Below, piece by piece: positions 1 to 50,038 of a stretch of 50,038 bases of DNA. Position numbers and translations under genes: made by a program. This DNA comes from Bdellovibrionales bacterium (GTDB lineage: Bacteria; Bdellovibrionota; Bdellovibrionia; Bdellovibrionales; UBA1609): contig JBFWVI010000021.1 of assembly GCA_050246815.1 (NCBI GenBank), positions 1-50,038 of the forward strand, given 5' to 3'. The notes below the pieces were generated by a model that ran no database searches, was not told where the DNA came from, and saw only the letters and a program-made list of their open reading frames with translations. Position 1 is the stretch's first letter, and each line of letters opens with the position of its first letter.

Positions 1-408
1 GCGGCTTTTTAAAAACGCGCGGATATGATCCGGGATCGACATTTTTTTCATCAGCTGTTTGTTAATAAAAACATGAGTCGTGCGAACTTCGGCGCACAGG
101 TTTTTTTGATCATCTAAAACTTCGCTCAGCAAAACCAAAGACGAATCCCCAAGTTCAGTGACCCTTTGTCGCACGAAGCACTTATGGCCGGGGCGAAGCG
201 GGCGTTTGTACTCGGCTTCAACATGCTTGAGGGGCACTCCCCATTCGGGGTGGTCGAACCACTCTTGCCAGGTGATCGGGCTATTATTCAAACTGAGCTC
301 AAATGCCCGTTCGGCCAGACGAAAGTAATTGGCGAAAAATGCAATTCCGGCCGGGTCACCGTCATCAAAGTGCACGAACATTTCAATTTCCACCGGCCCT
401 GATTGCAT
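1..408 (-). CDS. Acyl-CoA thioesterase, 4HBT/hotdog family (possible DHNA-CoA hydrolase); partial, runs off the left edge
   Basis: Not in the ORF track. Manual translation from ATG at 408 gives MQSGPVEIEMFVHFDDGDPAGIAFFANYFRLAERAFE...GVPLKHVEAEYKRPLRPG..., the D-x-D-P-A-G-I-x-F-x-N-Y 4HBT motif. Open to position 1. Divergent from the polyprenyl synthase/menA genes. Confidence 0.85.
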   Translation of the reverse strand, partial: MQSGPVEIEMFVHFDDGDPAGIAFFANYFRLAERAFELSLNNSPITWQEWFDHPEWGVPLKHVEAEYKRPLRPGHKCFVRQRVTELGDSSLVLLSEVLDDQKNLCAEVRTTHVFINKQLMKKMSIPDHIRAFLKSR

Positions 409-489
409 TCCATACAGGTATCGAGGTTGTAACACTTGGGGTACCGCGTTCTTTTTGCGACAAGACGCGTCAACAAGCTTTGACGCGGA

Positions 490-515
490 TCTTAACCAAA
501 AGGTGCCAGGCACCT
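490..515. repeat. Copy 1 of a 26-bp dispersed repeat containing the palindrome AGGTGCC-A-GGCACCT (REP-like)
   Basis: TCTTAACCAAAAGGTGCCAGGCACCT is identical at 490-515 and 46688-46713. Confidence 0.85.
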
Positions 516-558
516 AAAGTTGACTTGCCTCGTCAATTGGCGGAAAGCTTGGGGGCTC

Positions 559-1491
559 ATGAGAAATATCAAAATTTTTGATCAAAAGGACTTTCCGTCC
601 TACTTGCCGAAACTGAATGCCCTTTATGACGACCTGTTTTCAAGCGGCAAAGGTTTTCGTGCGAAATTGATTCAAATGATGGCCGGCCATTTGAAGCTGA
701 GCGAGCGCCATATCCATTTGCTTTGCCAAACAATCGAGTTTATTCACAATGCCTCTTTGCTTCATGACGATTTGATCGATCGCTCGGCCCTTCGCCGCAA
801 CAAAACAGCTGCGTGGTTAAAGTATTCGCCAGAGTACGCCGTTTTGGCCGGGGATTATTTGCTGGCGCGGGTGATGGTGAATCTGTCGCGCAATGGCAAT
901 CTGCGTTTGATTCAGTACACGGCCGAAATTATCTCGGATCTTTTAGAAGGCGAGTGGATGCAAGACTCGCTGGTCGGCGATATCAAAGTGGGTCTTGATG
1001 ATTTGAATCAAGTGCATGCGCTTAAAACCGCCTCGCTGTTCAAATGGTGTCTGCGTGCCCCCTTCATCGCCCAAGAAAACTACAGTGATGACGTGCACCA
1101 GGTTTTGGAAGAGCTGGGCGGTATTCTGGGGCTGCTGTTTCAACGCAGCGACGATCTTTTGGATTTCGATATTCGTAACTTTGAAGGAAAAGCGATTTTA
1201 GGCGATCTAAAATCGGGCTACTTGAATTCTTTCGGCGCCTTTTTGGCGAAGCCGCTCAGCGAAGAGCAGCGCCGCAAGCTTAAACAAACCCAAACTTTAG
1301 AAGAAGTACGTCAATTAATTGGCGAAGAGCGCTTCAACGCCGCCGCCGTTGAATTTGACCGCATGAACCAGCAGGCCATCGAACTTTATCTGCACCACAT
1401 CGATAATCTTGGCGCGCTTTTAAAGCCTGATGAAACAGGACTTTTGAAAGATTTAAGCGCCTTGCCCAAACCCCTTTACTGGCGCAAGTGA
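559..1491 (+). CDS. Polyprenyl (octaprenyl/heptaprenyl) diphosphate synthase
   Basis: GKGFR, EFIHNASLLHDDLID...RR (FARM), AVLAGD, KTASLF and FQRSDDLLD (SARM) motifs. ATG at 559 follows GGGGG. Confidence 0.93.
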   Translation: MRNIKIFDQKDFPSYLPKLNALYDDLFSSGKGFRAKLIQMMAGHLKLSERHIHLLCQTIEFIHNASLLHDDLIDRSALRRNKTAAWLKYSPEYAVLAGDYLLARVMVNLSRNGNLRLIQYTAEIISDLLEGEWMQDSLVGDIKVGLDDLNQVHALKTASLFKWCLRAPFIAQENYSDDVHQVLEELGGILGLLFQRSDDLLDFDIRNFEGKAILGDLKSGYLNSFGAFLAKPLSEEQRRKLKQTQTLEEVRQLIGEERFNAAAVEFDRMNQQAIELYLHHIDNLGALLKPDETGLLKDLSALPKPLYWRK

Positions 1492-2570
1492 AACCGATGC
1501 AAGTTGAACAGCGTCGCTTCGTCACCTTGACCCGCTCGGATGAAGACTTCGCCGACTATTTGCTTGGCAAGGGGCCCGACGGCTTAAGGGCTTTGCCAGT
1601 GGAATCGTTCGCGATCAATTCCCCGCGTGAGCGAGTGACTTTCGCTCTTGTGGCGCCCGAAAAAATTAAGCGCCCCGCCTGGCTGACACGTTATGTGCTG
1701 GCTTTGCGACTTGAGCTTTTGCCGTTGACGCTGGCGCCGCTACTGGTGAGCTGGGCCGCCATTTGGGTCAAGGGTGGGCAGCTAGCTTTTTTTAAAGTCA
1801 TCTTCATGCTGATCAACATCGTGGCGTTGCATGCCGCAGCCTTTACACGCAATGATTACGAAGATCATCTGCACGGGATCGACCGCATCCAGCGCCGTCG
1901 CGGCAGTCAAGTGATTCAGCGCGGGTGGCTTTCGGCTTTGGAAGTTCGCAACATCAGCCGGGCTGCCCTGCTGGTCAGCGTGATCGCGGGATTGCCGCTG
2001 CTATGGCCACCATCAGCGGATGTGGTGTTGCTTGGAAGTTTAGGTTTGGCCGCGGTTTTAGGATATGGATTTGCCGGTCGAGGTTTTAAAAATCAAGGCG
2101 TGGGTGATGTGGTGGTGGGGCTTTGTATGGGGCCGCTGCTGACATTGGGAGTGGGCAAAATCTTCGCTGCTGAAGAAGCTTTGTGGCTGGCCTGTGTGGG
2201 CTTGCCATTGGGGCTTGGCGCGGTGATTGTCTTTCAACTGAGGCAGCTTGAGACCATCATGACTGAACGCCAATCAGGGGCCGGCACAATGATGGCGCGT
2301 CTTGGCTTTGACCGTGCCAAACGTTGGTTGCAGATGGAGCTTTGGTTTTTGCCCATCTTTACGACTGTGGCGCTGTGGGCATGGGTGCCCACGAAAATGG
2401 CTTTGCTGCTGACGGCCTTGGTGGCCCTGGGGCAATTGCCCCTGCAGCGTCGATTGCGCCGGATCGCTTCGCCGCTGTCATCGGATTTGCTTGGTTTGGC
2501 CCGACACGCGCTGTGGTTTTATATGGCGCTAGCCGGGGCTTTGATTTTGACGGTTGGGGCAGCGGGTTGA
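1488..2570 (+). CDS. menA: UbiA-family prenyltransferase, MenA-like (DHNA polyprenyltransferase)
   Basis: NDYEDHLHGID, RGSQVIQRGW, KNQGVGD and GAGTMMARLG motifs; multiple TM helices; GTGA overlap with the polyprenyl synthase. Confidence 0.8.
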   Translation: MKPMQVEQRRFVTLTRSDEDFADYLLGKGPDGLRALPVESFAINSPRERVTFALVAPEKIKRPAWLTRYVLALRLELLPLTLAPLLVSWAAIWVKGGQLAFFKVIFMLINIVALHAAAFTRNDYEDHLHGIDRIQRRRGSQVIQRGWLSALEVRNISRAALLVSVIAGLPLLWPPSADVVLLGSLGLAAVLGYGFAGRGFKNQGVGDVVVGLCMGPLLTLGVGKIFAAEEALWLACVGLPLGLGAVIVFQLRQLETIMTERQSGAGTMMARLGFDRAKRWLQMELWFLPIFTTVALWAWVPTKMALLLTALVALGQLPLQRRLRRIASPLSSDLLGLARHALWFYMALAGALILTVGAAG

Positions 2571-3322
2571 GCTTGGCGCCGATGTCGGTCTTTTTAGCCG
2601 ACGAACATCCTTTAAATGAAGAGTTGTCCTTGTGGGTGGATCGCCATGGTTGGACCAAAGATCGTCATTTGGTGCCCGGCGTGCAGCTGGAATGGCGCGA
2701 TCAGATCTTGAGCCTTTGTCACCGCGACAAGCGCTTGCCCGCCGTCTATGTGAACTTCATCCATCTTTGGCGCTCGACTCAAATCAGTAAACAAGACCCT
2801 TTCGCCAAGGCCTTGGGGCTTCGGCACGGCTTGAAAAATGTGGTCGATGCAACCGCGGGGCTGGGTGGGGATTTGATCAAGTTGCTGAAATTGGGCTGTA
2901 CAGTGACGGCGATCGAATCTTCGCCAGTGGTGTTTGCGCTTTTGCTGGATGGGCAACGTCGTGCCATGAATGATGAGCGTTGGGTGAATGGCGGATCCAA
3001 GCGCCTGACTCTTCAATTCGGCGAAGCCGAAAAGATTCTGCCCCGTTTGGCAGCGGAAATTTGTGACGTGATTTATCTGGACCCCATGTTCCCCGAAAAA
3101 AGCAAAACTGCCTTAAGCAAAGGTGAAATGCAGATCATGCAAGAGCTTTTTAGCGACTCACAAGATAATCTTTCATCCTTGCTTCGCGCCGCTCGTGAAA
3201 AAGCCAATAAGCGAGTGGTTTTAAAGCGCCCACGTTTGGCGGCAAAGGTGGAGCCTGCGCCCAATTTGGATTTTTTGGGGAATTCCGTGCGCTATGACGT
3301 TTGGTTGCGCTCGACTCTTTGA
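2567..3322 (+). CDS. rsmJ: Class I SAM-dependent methyltransferase, RsmJ-like (16S rRNA m2G1516)
   Basis: VVDATAGLGGD, DVIYLDPMFP, RVVLKRP and VRYDVW motifs. Start is TTG 2567 or ATG 2582. Confidence 0.82.
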   Translation: MSLAPMSVFLADEHPLNEELSLWVDRHGWTKDRHLVPGVQLEWRDQILSLCHRDKRLPAVYVNFIHLWRSTQISKQDPFAKALGLRHGLKNVVDATAGLGGDLIKLLKLGCTVTAIESSPVVFALLLDGQRRAMNDERWVNGGSKRLTLQFGEAEKILPRLAAEICDVIYLDPMFPEKSKTALSKGEMQIMQELFSDSQDNLSSLLRAAREKANKRVVLKRPRLAAKVEPAPNLDFLGNSVRYDVWLRSTL

Positions 3323-4296
3323 AGCCACAGCAACCAGCCTTTGTTTTGTTGCGCCTCTTTTAATTCTTCTAATGCTTGTTCAAAAATATCTTTGGCTTCC
3401 GGTCCCCGCGTTCTTAAGACGCTGAGGTCGGTGATTTTGCTCATTAAGGTGCCCAAGAAGGCTTGGAATTGAAAATCCACCGGATCAAATGTGGGTGCCG
3501 TTGCGGGCCGTGTGACTTCATAAACGTTCGCCAACACCTCAAGCGCGGCAGGCAATAAGATCGCATAGTAAACTGGGGCCCAACTTGTGGAATTGGCGAA
3601 CACCGTTCCACTTTTGCTGGCGTTCCACGACAGAAGGTCATCGGCTTCGTCACTGACGAGCACATTAAAATTTGCAGCCAGGGACTTTAAAACCTCAACT
3701 CTTTGTACGGGCGAAAGTTGAAGATGGCGAAGCTTGCGCAGCTCTAAAGCAATAAAGCTGGCCACATTGTAAGCCATGATGCCCTCAACGGCTCGCGGAT
3801 CAATTTTGATTTCGCTTTTATGGCCCACGAACAAAGTAAAAAGCGCATCGCGAAAAGCGGTGTGGATTTTTAAAAAAACAGCTTCACGATGGGTGAGTGC
3901 GAAGTCGTCCATGTGACGGGTCATTTGAGTGAAGAGGCGAAGGGCCTCAGGAAAATTGGCGACCAACGCCTCGTCGCTCATGCTTTGATCCAGCCAAACA
4001 GCAGCAAAGTTTCGGTACTGTCGGGTTAGCAGATTCAATTCGTGCGACGACTTGGTGGTCTTAGTGGAGCGCAGGCGACGGCGCAGATCCTCGATCAAAG
4101 CCAAGCCAGACTTGGGCAGGGGGTCTAGATCGCGCAGAACTGAGTTTTGTAAAAGCATCGAGTCACAGGCGCTGCCGGGAGCTTCCACTGTCTGCAAAAA
4201 CTCAGTCAGTTTTTGAAAGGATTTTTGATCGGCGGCGGCGGCCGTGTGGCAAAAAAAGGTAAGCAGGATAAGGACGAAGATTTTTTTAAATGACAT
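3292..4296 (-). CDS. Hypothetical secreted protein
   Basis: Long ORF with signal peptide MSFKKIFVLILLTFFCHTAAA. Start could also be 4302. No recognised domain. Confidence 0.7.
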   Translation of the reverse strand: MSFKKIFVLILLTFFCHTAAAADQKSFQKLTEFLQTVEAPGSACDSMLLQNSVLRDLDPLPKSGLALIEDLRRRLRSTKTTKSSHELNLLTRQYRNFAAVWLDQSMSDEALVANFPEALRLFTQMTRHMDDFALTHREAVFLKIHTAFRDALFTLFVGHKSEIKIDPRAVEGIMAYNVASFIALELRKLRHLQLSPVQRVEVLKSLAANFNVLVSDEADDLLSWNASKSGTVFANSTSWAPVYYAILLPAALEVLANVYEVTRPATAPTFDPVDFQFQAFLGTLMSKITDLSVLRTRGPEAKDIFEQALEELKEAQQNKGWLLWLQRVERNQTS

Positions 4297-5461
4297 TGGC
4301 ATCACGCTTTTTCTTGAGGGCTTCGGCTTCATTTTTGATTTGAATAATTCGAACGCGCTTGGCCAACTTTTTCATAAAAAGAGCCTTGGGGCGATAATGC
4401 GCTGATTTTTCAACCACTTCCGAATCAAAAACAATTTGTCCCGCCAATCGCACAACACACTTGCTGGACAAGGTGCTCATCAGCAAGGAGTCGGTCCAAG
4501 ATTCGGCGAAGTCCTCATATGGATTTGTCGCGGCATACAAGGAAACAAAAGGCAGTTTGCGAAATTGAGCCCAAAACGCAGAAGCCTGGGCCGGTGGGAT
4601 CGGTTTGTTCTTACATTCATAAAAACATAACTTATTGAAAAATGAAAAATGAAAGGGGGGGCGCAAAGAATTTTTCTCATAGGCGGTTTTCATGTCGCCA
4701 TTAACCAAGGTGTGCCAGGCCTCGTTTCGCCATGACATCGCCGCAAAGGTTTTGGGTTTGGTCTGCTCATAAAAAACATGGACAGAAGGATCACGACTGT
4801 CGACCTCTAAAAGGGCTTCAGAGCCGACATGTTTGTAATATACTCGATGGCCAACTTCATGGGTGAGTGTCGAGATCAAACGAAAAAGTGGGCTGTCACC
4901 AATTTTCGAATCGTATTCAAAGCTCAAATCTAAACTTGAATCTGATGGCGGCAGCAGGCTTTTTTTACTTCCCAAACCAAATAACCAAAGGGCCTTATTC
5001 GTGTCGGCCTGGCCCTGGGTACCAAGCTCATCAAATAAACGAGAAGACAAACCTATAACATGCTGGTTGGTTTGGCCTTTGAATTTTTCGTTTATAGCGA
5101 TATACCCCATCCAAGGCTCGTCGGGCTGGTTGCGGTGAATGTAAATCGCGGCCAGCGTGCAGATTTCTTGTTGCACCACCGGTGCTAAAAGCTGAAAGGC
5201 CTGTTCAAGGGCCTGTTCGATTTTCTCATCATTTTCTGAAGCACAGATCACGGGACTTTTATCCGTGCGGGCTTTGTTGTGGACGTAGCAGAGCAAGCGT
5301 TTGGGAAAGTGATTGCAATAGGGTTTTTGTGGTGCCCGGGTTTGGGTTTGCCAAATCGGAGTGAGCCACGGCGAATCTTCTGGAAGTTCAACGACTTCGG
5401 CGTGGCTCAAGGAACCTATTAAGGCAACTGCCAAAAGAAGGATGGACGCTGTTAAACGCAT
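4286..5461 (-). CDS. Secreted zincin-type metallopeptidase (HEXXH)
   Basis: Signal peptide MRLTASILLLAVALIGSLSHA; THEVGH zinc motif; downstream FVSLYAATNPYEDFAES third-ligand motif. Confidence 0.75.
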   Translation of the reverse strand: MRLTASILLLAVALIGSLSHAEVVELPEDSPWLTPIWQTQTRAPQKPYCNHFPKRLLCYVHNKARTDKSPVICASENDEKIEQALEQAFQLLAPVVQQEICTLAAIYIHRNQPDEPWMGYIAINEKFKGQTNQHVIGLSSRLFDELGTQGQADTNKALWLFGLGSKKSLLPPSDSSLDLSFEYDSKIGDSPLFRLISTLTHEVGHRVYYKHVGSEALLEVDSRDPSVHVFYEQTKPKTFAAMSWRNEAWHTLVNGDMKTAYEKNSLRPPFHFSFFNKLCFYECKNKPIPPAQASAFWAQFRKLPFVSLYAATNPYEDFAESWTDSLLMSTLSSKCVVRLAGQIVFDSEVVEKSAHYRPKALFMKKLAKRVRIIQIKNEAEALKKKRDANVI

Positions 5462-5474
5462 AGTTGGGTTGTAC

Positions 5475-5490
5475 AGCAAGCTTCATGCCG
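5475..5490 (-). promoter_or_regulatory. Candidate sigma54 (-24/-12) promoter of the metallopeptidase operon
   Basis: Minus strand CGGCATGAAGCTTGCT fits YGGCAYR-N4-TTGCW, 13 nt before the ATG at 5461. Confidence 0.5.
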
Positions 5491-5552
5491 CCAAGGGTTG
5501 CAATTAAACCTGCGCCCAGATCGTAAACCATCAGAACAAGTGACTTTTTTCG

Positions 5553-6422
5553 CTAGTGCAAAAGCTCGCCGCTGTTTGAGCGGAACACGTCGGTTCGGCC
5601 GGTGAGTTCTTGAAAGGCCACAACCATTTCGGTGGGAGCCTGGCCGCGGTCGACAAAAGAAAAATAGCGCTTCAGGTCGGCCAGGGCTTCTTTGTCTAAA
5701 CCCATTTTGCGGCAAAGCAAGGCGCGTCGGCCGATGATGCGTGAATTTTGCGGTTCCACTTTTAGGATCACGTTGTAGATCGCGTAAAGCCGCTCGTGAG
5801 AATCGGTGCGATCATAAATGCGCACCAGATCGTCGCTGTAGCGTAAGAAAATTTTGCGGTTGGGCAGAATGCTCAACGGTTCAGTGGCCGCATTGGGTTC
5901 ATTCACCCGCGCCATGATCTGGATCAGTTCTTCTTCGCTGAGCAGGCGCCCTTCATTGCACAAGTCGATGTAGCTACTGCGTCCGCCGCGGACCCATTTC
6001 AGTAAATAGTGATTGCGCAGCTGGATCAGGTAGGCCGGCAGGTCCAAGTGGGCGGCAAAATGCAGGTAAAGCATGGTGATGGCCAGTGGTGCGCCGGCGC
6101 GATTTTCTAAGACCGGCTTCAGCAGCAGGTGGCGCTCTTGAGTTTCGTGGGTTTTCAGCTGCAGCACCTGAAAACCCTTGGTTTTGAAGTAGTACTGGTT
6201 CAAAAGTTCGAAGCGCTCGGCTTCAGTTAGCCCCTCGCTTTGCGCCATTAGCTCGTAGGTCATGAAGTTCAGGTTGCGCGAAGCCCATTCCATGGAGTCT
6301 TCAGGGCAAAGCCAGCTGTTCAGGCCCACCAAAAGTTGCAAGATGGCGCTGGTGTCCTCAGATCCCAATAGCTCAAGCTCAATGACGAGCTTCTCCCATG
6401 TCATTCGACTTTCGATTTGCAT
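5553..6422 (-). CDS. SirB1-like transglutaminase-family protein with C-terminal TPR
   Basis: LKPVLENRAGAPLAITMLY, NHYLLK, YIDLCNEG and C-terminal RRALLCRKMG...ALADLKRY match the SirB1/Transglut_core2 + TPR architecture. Confidence 0.75.
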   Translation of the reverse strand: MQIESRMTWEKLVIELELLGSEDTSAILQLLVGLNSWLCPEDSMEWASRNLNFMTYELMAQSEGLTEAERFELLNQYYFKTKGFQVLQLKTHETQERHLLLKPVLENRAGAPLAITMLYLHFAAHLDLPAYLIQLRNHYLLKWVRGGRSSYIDLCNEGRLLSEEELIQIMARVNEPNAATEPLSILPNRKIFLRYSDDLVRIYDRTDSHERLYAIYNVILKVEPQNSRIIGRRALLCRKMGLDKEALADLKRYFSFVDRGQAPTEMVVAFQELTGRTDVFRSNSGELLH

Positions 6423-6522
6423 CCTTATTAGGAGGTACGGGATGACTGAAAAAGATTCAAGCTAGGAGTCTACTGCATCGCGTCTGGTTTGACATGAGTA
6501 GTCGAGGATCTGAGAATAAAGC

Positions 6523-7419
6523 ATGACCACGCCAAACCCCGACGAGCTGAAGGTGCGCATTCAAGAACTTGAGGCCGAGGTGCGTGAGCGCGAAAAAGAC
6601 GTGGCCAAATATCGTGACGAATTGGCCAAAGCCAACGGCCGTCTTGAAACACTGATCGCACAAATTCATCAGGAAATTAAATTGGCCCACGCCACACAAA
6701 AAGCGCTGGTGCCCACCGAATTTCCACACGTACCGGGCTTTGAGTTCAGCACCAAATTCGTCGCCAGTATGATTCGCGGCGGTGATTACTTTGATATTTT
6801 CAGCCATGATGATCGCCTGCGTTTTGGCGTGGTGCTGGCCGGTGGCTCGGGGCATAGCATGTCGGCCTTGTTTTTGTCGGTGCTGTTGCGTTTTACCGGT
6901 CAAATGGAAGCGCGCAAAGGAGCTGAGCCCCACAACATCATGAAACAAATGGCTGCCGAGCTGGTGCCCAATATGGAAGAGGGCTCACGCGCTGACATCT
7001 TTTATGGACTGGTGGACCGGCGCAGTTATGAGCTCAGCTACTGCCGCCTGGGAGAGGTGGTGGCCTTGCACCAAGCCTTTGCCGATGGGGAGTTGAAATT
7101 GCTCGAGAGCAATGCGGGGCCGATTTGCCCCGGGTTTGCTGAGGAGTTTCAGTCCAAAACCCTGGCACTCAACCCCCGGGACAAATTGATTTTGTGTTCC
7201 CCGGGCGTATTGGAAGGCCAAAGCTTGCAAGGGGAGCCCTTTGGACTGCCGCGTTTATCGCGCAGTATCGTCGAGGGTGGTAAGCGTGGTGTGCATGAAA
7301 TCCGCAATCAGATTTTGTATGACGTGCAAAAATTCACTTCGGGCCAAGAGCCGCTGCGTGACATGACTGTTGTCGTGGTGGAAGTGAAAGATAAAGTGAT
7401 TAAGCTCGCCAAGAATTAA
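6523..7419 (+). CDS. SpoIIE/RsbU-type PP2C domain protein with N-terminal coiled coil; probably catalytically inactive
   Basis: AHATQKALVP and GGDYFD are retained, but LAGGSGHS, CSPGVLE and LRDMTVVV lack the usual Asp residues. Confidence 0.85.
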   Translation: MTTPNPDELKVRIQELEAEVREREKDVAKYRDELAKANGRLETLIAQIHQEIKLAHATQKALVPTEFPHVPGFEFSTKFVASMIRGGDYFDIFSHDDRLRFGVVLAGGSGHSMSALFLSVLLRFTGQMEARKGAEPHNIMKQMAAELVPNMEEGSRADIFYGLVDRRSYELSYCRLGEVVALHQAFADGELKLLESNAGPICPGFAEEFQSKTLALNPRDKLILCSPGVLEGQSLQGEPFGLPRLSRSIVEGGKRGVHEIRNQILYDVQKFTSGQEPLRDMTVVVVEVKDKVIKLAKN

Positions 7420-7489
7420 TTTCAAAGTGCCAAACTTGACCTGCTTCCAATATGGGTCGTGCTAAAAAAAGCCCACCTGAGGGGGCTTC

Positions 7490-8056
7490 ATGCGAAAACT
7501 GCTTTTATTTGCGCTGCTGCTTGGAACCGTGCCGGCCTTGGCCAAAGACGTCACTTTTGTTTGTCGTGATATTCAGGGACACGAAATGGCCAATGGCGTT
7601 TTGGCGGTTAACTCCAGGCTTCTTGGGCAGCGTCCCGTAATCGGAAAAACAGAGTACGACCGGGTTGCGCGGCAAAAAGGGTTGATTCGTTATTTTGGCG
7701 GCGAAGCCAAGCAAAATTTTGAGCTTTTTGATTGGGAAACAGCACATTTGATTTCGCCACAATATGCCATTGCCGGTAGTTTTTCAGTCGATCACAATGA
7801 ACAAACGGGGCACACCGCTTTTGATCTAGAAATTGTCACGGTGGATTCCGATGCGGGCGAAGATTATGGTGGCGAGGGCGTCCGTCTTCGAATGGAGAGC
7901 GTGGTCCGACCAAGACGCGCCTATGACACCGCCAAAAAAAGACACGTGAAGGCCATGACGCTCGAGACACGCGAAGCCGTGATCGGTGAAATTTCGAATT
8001 ACCGCGATGGTGGTACCGAAAACGAAGAAAAGGTTCTTTGCACCTTTAAAGAATAG
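7490..8056 (+). CDS. Hypothetical secreted protein
   Basis: Signal peptide MRKLLLFALLLGTVPALA; two Cys near the termini; GGGGG before the ATG. Confidence 0.75.
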   Translation: MRKLLLFALLLGTVPALAKDVTFVCRDIQGHEMANGVLAVNSRLLGQRPVIGKTEYDRVARQKGLIRYFGGEAKQNFELFDWETAHLISPQYAIAGSFSVDHNEQTGHTAFDLEIVTVDSDAGEDYGGEGVRLRMESVVRPRRAYDTAKKRHVKAMTLETREAVIGEISNYRDGGTENEEKVLCTFKE

Positions 8057-8121
8057 AGCCCATCTAGGAGTTGTCAGGTGGCGGCTATTTATGAGATGTC
8101 ACTCGAATGACCACTTTGACG

Positions 8122-8136
8122 GTCTCAATCTGAGAC
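8122..8136. promoter_or_regulatory. Palindromic candidate transcription-factor site GTCTCA-N3-TGAGAC
   Basis: Perfect 6-3-6 dyad in a 194-bp intergenic region; extra half-site GTCTCA at 8158-8163. Confidence 0.5.
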
Positions 8137-8202
8137 GGCGTGTAGGGATTTCTGCCCGTCTCAATTTTGCGCTGTTGATTCCTTCTACACTTTTAACATC
8201 TT

Positions 8203-8230
8203 TAAATTCAATCCCGACTTTGGCCGATAT
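8203..8230 (+). promoter_or_regulatory. Candidate sigma28 (FliA) promoter
   Basis: TAAA-N16-GCCGATAT upstream of the SD (GAGGT) and ATG 8251 of the PilZ gene. Confidence 0.55.
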
Positions 8231-8250
8231 ATTAGATGTCGAGGTAAGAC

Positions 8251-8940
8251 ATGCAAAAAATGTTAATTCATTGTCAGGGCGCTGCCGAGCACGGCGAGCA
8301 GATTAAGAATTTCATCGAGACCCGGTTGCCCTATGAAGTGAGCATTTCGTTTGACCGTAAAATGACTCAGGATTTGCTTGGGCAACGCTCGATTCAAATG
8401 CTGTTGTTTGAAACCAACAAGTTCGTGGAAAATGATCTGATTCTTTTAAAAGATGTGCGCGCGTCGGGTTTTGTCTACCCCAGCCTGATTATCGCTGAAT
8501 CCATCGAGGTCCCCAATTTCTTGGCGGTGGCCGAAAAGTTCAAAACCCACCTTTTGACTAAACCATTTGAGTTTAAGGCCTTGCGCGGCATCACCCAAAA
8601 ATTGATGTTGGCGCGTTCGGTGCCGCAACAAATGCACCGTCGCTTTCGCACCCAGCAAAACACGGTTCTTGAAACCTATCTGACCGGCGAAGTGATCTCT
8701 TCACAGATGTACAACCTGTCGGTGGGGGGGGCCTATTTCGAATTCAATGACAAGCCCCGGGTGGCTGTGGGTGATCTGGTGCGCTTGAAAGTGAATCTAA
8801 ACGACGTTTCGCGTGAGCACTGTGTGAACGCCCGGGTGGTTTGGACCACCCGAAAAGGGATGAACGGCGGCGGCTTCGGCGCCGGTGTGCGCTTTATCAA
8901 AGGGCAAGATATCTATCGTCAGTTGATGGACAAGGTCTAA
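8251..8940 (+). CDS. PilZ-domain protein with degenerate receiver-like N-terminus
   Basis: C-terminal HRRFR...YNLSVGGAYF...ARVVW...GAGVRF (PilZ); N-terminal alpha/beta domain ending LLTKPF (REC-like). Confidence 0.8.
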   Translation: MQKMLIHCQGAAEHGEQIKNFIETRLPYEVSISFDRKMTQDLLGQRSIQMLLFETNKFVENDLILLKDVRASGFVYPSLIIAESIEVPNFLAVAEKFKTHLLTKPFEFKALRGITQKLMLARSVPQQMHRRFRTQQNTVLETYLTGEVISSQMYNLSVGGAYFEFNDKPRVAVGDLVRLKVNLNDVSREHCVNARVVWTTRKGMNGGGFGAGVRFIKGQDIYRQLMDKV

Positions 8941-9016
8941 CCAGCATTTTGCAAGACTTGCCAAATCCTAAAAAATCTTAAAGACTAAACCATCATTTTC
9001 GATCTTCGAGGGCTTG

Positions 9017-9892
9017 ATGAAGAATTTGGTTTTGGTCGTATTGGGCTTTTTGATCATTGGCTTGGTTGCTAAAAGCGGTTGGGATCGGCTTCGCCATCGA
9101 CAGCAGCAGGAGCTGGTCGAGGGCACCGAAAACCCTGAAACACTTGCGCCCCCAGTGAGCGACATCAAAGATCTGATCGGCCGCCCCGTGGATACTAAAA
9201 ATGGTGAGATTAATCCCCGAGCCACACCCGTGTGCCAACAGTTTTGGCGCTTGGCCTTGGAAAGCACGCTGCGCGAATGGTTTCAAGAGGTGGAAGAGCT
9301 GGGTTGGAATCACCCTGCTGAATGTTTGGCCGAAGAGCCGCAGGTCGCCACAGTTTGGGCGCAGGCGGCTGAACAAGTCTGTAACAAAACGCCGGTGCCC
9401 CCGGCCGATCCTAGCGACATGCCCACGACGTTTAAGAAAAACAGTGATGAGTGCTACACGGCGCTGCTGAATTATCGCACGCAGATGCTGAACGAAATTT
9501 TTCGTAACAAAAGAAACTACGTCGATATGCCGGTGTCGTTGCTGTTGACCAAGCTCTATGCGGTGGCCTTAGACGAAAAAAGCGCAGCGCAAGTGCCAAC
9601 GGTGGAGCTGCTGTCGATGGCTGAGTCATTGACCAAACGTGAGCCCCATGTATTTTCCATACGTAAACTTGTGGCCATGGCGCTTTTTTCGGGTCAACGT
9701 AAAGAATCGGACCCGGCATTGAAAAATGAGCTCAACGTGAAACTCAACGAACACATCAATAGCGCCGACACCATGGAGAGAAGCGACAAAGACTTGCAAC
9801 AGCTACGGTTGTTGATTCAGTCGGATTCGGGTGATGAGGACGCAGCCCAAGAGGTGCCGGCGCCACCCGTGCTGGATATTTTAAGCTGGTAA
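9017..9892 (+). CDS. Hypothetical membrane-anchored periplasmic protein
   Basis: N-terminal TM segment KNLVLVVLGFLIIGLVAK; helical, Cys-containing remainder. Confidence 0.7.
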   Translation: MKNLVLVVLGFLIIGLVAKSGWDRLRHRQQQELVEGTENPETLAPPVSDIKDLIGRPVDTKNGEINPRATPVCQQFWRLALESTLREWFQEVEELGWNHPAECLAEEPQVATVWAQAAEQVCNKTPVPPADPSDMPTTFKKNSDECYTALLNYRTQMLNEIFRNKRNYVDMPVSLLLTKLYAVALDEKSAAQVPTVELLSMAESLTKREPHVFSIRKLVAMALFSGQRKESDPALKNELNVKLNEHINSADTMERSDKDLQQLRLLIQSDSGDEDAAQEVPAPPVLDILSW

Positions 9893-9897
9893 ACTGA

Positions 9898-10767
9898 CTA
9901 GAGCTCAAGGGAATGCAGAAATTCTCGCAAAGCACCTGACAAATTCTTTTTAGCATTCCAAATGGCGCACACTTTGGCTTTGGCGGCCCATCCTTTGGGA
10001 CGAAGGTAGGCCAATGAGTGTTGCCGAACAAAGAGCTCGGGCAAAAGACACCATGAGTCCGTGGTCTGAAGCCGTGCGATCGCGGCTTCGTAAGAGTCAA
10101 ACACAAAGTCCTCTTTGCACTGGATGTTGAATTTTTTCAGTTCCGGATGATTTTCGCATATTTCAATTCCTGCAAAGGCCTTTGGTGCTGCGCAGGGGAA
10201 TCTCGATAAATGGGCGAGCTGTTGAGTCTTTGTCATTTTTGTTAGGGGGTGCGTGTCGCGAAACGAAATGAGCAAATCTTGCTCGCGGATCACCTTTGAT
10301 TTGATCAAGGGGTGGGCCAATGGGTTGAAACAAAGTCCCAAATCCAATTCGCCCGCTTGCGTCTGTTCTACAATTTGCCCGGATCTTTGACTGTAAACTT
10401 CAAGCCTAAGATTAGGATGGCTCTTCTGAAATTGACTCCACGCCGGCACAAAAACATTTTCCAGCAATTTATGTGTGACTCCCACGCGAAGATCGCCCTC
10501 CCAAAGAGCCTCTTCACTTCGTAGGTCGTCTTTTATTTTTTCTATTTGTGCAAGCACCTGGTCGGCATGTTGTTCCAACCTCTTTCCGTGGGCGGTTAAA
10601 GAGATGTGTTTTCCTTGTTTCTGAAATAATTTTTGGCCGAGCTCTTCTTCTAAACATCGAATGCTATGGCTAATGGCGCCGGCGCTAATGTTCAACGACT
10701 TGGACGCCTTTCCGATATGTTGGAAGCGCGCCGTTTCTTGAAAGTGCAACAGTTGATCAATCTTCAT
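9898..10767 (-). CDS. LysR-family transcriptional regulator
   Basis: N-terminal HTH HIGKASKSLNISAGAISHSIRCLEEELGQKLF...LTAHG, followed by a substrate-binding domain. Confidence 0.93.
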   Translation of the reverse strand: MKIDQLLHFQETARFQHIGKASKSLNISAGAISHSIRCLEEELGQKLFQKQGKHISLTAHGKRLEQHADQVLAQIEKIKDDLRSEEALWEGDLRVGVTHKLLENVFVPAWSQFQKSHPNLRLEVYSQRSGQIVEQTQAGELDLGLCFNPLAHPLIKSKVIREQDLLISFRDTHPLTKMTKTQQLAHLSRFPCAAPKAFAGIEICENHPELKKFNIQCKEDFVFDSYEAAIARLQTTDSWCLLPELFVRQHSLAYLRPKGWAAKAKVCAIWNAKKNLSGALREFLHSLEL

Positions 10768-10859
10768 CGAATTAAATTATTGAACGATTTTACTTAATTC
10801 AATTCATTTCTTTTAAATCAAATTCAGGCGTACCATACAAAAACAAGTGGGAGGTCACG

Positions 10860-11255
10860 ATGAAACAGATGTCTATTTTAACTTTTTTAACCGCCGCGTT
10901 AGTTCACAACGTGGGGTTTGCCGAAACAATTCAAAATTGTACAGGGGCCGATTCGTCTAGCAAAATTGAGTTTCAGGTTCGGGATTCATGGGACGAAGCT
11001 GGTAGTCGGTCTACCATTTTGATTCATCAGCCAGCGGTCGGAGAATTTCCGGTCATTTATTCGCAGATGAACACATTGGTTGCGGCGTCCGCCGTCGAAA
11101 AAGATATGCATGGATTTCCGGTTTCGCTTCTGGAGTTGACCTGGAGCGGATTCCCGGAAGTTTCTGGCAGCATCAAAGTTGGCCAGGGGATTCGTCCACG
11201 AAATCATATGGGCAAATACTTGGAATTTAATTTCCAATGCGTGCGCCAGCTTTAG
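10860..11255 (+). CDS. Small hypothetical secreted protein, divergent from LysR
   Basis: Strong SD GGGAGGT; signal peptide; terminal Cys pair. Confidence 0.7.
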   Translation: MKQMSILTFLTAALVHNVGFAETIQNCTGADSSSKIEFQVRDSWDEAGSRSTILIHQPAVGEFPVIYSQMNTLVAASAVEKDMHGFPVSLLELTWSGFPEVSGSIKVGQGIRPRNHMGKYLEFNFQCVRQL

Positions 11256-11902
11256 GCCATCTCGACGAATTCTTTAATGCAGCTTCGGATGCCCTGAAAA
11301 ACCTGATGGGGTTTGGCGTCGTCGTACATGTAAGCGGGCGTGGTCACCAGGCGATGCTCACGGTCGGTGACGTAATCTGTGACCGCGCAGTTTTCGTGTT
11401 GGGCGCCGGTTTTTCTGATTTCGGCCGCTGTCGCGGCATCGTGGCCAATGGTGACCGTGATGCCCTTTTTACCAAGCACACGCGCAATCAGGGCGGGCGC
11501 AATGCAAATGGCGGCGATGGGTTTTTCAGCTTTATAGAAATCCTCGATTACTTTTGCGACTTCAGGCAAGACTTCGCAGTTGGCGCCGTGTTGGGCAAAG
11601 CTGCACAGCACTTTGGCCGCTCCATAACCGCCGGGAAAGACGAGGCCATCAAAATCCGAGGCTTTCAGCTCGCTTAAGTTTTTCACTTGTCCGCGGGCGA
11701 TGCGCGCGGCTTCGGCCATCACTTGGCGCGGGGCTTCGTCTTGATTGGTCAGGTGATTCACTGCTGGCGCATTCATTTTGGGCGCGAACACTTGATAGCC
11801 TGCATTGGCTTCGCTTAAAGAGATCAGGGCGCTGACGGCTTCGGTGATTTCAGAGCCATCTTTGTGGCCGGATCCAGATAACACCACAGCAAAATTTTTC
11901 AT
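11252..11902 (-). CDS. elbB: ElbB/ES1 glyoxalase (DJ-1/PfpI superfamily)
   Basis: AVVLSGSGHKDGSEITE, EAARIARG, PGGYGAAK, ICIAP, TTPAYM; SD GGAGG before ATG 11902. Confidence 0.92.
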   Translation of the reverse strand: MKNFAVVLSGSGHKDGSEITEAVSALISLSEANAGYQVFAPKMNAPAVNHLTNQDEAPRQVMAEAARIARGQVKNLSELKASDFDGLVFPGGYGAAKVLCSFAQHGANCEVLPEVAKVIEDFYKAEKPIAAICIAPALIARVLGKKGITVTIGHDAATAAEIRKTGAQHENCAVTDYVTDREHRLVTTPAYMYDDAKPHQVFQGIRSCIKEFVEMA

Positions 11903-11971
11903 GCAGACCTCCTTCGACTTCATTTCTGTCTTAGGGGGTCTGTCCGCAAAGTTCAATCCCAAAGATGGTGT

Positions 11972-12871
11972 TTAATCCTGCGGTGGTAAGGCATTCGCAA
12001 AAGAAAAATCACGCGTGAACTGACACTGACGTACATAATAGCGGCGGTCCGCCCCGGTCACCATCGAGGCCAGGCAGCGTTCGAAAATATAGCCCATAAA
12101 AGGAGCGTCGCGGCTGATGATGAAATGCCATTTGCGCACGTCGAATTCGGTGTCGCTGTACCAAGAGGCTTCGTCATAATCAATTTGGAAATAACGCATT
12201 TGGCAATTGGCTACGCCGCCACAATTGGGCTTGGCTTGAACGGCCGAGGGCGGGGCCATAATGCCGGAGTCCTCAAATAAATTGTGATAAGTGACTTTTT
12301 TAATCGGCCTTTCGGCCGCGGTTCGGGGGCCGCCCAATTCATTTAACGCAAAAAATTTCATCACTTGGGTCAGTCCGCCATCACTGATGAGGCGGCGCAA
12401 GTTCATGGTGTCAAAGGGACGATCGGAATTGCGCAAGGTCATCGCGGTGGCGCCGTCGCCCAGCTCGTAGTCTGTGTTGGCCTCGGACTTTTCGACTTGG
12501 CCGGTGCTGGCGTCTTTTTCGTGACTTTGAATGGTCAGGGTCAGCTTCTTTTTGTCGGCCGATTCCACGCGTGCCAGAAGTGTTTGGGTCAGTCGTACGA
12601 TTGGACGCACTTGCTCTTCGTTTTCAATGCGGGCATTGAAATCATAGACCACCTGTTGGCCGACCGAGGTCTTCCACGGATCGATGCCGTAAAGTGCCTT
12701 TGAAATCACGCGTTCCAGGTCTTCGTCGCTGGCTTGCGGACCCAGATCCCCTTGTTTGAGTTCGGGGGCTTTGATGCAACTGGCAACCAGTGCCAGAAAA
12801 ATTGGCAAGCCCAGGGCCACAACGGCGTGAAGAATCATCCATGTGCGATTTTGTGGTGCTGTGCTATTCAT
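11972..12871 (-). CDS. Hypothetical lipoprotein
   Basis: Hydrophobic N-terminus ending in lipobox-like LVASC; ATGA overlap with the upstream GNAT stop. Confidence 0.7.
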   Translation of the reverse strand: MNSTAPQNRTWMILHAVVALGLPIFLALVASCIKAPELKQGDLGPQASDEDLERVISKALYGIDPWKTSVGQQVVYDFNARIENEEQVRPIVRLTQTLLARVESADKKKLTLTIQSHEKDASTGQVEKSEANTDYELGDGATAMTLRNSDRPFDTMNLRRLISDGGLTQVMKFFALNELGGPRTAAERPIKKVTYHNLFEDSGIMAPPSAVQAKPNCGGVANCQMRYFQIDYDEASWYSDTEFDVRKWHFIISRDAPFMGYIFERCLASMVTGADRRYYVRQCQFTRDFSFANALPPQD

Positions 12872-13959
12872 ACCGAGTCCCAACCCCAAATCCAAAGCGG
12901 AATGGGAAATAATGTTTCCAGTGCCTGACTTGTTTCAAGATCAAAGCTGTGCAGTTCAGAGGCTTGAGTGGGGCCGAAGATCAGGCGCACCACATCGCTT
13001 GCGCTGTCGGTCTTGTAGACGTTGTCGGCAAAACCGAAATGGGTGACGCCTGACCGTTGTTCAATCACAAAATTTTCAATTCCTAAATTGCGGGCATGGC
13101 GATGTAACTTGGCAAATAATAGATCGGGATTGACGATTTTGATCATGCCCAAAACGCCCTCATGCATGATAGCGCCAGACTCTTGTAGTTGACGAACCAA
13201 ATTGCGCGCGTGGCGGGGCGCAATCACGGTGATGGGGCGCTTTTGCTCGGTGACGATATGATTTAGAAGCGGCAACAGTTTTGACACGGCCCCGCCCCAT
13301 TCGTGAATATGGCCGTTCAGGTCGGCGCCTTTTCCTTCGACCGCGTAAGCCTGAAGCTGTTGGTTGGAGTCCCAGGCCGTGTAGACCCGCATATTGGGAA
13401 TCTGCAGGGATTTTCGCACGTCTTCCAGCGAACGCATGGTGCCGCAAGTGTGTTGAGAATAAATTCTGAGGATTGCTTCGGGCGCAATGCGGTTGGATTC
13501 GGCGAAGCGAAGGTCTTGTGCGGGTGGTGAAAAAGGTTTGTCCAGGCGAAGGCTGACTTCACTGCCGGCCAATTCAAAACCCAGTTTGCGATAAAAATCG
13601 TGCAGGTTCGACCAGAGCACCGCAATGTCGCAGGCGCTGCGTTGAGCGATGTCCAAGGTGCTTTCTAAAACCGCGCGGCTATGGCCCTGGTTGCGGTGGG
13701 CAGGGTCGGTGGCGACGCTGCCGATGCCGGCAATTTTCATCAGGCCCATGGGCGATTTCACAAAAGAGTTTTTCACCACCGCGCCAGAAAGGATGCGGCC
13801 ATTTTCTTTGATCATTCGCACATTGGCTAAATTGGCTGTCGTGAGGGCCAACGGATATTCATCAGCCAGGGACCATTCCTGGGTTTGCCGTAAGTTCGCG
13901 GTCAAAAAATTCAAGACCTCAGGGAATTCTTCTGAGCTCGGTGCGCGCGGTTCCGCCAT
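12868..13959 (-). CDS. GNAT acetyltransferase (Eis-like, tandem GNAT)
   Basis: IGSVATDPAHRNQGHS motif A and FYRKLGF; SD GGAGGT before ATG 13959. Confidence 0.85.
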   Translation of the reverse strand: MAEPRAPSSEEFPEVLNFLTANLRQTQEWSLADEYPLALTTANLANVRMIKENGRILSGAVVKNSFVKSPMGLMKIAGIGSVATDPAHRNQGHSRAVLESTLDIAQRSACDIAVLWSNLHDFYRKLGFELAGSEVSLRLDKPFSPPAQDLRFAESNRIAPEAILRIYSQHTCGTMRSLEDVRKSLQIPNMRVYTAWDSNQQLQAYAVEGKGADLNGHIHEWGGAVSKLLPLLNHIVTEQKRPITVIAPRHARNLVRQLQESGAIMHEGVLGMIKIVNPDLLFAKLHRHARNLGIENFVIEQRSGVTHFGFADNVYKTDSASDVVRLIFGPTQASELHSFDLETSQALETLFPIPLWIWGWDSV

Positions 13960-14095
13960 GAACACCTCCCGCAAATTTAATTTTACGTCGTTGGCCTTGA
14001 TCTCGTCGCCCATCCATATATGGCCCAAGGCCAATTCACGACGGAAGGCCATATCGGCAGTCGACAAAGACACGACTTTGGCCTAAGAGACAGCC

Positions 14096-14746
14096 ATGGC
14101 ACGCGAATCCAAATCGGCAAAAGAGCTGCGCACCAGGCGGGTTTTGAGGCTGCTCAAGCGCCACTACCCCGACGCCCACTGTGCTTTAAATCATCAGACG
14201 CCCGAACAATTGCTGGTCGCCACCGTGTTGAGCGCACAGTGCACGGACGAGCGCGTGAACATGGTGACGCCGGCGCTCTTTGGGCGCTTTCCAGACATGA
14301 AAAGCTTAAGTGCCGCAAAGGTAGAAGACATCGAAGAGCTGATTCGCTCCACCGGCTTTTTTCGCAACAAGGCAAAAAATCTAAAAGGTTTGGCGACTGA
14401 GCTTTGCGAAAAACATCAGGGCCAGGTTCCCGCCGATTTAGATGTGCTGGTCAACTTGCCCGGTGTGGGGCGCAAAACCGCCAATGTGGTTTTGGGGAAT
14501 TCTTTTGGGCTGGCCACCGGGGTGGTGGTGGACACCCACGTGCAAAGATTAAGCACACGTTTAGGTTTGACCACGGCCAAACAGCCGGTGCCCATTGAAC
14601 GCGATTTGATGGCGCTTGTACCCAAAGTCGATTGGGTGCAGTTTTCGCACTGGCTAATCACCCATGGTCGACAGGTGTGCAAAGCCCGCAAACCCATGTG
14701 CGATAAATGTTTCCTTGCGGACGACTGCCCGCAAAATAGGGGATGA
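14096..14746 (+). CDS. nth: Endonuclease III
   Basis: LSAQCTD, LPGVGRKTANVV (HhH), VVDTHV and C-x6-C-x2-C-x5-C 4Fe-4S motif. Confidence 0.97.
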   Translation: MARESKSAKELRTRRVLRLLKRHYPDAHCALNHQTPEQLLVATVLSAQCTDERVNMVTPALFGRFPDMKSLSAAKVEDIEELIRSTGFFRNKAKNLKGLATELCEKHQGQVPADLDVLVNLPGVGRKTANVVLGNSFGLATGVVVDTHVQRLSTRLGLTTAKQPVPIERDLMALVPKVDWVQFSHWLITHGRQVCKARKPMCDKCFLADDCPQNRG

Positions 14747-14779
14747 CAGTTTCTTGCCCTTAAGCCAATATCGACGCCA

Positions 14780-15262
14780 ATGATCTTCGCGTTTTTCGAA
14801 AGCATTAAATACGTCGGCCATTTGTTTCCAGTGGCCATCTTGCGGATTTACATGGGCCAATGGTTCTTGCGTTTGGCTTTTGATAAATACAACGGTGATT
14901 TTTTACTGCAGCCGAAGCTGGCCGCTGCCATCACCGAATTTTTGCCCGGTTCGACAGCGCCAGAGTGGTATCGATCGCTGATGGATGCGGTGGTGGTTCC
15001 CAACTGGCAAATCTTTGCCTACAGTCTAATGTACTTCGAGTTTTTAATTGGTGTGGGTTTAATCGTCGGGTTCTTGTCGCGGCCCTTGGCTCTCTTGGCC
15101 ACAGTGGTGGCGTGGAACTATCTCTACACCAGCCCCACGGAACTTTGGCCGATGTACAAAATGGTCATGGTGGTGGGGTTGGTTTTGGCCTGGCTTGGTG
15201 CAGGTCGGTGCATGGGTTTGGATTATTTTTTCTTTAAACGTCAACGTGGACTGCTTTGGTGA
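14780..15262 (+). CDS. DoxX-family membrane protein
   Basis: LRIYMG, EFLIGVGLIVGFLSR and GAGRCMGLD; four TM segments. Confidence 0.8.
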   Translation: MIFAFFESIKYVGHLFPVAILRIYMGQWFLRLAFDKYNGDFLLQPKLAAAITEFLPGSTAPEWYRSLMDAVVVPNWQIFAYSLMYFEFLIGVGLIVGFLSRPLALLATVVAWNYLYTSPTELWPMYKMVMVVGLVLAWLGAGRCMGLDYFFFKRQRGLLW

Positions 15263-16305
15263 ACCCTCAACGTCTGATGTGGGCCGTCTCTGTTCTTGCC
15301 GTTTTAATCTTCGGCGTTGTTTTTGCGCGCTGGACTTGGTGGGGGCGTGCAATCCCACGTGATCAAATGCTGATTCCGCAGGTTGTGGTTTTGGCCTATG
15401 ACTCTTTCACCACCGCGATCGGCCCAGGCCCGGCTTTAAGCAAAGAGTTTGAAAAAGAATGTAAATGCAAAGTGCAATTGGTGGCGGCTGGTGACTCGGG
15501 CTTGTTGCTTGAAAAACTTCGCATGGCCAAGCCCAATCTACAGGTCGATGTGGTGCTGGGGCTTGACCAATTGTTGCTCGGGTCGGCGCGTGCCGCTCAA
15601 CAGTGGTTGCCACTCAGTGTTGACGAAACTCACCTGGATTCCCAGATCCACCCGTGGCTAACCGTCGACTTTGTGCCGTTTGATTGGGCGCCGCTGACCT
15701 TTATTTATCGCCAAAATGAAATTGTTCCGCCCCAGGACATTCAAGATTTGGCCCATGAACGTTTTGTCCAAAGCGTGGCACTGCAAGATCCGCGCACCAG
15801 TTCGCCGGGGCTGCAATTTTTATTTTCACTGCAGCACTGGCTGGGCGCGGCCCATGTGAATAGTTTTCTGAAGAAATTCAAAAACAGCATTCACTCGGTG
15901 TCACCCTCTTGGTCAACGGCTTATGGGCTTTTTCAAAGGAAGCAGGCCAAGTTGGCATTTTCGTATGTGACCTCGTTGGTCTATCATTGGACCGTAGAAA
16001 AAGATCCAAGCTATCAGGCGGCAAGTTTTGCCAAGGGGCATCCTGTGCAGGTGGAATACGCCGGTGTTCCCAAAGATTGCAAGCAGTGTGAGTTGGGCAA
16101 ACGTTTTGTCGCCCACTTGCTAAAACCGCAGTCGCAGCGCTTAATCATGGAGAAGAACTTTATGCTTCCGGTCGTGAAGAACGTCGCGCATGGCACGGTT
16201 TACGAAGAGTTGCCTAAACTTCGCTTGTTCGAGCGCGAGCCGCTAGGCGAATTCGAAGCGGCCCGGCCTGGCCTACTTGAGTCATGGCAAAAATCATTAC
16301 AATAG
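15259..16305 (+). CDS. thiB: Thiamine ABC transporter substrate-binding protein
   Basis: AYDSF, GPG, DVVLGLD, QDPRTSSPGL, WSTAYGLF, SYVTS and QVEYAG motifs. Confidence 0.9.
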   Translation: MNPQRLMWAVSVLAVLIFGVVFARWTWWGRAIPRDQMLIPQVVVLAYDSFTTAIGPGPALSKEFEKECKCKVQLVAAGDSGLLLEKLRMAKPNLQVDVVLGLDQLLLGSARAAQQWLPLSVDETHLDSQIHPWLTVDFVPFDWAPLTFIYRQNEIVPPQDIQDLAHERFVQSVALQDPRTSSPGLQFLFSLQHWLGAAHVNSFLKKFKNSIHSVSPSWSTAYGLFQRKQAKLAFSYVTSLVYHWTVEKDPSYQAASFAKGHPVQVEYAGVPKDCKQCELGKRFVAHLLKPQSQRLIMEKNFMLPVVKNVAHGTVYEELPKLRLFEREPLGEFEAARPGLLESWQKSLQ

Positions 16306-17765
16306 AAGCGCGTCCCCTGATCCGTTGGATGGTCGTCCTTTTTCTGCTGGCACCGCTTTGGCTGGTGGCTGCGCAGACCGGATGGCCCGCCTTGCCACCA
16401 GCGCCACAATGGCTGGCGGCTTTGTTCACAAGTATTTTACAAAGTTTGCTCAGCACGCTGTTCAGTTTGGCAATTGGTGTTTGGGGCGCTTTTGGGCTCT
16501 GCCTTTTTCGTCGTCCCGTGTGGTGCACTGCTATGGAGCTGCTTGTGCTGCTGCCGGTGTGGTTGCCTACCCTTTTTGTGCTTTTGGGAATTTTGAACTT
16601 CATCACACTGTGGGCGCGCTTTCCATTTGGCCTGCTGGGCGTGGTGCTGGTGCACGTGTGGATCAACGCAGGGCTGGTGGCGGTTGCTTTGGCACGGTTG
16701 ATGCGCGCTCGTTTGGGCGGCCAGATCGAGCTGGCTTGGGTTGAGGGGGCGTCCCGTTGGCAGTTTTTGCGTCGTTGCCTTTGGCCGCAGTTGCGCCGAG
16801 AGTTTTTTTTGCTGGGCGTCGTGGTGTTCAGCTTTTGCCTGACCAGCTTGGCGGTTCCCTTGATTGCCGGCGGTCCACAGGCCACCACATTGGATGTGTA
16901 TGCCTTTCAGCAAGTGCAATTTGGCCAAGGATTGAAGTACGCGGTTGGCATCGCCTGGCTTGAGCTTTTGCTGTTGGCGACACTGGGTCGATTGGCCGCG
17001 CGCCCGTCTTCGGTGCGGCGGCAAGTGGTGGTCAATCTGCGCTTTTTGTCCTCGATCACAGGCTTAACGGTGGTGTTGTCGTTAAGTTTGATTTTACTTG
17101 GCGCAAGTGGTTGGTCTTGGCCGCAGGGTTGGCAGCAGTATCAGAGCATACCCGAGCTGCATGAAGTTTTCGCCCAAACGCTGTGGGGCACCATCGCGAT
17201 CAGCATGGGTACGGGCTTGGCGATTGCGGGTTTAAGCGCGTTGACTCTTTATGCTCTGCCACACTTGGGGTTTCGGCGATGGCTGCTGAGTTTAAGTTCG
17301 CCGTCCACCATGTTGGTGGGGCTTTCGCTGTTTGCCTTAGGCCCCGCGTTGGGAATGGTGGTTTGGCTCAAGCTGATTTTGGGTTTGAGTTTGATTTGTT
17401 TTCCCGCGCTTTATCGTTGGCTGATCGATTCAAGCGCGGAGGCTTTGCAAAATCAAATTCAAGTGGCGCGTACCTTAGGGGCGTCTTGGGGCAAGATCTG
17501 GCGGCAAATCACACTTCCTCAGGTCGCACCAGAAATCGGTTTGGCCGCCGCCTTGGCGGCGTTGTGGGCGGCTGGCGATTTTGCTTTGTCAGGTTTAATC
17601 GCAAGCCAGGATTTGACCCTGGCGATGGTGATCGAAGGATTACTTTCATCTTACCGCCTGGAGCTTGCCACTTGGATGATGGGATGGTTGATGGTGGCGG
17701 GACTGTTGGTGGCTGGTGCGTTCGTGGGAGCGGGTTATGTCTTTGGTCGAAAATTTAAGTCGTGA
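16284..17765 (+). CDS. thiP: Thiamine ABC transporter permease (two TM modules)
   Basis: Two EAA-like loops (AWVEGAS, ARTLGAS); lies between thiB and the ATPase. Confidence 0.85.
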   Translation: MAKIITIEARPLIRWMVVLFLLAPLWLVAAQTGWPALPPAPQWLAALFTSILQSLLSTLFSLAIGVWGAFGLCLFRRPVWCTAMELLVLLPVWLPTLFVLLGILNFITLWARFPFGLLGVVLVHVWINAGLVAVALARLMRARLGGQIELAWVEGASRWQFLRRCLWPQLRREFFLLGVVVFSFCLTSLAVPLIAGGPQATTLDVYAFQQVQFGQGLKYAVGIAWLELLLLATLGRLAARPSSVRRQVVVNLRFLSSITGLTVVLSLSLILLGASGWSWPQGWQQYQSIPELHEVFAQTLWGTIAISMGTGLAIAGLSALTLYALPHLGFRRWLLSLSSPSTMLVGLSLFALGPALGMVVWLKLILGLSLICFPALYRWLIDSSAEALQNQIQVARTLGASWGKIWRQITLPQVAPEIGLAAALAALWAAGDFALSGLIASQDLTLAMVIEGLLSSYRLELATWMMGWLMVAGLLVAGAFVGAGYVFGRKFKS

Positions 17766-18393
17766 TTATGGCGACTTTCAGTTGCAAGTGCCGCGTTGGG
17801 AAATTCCCGACCAAGGCATCACAGCATTGTGGGGGCCTTCAGGTTCGGGCAAGACAACTTTATTTAGGATTTTGTTAGGGCTGGAGCCTTGTGAAGGCTG
17901 GAGTTGGCATTTTAACGGGCAAGACCTTGCTCAGCTTTCCGTGCCTGCACGCCGTTTGGGGGTCGTGTTTCAGGGGTTGGAATTATTTCCACATCTGACC
18001 GCCGCCGAAAATATTCGCTTCGCCGCTCAAGCGCGCCAACGGGATCCGGCCGAAAGTGAGCGGGATCTTCAGGGCTTGGCGCAAGAGCTGCAGATCACCG
18101 CGCTGCTGGATAAAAATGTAACCTTACTTTCCGGCGGCGAGCGCCAGCGCGTGGCTTTGGCCCGAGCCATTATCGGGCAGCCCAGAATGTTGCTGCTGGA
18201 TGAGCCGTTTTCGAGCTTGGACGCGGATTCGCGCACTGAAGCGCGAGCGCTTTTGAAGCGCGTGGTGCAAGCCCATCGGATTTCAGCGCTTTTGATTACC
18301 CACGATCAAGAGGATTTGCGTGTTCTGGCCAACAGTGCAGTCGAGATTCGTGCCGGCCGCATCGTGGGGCAGCGCGACTTAAGTCAATCCTAA
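17737..18393 (+). CDS. thiQ: ABC transporter ATP-binding protein (ThiQ-like)
   Basis: GPSGSGKT, LSGGERQR, LLLDEPF, ITHD; operon context. Confidence 0.8.
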   Translation: MSLVENLSRDYGDFQLQVPRWEIPDQGITALWGPSGSGKTTLFRILLGLEPCEGWSWHFNGQDLAQLSVPARRLGVVFQGLELFPHLTAAENIRFAAQARQRDPAESERDLQGLAQELQITALLDKNVTLLSGGERQRVALARAIIGQPRMLLLDEPFSSLDADSRTEARALLKRVVQAHRISALLITHDQEDLRVLANSAVEIRAGRIVGQRDLSQS

Positions 18394-18457
18394 CAAAAAC
18401 ATTGGTTGTTTTGTTTTCAAAACTTGACGCCCTAGCTGTGGACGATAAAATTCGTAA

Positions 18458-18883
18458 ATGGCACAAGAAAAATTGCAACCCGTGACTTCTTTGCGCGTTG
18501 AAGACGTGATGACCTCCCCCGTTCGCTCGGTGACTCCGAGTATGACTTTGAAAGAAGTTGTGGATATGTACCTGCAACACAACATCAGTGGCGCGCCGAT
18601 TGTCGACCAAAGCGGCAAAGTGATCAGCGTGATCAGCCAAAGCGATTTGATTCAATTTATCGCTGTCGAGGGCATGTCCAAACCGGTCAGCCATTATATG
18701 CCCCGATTGCCCAAACCTGATCAGGTGATCAGTGTGACAAAGACCGATGTGTTCAAAGAGGTCTTTAAGCAATTTTTGGTGAAACCCGTTCGCCGCATCA
18801 TCGTCACCGACAGCAATGGCAAACTTCAGGGGATTGTTTCAAAAAGCAATCTGCTGCGTGCGTTCGTCATGGAAGCCGGCTAA
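18458..18883 (+). CDS. CBS-domain pair protein
   Basis: VEDVMTSPV, ISGAPIVD, GIVSKSNLL. Confidence 0.9.
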   Translation: MAQEKLQPVTSLRVEDVMTSPVRSVTPSMTLKEVVDMYLQHNISGAPIVDQSGKVISVISQSDLIQFIAVEGMSKPVSHYMPRLPKPDQVISVTKTDVFKEVFKQFLVKPVRRIIVTDSNGKLQGIVSKSNLLRAFVMEAG

Positions 18884-19884
18884 ATTTTTCGCGGCCAGAC
18901 TTTTTGGCGTTTTGCCAGAGGGATAAAGCTGGCCGCCGCTGCGGTGTCGGCACAGCGCTCAAGATCCGCGATTTGAAGGTCTAAGGTTTCACTTAAAAAT
19001 TTGTATTCATGATTCAGGTCCAAGTTGAAGATACCAGGGTCATCGGTGTTGATGGTCACCTTCACACCATAATCCATAAGTTTTTTAAAGGGATGATCTT
19101 TTTTGTTCGGTATGGCCTGGGTCAGCCAGTTGCTGCTGGGACAAAGCTCCAGAACCACACCTAACGCTTTCACCAAATCCATCATTTTGCTGTCACGGTA
19201 AATTTGCACTCCATGGCCGATACGGGTGGCACCCAAATACTCGATGGCCTCGCGCACGTAGCGGGGGGCGTTGGGCACGGCAGCCTCTCCACTGTGGATG
19301 GTGATGCCCAGGCCTTCCTTTTTGGCGCGCAAGAAAAATGGCGCGAAAGGTTTTGAGTCAAACCCCACTTCATTGTCGGCCAAATCCAGGCCCACAAAAC
19401 TATCGCGGTTTGAAATCGCGAAGTCGGTGACGGCCTCGGCTTCTTTTACGGGTAAAATACGTTGGATGATGCAGATCAAACCGATGGCCATGGGGAACTC
19501 TTTTTCGGCTCGGCGTATACCACGCAGAATGGCCTCATGGATCGCCGTGAAATTAAGGTGCTCATGGCCCATACGGATGAAGGTGGGTGCGTAGCGCAGT
19601 TCAAGAATGCGGATATTGTCGATCCGAAAGGCGTCCTCGCAGGCCTCAAAAGTCAGCCGTTCGATGATTTCGCTTGAGGCCCAAAGCTTTTGCGTGTCCA
19701 AAAACTTGTTCAAAACCGAGCCTAAATCCAGCATGGGTTCGGTGATTAAGAAGCGCTCTTGAAAGGCTTTTTGATCAGGCAAGTGGATGCCAAATTGGGG
19801 GGCCAGCTCGCGGATGGTGGCGGGGCGTACGCAAAGCTCCAAATGGCGATGCAATTCAGCTTTTGGCAGGCGTTGGATGTGCAT
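18880..19884 (-). CDS. add: Adenosine deaminase
   Basis: PKAELHRHL, TIHSGE, RIGHG, ELCPSSN, INTDDP. Confidence 0.93.
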   Translation of the reverse strand: MHIQRLPKAELHRHLELCVRPATIRELAPQFGIHLPDQKAFQERFLITEPMLDLGSVLNKFLDTQKLWASSEIIERLTFEACEDAFRIDNIRILELRYAPTFIRMGHEHLNFTAIHEAILRGIRRAEKEFPMAIGLICIIQRILPVKEAEAVTDFAISNRDSFVGLDLADNEVGFDSKPFAPFFLRAKKEGLGITIHSGEAAVPNAPRYVREAIEYLGATRIGHGVQIYRDSKMMDLVKALGVVLELCPSSNWLTQAIPNKKDHPFKKLMDYGVKVTINTDDPGIFNLDLNHEYKFLSETLDLQIADLERCADTAAAASFIPLAKRQKVWPRKI

Positions 19885-19980
19885 TCAAACCAGAATAAAA
19901 TTTGTAACTTCCGGGGCCAAGGGGAAAGTATTGACGCGCCAGTGAAATCACGCCAAAACGGGGTTCCGCAGGAGTCTTTT

Positions 19981-22017
19981 ATGAACCCACACGTTGCGCC
20001 CCTGTCTTTGACTAGTCCTTTGGCTGGGAATCCCAAGTCGGCCCCGCGCCATTCGATCCATCTGACCCGGGCTTCTGGTAAAAATTTGCAGGTCGCCGAT
20101 CCGCGTGCCACACGTGCCATGGTGGCATTGATGGATATGCAGGCGCAGATGAATGGTGCGGCTTCACACTGGGGCGGCCCCTCGGCTTTCGCTGAACTGA
20201 TGTCGACGCTGCATGCGCTGATGCTGGACGAAGCACAGGCGGCCAATTTGCCTTGGCACCAACTGTTTCACTTCGTTAACGACGCCGGCCATTGTGAAAA
20301 TGGCCTTTACGCATTGAAAGCCAATTACGGTTGGGCTGGGGTGGAGCTGTCAACTCTCAAAAAATTCCGCTCGATTGATGGATTTTTAACTGGTCACGGT
20401 GAAGCGCATATGTTCCCTCAGGGGGTTTACATTTCGAATGGACCTTTGGGTTCGGGATTGCCACAAGCACAAGGGCTGGCGATCGGTGACGCCTTGGCCA
20501 ATCGCGCACGCGTTACGGTGTGTGCAATTTCGGACGGTGGCTGCATGGAAGGCGAGGCGCGCGAAGCGCTTGCCGCGATTCCAGGTTTGGCCAAGCGGGG
20601 CAAAGTCGCGCCTTTTGTGATGGTGATCAGTGACAATAACACCAAACTCACCGGACGTATGGACGATTCGTTTTCGATGGCCCCCACCTTTGAGTCTTTG
20701 AATGCTTTAGGTTGGCGAGTGATCCACTTGGCCGACGGCCATAACCTTGAGGCCTGCCTGACCGTTTGGGAAGAGGCTTTGCAAATGGCGCGGCAACAAC
20801 CTCAGCGACCAGTGGCGATTCATGCGAAGACCGTAAAAGGCTTTGGCGTGGACAAAACTGTGAAGTCGGCTTCGGGTGGGCATGGCTTCCCCTTGAAGGA
20901 AGCCAAAGAGCTAAAAGCATTTTTAAATGAAATTTATTGTCACGAGCCTTATCCTGCAGAGTTCAATGCTTGGGCGGAAGAGCTTGAGCAGATCGAGGCG
21001 GCAAAGGCCGCCCTAAAAGCATCAAGCCCAGTGGCCGCTAGCGCGCCGACGGAAAAGGTCCAAGTGGGTGTCAGCAAAGCATTGCTCGCCAAACGCGCGG
21101 CAGGTCTGCCTGTGGTGTCTGTGACGTCGGATCTTCCAGGTTCGACAGGCCTCGCCGATTTTCAAAAGAAATATCCTGAAGCCACCATCGATGTGGGTGT
21201 GGCCGAAGCCAATATGGTCAGTGTGGCGGTCGGATTGTCAAAAGAGGGGTTTATCCCTGTGGTCGACACGTTTTCGCAATTTGCCGTCACCAAAGGTAAT
21301 TTGCCGTTGATCATGGCGGCCCTTTCGCAAGGGCCTGTTATCGGAATCTTGTCGCACGTTGGCTTTCAAGATGCGGCGGATGGGGCATCCCACCAGGCCT
21401 TGTCGTATTTCGCGGCGACGGCGGCAATTCCGCACACCGACATTTACGCGCTAACCTCTTCGCTGGAAGCTGAGGCCCTGGTCGGTCAGGCCATCGATGA
21501 ATTCGCGGCCGCCCGCAAGGCCGGGCGCACACCTCGGTCGAAATTATTTTTCTTAGGTCGCGAAAACTTTCCGCGCCATTATTTGCCTGAGGGCACAAAA
21601 TATAAACTGGGCCATGCGCAAGTGTTGGCTGAAAACGTCGTGGAGGGTCAGCCGGCGTGGACGATCGTTGCGGCCGGGGCATTGGTGGACGAGGCGTTGT
21701 TGGCGGCAAAAGAACTTGGCGAAAAAAATATTTCGACCATTGTGATCAATCCTTCAGTGATCAATCATCCCGATGTGAGCACGTTAAGCGCGGCATTGAA
21801 TCGCACTGGCGGCAACTTGCTGACGGTTGAAGACCATCAGGCTGTGGCCGGTATGGGTGCCATGGTCGTGCAGGCTTTAGCCAATGCGGGTGTGCGCTTA
21901 AACAAGGTGACCACCCTAGGCGTCAAAGACCAGTTTGGCCAAAGCGCCTATTCAGCGCGGGAGCTCTATCGCAAACACGGGCTGGACTCAGCCAGCATCA
22001 TAACGGCTGCGCGGTAG
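19981..22017 (+). CDS. tkt: Transketolase (single-chain, ThDP-dependent)
   Basis: SHWGG, DAGH, GPLGSG, SDGGCMEG...DNN ThDP motif, GVAEANM, DGASHQ, VEDH; SD AGGAG before ATG 19981. Confidence 0.85.
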   Translation: MNPHVAPLSLTSPLAGNPKSAPRHSIHLTRASGKNLQVADPRATRAMVALMDMQAQMNGAASHWGGPSAFAELMSTLHALMLDEAQAANLPWHQLFHFVNDAGHCENGLYALKANYGWAGVELSTLKKFRSIDGFLTGHGEAHMFPQGVYISNGPLGSGLPQAQGLAIGDALANRARVTVCAISDGGCMEGEAREALAAIPGLAKRGKVAPFVMVISDNNTKLTGRMDDSFSMAPTFESLNALGWRVIHLADGHNLEACLTVWEEALQMARQQPQRPVAIHAKTVKGFGVDKTVKSASGGHGFPLKEAKELKAFLNEIYCHEPYPAEFNAWAEELEQIEAAKAALKASSPVAASAPTEKVQVGVSKALLAKRAAGLPVVSVTSDLPGSTGLADFQKKYPEATIDVGVAEANMVSVAVGLSKEGFIPVVDTFSQFAVTKGNLPLIMAALSQGPVIGILSHVGFQDAADGASHQALSYFAATAAIPHTDIYALTSSLEAEALVGQAIDEFAAARKAGRTPRSKLFFLGRENFPRHYLPEGTKYKLGHAQVLAENVVEGQPAWTIVAAGALVDEALLAAKELGEKNISTIVINPSVINHPDVSTLSAALNRTGGNLLTVEDHQAVAGMGAMVVQALANAGVRLNKVTTLGVKDQFGQSAYSARELYRKHGLDSASIITAAR

Positions 22018-22078
22018 GCCCTTCTTTTTCCGTCTGCAGCGCGTTTAGCGCTGCGCAGACGGAAAAAGAAGGGCCTAC
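22014..22078. repeat. Long perfect inverted repeat (24-bp arms plus inner stem)
   Basis: GTAGGCCCTTCTTTTTCCGTCTGC (22014-22037) is the exact reverse complement of 22055-22078; inner AGCGC-GTTTA-GCGCT. Confidence 0.9.
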
Positions 22079-22087
22079 GGAGGAACG

Positions 22088-23917
22088 TTGTCAGTCATTG
22101 TTAGCATCCACCAACTGACCAAAACTTTTGCGTCGCGAACGCTGTTCGACAAGCTGACCTTTTCCGTGTCGGCGGGCGAACGCATTGGTTTGATCGGCCC
22201 CAATGGCGCTGGCAAATCCACGCTGATGAAAATCATCGCGGGCAAAAGCTCGACTGACGGTGGCACGGTGTCGCTGCAACGAGGTTTGAAAGTCGGCTAT
22301 TTGGAGCAGGTGCCCAAGTTCGAACCCGACGCCACCGTGCAGTCTGCCGTGAACGAGGGCGCCGAAGATCCTTATGAATGGGAAATCATGGCGCTTTCGC
22401 AAGAGCTGATGTCGCGCCTGGATCTGAACCATTTGGCTGAAGCGCCCATCAACAAGCTTTCAGGTGGCTGGCAAAAACGAGTGGCTTTGGCCCGTGAACT
22501 TTTGCGTCAACCGGATCTGCTGTTGCTGGACGAGCCCACTAACCACCTGGATGTGGAAAGTATTTTGTGGCTCGAAGATTTTTTGGCCAAAGCGCGGTTT
22601 GCAACTATTACGATCACCCATGACCGCGTGTTCTTGCAGCGGGTCAGCAATCGCATTATCGAACTGGATCGTCGCAACCCCGGCGGCTTGTTGAGCGTCA
22701 ACGGCGATTACACAGCTTACTTGGAGCAAAAACAGTTTTTACTGAACGCCCAGACACAGCAAGAGACCAAGCTTCGCAACACTTTACGTCGTGAAACCGA
22801 ATGGCTGCGCCGTGGGGCGCAGGCGCGGCAAACCAAACAGCAGGCGCGCATCAAGGCCCATGGCACCCTTTCGGACCAAGTGGACGATTTGGCCGCGCGC
22901 AATGTGAACGCAATCTCACGAATTGATTTTGTGGGGCTTGAGAAAAACCCGAAAAAATTAATTGATGCCCAAGGAATCAGCAAGGCCTACAACGGTCAAA
23001 CCATCGTGCCCAAAATTGATTTGGTGATCACGCCCAAAAGCCGTATCGGCCTTTTGGGTGCCAACGGTGCCGGCAAGTCCACTTTGATTCGTTTGCTGCT
23101 TAAGCGCGAAGAGCCCGATCAAGGCACGGTCACCCACGCCGAACGGCTTGAAGTGGCCTACTTCGAACAAAATCGCGAAAGTTTGGATCCCAACAAGAGC
23201 CTGGTGAAAACCATTTGTCCCGAAGGCGAGTGGGTGGATTACGCCGGAACTAAAATCCACATTCGCAGTTACTTGAGCCGATTTTTGTTTGCGTCTGAAC
23301 AAATGGAACTACCGGTCGGTAAACTTTCGGGCGGCGAACAAAGCCGATTGCTGATCGCACGTCTAATGCTGAATAAGTCGAATCTTTTGGTGCTAGATGA
23401 ACCGACCAACGATTTGGACATGCAAACGCTCGATGTGCTGGAAGAGGTTTTAAAAGAATTCAACGGCGCCGTGATTTTGGTGACCCACGATCGCTATTTT
23501 ATGGATCAGGTGGCCAATCAAATTTTGTCTTTCGGTCTAGATAGCAAGGGCAAAAAAGCCATGTTCAGCTTCGCAGATTTAAGTCAGTGGGAGACTTGGA
23601 ACGAAACTCAACCCAAAGTGTCGGCGGCCGCGGCCGGCAGCCAGTCCGCTGCGGCCACAGCTGGTGCGGCATCGGCCAGCACGGCGCGGCACCAACCAAA
23701 GAAAAAACTCAGCTACAACCAACAACGCGAACTCGACGGCATGGAAGCGAGTATTCAAAAGGCAGAAGCCCATTTGGCCCAGCTGACTGAACAGCTGGGT
23801 TCGTCTGAAGCCGTGGCCGACAAAAATAAAATGCAAAAGCTCAGCAAAGAGTTGGCTGCAGCTCAAACCGAAGTTGAGCGATTGTACGCGCGCTGGTCCG
23901 AGCTGACTCAGGAGTAA
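22088..23917 (+). CDS. uup: ABC-F family ATPase (Uup-like)
   Basis: Two ABC cassettes (GPNGAGKS, LSGG, DEPTN), ETEWLRRG...ARQTKQQAR linker, C-terminal KKLSY coiled coil; TTG start with SD GGAGG. Confidence 0.9.
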   Translation: MSVIVSIHQLTKTFASRTLFDKLTFSVSAGERIGLIGPNGAGKSTLMKIIAGKSSTDGGTVSLQRGLKVGYLEQVPKFEPDATVQSAVNEGAEDPYEWEIMALSQELMSRLDLNHLAEAPINKLSGGWQKRVALARELLRQPDLLLLDEPTNHLDVESILWLEDFLAKARFATITITHDRVFLQRVSNRIIELDRRNPGGLLSVNGDYTAYLEQKQFLLNAQTQQETKLRNTLRRETEWLRRGAQARQTKQQARIKAHGTLSDQVDDLAARNVNAISRIDFVGLEKNPKKLIDAQGISKAYNGQTIVPKIDLVITPKSRIGLLGANGAGKSTLIRLLLKREEPDQGTVTHAERLEVAYFEQNRESLDPNKSLVKTICPEGEWVDYAGTKIHIRSYLSRFLFASEQMELPVGKLSGGEQSRLLIARLMLNKSNLLVLDEPTNDLDMQTLDVLEEVLKEFNGAVILVTHDRYFMDQVANQILSFGLDSKGKKAMFSFADLSQWETWNETQPKVSAAAAGSQSAAATAGAASASTARHQPKKKLSYNQQRELDGMEASIQKAEAHLAQLTEQLGSSEAVADKNKMQKLSKELAAAQTEVERLYARWSELTQE

Positions 23918-23926
23918 GCGGAAGCG

Positions 23927-24179
23927 TTAAAGTTTCTTTTCTAAAATGATTTTGGGTTCACCGAATTGGTCAGTGTAGGTGCCGACAACATCAAAACCGT
24001 TTTGATGTTCAGGATCAGCATCTGCCGCCACCTTGTTGACGGGCTTTGGGTGAAACCCCTCCGGTCCAGCTGTAGTATTCAGTTCGGCCCAGTTCATATC
24101 CCAATTTAAAACCAAGCACTTGGTGATCTTTGTTGTGCGCAATAAATAAAAGGCAGGCGGGCTTCTGGCTACCGGCTTT
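23927..24179 (-). pseudogene. Decayed GNAT acetyltransferase pseudogene
   Basis: Three frames give VLGFKLGYELGRTEYYSWTGGVSPKARQQG | WRQMLILNIK | NGFDVVGTYTDQFGEPKIILEKKL*. Internal deletion near 24030/24031, -1 frameshift in the run at 24000-24003, and no in-frame start. Confidence 0.75.
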
Positions 24180-24238
24180 GGGCCACGGTCTCTGCGACGG
24201 CTCTCAGTCCTCTGCCTCTGAACTCGGATCTAAAAAAA

Positions 24239-24475
24239 CTAAACCTTATCTTTTTCGTTATTCTTGGTGCCGACGCCGCTGGCGTCTTGATTTTTTTGAT
24301 TCTGCAGGCGTTCGCGGGCCGTGACATCGATTTCAGGTTCTTCGTTCATGCCTTTTTTGAAGCCGCGGATGGCTTGGCCCAAAGATTTGCCAAGATCGCC
24401 CAGGCGCGAAGGTCCAAACACCAACAAAACGATGACCAACAGGATCACCATGTGCCAAATCGACATTCCACCCAT
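24239..24475 (-). CDS. tatA: Twin-arginine translocase subunit TatA
   Basis: [33 protein letters not shown]. Confidence 0.93.
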
Positions 24476-24518
24476 AACGGCCTCCTTCAAAACTAAGGCG
24501 CTCTTATCCTAACACGAT

Positions 24519-25910
24519 TCAATTCAACTGAGTATCATCCTCGGTGGGGACCAGTCCAGCGTCAACCATTTGGGTTTCAACCACTTTGCGACGACGACGG
24601 CGGCGGCGTTTACGCGAATCGTTGGGCATGCGGGCCAGTTGCGAGGCCCCTTGCTCGAGGCTTTGGCGCCAGAAAACCACTTCCTTCGGGGCCAAAGCAT
24701 AGTCACGCTCGGCCAGGATCAAGGCCAAAGTAAAGGCTTCGTTGCGCAACACGGCGAGTTGGCGACGAAGTCCGCGTTTGGCGAACTCCTCGGCTCTTTG
24801 CAGGGTGGACTGCATATGCAGCGCCTTGGCGATCAAAGACTGTTCGAACTTAAACATGCCCAGTTCATCACGCATCAGAGGCAGCAAAAAGGGATGTTCT
24901 TCCCATTCGCTGGCCTTCAGCGGCAGCGTCACATCGGGTTGAATCACCGCGCGCACATAGGCCAAAACCAAAAGCGCAAAAAGTTCCAGTGGGTTTTGTT
25001 TGTCGACGGCGAAGTCATGGATATGACGAAGATGCGATAAAAAGACCTCGGCGCGATCCAAATCATCAAACACCGCATGCAGGTGGGGTGAGATGTGCTT
25101 GAGCACGCCCAAGTCATAGGCTTCCTGAAAGGCCAGCGCGGGATCTTTCAGCCGAATCAATTTCAAAAATTCTTCGCGGCGTCTGGGCAGCACGGTGGTG
25201 GGTAGTTTTTCTGCCTGCTGAGCCATGGCCGCACGCAAATCGGGATCCAGTTGAAAGCCGATCATGTGGGCCAAGCGAAGTGCTCGCAAAATACGGATGG
25301 GGTCTTCGGCCAGGCGGCGTACCGGATCGCCGATCATGCGCACCATTCGTGCGTTCAGGTCGGGTAGGCCCTGGGCATAATCAATCAATTTTCCTGCGAC
25401 GGGATCATAGAATAAGCCATTGATGGTGAAATCGCGTCGCTGGGCGTCTTCTTCAGGGGTACCATAAACGTTGTCCGTCACGCGTGGCTTTTTGGCTGAA
25501 GACTCGTCGCCTTCGGCCGAGTCCTCGGCTTCTTCGAGCTCCTCGCCAACCTCAGGTAACTCCATTTGTGGATTTGGCTGGCCCAGGGCGGGAAGTTCCA
25601 TGACAAAAGCTTCTGGCGGTTGTTCGCGGCGGAAGGTGGCCACTTCAAACTGTTGTTCGTCACGCTTCACCAACACCAAACGAAAGCGCTTGCCGATGAT
25701 GAACGAGCGAAAGATCAGGCGCTTCACCTGTTCGGGGCGGGCGGCAGTGCCAATGTCGAAATCTTTGGGTTGGATTCCCAGCAGCAAGTCGCGCACGCAG
25801 CCCCCCACCAAATAAGTGATATGCCCGGCTTTTTGCAGGGCGCGCACAATCCCATAGGCGTGAGGGTCGATCCATTTGCGGTGAAGGCGAGGTGTTTGTT
25901 TAACGTTCAT
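24519..25910 (-). CDS. pcnB: Poly(A) polymerase I / CCA-adding family nucleotidyltransferase
   Basis: YLVGGCVRDLLLG, PKDFDI, PAP signature IIGKRFRLVLV, EVATFR, RRDFTING, EDPIRILR; Arg-rich tail. Confidence 0.88.
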   Translation of the reverse strand: MNVKQTPRLHRKWIDPHAYGIVRALQKAGHITYLVGGCVRDLLLGIQPKDFDIGTAARPEQVKRLIFRSFIIGKRFRLVLVKRDEQQFEVATFRREQPPEAFVMELPALGQPNPQMELPEVGEELEEAEDSAEGDESSAKKPRVTDNVYGTPEEDAQRRDFTINGLFYDPVAGKLIDYAQGLPDLNARMVRMIGDPVRRLAEDPIRILRALRLAHMIGFQLDPDLRAAMAQQAEKLPTTVLPRRREEFLKLIRLKDPALAFQEAYDLGVLKHISPHLHAVFDDLDRAEVFLSHLRHIHDFAVDKQNPLELFALLVLAYVRAVIQPDVTLPLKASEWEEHPFLLPLMRDELGMFKFEQSLIAKALHMQSTLQRAEEFAKRGLRRQLAVLRNEAFTLALILAERDYALAPKEVVFWRQSLEQGASQLARMPNDSRKRRRRRRRKVVETQMVDAGLVPTEDDTQLN

Positions 25911-25954
25911 TTCGGCTGGTCAATCCCAAGCTGCTCAAGCTATATCATCTGAAG

Positions 25955-26773
25955 ATGCATCTAGATCAATTTCACCATCAGATCCTAGGTTCCGTCCACG
26001 GCCCCAAGGTTGTGTTTTTACATGGGCTTATGGGATCCGGCGCCAACTGGCGCAAGATCACCGCGCGACTGGAAGACGCTTACCACATCCTGCTGCTTGA
26101 TCAAAGGGGCCATGGCAGATCCTTTCACCCGCTTTCCGGTTATGCGCCCGAAGATTATGCCGATGACCTGGTCAAGATTTTGGACGAGCTCAAATGGGGC
26201 AAGGTGATCCTGGTGGGGCATTCGATGGGCGGGCGAAACGCATTAAATTTTTCACATCGATGGCCGCATCGCGTTATTGGTTTGGTTTTGGAGGACATCG
26301 GGCCCAACTCAGACGCCAAGTCCGCGGCCAGAATCGAAAACCTTCTGGCCCAGGTGCACACGCCTTACCCTTCGCGCCTAGAGGCAAAAAAAGACATTTT
26401 AGAAGAGTTCCCCAAACGCATCGCCGGCAACCGGCAGGCGGCCACTTTGGCGCAGTTTTTTTATTCGAATATCGAAGAAAAAGAAGACGGCACCGCCGAT
26501 TGGCGTTTTTCAAAGGCAGGTGTTTTGGAAAGTTTGAAAGAGGGGCGCTTGCGCGAGCGCTGGGCCGAATTTGATAATTTAAAGATGCCGACCTTGGTGA
26601 TTCGTGGTGAGCACTCACCAGATCTGGGTGCGCCGACTTTTACCGAAATGCTGAAGCGAAATCCGGCCGTGAAAGGCGTGGTTGTGCCGAATGCCGGGCA
26701 CTGGGTGCACAGCGATCAACCGGAGTTGTTTATTGAAGCCCTGATGGAGTTTTTTGCGGCTTTGCCGCATTAG
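25955..26773 (+). CDS. Alpha/beta hydrolase (YbfF/ABHD11-like esterase)
   Basis: LHGLMG, DQRGHG, GHSMGG nucleophile elbow, AGHWVH. Confidence 0.9.
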   Translation: MHLDQFHHQILGSVHGPKVVFLHGLMGSGANWRKITARLEDAYHILLLDQRGHGRSFHPLSGYAPEDYADDLVKILDELKWGKVILVGHSMGGRNALNFSHRWPHRVIGLVLEDIGPNSDAKSAARIENLLAQVHTPYPSRLEAKKDILEEFPKRIAGNRQAATLAQFFYSNIEEKEDGTADWRFSKAGVLESLKEGRLRERWAEFDNLKMPTLVIRGEHSPDLGAPTFTEMLKRNPAVKGVVVPNAGHWVHSDQPELFIEALMEFFAALPH

Positions 26774-26839
26774 ATTAATTTGAATTTGGCGAAGGTCTAA
26801 GACGCCCCGGCTGGAGGCGGTTTTGCTAGTGCAAGAGAT

Positions 26840-28486
26840 ATGATTCTGAGCCCCCGTTCTATTCGACAAGTGTTGGAAATTAGTGCCGTCAATGGGCTCT
26901 TGTCGATTCTTTTGACAGGCTCACTTTGCGCTGCGGATTGCGACAGCCCGCTGGCAGCGCAAGCGGTGCCCTCAGCGATCATGACGGATCCGCTGATTCA
27001 GCGCGCCGTGCAGCTGAAGGCCTTTGATGATTTTAAGCTCTTGATGGATCGCGTACGCCGACCTTACGTGCACGGCGCGCTGAGCGCCCATCTTCAGATT
27101 CAACGTCAGGCCCAGAAAATTGGAGTGCAAGAAGGAGAGGTCGCAAAAATTCGCTTTTTGGTGGAGCAACTGTACGAATCTAAAAGTGAATTGTTGCCGG
27201 TGTCAGATCCGCTGACGATGCCACGGTTCACTTTGTCGAACAACTCACCACACAAAGGGGCCTTCGATTACATCGAAGCCACCTGGCAGAAGTTGATTCG
27301 CCAAACCCCGTTACGTAAAGAGAGCACCTTAATTCCACTGCCAAATCCGATTCTGATCCCGGGCGCGCGTTTTCAAGAGGCCTATTACTGGGACAGCTAT
27401 TTTGCAATGCACGCCTTGATTCGCACAGGACGCGAAAAATTTGTGCGGGGGCAGATCGACAACTTTTTATTTCTGATCAACAAATATGGCTTGGTGCCCA
27501 ACGGCAATCGCGATTATTACCTTTCGCGTTCGCAGCCGCCATTGCTAAGTCGGATGGTGCGTTTGTATTTGCATGAAAAAAAGGACGGACTGAATTCAGA
27601 CGATAGGGCTTGGCTGCGCAACCACGTGCTGCCAACTTTGAAGCGCGATTATTTTGGCTTTTGGATGAACTCCGGCACGCGTTTGCACGCGGCAACCGGG
27701 TTGAACCATCATTGGGATGCCCAGAATGAGCCGCGCCCCGAGCGACATGCGGCGGACATCGAGGAGCAATTGGGCGCGACCTATCGTGACGTGCGAGCCG
27801 AGGCCGAAAGTGGTCGCGATTTCACCGCTGCTTACGAAGGCGAAGCGACCCAAACGGCCACCGTGTTTTTAAATGCGCTGATGTATGGACTTGAAAATGA
27901 CTTGGCATGGTTTTCTGAACTTGCGGGTGACACCGTCGGCGCTTTTGGCTTTCGCGCAGCCATGCAAAAAAGAAAGCGGGCCATTCAGCAGCATTTGTAT
28001 GACCCAGAAACAGATTTTTACTATCACTACAACCTGCGTGAAAAGCGGCGTTTACCGTATGTTACCGCTGAAGTTTTTGCCTTGGTCTACTTTGGCGTGC
28101 TGACGCCTGCCGAGGGCCGCCCCCTGGTGCAAAAAGCGATGGCCCGCTTACAGGCCACAGGTGGAGTGATGGGCTCGACGATTCAATCGGGCAAACAATG
28201 GGACGCTCCTTTTGGCTGGGCACCTGACAACATGATCGCGATTGAAGCCTTGCGTTTGGTGGGCGACCAACGGGGGGCGCGCCACTTAGCTCGAAACTGG
28301 GTGAGCATGGTGGACCGCGTATTTGGACGGATGGGAACAGTGCTTGAAAAATACGATATGATCCGGGCAGACGCGCCAGAGGAAGCCGGTGATAAGTACG
28401 TCACACAACAGGGCTTTTTGTGGTCGAATGGCGTTTATGTGTGGATTTTGACCGATATTTTGAAACAATCACTCGTGCCCCTGTAG
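26840..28486 (+). CDS. Alpha,alpha-trehalase (GH37), probably exported
   Basis: PGARFQEAYYWDSYF, PNGNRDYYLSRSQPP, PRPE, AESGRDF, QWDAPFGWAP, EKYD, GFLWSNG; hydrophobic N-terminal segment. Confidence 0.9.
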   Translation: MILSPRSIRQVLEISAVNGLLSILLTGSLCAADCDSPLAAQAVPSAIMTDPLIQRAVQLKAFDDFKLLMDRVRRPYVHGALSAHLQIQRQAQKIGVQEGEVAKIRFLVEQLYESKSELLPVSDPLTMPRFTLSNNSPHKGAFDYIEATWQKLIRQTPLRKESTLIPLPNPILIPGARFQEAYYWDSYFAMHALIRTGREKFVRGQIDNFLFLINKYGLVPNGNRDYYLSRSQPPLLSRMVRLYLHEKKDGLNSDDRAWLRNHVLPTLKRDYFGFWMNSGTRLHAATGLNHHWDAQNEPRPERHAADIEEQLGATYRDVRAEAESGRDFTAAYEGEATQTATVFLNALMYGLENDLAWFSELAGDTVGAFGFRAAMQKRKRAIQQHLYDPETDFYYHYNLREKRRLPYVTAEVFALVYFGVLTPAEGRPLVQKAMARLQATGGVMGSTIQSGKQWDAPFGWAPDNMIAIEALRLVGDQRGARHLARNWVSMVDRVFGRMGTVLEKYDMIRADAPEEAGDKYVTQQGFLWSNGVYVWILTDILKQSLVPL

Positions 28487-28570
28487 GGCTTTGCGATTTG
28501 ACTTTTCTTGGTGCCTAAGAGTAAATCGGGAAGACATTTTCATATACGACCATACGCGTCAAGGACATCC

Positions 28571-30466
28571 GTGAAGTTTTCCGAATTGGACCTGCATCCG
28601 TTACTGCAGAAGAACCTAGAAAAAGTAAATTTCGTTGAGTGCACGCCGATTCAGGCGGATGCAATCCCCCATGTGTTGCATGGCCGCGATATCGCGGGTC
28701 TGGCGCAAACCGGAACCGGAAAAACCGCAGCCTTCTTGCTGCCGTTGATTGACCGTGTTTTGCGGGGCCGCGATCGACCAAGCGCGGTGATCACCAGCGA
28801 GAATCCAACCCTACCTCCCGAAAAATTATCAGAAGAGGCCGAAGCGGCCCAACCTGAAAAAATCGCGCCCGGTGAAGTTTTAGAAGCACCGCCGGGCGAA
28901 GAAGCACAAGCCGCCACACCAGAAGAACTGCATCTTCGTTATTTCCCGGACTGGCGTCGCCGCCAGTATGTTTTAATACTTGTGCCGACGCGCGAACTGG
29001 CTGAGCAGGTCTATGAAAACGCGCAGACATTTTTGGAGGGCACGGGGCTGAAGGCCATCTCGGTCATGGGTGGCACCACCTACGACAAACAAAAAGCAGG
29101 ATTCAAAGAAGGCGTGGAGTTTGTGATCGCCACACCTGGCCGCTTGCTTGATTTGTACAAAGACAATGTCGCCGATTTGCGCCAAGTGCGTGCGGTGGTC
29201 TTTGATGAAGCCGACCGCATGTTCGACATGGGCTTTAAAGACGACATGAAATTTATTTTGCGTCGGCTGCCGCGCGAGCGCCAGTTCTTGGTGTTTAGCG
29301 CCACTTTGAACTTTGAAGTTTTGAATACCGCCTATGAGTTTGGCGCTTACCCGGTTGAAATCAACGTCAGTAAAGATCAGCCCAAAGCCGAAAACGTCAC
29401 CGACGAGCTTTTGCACGTGGGCCATGACGAAAAACCGAAGTTTCTGCTCTCGTTTATCAAGAAAAAAACTCCGCGCCAGGCAATTATCTTCAGCAACTTC
29501 AAACACAACGTCGAACGCATCGCCCGCTTTTTGACGGACAACGGAGTGCCGGCGGTGGGTATCTCGAGCTTGTTGACCCAGGCCCAGCGCAACCGTGTGA
29601 TGGCACAGTTCAAGGCCGACAACGACCAAAATATTTTAGTGGCGACTGATTTGGCGGCGCGCGGACTGGATATTCTGGGCGTGGACATGGTGATCAATTT
29701 TGAACTGCCCGACGACCCAGAAAATTATGTGCATCGGATCGGCCGCACGGGCCGCGCCGGTCACAAGGGCGTTGCCGTCAGCCTGACCTCGGACCGTGAT
29801 GTGGATGCCTTGGCGCGCATCGAAGACTATTTGGGGCACAAAGTTCCGATCGGTTGGTTGGATGATAATGACTTGGTCAAAGAAATGAAGCCGTTTCCGT
29901 CAGATCGCGAGCGTTCGCGCAGTGGTCCCCGTGAAGGTGGCCGCTTCAATGATCGTGGCGGAGGCCGAGGTGGCGGCCGCGATCGCGACCGCGGTCCACG
30001 TCGTGACCGCAGTGGTGGTGGTGGCCAAAACCAAGGCGGCGGCAGTCGGCGCCCCCACGGTGAGGGCCAACATCGTCAGGAACACCGAGGCGCAGGGCGG
30101 GATCGTGACCGCGATCCGCAGCGCCGCGATCCTCAGCGGCCCCATGTTGATCGTCCGCCGCGGGATCGCAATCCGCAGCAGGCTGAAGGGCCGGGCGGAG
30201 GCGAGCCACGTCGTCGTCATCGTGGTGGCCGCGGTCGAGGCGGCCGTGATCGCGACCGCGATCCACGTGACAAGCAAAATGGTCAACCGCGAGGGCCGCG
30301 CGATCAACAGCGTCAAGGTCAAGGGCCGTCGCGTTCAGGCGGCCGCTATGGCGGTGGCGTTCACCGTCCTCAGGGTGCAATGGCAGCCAAGGGCGCATCA
30401 CAAGCGGGGATCGGACAAAAGGTCTCGGGATTCTTCAAAAAACTTTTCGGCGGCAAATCCAATTAG
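28571..30466 (+). CDS. DEAD-box RNA helicase (RhlB-like) with long RG/RD-rich tail
   Basis: Q motif, AQTGTGKT, PTRELA, TPGR, DEADRMFDMGF, SAT, ARGLD, HRIGRTGR; GTG start at 28571 after AAGGA. Confidence 0.93.
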   Translation: MKFSELDLHPLLQKNLEKVNFVECTPIQADAIPHVLHGRDIAGLAQTGTGKTAAFLLPLIDRVLRGRDRPSAVITSENPTLPPEKLSEEAEAAQPEKIAPGEVLEAPPGEEAQAATPEELHLRYFPDWRRRQYVLILVPTRELAEQVYENAQTFLEGTGLKAISVMGGTTYDKQKAGFKEGVEFVIATPGRLLDLYKDNVADLRQVRAVVFDEADRMFDMGFKDDMKFILRRLPRERQFLVFSATLNFEVLNTAYEFGAYPVEINVSKDQPKAENVTDELLHVGHDEKPKFLLSFIKKKTPRQAIIFSNFKHNVERIARFLTDNGVPAVGISSLLTQAQRNRVMAQFKADNDQNILVATDLAARGLDILGVDMVINFELPDDPENYVHRIGRTGRAGHKGVAVSLTSDRDVDALARIEDYLGHKVPIGWLDDNDLVKEMKPFPSDRERSRSGPREGGRFNDRGGGRGGGRDRDRGPRRDRSGGGGQNQGGGSRRPHGEGQHRQEHRGAGRDRDRDPQRRDPQRPHVDRPPRDRNPQQAEGPGGGEPRRRHRGGRGRGGRDRDRDPRDKQNGQPRGPRDQQRQGQGPSRSGGRYGGGVHRPQGAMAAKGASQAGIGQKVSGFFKKLFGGKSN

Positions 30467-30486
30467 GGTTTGCTTCGTCGATCAAG

Positions 30487-31062
30487 CTATCGCCATTTGA
30501 AATTTTTGATGATTTCATTGCAGGTGCGCACGGTTTGGTCAAAATTGTCGCGGTGATCGCGGCAGGTCAACACGACAGCTGTTCGCTCTTTGACGAAGAC
30601 CACCTGGCGAAGTTGTTTGCCGGCATCACGATTGAGGATGTCCACAAGATAAGCAATCTCTTTGCCGATTCTCAGCGGCTTGCTGGCCAAAACCTCAAAG
30701 CCTAGCCGCGGATAATCCTTCATCCATTGTTTGGCGTATTTGTTCAGCGGCAAAGCTTCTTTTAACTGATCCACGCGAACAGTCAGCGAGGGCTGCACGC
30801 CGTGAGTGAGATTGGGACTGCGGTAAAGTGTGGTCAGGGCCGGCATGTCTTTTGGTGGCGAAGTGTGGATCCACGAGGTACCGCCTGCGTGAATGGAAAA
30901 CCCATATTCTGAAATGAAAAGTCCCAAATCAGCGCCGATCAAAGAAGAGCTGGATGTAGCCGGTATCGGGGCCGCGAGCGCCGTGGTCGCAAGCAGGACC
31001 AAGATCGAGTAACATAAATAAAAAAGCAGGCTTTTGAACTCGACCTTGAGCTGGTAATTCAC
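30487..31062 (-). CDS. Hypothetical exported protein (possible PsbP/DcrB-like fold)
   Basis: SD GGAGG plus GTG; hydrophobic N-terminus; C-terminal VLTC...CNEIIKNFKW pattern (fold is inference). Confidence 0.65.
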   Translation of the reverse strand: MNYQLKVEFKSLLFYLCYSILVLLATTALAAPIPATSSSSLIGADLGLFISEYGFSIHAGGTSWIHTSPPKDMPALTTLYRSPNLTHGVQPSLTVRVDQLKEALPLNKYAKQWMKDYPRLGFEVLASKPLRIGKEIAYLVDILNRDAGKQLRQVVFVKERTAVVLTCRDHRDNFDQTVRTCNEIIKNFKWR

Positions 31063-31147
31063 TTTGACCCTCCTGGCAAAGTCGTGTCTGACGGCGCATC
31101 CAAGGCCATCCACAGAAATTCAGTTTAAAGATGAAGCCCCAAGGCCG

Positions 31148-32230
31148 TCAATCAACTTCACTTGAGGGGGTGGGGCAGGGCGGTGGCGTGAAATCTTGAG
31201 CGTAGAGCTGATAGACCCCACTGCGATCACTCGAGAACAATAGTTGTTGTTGGTTTTTAAACCAGACAGGAAGCAAATCTTGTCCCAGCGCATAGGTCAG
31301 GCGCCTTAGGCAAGTGCCCTCTTTTTGAACGGAGTAGAGTTCAAAATTTTCGGGGTCGGCTTGATTGGAGCTAAATAATATTTGTTGTCCATCGGGACTC
31401 CAGCTGGGGGACCAGCGCAGGCCCTTGCCGCTGGTGATGGCGCGGGCTTTTTTGCCATCCAGATTGGCAACCCAAATTTGGGATTCGGTGTAATCCACGC
31501 TGTAGCGAACCCATGCGAACTCTTTGCCCGAAGGGCTAAAAGAGGCTTCGCTTTCGGATTGCTTCACGCGGGTCAGCACTCGGGTGTCGCGGCCATGGAC
31601 GTCGATGCGCACGAGTAAACTTTGCCCGTTTTTCACGGCGGTGTAGATTAAAAATTGCCCGTTGGGGTGCAGGCGCAGTTCGCCATCGAAGCCTGGACTT
31701 TGTGTCAGGCGCTGAATGCCGGTGCCATCGCGAAGCGCACGGTAAAGATCAAAGTTATCGCCGGACCAAAGCGGACGACGACCGACCTCAAGCTTGGACT
31801 CGGTGGGTTTGCCCAAAGCCTCTTGAAGAAAGCGCGGTGATTCTTTTAGAGCATCTGTGGTGCTGGCATAAAAAAAATGGCCTGTGGTGGGGTCCACTTG
31901 CGGGCCTTGATCATCGCCATCGTGAAAGCTAAGGCGCCGTTCTTTTTTGGCTTCAAGGTCAAAGACGTACGTTTGAAAGTGGCTGTGTCGTGGGCGCTTG
32001 CGGCTCAAAAACACGATTTGCGGTTTGTCGCCCACCATTTGCCCGCAGCAGTTTTCGCCGGGCAATTCAATCGGCTTGGCTTCGGCGGGCTTGTAGCCAT
32101 CAGGCGGCTGCGGAGCGGAGGCTTTGACCATCGCTGGGACCACGGTGGGTTTACTTTTGCAAGATACAAAGCCCGCGACCGGCATCAAAAAAATTAAAAT
32201 CAGAGCCGCTACAGTTTTGCTACTTTTCAT
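31148..32230 (-). CDS. TolB-like PD40 beta-propeller lipoprotein
   Basis: Lipobox-like FVSC; repeats ASFSPSGK, PSWSPDGQQILFSS, FSSDRSG; ATG 32230 overlaps the end of mutY. Confidence 0.8.
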   Translation of the reverse strand: MKSSKTVAALILIFLMPVAGFVSCKSKPTVVPAMVKASAPQPPDGYKPAEAKPIELPGENCCGQMVGDKPQIVFLSRKRPRHSHFQTYVFDLEAKKERRLSFHDGDDQGPQVDPTTGHFFYASTTDALKESPRFLQEALGKPTESKLEVGRRPLWSGDNFDLYRALRDGTGIQRLTQSPGFDGELRLHPNGQFLIYTAVKNGQSLLVRIDVHGRDTRVLTRVKQSESEASFSPSGKEFAWVRYSVDYTESQIWVANLDGKKARAITSGKGLRWSPSWSPDGQQILFSSNQADPENFELYSVQKEGTCLRRLTYALGQDLLPVWFKNQQQLLFSSDRSGVYQLYAQDFTPPPCPTPSSEVD

Positions 32231-33209
32231 TTTGCGCCAAAACCTTTTTGACCAGAGCTGCGGGAGAGTGCTTCGCCAGTTGCTGGATGGGGATCCACTT
32301 AGGATTTTGAATCGACTTTGCCGTGCCAGCCAACACGCGCACAAAAATATCGTGATGGGTGATGGAATGAGCAAAGGCGTAGCGGGTTGGTTTTTTCTGC
32401 AGGCGACGAGCCTGCCCGGGCGGCACCAGGTGACCACGCAAGAAGGGCAAACCATGATTCGCGATCAAGGCCACCTTGCCTTTTTTTAAGTGCAGTTCAG
32501 CCTCCCAAAGCCAGATTTCACGAGCGCGACGAGGTTTGGGTAAGGGGAGCTGGGCCAGTTTTTTTTTCTTTAAACCCTGGCAGCTTGCGCGTAAAGGGCA
32601 CAGCAAACAAGTTGGATTTTTAGGTGTGCAGATCGTGGCGCCCAGTTCCATCACGGCTTGGTTCATTTCGTGACTGGGGGTTTGATCCACCCATCGATCG
32701 GCAGTGGCTTGCAGTTTTTGACGGACATTGGGGCGCCACCACTCGGCGGGCCAATTGTGAAAGCGCGACAGCACGCGGATGACGTTGCCATCCAGCACGC
32801 CAACATTTTCATCAAAAGCAAGGCTCGAAACCGCTCGCGATGTGTAGGGGCCAAAACCTGGAAATTCGCCCAAAGCCAGATGGGTTTTGGGAAAACCGCC
32901 CTGCAGTTGAAATGCTCGCGCCGCCCGCCATAAATTGCTGGCTCTTGAGTAGTAGCCAAGACCGGCCCATTGTTCGCGCACTTCATTTTCGGTGGCCTTG
33001 GCCAAATGTTGCAAAGTGGGAAAGCGTTTTAAAAAACGTTCGAAATAAGGAATCACCGCAGTCACGGTGGTTTGTTGCAGCATGGTTTCCGACAGCCAAA
33101 TTCGATAGGGATCGCGATTGATTCGCCACGGCAATGGGCGTTGATTTTGCCGATACCAAGACAAAAGGTCAGTCTGGTTTTGGAGTGAAAAAGGGCGATC
33201 TTCATTCAT
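32220..33209 (-). CDS. mutY: A/G-specific adenine glycosylase
   Basis: LPWR, PYRIWLSETMLQQT, WAGLGYYSRA, DGNVIRV, MELGATICTPKNPTCLLCP, HSITHH. Confidence 0.95.
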   Translation of the reverse strand: MNEDRPFSLQNQTDLLSWYRQNQRPLPWRINRDPYRIWLSETMLQQTTVTAVIPYFERFLKRFPTLQHLAKATENEVREQWAGLGYYSRASNLWRAARAFQLQGGFPKTHLALGEFPGFGPYTSRAVSSLAFDENVGVLDGNVIRVLSRFHNWPAEWWRPNVRQKLQATADRWVDQTPSHEMNQAVMELGATICTPKNPTCLLCPLRASCQGLKKKKLAQLPLPKPRRAREIWLWEAELHLKKGKVALIANHGLPFLRGHLVPPGQARRLQKKPTRYAFAHSITHHDIFVRVLAGTAKSIQNPKWIPIQQLAKHSPAALVKKVLAQNEK

Positions 33210-33303
33210 GGTCTTTTAGGTGTACAGGCTAGCCGTGAATTCGTCAAAAGAGCTTGAAAATAGACTCGATTTTTAGCGGTCTAGTTCCGAAAAATCCCAA
33301 GAG

Positions 33304-34743
33304 ATGTCGCGATACAAGCCAATTTTACTTTTAGTGCTGCTGACGGGCCAAGCTCTAGCCAAACCGCAGGCTCAGCCCAATCGACCTGCATTGGCCGACC
33401 CCTTGGGTAAACAGCAGGTGGTTTTGAAAGACGCATCGACAGAAATGTGGGTCGGGGCTGATCCTGACGATGCTGCAACAAGTGATTGTAAGTTAAAAAA
33501 GGGCGCCAGGGGCAGCGTTGTTGCAAGTAAGGGCGACAAAAAATTGGTGGTCTTCAATGCCAAAGATTGGGGCCAAAGCTGTGGTCAAAAAAAGGGCCTT
33601 CAGGATCTGCCCCTGGTTTGGGTGGCCGATGAAAGTTTAAAATCCGTTCAAAGCCTTTCTTTGGATGAATACGGCGACACTTGTGCGGCCTACGAGTATC
33701 TGGAACAGCGTTGGCCCGATGAAATTTCAACTCCGGAAGGGCAGGTGCTCGCCTGCACCGGCGCGGACTGCCAAACATCGGCCATCGCCGAGGCCGCCAA
33801 ACAAATGATCGACATGGGCAGTTTTCATTCAGGCAATCGCTGCTTGATTGAAACAACGCGCGACAAACAAAGCGCGGATTGCAGCTTCGCCACGATGCTG
33901 AAGCAGGCCCAAGAGTGCACGGATGCGAACGGCAAAGCGCGTCGCTGCACGCAGAATGAGTGCGAAAAGAGCTTGCGTACTCAGGCCTGCCAAAGCTCAC
34001 CTTGGAAAAATAAAGGTCTGGACGAGCGCTTTCAGCTGATCATGCAATACGCCAAAACCTACGCTGCGAAATACGGTGTCGAGCCTCGCGCCATCCCTTG
34101 CATTGCCACGGTGGAAACCGGCTACCTAGAGCCACAAGCCAAAACTTTATTGGCATGCGGTGATGCCGACAGAAACCGCTATCACGGTTTGGGCATGATC
34201 ACGTTGCAAACGCTTGAGCACTACGTCAGCCCATTTATCAAGCGCAAACTTCAAGTGAAAGAGAACGGCAAATTTGTGACAAAGATGCTCACGCCTTTTC
34301 GTTCGGCAAATCCCTTGCTACAAAAGCCGTCGCTTTATGCTTGTCCGCGTAAGCTGCATGATTTGCTGGGCTCAAGCCCCGAGCTGCAAGTGGAGCTGAT
34401 GGCTTATACCTTGGCCGAAAAGGGCGCGGCTGTGGGCGGCAATTCTTACCAGGCCTACGTAAATTACAATGGTCATTCACCCCCAGACCCAGAAAATGGG
34501 CGACCGCACATGAACAATTACGCCGATGCGGTGCAGGCTTGTGTGTCTTGCTTGCGCAAACGACTACCTGACGAAAACGCAAAGCCCACAAAAAAGACCG
34601 CGAAGCCCGCCAATCCTGTGGAATGTTTGTCGACAGCAACGCGTGGCGGAACCAAACACCATTTCTTTTTGCAGCCGGGCGACCGCATCTACAAAGTTTT
34701 CGCGGGCCATTACAAACAAAGTTGCACAGAGGAGCCCAAATGA
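33304..34743 (+). CDS. Secreted Cys-rich protein with lysozyme/SLT-like C-terminal domain
   Basis: Signal peptide; 18 Cys; YAAKYGVEPRAIPCIATVETGY...YHGLGMI...YVNYNG resembles SLT motifs I-III. Confidence 0.6.
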   Translation: MSRYKPILLLVLLTGQALAKPQAQPNRPALADPLGKQQVVLKDASTEMWVGADPDDAATSDCKLKKGARGSVVASKGDKKLVVFNAKDWGQSCGQKKGLQDLPLVWVADESLKSVQSLSLDEYGDTCAAYEYLEQRWPDEISTPEGQVLACTGADCQTSAIAEAAKQMIDMGSFHSGNRCLIETTRDKQSADCSFATMLKQAQECTDANGKARRCTQNECEKSLRTQACQSSPWKNKGLDERFQLIMQYAKTYAAKYGVEPRAIPCIATVETGYLEPQAKTLLACGDADRNRYHGLGMITLQTLEHYVSPFIKRKLQVKENGKFVTKMLTPFRSANPLLQKPSLYACPRKLHDLLGSSPELQVELMAYTLAEKGAAVGGNSYQAYVNYNGHSPPDPENGRPHMNNYADAVQACVSCLRKRLPDENAKPTKKTAKPANPVECLSTATRGGTKHHFFLQPGDRIYKVFAGHYKQSCTEEPK

Positions 34744-35234
34744 TTCGGCGAATCCTGTTGCCATCTTGGATTTTGCTTATCACGGTTGTGGCGGGCGCAC
34801 GCGAAAACCTGCAGCGCGATTTCAATCCCAGCGTGATTTTAGCAAAGACGGCGCATTGGCAGGCCGTGCGAAAGCTTGAGGACAATAAAGTCAATTTGCA
34901 GTTCATACCTGTCGGTGCTGCCGCGGCCAGTGGGGCCGAAGCCGCCACATCTTACAACCCACCCGTGCCGAGCTCGTTCTTGCGCAGCGCTCGTTTAAGT
35001 CGCTTCGGCCAGCACGATTACCTGGTCACGGTTTGGCAAGAAGGTGTGCACACCACGGTGCTTAGAATCTACGACCCTAAAGACGCTTCAGGCCCTTTGA
35101 TTTGGCAAAAGCACTCGGTGGGCGACGTGCGTTTCAATAGGACCACCGAAGGCCTCACGGTCACCGTCAACGAAATTCAGCCCGGCGAAATCAAGACGCG
35201 CCCGGTGATGGTTAAATGGAAGGCGGAAAAGTGA
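34740..35234 (+). CDS. Hypothetical secreted protein
   Basis: ATGA overlap with the upstream gene; signal peptide MIRRILLPSWILLITVVAGA. Confidence 0.7.
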   Translation: MIRRILLPSWILLITVVAGARENLQRDFNPSVILAKTAHWQAVRKLEDNKVNLQFIPVGAAAASGAEAATSYNPPVPSSFLRSARLSRFGQHDYLVTVWQEGVHTTVLRIYDPKDASGPLIWQKHSVGDVRFNRTTEGLTVTVNEIQPGEIKTRPVMVKWKAEK

Positions 35235-35842
35235 ATCGACGATTAACGGTTCCGTTATTCCTGGTTCTTGCGGTTTTGGGGCTGCTGTTTGCGGCCGGTG
35301 AAATCGGCGCGGCCAATGCCGCCAAAAGTAAACATGCAAAAGCAAAAAAGACCTCGAACAAAGCCACTTGTGGCCAACGCGAACTCAGCCAAAAAGATTG
35401 TCATCTTTGGGTGGGCAATACCAAACTCAACTTGCTCAAAGAAAATTGGCGTTTCAATGACGGCTTGTGGTTGGGCGTTCACGACGTGCCGCTAAATGCG
35501 CCAGACACACAGTGGGACAAAGTCCGCCTTGAGCAGTTTGGCGAACGTCGATTTTTACAAATGTGGATTTGGTCATCACCCATCGGTGAGGCCGCAGTTC
35601 AAAATTTGAATTGGTTTGTGATGGAGTTGGGTGAGCGTGAATCGCCGGTGCGGGTGCAGCAGGTGGTGCAGCGTCGTCGGCGCCTAGGGCCACCCAAGAT
35701 TGCGACCGAAGCCGTGGAAGGTGTGGCCGATCGTAAGCCAGCGGCGGTCCAATTTGTCTATGATCCGCGCGACAAGACCGAACTTAAAGCCCACAAGGGC
35801 CAACTAAAATGGAGCGCGGGGCGGCGGCACGGCGAGTTCTGA
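35231..35842 (+). CDS. Hypothetical secreted protein
   Basis: GTGA overlap; hydrophobic N-terminus followed by a Lys-rich segment. Confidence 0.7.
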   Translation: MNRRLTVPLFLVLAVLGLLFAAGEIGAANAAKSKHAKAKKTSNKATCGQRELSQKDCHLWVGNTKLNLLKENWRFNDGLWLGVHDVPLNAPDTQWDKVRLEQFGERRFLQMWIWSSPIGEAAVQNLNWFVMELGERESPVRVQQVVQRRRRLGPPKIATEAVEGVADRKPAAVQFVYDPRDKTELKAHKGQLKWSAGRRHGEF

Positions 35843-35845
35843 CGC

Positions 35846-35874
35846 TTGCCACCCGCAAGGTGAAGGCCTATGCT
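35846..35874 (+). promoter_or_regulatory. Sigma70-type promoter positioned for a leaderless speB transcript
   Basis: TTGCCA-N17-TATGCT, then 6 nt to ATG 35881. Confidence 0.55.
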
Positions 35875-35880
35875 TGAGGC

Positions 35881-36816
35881 ATGGACTATCGACCCTTAAG
35901 CGGCCGCGAATTCCCAAGATTCTCCGCGATCAAAACATTTTTTCGTCTGCCCCATGTGGCGCCCGAAGCCGATTATCAAGTGGGCCTGGTTGGAGTCCCT
36001 TATGACGGAGGCGTGTCGTATCGCCCGGGCGCGCGCTTTGCGCCGACCGCGGTACGTGAAGCCTCGGCCCTAGGCCGCGGCTTTCATTGGTCCCGAGCGG
36101 TTCCTATTTTCGATAAGCTTAAAATTGCAGACATTGGCGATTGCCCGACCGTGCCGATCGATCAAAATCAGACGTATCAACGAATTGAGGCCTTCTTTGG
36201 CCAGCTGATGAAAGCCAAAAAGAAGTTTGTGGCGGTTGGGGGTGATCATTCGATCACGTTGCCGTTACTTAGGGCTGTTTGCAAAGGTTTGGGGCAGCCT
36301 GTGAACTTGATCCACTTCGACGCGCATTTGGACACCTATCCGGCCGCATGGGGCTGTGAATACCACCACGGTTCTTTTTTACGACATGTGGTGGAGGAAA
36401 ATTTAATCCAACCCCAAAATTCGCTACAGATCGGCTTACGTGGCCCATTGGCCGGCCGCGATGATCTGGATTTTGCGCGCAAAAAGGGTCTTCGCCAAGC
36501 CACCGTGGACGATATTCGCATCCAAGGACTGGAAAATTTTTTGGCGGGCCTCCCAAGTTTTGAAAATGGTCCTACCTACATCACGTTCGATATTGATTGT
36601 TTGGATCCGGCTTATGCGCCGGGCACCGGCACACCCGTGCCGGGCGGATTGACCACCTATGAAACACAACGCATTTTGCGCGCCCTGAAGGTCAAAAATT
36701 TAGTGGCTGCGGACGTGGTGGAGCTTTGCCCGCCCTTTGATCATTCAGATATCACCGCCTTGGCGGCGGTCGACACCATGTTCGAGATATTGAGCCTGAT
36801 GGCTCAACACGCATAA
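35881..36816 (+). CDS. speB: Agmatinase (ureohydrolase)
   Basis: GVPYD, RPGARFAP, GGDHS, FDAHLD, HGS, FDIDCLDPAYAPGTGTP. Confidence 0.92.
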   Translation: MDYRPLSGREFPRFSAIKTFFRLPHVAPEADYQVGLVGVPYDGGVSYRPGARFAPTAVREASALGRGFHWSRAVPIFDKLKIADIGDCPTVPIDQNQTYQRIEAFFGQLMKAKKKFVAVGGDHSITLPLLRAVCKGLGQPVNLIHFDAHLDTYPAAWGCEYHHGSFLRHVVEENLIQPQNSLQIGLRGPLAGRDDLDFARKKGLRQATVDDIRIQGLENFLAGLPSFENGPTYITFDIDCLDPAYAPGTGTPVPGGLTTYETQRILRALKVKNLVAADVVELCPPFDHSDITALAAVDTMFEILSLMAQHA

Positions 36817-36817
36817 T

Positions 36818-37345
36818 TTAACGAATTCGAACAGTAAAAGACCCAGTCCACGCCGGTGCCACAGTCACATGGGTGCTGTTGCTGGCGGCGAAACCAAATT
36901 TATAATTCAATTTCAGGCGAAAGGTCTCAGGCAAGGCGGGTAGCGCCGCAACGTCCAATTGGGTGTAGCCTTGTTGGCCAAGCTCGGACGCATCCATCAC
37001 CAACACCACTTCATCGCGCTGGGTGGTGAAGACCAGCTGATAATCTTGGTAGACAGCCTGAATTCGGGTGACCTTTCCCGTGATCGTGTCAGTCCAATCA
37101 AAATTTTCGCGATCAGGGTTGCGATCCAAAATTTGTTCAGTGCCATCGCATTTGATCAAGGTGACAAGAAGCTTCCCGTCGGCATGTTCAATGTGAAATT
37201 GTTTATTGTTGAGAGTCAGTTCGCGTTGCTCCGTGGTGGAGCAGTGGCGGGCGGTGGCGTCGAAAGTCTTCTCGATCGAAATATCGGCCTCTTGCGCCAT
37301 GGTCCATGAGCCAAACACCAAAAGTGGCAAAGACAAAAATTTCAT
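36818..37345 (-). CDS. Hypothetical secreted protein
   Basis: SD GGAG plus ATG 37345; signal peptide MKFLSLPLLVFGSWTMA. Confidence 0.65.
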   Translation of the reverse strand: MKFLSLPLLVFGSWTMAQEADISIEKTFDATARHCSTTEQRELTLNNKQFHIEHADGKLLVTLIKCDGTEQILDRNPDRENFDWTDTITGKVTRIQAVYQDYQLVFTTQRDEVVLVMDASELGQQGYTQLDVAALPALPETFRLKLNYKFGFAASNSTHVTVAPAWTGSFTVRIR

Positions 37346-37452
37346 TGAGTTCTCCGTCGATCGACTGCCGTTTTTATAGGATAAAATTGAAAGAGATTTA
37401 ACTGTTTCCTCAAAGTAACCAAAACGAAGTGTAAAATACTCAAAGATCAAAC

Positions 37453-37484
37453 CTCGGCTTCACAACATCTTAAGCTCGGCTTCA
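37453..37484. promoter_or_regulatory. Direct repeat CTCGGCTTCA x2 (22-nt period), candidate regulator site
   Basis: Copies at 37453-37462 and 37475-37484 in a divergent intergenic region. Confidence 0.45.
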
Positions 37485-37510
37485 TAAAGACATCTGAAAA
37501 AGGGGGCTTT

Positions 37511-37894
37511 ATGAAGATTTTCAGCATGTTCATGGCGGCGTTACTTCCTGCGATTGTGATGGCGGCGCCGAAAAGAGTCTATAAAACCGTTGAAGTTCAT
37601 TGGACTGTGGACGGTTCTCTCGAGGACTCGTTGGTTTTGCAATGTGACGATGAGTTTTACTCTGGAATCGACTTGAAGTTGCCGGGTGATTTTATGGCGC
37701 CCGAAATGTACGTCTCTTACCAACAATGTGGTGTGGATTGGTCGCTACAGTCGATCAATAAGGTCACCGGCCAAGAGCCGGCGTCAATATTACGCTTTCG
37801 CGGCCATAGCCCTTGCCTGCTGAATGTGCGCGAGAAGGTGCGTCCGCCGAAGAAGCCACGAACGTTTAAAGTGGATATCAGCGACGCCTGTTAA
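37511..37894 (+). CDS. Hypothetical secreted protein
   Basis: AGGGGG before the ATG; signal peptide MKIFSMFMAALLPAIVMA; four Cys. Confidence 0.7.
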   Translation: MKIFSMFMAALLPAIVMAAPKRVYKTVEVHWTVDGSLEDSLVLQCDDEFYSGIDLKLPGDFMAPEMYVSYQQCGVDWSLQSINKVTGQEPASILRFRGHSPCLLNVREKVRPPKKPRTFKVDISDAC

Positions 37895-37912
37895 GCCGCG
37901 GCCTTAAAGGCC

Positions 37913-40636
37913 CTAGGCTCCCAAGAAGGTGTCGGCACGCTTTCGCGCTTCCGCCAAGCCGCCGCGGTCCGGTGCCGCGCCCTGGGCAAAGTCGGGGCGA
38001 CCGCCACCTTTGCCGCCCATGGCTGCGGCAACTTCACCTAAAAGTTTCCCGGCGTTTACGTCAGGCAGCAAATTTTTAGAGACCGACACGATCACGGGAT
38101 GTGAGCCTTCGCCTTGGCCGACGATCACCACAACCCCTGATTGCAGTTTGTCACGCAGCTTGTCCGAGATGTCGCTTAAGACTTTACGATCGTCCACGGC
38201 CAAATCAGCAAAGACAAGGCGCCCAGCCTTGCCGTTGGTAGAAAAGCTCTTGGCCTCACGGACCAAGCGATCGACATCAATCTGCTGACTTTTTGCGCCT
38301 TGCAGTTGGCGCTCAAGCTGTTTCTTTTCTTCTTTGGCTTGTTCGATCCATTTCACCAGTTGCATGCGGCCCTGGCGCGGCCCTTCAGACATAAACTTGG
38401 CGTAGCTTTCTTGGGTGCCGCTGACTTCGCGGGCCGCTAAGTTTTCACGAGTGCTCCAGATGGCGAATTGAACGGCGGCTTCGCCGGTGATGGCTTCGAT
38501 CCGGCGGACTCCAGAACTGACGCCGCCTTCGCTGATAACTTTGAAAAGACGAATGGCCGAGGTGTTGGCGACATGTGTGCCACCGCAAAGCTCCATCGAA
38601 AAGTCGCCCATGCGGACCACCCGCACTTCGTCGCCATACTTTTCGCCAAACATCGCGATGGCGCCGGCTTTGACGGCTTCAGGATGTTTCATCAGTTTGG
38701 TTTCGACCGGTCGGGCGGCGCCGATCTCTTGATTGACCAAGTCCTCGATGGATTGGATTTCATTCAAGGTCAGCGGTTTGTTGTGAGTAAAATCAAAGCG
38801 CAGTCGCTCGCTGTCGACCAAAGACCCGGCTTGGGTCACGTGAGTTCCAAGAATTTTTCGCAATGCGGAGTGCATCAGGTGGGTCGCCGAGTGATTGTTG
38901 GCGGTGGCCCGTCGTCGTGAGTCCGTCACCAGCAGCTGGCAGACTTCGCCAATGTTGAATTGGCCGTCTGTCACTCGCACATGGTGTACGAAGATGTCGT
39001 TTTGTTTGGTGCAGTCCAAAACTTCAGCGGTGCCCATGGGGCCGCGGATCAACCCCGCGTCGCCCACTTGGCCGCCCCCTTCTGCGTAGAATGGGGTTTG
39101 TGAGAAGAACATCATTCCGCTTTGTTCGGCTTTTAGGATTTTTTGTTCCATTTTGCCATCACTCACCAGCAGCAAGGCCACCTCATTTAGCGTGGTGGTT
39201 TCATAGCCGACGAAAGTGGTGGCGCCGTGGATTTTTTTTAGACCTTGTGTGACTTGAATCAGGTGGGCGGCATCGCCCGAAAGGCCTTTGCCCTTCCAGC
39301 TGGCGCGGGCTTTTTCGCGGGATTGTTCCATGCTGGTTTCAAAGCCACCTTCGTCAAGACGATAGCCTTTTTCAGCGGCCATCAAGCGGGTGAGATCCAA
39401 GGGGAATCCGTAAGTGTCATAAAGCTTAAAGGCGATTTCGCCGTTCAGGGTACCGCTGTTGCCGAGACGCTTTAATTCTTCATTCAAAATGCTAGTGCCT
39501 TGATCAAGAGTGCTCAAGAAGCGGCTTTCTTCGTCGCGAACGGTTGTGGTGATCAATGCTTTTTGCGCATTCAGCTCGTTGTAAACCGGCCCCATTTTGC
39601 TGATCACTTTTTCGACGACCACCGGCAGCAGGCTTTGATCCACAGAAAGCTTGCGGCCAAAGCGAATGGCGCGGCGTAGAATACGGCGCAGCACATAGCC
39701 ACGGCCATCGTTCGAGGGCAGAACTCCATCGCCAATTAAAAAAGCGGCAGCGCGTGCGTGATCGGCCAAGACTCGCAGAGCAACGTTGATCTCGTCTTGT
39801 CTTTCGCGAGCGGAATCTTTTATTTTTTTTGTATCTTTGACGTATTCGACTTTGCACAGATCGGAAGCGGCGTTCATCAAATCCAAAAATAAATCGGTGT
39901 GGTAGTTGCTGAGCTGCCCTTGCAAAATTGTGGTTAAACGTTCGAGCCCCATGCCTGTGTCGACGGAAGGTTTGGGCAGCGAAAAGCGACCGCCCTTGCC
40001 ATCCTCGTGGTACTGCATGAACACCAGGTTCCAAAACTCCATAAAACGATCACCCGCGCCGCCCATGACATTTTCTTTGGGGTCGCCGGGGATTTCGGGG
40101 CCGAGGTCATAGAAAATTTCCGAACAGGGGCCGCAAGGACCGCTGTCCCCCATGCGCCAGAAGTTGTCTTTTTCGCCGAAGCGGTAAATGCGGTCCTTGG
40201 GCACGCCCTCTTGCTTGTGCCAAATGTCGGCAGCCTCATCGTCATCTTGAAAAACCGTGACGTAAAGTTTGTCTTTGGGCAGGCCGACTGTTTTGGTCAC
40301 ATACTCCCATGCAAAGTGGATTGCTTCTTTTTTAAAATAGTCGCCAAACGAAAAGTTGCCCAGCATTTCAAAAAACGTGTGGTGGCGGGCGGTGTGGCCC
40401 ACGTTTTCGAGGTCATTGTGTTTGCCCCCGGCACGCACGCACTTTTGCGAACTGGCGGCACGGGTGTAACTGCGCTTTTCATGGCCCAAAAATAAATTTT
40501 TAAACTGGTTCATGCCGGCGTTGGTGAACAGCAGGGTCGGATCATTGTCCGGTGTCAGGCGCGAGCTGGCCACGCGTTCATGTTGGTGTTGGCCGAAGTA
40601 CTTAAGGAAACTCTCGCGGATCTCATGGCTTTTCAT
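37913..40636 (-). CDS. alaS: Alanine--tRNA ligase
   Basis: DPTLLFTNAGMNQFK, RHHTFFEMLGNFSFGDYFK, NHSATHL, ELCGGTH, GGKGGG. Confidence 0.98.
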   Translation of the reverse strand: MKSHEIRESFLKYFGQHQHERVASSRLTPDNDPTLLFTNAGMNQFKNLFLGHEKRSYTRAASSQKCVRAGGKHNDLENVGHTARHHTFFEMLGNFSFGDYFKKEAIHFAWEYVTKTVGLPKDKLYVTVFQDDDEAADIWHKQEGVPKDRIYRFGEKDNFWRMGDSGPCGPCSEIFYDLGPEIPGDPKENVMGGAGDRFMEFWNLVFMQYHEDGKGGRFSLPKPSVDTGMGLERLTTILQGQLSNYHTDLFLDLMNAASDLCKVEYVKDTKKIKDSARERQDEINVALRVLADHARAAAFLIGDGVLPSNDGRGYVLRRILRRAIRFGRKLSVDQSLLPVVVEKVISKMGPVYNELNAQKALITTTVRDEESRFLSTLDQGTSILNEELKRLGNSGTLNGEIAFKLYDTYGFPLDLTRLMAAEKGYRLDEGGFETSMEQSREKARASWKGKGLSGDAAHLIQVTQGLKKIHGATTFVGYETTTLNEVALLLVSDGKMEQKILKAEQSGMMFFSQTPFYAEGGGQVGDAGLIRGPMGTAEVLDCTKQNDIFVHHVRVTDGQFNIGEVCQLLVTDSRRRATANNHSATHLMHSALRKILGTHVTQAGSLVDSERLRFDFTHNKPLTLNEIQSIEDLVNQEIGAARPVETKLMKHPEAVKAGAIAMFGEKYGDEVRVVRMGDFSMELCGGTHVANTSAIRLFKVISEGGVSSGVRRIEAITGEAAVQFAIWSTRENLAAREVSGTQESYAKFMSEGPRQGRMQLVKWIEQAKEEKKQLERQLQGAKSQQIDVDRLVREAKSFSTNGKAGRLVFADLAVDDRKVLSDISDKLRDKLQSGVVVIVGQGEGSHPVIVSVSKNLLPDVNAGKLLGEVAAAMGGKGGGRPDFAQGAAPDRGGLAEARKRADTFLGA

Positions 40637-41054
40637 AAATCACTCGTTTGATGGTCTGCCCGTCAAATCCGCGGTAGCGCAGAAAACGGACAACCTTGGG
40701 TTGTTCTTCGCGATCAAAATTAGCACTCTTTCCGAACTTTGTCTCGAGCAGCGAACGGCATTTGGCCAATTCATCTTCTTTGTCCAGGACGACCAAGGGC
40801 AGCTTGTGGCGGCGCAAATAGCCATTGATGTACTGCTGGCTGCGGCGTTTGCGGGCCAGGCTTTTTGCCCACTGCTGCGCCAGTTGTTGGTCGTCCAGTA
40901 GCAAGCGCCGCTCTTTGGCTTCGGCGATGGCCCATTCAATGGCTTCTGCGGAGTGGCGGCGCCGCATTTTTTGGCGCAACTCATGAACCGAATGATCACG
41001 TCGCGCCAGATACCAAGTGATTGAATTCAGGGCTCTGAGGTTGTCTTGGTCCAT
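40623..41054 (-). CDS. recX: Regulatory protein RecX
   Basis: YLARRDHSVHELRQKM, LLDDQQLA, RFLRYRGF; directly upstream of alaS. Confidence 0.85.
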   Translation of the reverse strand: MDQDNLRALNSITWYLARRDHSVHELRQKMRRRHSAEAIEWAIAEAKERRLLLDDQQLAQQWAKSLARKRRSQQYINGYLRRHKLPLVVLDKEDELAKCRSLLETKFGKSANFDREEQPKVVRFLRYRGFDGQTIKRVIYEKP

Positions 41055-41119
41055 CCCTTTTGAATAGTCGATTTTGGGCCTGGCGAGAAGGGCATTTTTC
41101 AAGGGGGGTCGAAGAGTCG

Positions 41120-42328
41120 TTAATCCTGCCCTTGGGCCTTTTTCGGACGTACGTCGGTGGGATAATCCACCTCGATTTCATCCATTTCTTTCATGGCCTT
41201 GTTGATGCGCTGGCGGTGTTCGCTGGAATCGCTCCACTCGCGCCCGTCCTGGCTGACGCCGCTATAGCGGATGCGGAAGTCTTCGGGTGAGGTCGACAGC
41301 GAGAGGGCCTCTTCAAACAGCACCTTGCCGCTCATCACCAATTCCATCAAACTTTGATCGAAGGTCTGCATGCCCCAACCGATGCCACCCTCTTCAATGA
41401 CGTTGTGCAAGGTTGCGCCGGTTTCGTTGCGTTCGATGATTTCGCGCACACGGGGGTTGTTGATCATGATTTCGACCGCCGGGATAAAACCTTGATTGTC
41501 GAAACGACGGGCCAAGCGTTGGCTCACAACGGCCTTCAAAACCGAAGCCAGTTGCATGCGCACTTGATTTTGCTGGTGCATTTCAAAGGCACTGACCACG
41601 CGGTTCACGGTTTCAACTGCGTCCAAGGTGTGCAAAGTGCTGAACACCAAGTGGCCGGTTTCTGCGGCCGTCAGGGCGATTTCGATGGTTTCGCGATCGC
41701 GCATCTCACCGATCAAAATCACATCTGGGTCTTGGCGAAGTGCGGCCCTTAAAGCGCGTGCGTACGACGTCGAATCCACGCCAATTTCGCGCTGGGTGAT
41801 GATGCTTTTACGATCACGGATTAAAAATTCAATGGGATCTTCGATCGTCAAAATGTGGTTGTTTTTAGTGCGATTGATTTCGTCGACTAAGGCGGCCAAA
41901 GTCGAAGATTTGCCTGAACCTGTGGCTCCGGTGACCAGCACAAGTCCTCGTTCGTACTCGGTGATTTTTTTTAACGAAGCCGGCAGGCCCAAATCTTCTA
42001 AGGTCGGCACGGTATGGGGAATGTTGCGCACAACCATGCGTATGGTGCCGCGCTGTTGAAACACATTGGCGCGAAAGCGGCCCAAACCCGAAATGCCGTA
42101 GCTTAAATCCACTTCATGAAATTCTGCGAATAAGGCTTTTTGTCGATCGTCCATCAAAGAGGCGGCCATGGCTTCGATCTCTTCACCGCTCAAGGCGGGC
42201 ATATTGGCGGCCAAGGGGCGAAGGCTGCCGTGACGGCGGATCACCGGGATGATTCCCGCTTTCAAATGCAGGTCACTTGCGCCTTTTTGCATCGCCAACT
42301 TCAGCAGCTCTTCAATCGTCATCGCCAT
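41120..42328 (-). CDS. pilT: Type IV pilus retraction ATPase, PilT/PilU family
   Basis: ASDLHL, GATGSGKS, TIEDPIE, ALRQDPDVILIGEMRD, GHLVFSTLH, GMQTFDQ; lacks the canonical AIRNLIRE (has RVREIIER). Confidence 0.88.
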   Translation of the reverse strand: MAMTIEELLKLAMQKGASDLHLKAGIIPVIRRHGSLRPLAANMPALSGEEIEAMAASLMDDRQKALFAEFHEVDLSYGISGLGRFRANVFQQRGTIRMVVRNIPHTVPTLEDLGLPASLKKITEYERGLVLVTGATGSGKSSTLAALVDEINRTKNNHILTIEDPIEFLIRDRKSIITQREIGVDSTSYARALRAALRQDPDVILIGEMRDRETIEIALTAAETGHLVFSTLHTLDAVETVNRVVSAFEMHQQNQVRMQLASVLKAVVSQRLARRFDNQGFIPAVEIMINNPRVREIIERNETGATLHNVIEEGGIGWGMQTFDQSLMELVMSGKVLFEEALSLSTSPEDFRIRYSGVSQDGREWSDSSEHRQRINKAMKEMDEIEVDYPTDVRPKKAQGQD

Positions 42329-42443
42329 AGCGAACTTGTCGGCATTTCTGGGCTTAAGAAAAAATCATTGAGGTCCGGAAGCGGCGCGGCTGCGGGCTCT
42401 ATAAACTTTGACTCAAGACCAAAGTCGGGGCCAATTCAACAAG

Positions 42444-42920
42444 ATGACCACTTTCATCACATACTTTGCCACATGGTTTGGTTTGGGGCGGCTCAAGCCC
42501 GCGCCCGGCACATGGGGTACGCTGGGGGCGGCGCCGCTTGTTTTGGTTTTTGTTGCACTTGGCCCTTACGCCTATTTGGCCATGACGGTGGGTTTTGCCG
42601 CCGTGGCAATGCTGGTGGCCCATCTTTACGAACAAACCCACGAGGGCCATGACCGCAGCGAAGTGGTCATCGACGAAGTCGCCGGATTTTTAGTGACTAT
42701 GGCGTGGCTGCCCATGACTTGGCAGAGCTGGCTTTTGGGCTTCGCGCTGTTTCGCGTGTTGGACGCCTTAAAGCCACCGCCCATCAGTTGGGTTGATCGG
42801 CGCATTCCTGGTGGCGTTGGGGTGGTCGCCGACGACTTGGTGGCCGGTGTTTTGGCCAATTTCATTTTGCAGATGATCTATGCGAATACGGCGTGGCTGG
42901 GAGCCCAATTGCTGCAGTAA
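42444..42920 (+). CDS. pgpA: Phosphatidylglycerophosphatase A
   Basis: PAPGTWGTL, VVIDEVAG, FRVLDALKP, GVVADDLVAG. Confidence 0.93.
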   Translation: MTTFITYFATWFGLGRLKPAPGTWGTLGAAPLVLVFVALGPYAYLAMTVGFAAVAMLVAHLYEQTHEGHDRSEVVIDEVAGFLVTMAWLPMTWQSWLLGFALFRVLDALKPPPISWVDRRIPGGVGVVADDLVAGVLANFILQMIYANTAWLGAQLLQ

Positions 42921-42995
42921 AGACGGTTTTGCTGCGGGGGGCTGAGCGCTGGGTTAGTTTTGAGTTGCGGCTGGCCTTAAGCTATTTTTTTAAAA

Positions 42996-43484
42996 ATGCA
43001 GAATCCTCTTCAAGAAAAAATCCTCGAACTTCAAAGTATTTGCCTCGAACGGGGTTGGCATATTGGTTTGGCCGAAAGCTGCACCGGAGGCCTGTTGTCG
43101 GCTTGGCTGGCTCAAGTTCCCGGGATTTCCAGCATCTACCAAGGGTCCGTGGTCAGCTATTCCCGCCAAGTTAAAATCGATATTTTGGGAGTCAAACCCT
43201 CGACCATTAAGGCTTTGGGAGAAGTCAGCCAACCCGTGGCACTCGCCATGGCGCAAGGAGCTAGAAAAGCTTTGCATTGCGACTGGTCGGTGGCCATCAC
43301 CGGCATCGCTGGTCCGAGTGGCGGATCTCTGGAGAAACCGGTGGGCATGGTGTGCTTTGGCGTGGCTGGTCCAGGCTTTGAAAAGAGCCTCACGCACCTG
43401 TTTCCGCCCGGATTGGAACGCCACGAAATTCAGCGTCAAGCCGCGCTTTTTGCTTTCGATTTGCTGTTAAGTGGGTTGAGATAG
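42996..43484 (+). CDS. pncC: CinA C-terminal domain / nicotinamide-nucleotide amidohydrolase PncC
   Basis: AESCTGG, PGISS, ITGIAGPSGG, KPVG. Confidence 0.88.
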   Translation: MQNPLQEKILELQSICLERGWHIGLAESCTGGLLSAWLAQVPGISSIYQGSVVSYSRQVKIDILGVKPSTIKALGEVSQPVALAMAQGARKALHCDWSVAITGIAGPSGGSLEKPVGMVCFGVAGPGFEKSLTHLFPPGLERHEIQRQAALFAFDLLLSGLR

Positions 43485-43522
43485 CCGTGGATAGGGATGG
43501 GCAACCGAAATAAGGAGAATCT

Positions 43523-44653
43523 ATGAGCATCACAAATACGCCTGCGCCGAACACGGAGAAAGCGAAGGCCCTCGAACTGGCGATCACGTCGATCGAGAAG
43601 CAATTCGGTAAAGGATCCATCATGAAATTGGGTGGAGAAAAAAGTCTCCACGAAAATGTGCCGGTGATTTCAACGGGGGCGTTGAGTTTAGACATCGGTC
43701 TAGGGATTGGTGGTCTGCCAAGAGGTCGGATCATCGAGATTTACGGGCCAGAAAGTTCTGGTAAAACCACTTTGGCTTTGTCGACTGTGGCGCAAGCCCA
43801 AAAAGCGGGCGGCACCGCCGCTTACGTCGATGCCGAACACGCACTGGATGTGAGCTACGCACGTAAGCTAGGTGTGAAAGTGGATGACATGTTGATTTCG
43901 CAACCCGACACCGGTGAGCAAGCACTGGAAATCGTTGAAACTTTGGTGCGCTCGGGCGCTGTCGACATTTTGGTGGTGGATTCGGTGGCGGCTTTGACTC
44001 CGCGTGCGGAGATCGAAGGCGAAATGGGCGATAGCCACATGGGTTTGCAGGCTCGTTTGATGTCGCAAGCTTTGCGCAAACTTGCTGCGGCGATCAATCG
44101 CTCGCACACCTTGGTGATCTTTATCAATCAAATCCGTATGAAAATCGGCGTGATGTTTGGCAACCCCGAAACCACCACTGGTGGCAACGCATTGAAGTTC
44201 TACGCTTCGGTTCGTTTGGATGTTCGTCGTATTGGAGCGATTCAAAACGGTGAAGAGATGGTGGGCAACCGCACTGCGGTCAAAGTGGTGAAGAACAAAA
44301 TGGCGCCGCCGTTTGCGAAAGTCGAATTCGACTTGATGTACGGTGAAGGTATTTCCGCCGAAGGCGATGTGCTGGATCTGGCTGTGAAAAAAGAAATGGT
44401 CGACAAATCCGGCGCTTGGTACAGCTACAAAGGCGAGCGCATGGGCCAAGGCCGCGATCAGGCCAAAACTTACTTGAAAGAAAATCCGGCCGTGATGGTT
44501 GAATTGCGCGCTAAGATTTTAGAAGCCTACGGCATTGGTAAAAAGCCAGGGGCAGCCGCGGGAGCGCCGCAGCCCATGACTCCTGCCGCAAAGCCGATGG
44601 AAGCCCCCGCAAAGCCAGCAATGAAAGCAGAACCGGCAAAAAAGAAACAGTAG
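43523..44653 (+). CDS. recA: Recombinase RecA
   Basis: [53 protein letters not shown]. Confidence 0.99.
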
Positions 44654-44692
44654 CGGCTTCTTTTTGCAGGAGCACAGCATAAATTGGTTTCA

Positions 44693-44725
44693 AGAAAGGC
44701 TCCTTGCGGAGCCTTTCTCTTTATT
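44693..44725 (+). terminator. Intrinsic terminator after recA (possibly bidirectional)
   Basis: AGAAAGGCTCC-TTGC-GGAGCCTTTCT followed by CTTTATT, between convergent genes. Confidence 0.8.
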
Positions 44726-44768
44726 GACACGTCCGTTTGGATTTTTCATGTTCAAAAAATCAGGGGCT

Positions 44769-45416
44769 CTAACCTAAGTTTTTTATTTCAACTAAATGCG
44801 TTCCGCGAACATCGTCGACGATATTCAAAGCAACTTGTGTGCCTAATATGTGTTGCGCTTCTTGTAAAATATTTTGCCGGTGTGCCAGCTGATCGCGCAT
44901 AAGCAAGTAAGCCGTGGCTCGGGGCTTCAAAAGAGATGTGGTTTGAGTTAAAAGCGTTTCAAAATCAGAGTCGATAAAAAAACGACAGCGATTTTTAAAC
45001 TCGGATGGAGAAAGCTTTCCCTGGTCTGTGCGAAAGTAAGGGGGGTTGCACAGAATAAGATCATAGCGTTGCTTTTGCGGATCCAGATGGGCGTAGTTCG
45101 AAATGATCAACTTGATTTGAGTGGTGGTGGGGCCGAAGGTTTGAACGTTTTGGGTGAAATAGGATTCGTAGATTTTTTGCACCTCCACGAAGTCGCAGAT
45201 CTTGGGGGCCAAATTGAGTTCTTTGCGGCAATGGTATAGAAAATCCAAACCGATGATGCCGCAGCCGGCGCAAAGGTCTAAAACTTCAGACGTGGGTGAA
45301 AGCTTGGCGGCGTGATACTCAAAGACTTTGCGGGCGAAAAACACCGAGTCGTGTGAGAAGTGGTATTCTTCGGGCTGGACGTACTCCAGTGTGTAATGGG
45401 GATTGATCGACGACAA
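44769..45416 (-). CDS. SAM-dependent N6-adenine-type methyltransferase (tRNA1(Val) m6A37 methylase-like)
   Basis: YVQPEEYHFSHDSV, VLDLCAGCGIIG, CNPPYF; TTG start. Confidence 0.75.
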   Translation of the reverse strand: MSSINPHYTLEYVQPEEYHFSHDSVFFARKVFEYHAAKLSPTSEVLDLCAGCGIIGLDFLYHCRKELNLAPKICDFVEVQKIYESYFTQNVQTFGPTTTQIKLIISNYAHLDPQKQRYDLILCNPPYFRTDQGKLSPSEFKNRCRFFIDSDFETLLTQTTSLLKPRATAYLLMRDQLAHRQNILQEAQHILGTQVALNIVDDVRGTHLVEIKNLG

Positions 45417-45450
45417 AAATATGTGCCCTACCGCTTTGTGGTTTAAATGA

Positions 45451-46641
45451 TCAAATCATTTGATGCAGCAATTGGATGGTTTGTTCGCGCTTATCTGGAG
45501 TCACCAGCACGGTGATGCTCAAGGGGCTTTGTAGTGTTTTTTCGACAGAGATTCCAGCGGCGTGTAACTTCTGCAGCAGTTTTAGATTTAAGTCTGTGGC
45601 CACGGATCCATGGCAAGTTAGAGTGATCGAAGACAACGGCGGACGATGGACCTTCACGCTGCCGCTGGCTTCAATGGCACGCTTTAAAGCGGCCAGGTGT
45701 TCGCCATCTGAGGTGTACATCGCACGAAATTTTCCGCTGTCAAAAGCGCTGGCCAAAATTTGCGGTAGCGGCAGTTGTCCGGCGCGCAAGACCGCGACGA
45801 AACGTTCAAGGCCGTCGCTGGAGGAGCCAACGCCGGGAACTTCAAAGTGATGCACCTCATGATGAGAGTTCACGGCCAGAATTTTTTGATTTTCAAACAT
45901 GGGAACCTCACTGCGGACTTCGGTGCCGCGCTTGTGATCATCTGAAAAACGAAGACTCAAGTTCACTTTCATCTGATGGGCCAATTCGACGGAACGATAG
46001 TGCAATATTTTAGCGCCCCAAAAACACATATCTAAAAGACTGTCGTGGGTGATGGTGGGGTAAACTTTGGCGCTCGGGACAATACGCGGATCGGCAGAGC
46101 AAAGGCCGTCGACCTCTTTGATGATTTCGCAAGCTTCGGCCTTGCATGCGGCGGCCATAGCCACAGCGGTGGTGTCGGATCCGCCGCGCCCAAGTGTGGT
46201 GATCTCTTTGGTGGTGGGGTCGACCCCTTGAAAGCCGGCCAGCACGATAACTTTGCCGCGTGCGAGCTCTTCGCTGAGCCGCGTCGGCCGCACGTCGATA
46301 ATTTTGGCGTTGGAATGGGAGCTATCGGTCATCACTCCGGCTTGGCTGCCGGTCAGGCTGATGGCCTCGACGCCCAAATCGCGAAGGGCCATGCTCATAA
46401 GCGACATGCTGATCCGTTCGCCCGTGGTCAAAAGCATGTCCAGTTCGCGGCGGCTGGGCTCGGGGCTTGCCTGGTAGGCCAATTTAACCAGTTCGTCGGT
46501 GGTTTTGCCCATGGCGCTGACGATGACCATCATCGAATGGCCGCGCTTATGGCGCTCGGCGACCTTGGCCGCAACAGCCTTGATCTTTTCAGGCGTGGCC
46601 AGGCACATGCCACCGTATTTCTGCACAATCAATGAACCCAT
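45451..46641 (-). CDS. lysC: Aspartate kinase
   Basis: [42 protein letters not shown]; probable ATG at 46641; ACT-type C-terminus. Confidence 0.93.
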
Positions 46642-46687
46642 GCTGTGGTGATAAAGGAGTTTAGTGGCGAAGTCAAAATGACGCACT

Positions 46688-46713
46688 TCTTAACCAAAAG
46701 GTGCCAGGCACCT
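46688..46713. repeat. Copy 2 of the 26-bp palindromic dispersed repeat
   Basis: Identical to 490-515. Confidence 0.85.
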
Positions 46714-46726
46714 GACCCAAATTCCC

Positions 46727-46757
46727 AAAAAAAAGGCCGTCACCAGGGTGACGGCCT
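46727..46757 (-). terminator. Intrinsic terminator (minus strand)
   Basis: AGGCCGTCAC-CCTG-GTGACGGCCT followed by a T run. Confidence 0.88.
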
Positions 46758-46860
46758 AAAGTGCAAATCTTATAGCAAAATTGCTTTTGGTTTAAGATTC
46801 GACACGGTCTTTGTTGATTTTTGGGACCGCTTTCGCAGACCCTAATTTCAACGCGGACGT
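46727..46860 (-). ncRNA. Candidate sigma54-dependent small RNA (~134 nt, three stem-loops)
   Basis: -24/-12 promoter upstream; hairpin with GAAA loop (46823-46842); A-rich linker; long hairpin with GCAA loop (46761-46805); terminator; no ATG-initiated ORF inside. Confidence 0.55.
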
Positions 46861-46870
46861 ATTGGGATAT

Positions 46871-46886
46871 TGCAAGGGTGTTGCCA
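46871..46886 (-). promoter_or_regulatory. Candidate sigma54 promoter of the small RNA
   Basis: Minus strand TGGCAACACCCTTGCA: GG-N10-GC with TGGCA and TTGCA. Confidence 0.65.
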
Positions 46887-46966
46887 ATGCTCAAAGCCAC
46901 GTGAATTGGATTTCATAGAAAACACAGGGAAAAAGTCCACGTTGTGAGGGAATTCTGACTCACGTT

Positions 46967-47875
46967 TTAGAGTTGAGTGCGGATGTACTGCGACACGGCA
47001 AGCGTATAGCCGGTGGGAATGCGAATCCGATGGTTCTTGATGTTACCGGGAACAAATCCCTTCAGCAGTTCGGGGTTAAGTCTTTGCAGCATCGAGGCTT
47101 CGACCCCCACTGCAGCGGCCAGGTTGATCAAGTCCGTGCCACCGGGGACATAAAAATATTCATATCGATAGGGCTCATTGGGAACAATGTCGGTAAACCC
47201 ATAGAGTTTTGGCACTTTTGCGATCAACATCGCCGCCAGCATTTTTGGAATGTAGTCACGGGTTTCAGCGGGGAAATCGGATTTTTTTGATAACACCCAA
47301 TAATTGTTGGTGCCATGCTTGGCGATCAGTCTTTTCAAGCGGCCCTCACCCATATTGTAGGCGGCAGCAGTCAGATACCAGGACCCGAACATTTTGTACA
47401 AGTCACCCAGGTAGCGTGCGGCAGCGGTGGTGCTTTTTTGAAAGTCGCGGCGCTCATCAATCCACCAATTGATCTTGAGCCCATAGCGTGCGGCCGTGCT
47501 GCTGATGAATTGCCAATAGCCGACAGCCGAAGCCGTGCTTTCGGCATGTGGCGAGAAACCACTTTCGATCATTGAGATGTAGGCAAGATCCTGAGGCATG
47601 CTGCGCTCACGCAGCAGACGTTTCATAATCGGCAGGTAGCGATGCGATCTTTCAAGACGAGTGTGGTACCACTTTTTGCCGCGGCCTTGAAAGTAATTGA
47701 TCCATTCTTTGACCTTCACATTGTAGGTGACCGGGATGTCAAAAAAGGGTTGCGCGTCCACGGGGGTGTAAGTGGCCGGGCGTGAGGTGGGGACGGCAGA
47801 CCAAACCGCATTGCTGAAAAAGCAAAGGGTCAGGGCAAGCGTGGTGAACATCCTGTTCATCGGGTTTTCGGTCAT
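46967..47875 (-). CDS. Lytic murein transglycosylase, MltD-like (SLT domain plus LysM-like remnant)
   Basis: MIESGF, AVGYWQFI, DERRDFQKST, AAYNMGEG, ETRDYIPK, LQRLNPEL; signal peptide. Confidence 0.9.
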   Translation of the reverse strand: MTENPMNRMFTTLALTLCFFSNAVWSAVPTSRPATYTPVDAQPFFDIPVTYNVKVKEWINYFQGRGKKWYHTRLERSHRYLPIMKRLLRERSMPQDLAYISMIESGFSPHAESTASAVGYWQFISSTAARYGLKINWWIDERRDFQKSTTAAARYLGDLYKMFGSWYLTAAAYNMGEGRLKRLIAKHGTNNYWVLSKKSDFPAETRDYIPKMLAAMLIAKVPKLYGFTDIVPNEPYRYEYFYVPGGTDLINLAAAVGVEASMLQRLNPELLKGFVPGNIKNHRIRIPTGYTLAVSQYIRTQL

Positions 47876-48109
47876 CGTCTTTGATTATGCTTCAAGTGAT
47901 GAGCATCGGTCGAGAGCAGCGTCATAAATAAATGACAATCCAGTCAGGGTGATGACAGGCCCAATGACTAAGCGTGCGACTTTGGTCGAGGCCAGCAGAC
48001 ATGCTCCGCGCATTCTCTTCGGCCCGATCCAGCATTCAATTGAGTCTGGAAGAATGGATTTGGTCGTTGGTCGATGGGTTTGCGCGACAGCGTTTTGGTC
48101 GAGTCTTGG

Positions 48110-48125
48110 TGGCACATGGCTTGCT
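48110..48125 (+). promoter_or_regulatory. Sigma54 promoter of the flgFGA operon
   Basis: TGGCACATGGCTTGCT matches TGGCAC-N5-TTGCW, upstream of SD GGAGG and ATG 48154. Confidence 0.8.
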
Positions 48126-48153
48126 GATACTGAAGGTTGGATGGGGAGGAGAC

Positions 48154-48957
48154 ATGAGTAGCAAAGGCATATTCACGGCTTTGAGTGGTGCGATGGCCCA
48201 GAGCCAACGTCTGGATACAATTGCCAACAACATTGCCAACGCCAACACCACCTCGTTCAAAAAAGATCAGCAAACATTCTATGAATATTTGAGCGCGGCC
48301 GAAAAAACTCCCGACGTCATCCAAGTGCCGCGAGTTCCCGCATCCACTGAAAGTTTTTATGACATGCAAGGTGGCGATCGAGGCTATGTGGACTCGGCGG
48401 GCACCTTCACCGATTTCACTCAAGGTCAGCTAAGACCGACAGGCTCGACTTTGGACGTGGCTTTAGAAGGGCGTGGTCTGCTTGAGGTTTTATCCCCGCA
48501 AGGCGTTCGCCTGACTCGTAATGGTCAGCTTAAAATCGACAGCAACGGCACTTTGGTGACCAAAGAAGGTTTCCCAGTGTTGCGCGACGGTTCGCAAGAT
48601 CCAGCCCAGCGCCGTATCCAAGTGGAGGGTCGCAATCTGACGATCTCGCAGAATGGCGAAATTTACGACAATGGCAATCAACTGGCCCGCTTGTCTGTGG
48701 TCGAAGTCGCCAACCCGGATTCTTTGCAGAAGGTGGGAACGTCCATGTACGCGCTAAAACCCAACTTCAACGAAACATTGACGCCCTCGAATGAAACCCA
48801 AGTGCGACAAGGTTTTATCGAACTCAGCAACGTCAATATCGTGGATGAGATGACAGATATGATCAGTGCGTCGCGTGCCTTTGAAACCGCCCAGCGCGCG
48901 ATGAAAGCATTTGATCAGATGGATGATAAATTAGTGAACGAAGTGGCGAAAACTTAA
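48154..48957 (+). CDS. flgF: Flagellar basal-body rod protein FlgF
   Basis: IANNIANANTTSFK, LDVALEG, TRNGQL, ELSNVNIVDEM; precedes flgG. Confidence 0.88.
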   Translation: MSSKGIFTALSGAMAQSQRLDTIANNIANANTTSFKKDQQTFYEYLSAAEKTPDVIQVPRVPASTESFYDMQGGDRGYVDSAGTFTDFTQGQLRPTGSTLDVALEGRGLLEVLSPQGVRLTRNGQLKIDSNGTLVTKEGFPVLRDGSQDPAQRRIQVEGRNLTISQNGEIYDNGNQLARLSVVEVANPDSLQKVGTSMYALKPNFNETLTPSNETQVRQGFIELSNVNIVDEMTDMISASRAFETAQRAMKAFDQMDDKLVNEVAKT

Positions 48958-48975
48958 ACTTGGTAGGTCAAAGTT

Positions 48976-49761
48976 ATGATTAAGTCATTGAACACAGCGG
49001 CCACAGGCATGAAAGCACAACAGACCAATATGGATGTGATCGCGAACAATCTGGCCAACGTCAGCACCACGGGCTTCAAAAAGGCCCGGGCGGAATTCGA
49101 AGATCTGATGTATCAAACAGAAAAAGAGCCAGGCGCAGCAACCGGCAACAATGCCACCACGCCCACGGGCGTGCAAGTGGGTTTGGGCGTGAAGACCAGT
49201 GCCGTGCAGAAAGATTTCGAGCAAGGCTCGACCAAGATCACCAAAAATGCATTGGATATGGAGATCAACGGCAGCGGCTTTTTTCCGGTGCAACAGCCCA
49301 ATGGGCAAATCGCTTACACGCGAGACGGCGCATTTAAAAAAGGCGCGGACGGCCGCCTGCAAGATCGCAATGGTAATTTGTTACAGCCAGAAATCGTGAT
49401 CCCACCCAACGCCACGGGCGTTGAGATTTCGGGTAACGGACAGGTTTCCATTTTGGTCGATCTGAACACCGTGCCGCAAAATATCGGGCAAATCCAATTG
49501 GTGAACTTCGTCAACCCCGCCGGATTAAAATCCATCGGCTCGAACTTGTTTTTGCCATCGAACAGCAGTGGCCTGCCGCAACAAGGGACGCCGGGTGACA
49601 ACGGCATGGGCAGTCTTTCACAAGGTCAGCTTGAGACCAGCAATGTGAATATTGTGGATGAAATGGTGAATATGATCACTGCACAGCGCTCGTACGAAAC
49701 CAACTCAAAAGTGATTCAGGCTTCGGACCAGATGCTGCAAGCCATTAATGCGTTGAGGTAA
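48976..49761 (+). CDS. flgG: Flagellar basal-body rod protein FlgG
   Basis: ANNLANVSTTGFKK..AEFEDLMYQ, GVQVGLG, YTRDGAF, LETSNVNIVDEMVNMITAQRSYE. Confidence 0.96.
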   Translation: MIKSLNTAATGMKAQQTNMDVIANNLANVSTTGFKKARAEFEDLMYQTEKEPGAATGNNATTPTGVQVGLGVKTSAVQKDFEQGSTKITKNALDMEINGSGFFPVQQPNGQIAYTRDGAFKKGADGRLQDRNGNLLQPEIVIPPNATGVEISGNGQVSILVDLNTVPQNIGQIQLVNFVNPAGLKSIGSNLFLPSNSSGLPQQGTPGDNGMGSLSQGQLETSNVNIVDEMVNMITAQRSYETNSKVIQASDQMLQAINALR

Positions 49762-50038
49762 ATGATGTCGGCTTGGTGGGCTTTGGCAATTTTATTGGCA
49801 AGTATGACGGCGAAAGCCGAGCCTGCGATTGTGGTGCGCCCGCACACACAAATGGTCCAGTCGAAAGCTATTTTGTTGCAGGATTTGGCCGAATTTTTTG
49901 ACGTCGACCGCAAGGTAAGTTCGATCTTGGGTGGTATTCGTTTGGCGGATGGTTTGGCCAATGGCGAACGTCTGGAATTTAGTGGCAGCACGATTTCGCA
50001 ATTGCTACGCAATCACAAACTTTGGCAGGCCAATGTGA
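49762..50038 (+). CDS. flgA: Probable flagellar P-ring formation chaperone FlgA, partial (runs off the right edge)
   Basis: Not in the ORF track. Open frame MMSAWWALAILLASMTAKAEPAIVVRPHTQMVQSKAILLQDLAEF... starts right after the flgG stop; signal peptide; flgFG-flgA gene order. Confidence 0.6.
   Translation, partial: MMSAWWALAILLASMTAKAEPAIVVRPHTQMVQSKAILLQDLAEFFDVDRKVSSILGGIRLADGLANGERLEFSGSTISQLLRNHKLWQANV

Follow-up and report, generated by a model that had tools for sequence, protein, structure and literature searches.

Does the 329-nt gap between mltD and lysC in the window (the whole analysed stretch of 50,038 nucleotides, from source genome G000) contain a small RNA gene of its own, and how might such an RNA act? 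A first-pass annotation had proposed an independent sigma54-driven small RNA on the minus strand of this gap, with a -24/-12 box at 46886-46871 and a predicted transcription start at 46860, and had linked it to the neighbouring flagellar rod operon. The box is present in the sequence (Table 1), and the unit that it precedes likely belongs to a new, patchily distributed family of candidate standalone sigma54 small RNAs, of which we know five members from three genomes. The reading we prefer, to which we assign a probability of roughly 0.4, is a standalone small RNA gene whose activator-dependent sigma54 transcript would work through its shape, in all likelihood as a binder or decoy of a protein. 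That the unit represents a real standalone RNA is highly probable; given such an RNA, the chances of a protein-binding mode are about even.

Table 1. Features of the mltD-lysC junction, in positions of the window
Feature	Position	Strand	Remark
MltD-like (SLT) lytic transglycosylase gene	46967..47875	-	upstream neighbour
Inverted repeat GTGAG-N10-CTCAC	46944..46963	.	~90 nt upstream of +1; candidate activator site
Sigma54 (-24/-12) box TGGCA-N6-TTGCA	46871..46886	-	sequence, spacing control, homologues
Predicted small RNA, 134 nt	46727..46860	-	+1 predicted from the box
Hairpin 1, extended: outer GUUGA/UCAAC stem, internal loops, apex	46813..46852	-	pair probabilities 0.96-1.0 for outer and apical pairs; z -4.7, 0 of 1000 shuffles as stable
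GC-GAAA-GC cap	46829..46836	-	GCGAAAG is the only 7-mer in four of five units
Junction between hairpins, AAAGACC, 7 nt	46806..46812	-	2-7 nt in homologues, sequence unlike
Hairpin 2: 3x3 internal loop, A/U-rich apical helix, GCAA loop	46761..46805	-	z -4.6, 0 of 1000 shuffles as stable
Intrinsic terminator, 10-bp stem (46757-46734) and 8 U	46727..46757	-	stem matches consensus GCCRYYAC-loop-GTRRYGGC
REP-type palindrome, 26 genome copies	46679..46713	.	neighbour, outside the RNA
Putative sigma70-type lysC promoter TTGACT-17-TATCAC	46648..46676	-	read by eye
Aspartate kinase gene lysC	45451..46641	-	downstream neighbour; relatives start at the matching codon

Counted over the whole genome the box is not enriched, with 27 sites at the spacing of 6 versus 12 to 34 at spacings 2 to 11. 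At spacing 6, non-coding sites make up 19 of the 27, and an SD-led ORF follows 11 of them; each of the nine other spacings gives only 1 to 7 and 0 to 2, respectively. This bias indicates that the box is a real promoter motif in this genome. RpoN is encoded, and the sigma54-activator domain has 18 matches in the genome, 13 of them strong. The raw count, in which the box alone is no commoner than its mis-spaced controls, would suit a locus without any transcript of its own, in which chance hairpins and a chance box adjoin a terminator of mltD; the terminator would indeed also stop mltD transcripts. Homologous units that retain box, spacing and fold at sites remote from mltD (see below) speak against this explanation, and we consider it highly improbable. 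Furthermore, a contig from a second study (one contig, depth 2) spans positions 46599-46850 with a single change, located in the REP loop and outside the RNA; the unit is thus not an assembly artefact.

The divergent flgF-flgG genes nearby have a sigma54 box of their own at 48110. Most sigma54 boxes of the genome, as judged by eye, precede proteins with signal-peptide-like starts, flgF being one target among them, which suggests that sigma54 is not only flagellar in this organism. In addition, the unit is missing between mltD and lysC in 49 relatives, so that its linkage to flagellar genes or to lysC is positional only, and its homologues lie beside unrelated genes. The link to the flagellar rod operon is therefore not supported, although the RNA may still have a part in motility or in the life cycle. 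Among the sigma54-type sites of three genomes of the same genus, none of the 20 read (out of 73) resembled the unit.

The predicted RNA is unusually stable as a whole (z -5.2; 0 of 200 shuffles equally stable) and also when the terminator is removed (z -4.9 to -5.5; 0 of 1000 shuffles as stable). Two hairpins with GAAA and GCAA loops and a strong U-tract terminator, as described in the first-pass annotation, are seen in the sequence. The "unpaired A-rich stretch" placed between the hairpins fared differently: its UCAAC is predicted to pair with GUUGA at 46852-46848 (probabilities 0.96-1.0), which leaves about 7 nt (46812-46806). Half of this linker thus belongs to the hairpin 1 stem, and the predicted fold leaves no seed exposed; the linker, which is moreover not conserved in the homologues, loses its proposed role in target pairing. 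No 6-nt stretch outside the U-tail has a predicted unpaired probability above 0.2 in the window RNA, or above 0.3 in any of the five units. The absence of an ORF led by ATG and SD, also noted before, holds true: the predicted RNA contains no AUG, and none of the five units contains an SD-led ORF. A frame of 19 codons that starts with UUG and lacks an SD is readable in the RNA and is not kept in the homologues. RNAalifold on two sequences gave an alternative pairing between the junction and the 3' strand of hairpin 1, with three double changes; this pairing is missing from single-sequence folds, even when the apex is constrained to stay open, and G004 gives no clear sign of it, so that it may be taken as a weak lead.

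The annotation had not recognised the RNA as a known one, and Rfam likewise yields no known family: only terminator-level matches, far below cut-off, were obtained at E up to 10 for the window and up to 1 for the four homologue loci. The location directly upstream of an aspartate kinase gene, whose start is likely the ATG at 46641, raises the question whether the unit is a cis-acting leader (a riboswitch or attenuator) of its downstream gene, comparable to a lysine riboswitch. A gene follows on the same strand in four of the five units, and at one of them (G004 C25) it begins 21 nt past the U-tract, without room for a promoter of its own, which points to some read-through. On the other hand, the fifth unit faces a convergent gene, the downstream genes are unrelated to one another, and no lysine or other riboswitch family was detected at E up to 10. 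Blocking the 3' strand of the terminator gains at most 1.6 kcal/mol from the 5' strand in any unit, which argues for neither an antiterminator nor a switch. The putative promoter of lysC is found also where the RNA unit is absent: G003 shows TTGACT-17-TATTCC at the matching place. A leader function is therefore very unlikely. This putative lysC promoter is located, as read by eye at 46641-46676 and in the relatives L025, L030 and L031, only about 7 nt before the ATG, suggestive of a leaderless mRNA in the family.

Evidence that the unit exists independently of this locus comes from four homologous units, three in G004 and one in G061, which represent other genera of the host's family. The pattern by which the first of them were discovered consisted of the box and a U-run 112-142 nt later, and held no hairpin or stem information. 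It matched in 25 of 109 family genomes, and three matches in G004 showed the layout of the unit. These three share the terminator stem GCCRYYAC-loop-GTRRYGGC, which was absent from the pattern, and two of them also share GCGAAAG with the window. In 384 genomes of the order, the terminator stem followed by a U-run occurs in four genomes, namely G000, G004 (three times) and two with ordinary gene ends, while the box combined with GCGAAAGC gives nine matches, among which the only units are that of G000 and two of those in G004. A model built from three units recovered the held-out G004 unit with 42.4 bits and detected the new unit in G061 with 60.6 bits (E 6e-8); the next matches, at 33 bits, were gene terminators without a box. 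A second model scored the shortest unit (G004 C26) at 44.6 bits versus 42.6 bits for an ordinary terminator and added no member.

Other searches did not extend the family. A BLASTN-type search of the genome itself and 60 relatives returned short chance matches only and missed the homologues in G004 although this genome was included; a single-sequence model (R1) likewise missed the homologues, and in 109 family genomes gave, besides the source, one 22-bit match in coding-looking DNA. Model R3 revealed no new member in the 109 family genomes (22 of the 33 other matches were inspected) and two matches, a gene terminator and coding DNA, in 80 other genomes of the order. The RNA model searches scored 26-36 candidates per genome, so that weak members can be missed. 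A relaxed pattern yielded two extra matches in 401 genomes of the phylum, both without a terminator, and the relaxed combination of box and U-run recovered G061 only in 80 family genomes. Among all GTDB genomes the pattern, which would not have caught the G061 unit, matched 61 stretches, six of them with a U-tract; three are the G004 sequences, and the other three, from beta- and gammaproteobacterial records, are unlike the units. Viral contigs gave 14 chance matches without a U-tract, then none. As a separate observation, the betaproteobacterial records L166 and L204 both show a sigma54 box, a structured body of 110 nt with CTCCTGCAAGCG at its end, and a terminator, and may represent another candidate small RNA family.

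The distribution of the family is narrow. The unit occurs as a single copy in G000 and was not found in the three other species of the host genus (74-96% complete) or, apart from G004 and G061, elsewhere in the family, so that it does not qualify as a core regulator. In a tree built from MltD, LysC and FlgF (50 genomes; G061 left out) G000 and G004 are not sisters, and the spread therefore appears patchy, either by transfer or by loss and divergence elsewhere. Judging from their taxonomy, carriers of the G004 type would lead a predatory lifestyle.

What do the five units have in common? All show the three-hairpin layout, with lengths of 134, 134, 138, 135 and 121 nt, and all keep TGGC-N7-TTGCA. 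Body identity is only 50-60% (z of the body alignments 0.8-4.0), a similarity so weak that G004 C26, the shortest unit, may be a distinct RNA. Without their terminators the five bodies nevertheless all fold into two imperfect hairpins (z -4.9, -2.9, -2.3, -4.1 and -3.4). A GC-GAAA-GY cap is present in four units and a C-UCCG-G loop in the fifth; the GAAA cap and ACUUU are the only words of at least 5 nt common to four of the five. Base pairs of hairpin 2 are kept with changes in G061. Across four units, double changes affect seven of the 20 named pairs (three of these pairs in the terminator), and 91% of cells pair compared with 30-41% when slid; as the structure was derived from the same four sequences, these counts lean toward it and are supportive, not proof. 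Taken together, sequences and predicted folds suggest that shape, not sequence, has been kept across the five units. The flanks show no similarity, nor do the upstream regions resemble one another (z 1.2 or less). Each unit resides in a different intergenic context, the homologues next to PfpI, FAD/Rieske oxidoreductase, Hpt and CBS-domain genes. Some of these neighbours are of the general-stress type (PfpI with its own sigma54 box, the FAD/Rieske oxidoreductase and the CBS-domain protein, at the L103, L133 and L228 units), and hybrid histidine kinases are encoded close to two homologous units. The recurrence of one box, spacing, length, fold and terminator in unrelated places, together with the missing antiterminator, lends support to the independent sigma54-driven small RNA postulated by the first-pass annotation.

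At the mltD-lysC junction itself the unit seems to be a newcomer. In 32 of 49 relatives lysC lies at most 203 nt from mltD, in three the distance is 786-1193 nt, and in 14 the two genes are not adjacent. None of these 49 has a sigma54 box in the gap, and no unit follows mltD in the 29 loci read, in the 49 measured or in seven close metagenome loci; neither does one precede lysC in four genomes in which mltD and lysC are apart. The unit is thus a lineage-specific occupant of this junction. The displaced or distant lysC in 17 of the 49 relatives hints at an insertion hot spot, and by eye RAYT-looking transposase-like inserts follow mltD in L024 (G002) and L036 (G085). The REP palindrome lies 14 nt beyond the unit and is missing from the flanks of the homologues. 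In two landfill runs it draws a contig pile-up from other organisms, and elsewhere in the genome an ORF for a Y1 (RAYT-type) transposase (G000:C22:29958-30728; L311) has a REP copy on either side.

Conceivably, the unit is a non-coding cassette, mobile or relic, that does little or nothing for the host and whose stems were kept by recent descent or by whatever moves the cassette. Five units at five unrelated loci, in lineages (G000, G004) which are not sisters on the three-protein tree, would agree with this, as would the filling in G000 of a gap of at most 203 nt in 32 of 49 relatives and the REP palindrome just beyond. However, the units share no ends, terminal repeats or flank similarity, no transposase is found beside any of them, G000 has one copy, and viral contigs gave no match. 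Moreover, promoter bases and spacing are kept at a body identity of 50-60%, which implies selection for transcription. A functionless cassette is accordingly unlikely.

A shape-selected, protein-binding small RNA would account for these observations as follows. A self-contained unit of promoter, RNA and terminator, about 160 bp long, would be transcribed from 46860 by means of RpoN and a sigma54 activator of the host. Selection would act on a pair of adjacent imperfect hairpins, each 40-50 nt long, with a stable tetraloop cap, and insertion would have brought the unit to the mltD-lysC junction in this lineage. The RNA would then act through its shape by binding or titrating an RNA-binding protein, a partner that is hypothetical. 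Hfq was not found in G000 (99% complete), nor ProQ in any of five genomes, so that neither should be this partner in the host. CsrA is present in all five genomes, and is an unlikely partner because the units contain only 0, 0, 1, 1 and 1 GGA. Shape as the conserved property fits protein binding better than seed pairing, and redundant dispersed copies are typical of protein-decoy RNAs such as CrcZ/Y and RsmY/Z, as far as these are covered in PMC8395346. Against the decoy function, known decoys carry repeated binding motifs, while the only word shared here is a common stable tetraloop. The G004 C25 unit, which leaves its downstream gene no space for a promoter, counts against the preferred reading as well. 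An extended version seems rather improbable to us: a portable cassette of about 160 bp would spread among loci and genera of predatory-type bacteria although it encodes no transposase, and its twin hairpins would decoy, by shape alone, an RNA-binding protein that is not yet known to be targeted by small RNAs, in bacteria where neither Hfq nor ProQ was found.

The closest analogue is probably the Pxr small RNA of myxobacteria. In the available descriptions (PMC5568312, PMC5684412, PMC11928866), Pxr likewise has a sigma54 promoter, a length of about 110-140 nt and three stem-loops ending in a terminator, is lineage-restricted, and occurs in a host without Hfq as diverged paralogues, each with its own promoter, whose direct targets are not known. 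According to the same descriptions, Pxr stays behind nla19, an activator gene, has its paralogues in tandem and conserves the sequences of SL1 and SL2. Pxr itself exists in a long and a short form and controls development. Our units, in contrast, are scattered, lie beside mltD/lysC, PfpI, hybrid kinases, Hpt and CBS genes and not in the position behind a sigma54 response regulator that nla19 provides, keep shape more than sequence, and do not match the Rfam Pxr model (E up to 10 for the window, up to 1 for the four homologue loci). A regulator that pairs with mRNAs in the manner of Pxr would be a standalone sigma54 RNA in which processing or partial melting, for instance of the A/U-rich hairpin 2 apex, exposes a seed able to act without Hfq, and whose paralogues have diverged toward different targets. 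Pxr, as described in PMC5568312, offers a precedent in its sigma54 control, its ~108 nt with three stem-loops and a short processed form, its diverged paralogues and its hosts without Hfq. By eye, a U-rich GUUU(U)C run lies 3' of the hairpin 2 apex in four of five units. Seeds are usually the best-conserved part of such RNAs, going by what PMC5568312 reports, whereas no word of at least 5 nt other than the GAAA cap and ACUUU is found in four of the five units. In a crude scan of 976 gene starts, performed without a shuffled control, the best net energy was only -8.8 kcal/mol and no target stood out. We regard such base pairing as possible but doubtful.

Qrr RNAs use Hfq and carry a pairing core that is highly conserved across copies. 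The units differ in both respects, as they lack a conserved pairing core and Hfq was not found in G000. They resemble Qrr1-5 of Vibrio, in the portrayal of PMC3730234, as several dispersed sigma54-driven copies, of about 100-110 nt in Vibrio, with terminators. CrcZ/CrcY and RsmY/RsmZ also exist as redundant dispersed copies, which act by protein titration, and CrcZ is driven by RpoN; it measures about 407 nt, has repeated A-rich Hfq sites and needs Hfq, and the Rsm RNAs contain many GGA motifs (all as outlined in PMC8395346). Compared with these, the units are short (121-138 nt) and almost fully paired, with 0-1 GGA and no accessible A-rich windows, in a host in which Hfq was not found.

A standalone ligand-binding RNA has to be considered as well, in which, as c-di-GMP-I riboswitches do, the GAAA cap would dock on hairpin 2; such an RNA would sponge a small molecule. 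A GNRA-capped hairpin indeed stands beside a second hairpin of similar height, and by eye the 3x3 internal loop in hairpin 2 looks similar to a tetraloop receptor. A riboswitch RNA of the standalone type is known from Bdellovibrio: according to PMC3627812, the merRNA and APsRNA1-7 of Bdellovibrio bacteriovorus are, like our unit, standalone intergenic RNAs of a related predator, and merRNA carries a c-di-GMP-I aptamer. The units, by contrast, do not match RF01051; this model lists three places in G000, one at 73 bits, and none at this locus. They also lack an enclosing P1 helix and conserved junction letters, and the receptor-like loop is not kept in the homologues. Ligand binding of this kind is hardly to be expected. 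The 73-bit c-di-GMP-I riboswitch in G000 (C26:32004-32092; L053) is followed by a terminator and an apparently convergent gene, and is possibly a standalone merRNA-like RNA itself.

One of the eight B. bacteriovorus RNAs, APsRNA5, shows a likeness to the unit, with 15 of 16 letters shared with the hairpin 1 region by eye (compared with the sequences in PMC3627812). Kinship was rejected on inspection of four such loci, which were not scored by the model and which show a sigma28-type -10 box, an SD and an ORF of 29 codons, and no sigma54 box. At these APsRNA5-matching loci (L314, L315, L317 and L318, around 1500) the -10 box reads GCCGATAA and the 29-codon ORF is conserved; APsRNA5 may thus be a small-protein mRNA under FliA, though PMC3627812 lists no FliA promoter for it.

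The genomes also contain a second class of candidate sigma54 small RNAs (G000:C1:65309, minus strand; L128, at G004:C3:112032; L310, at G010:C8:25001), laid out as a box, a C-rich unpaired stretch resembling an anti-SD (CCCUCC-like) and a terminator. The member in G000 comprises 55 nt and has the C-rich run in the terminator loop. At first look, these candidates seem better suited to base-pairing than the twin-hairpin unit.

No description of the RNA family presented here was found in the abstracts and openly accessible papers surveyed. Regulatory RNAs of Bdellovibrio-like bacteria are almost uncharted; the literature we found comprises one transcriptome paper with eight attack-phase candidates, none of them tied to sigma54. 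The distribution of the family is narrow and patchy and its hosts are uncultured, which limits its use. Hfq and ProQ are apparently missing in these bacteria. A family which keeps promoter, size and fold, but neither sequence nor position, could serve as bait for the missing RNA-binding protein, and the same family may provide a marker for the sigma54 regulon.
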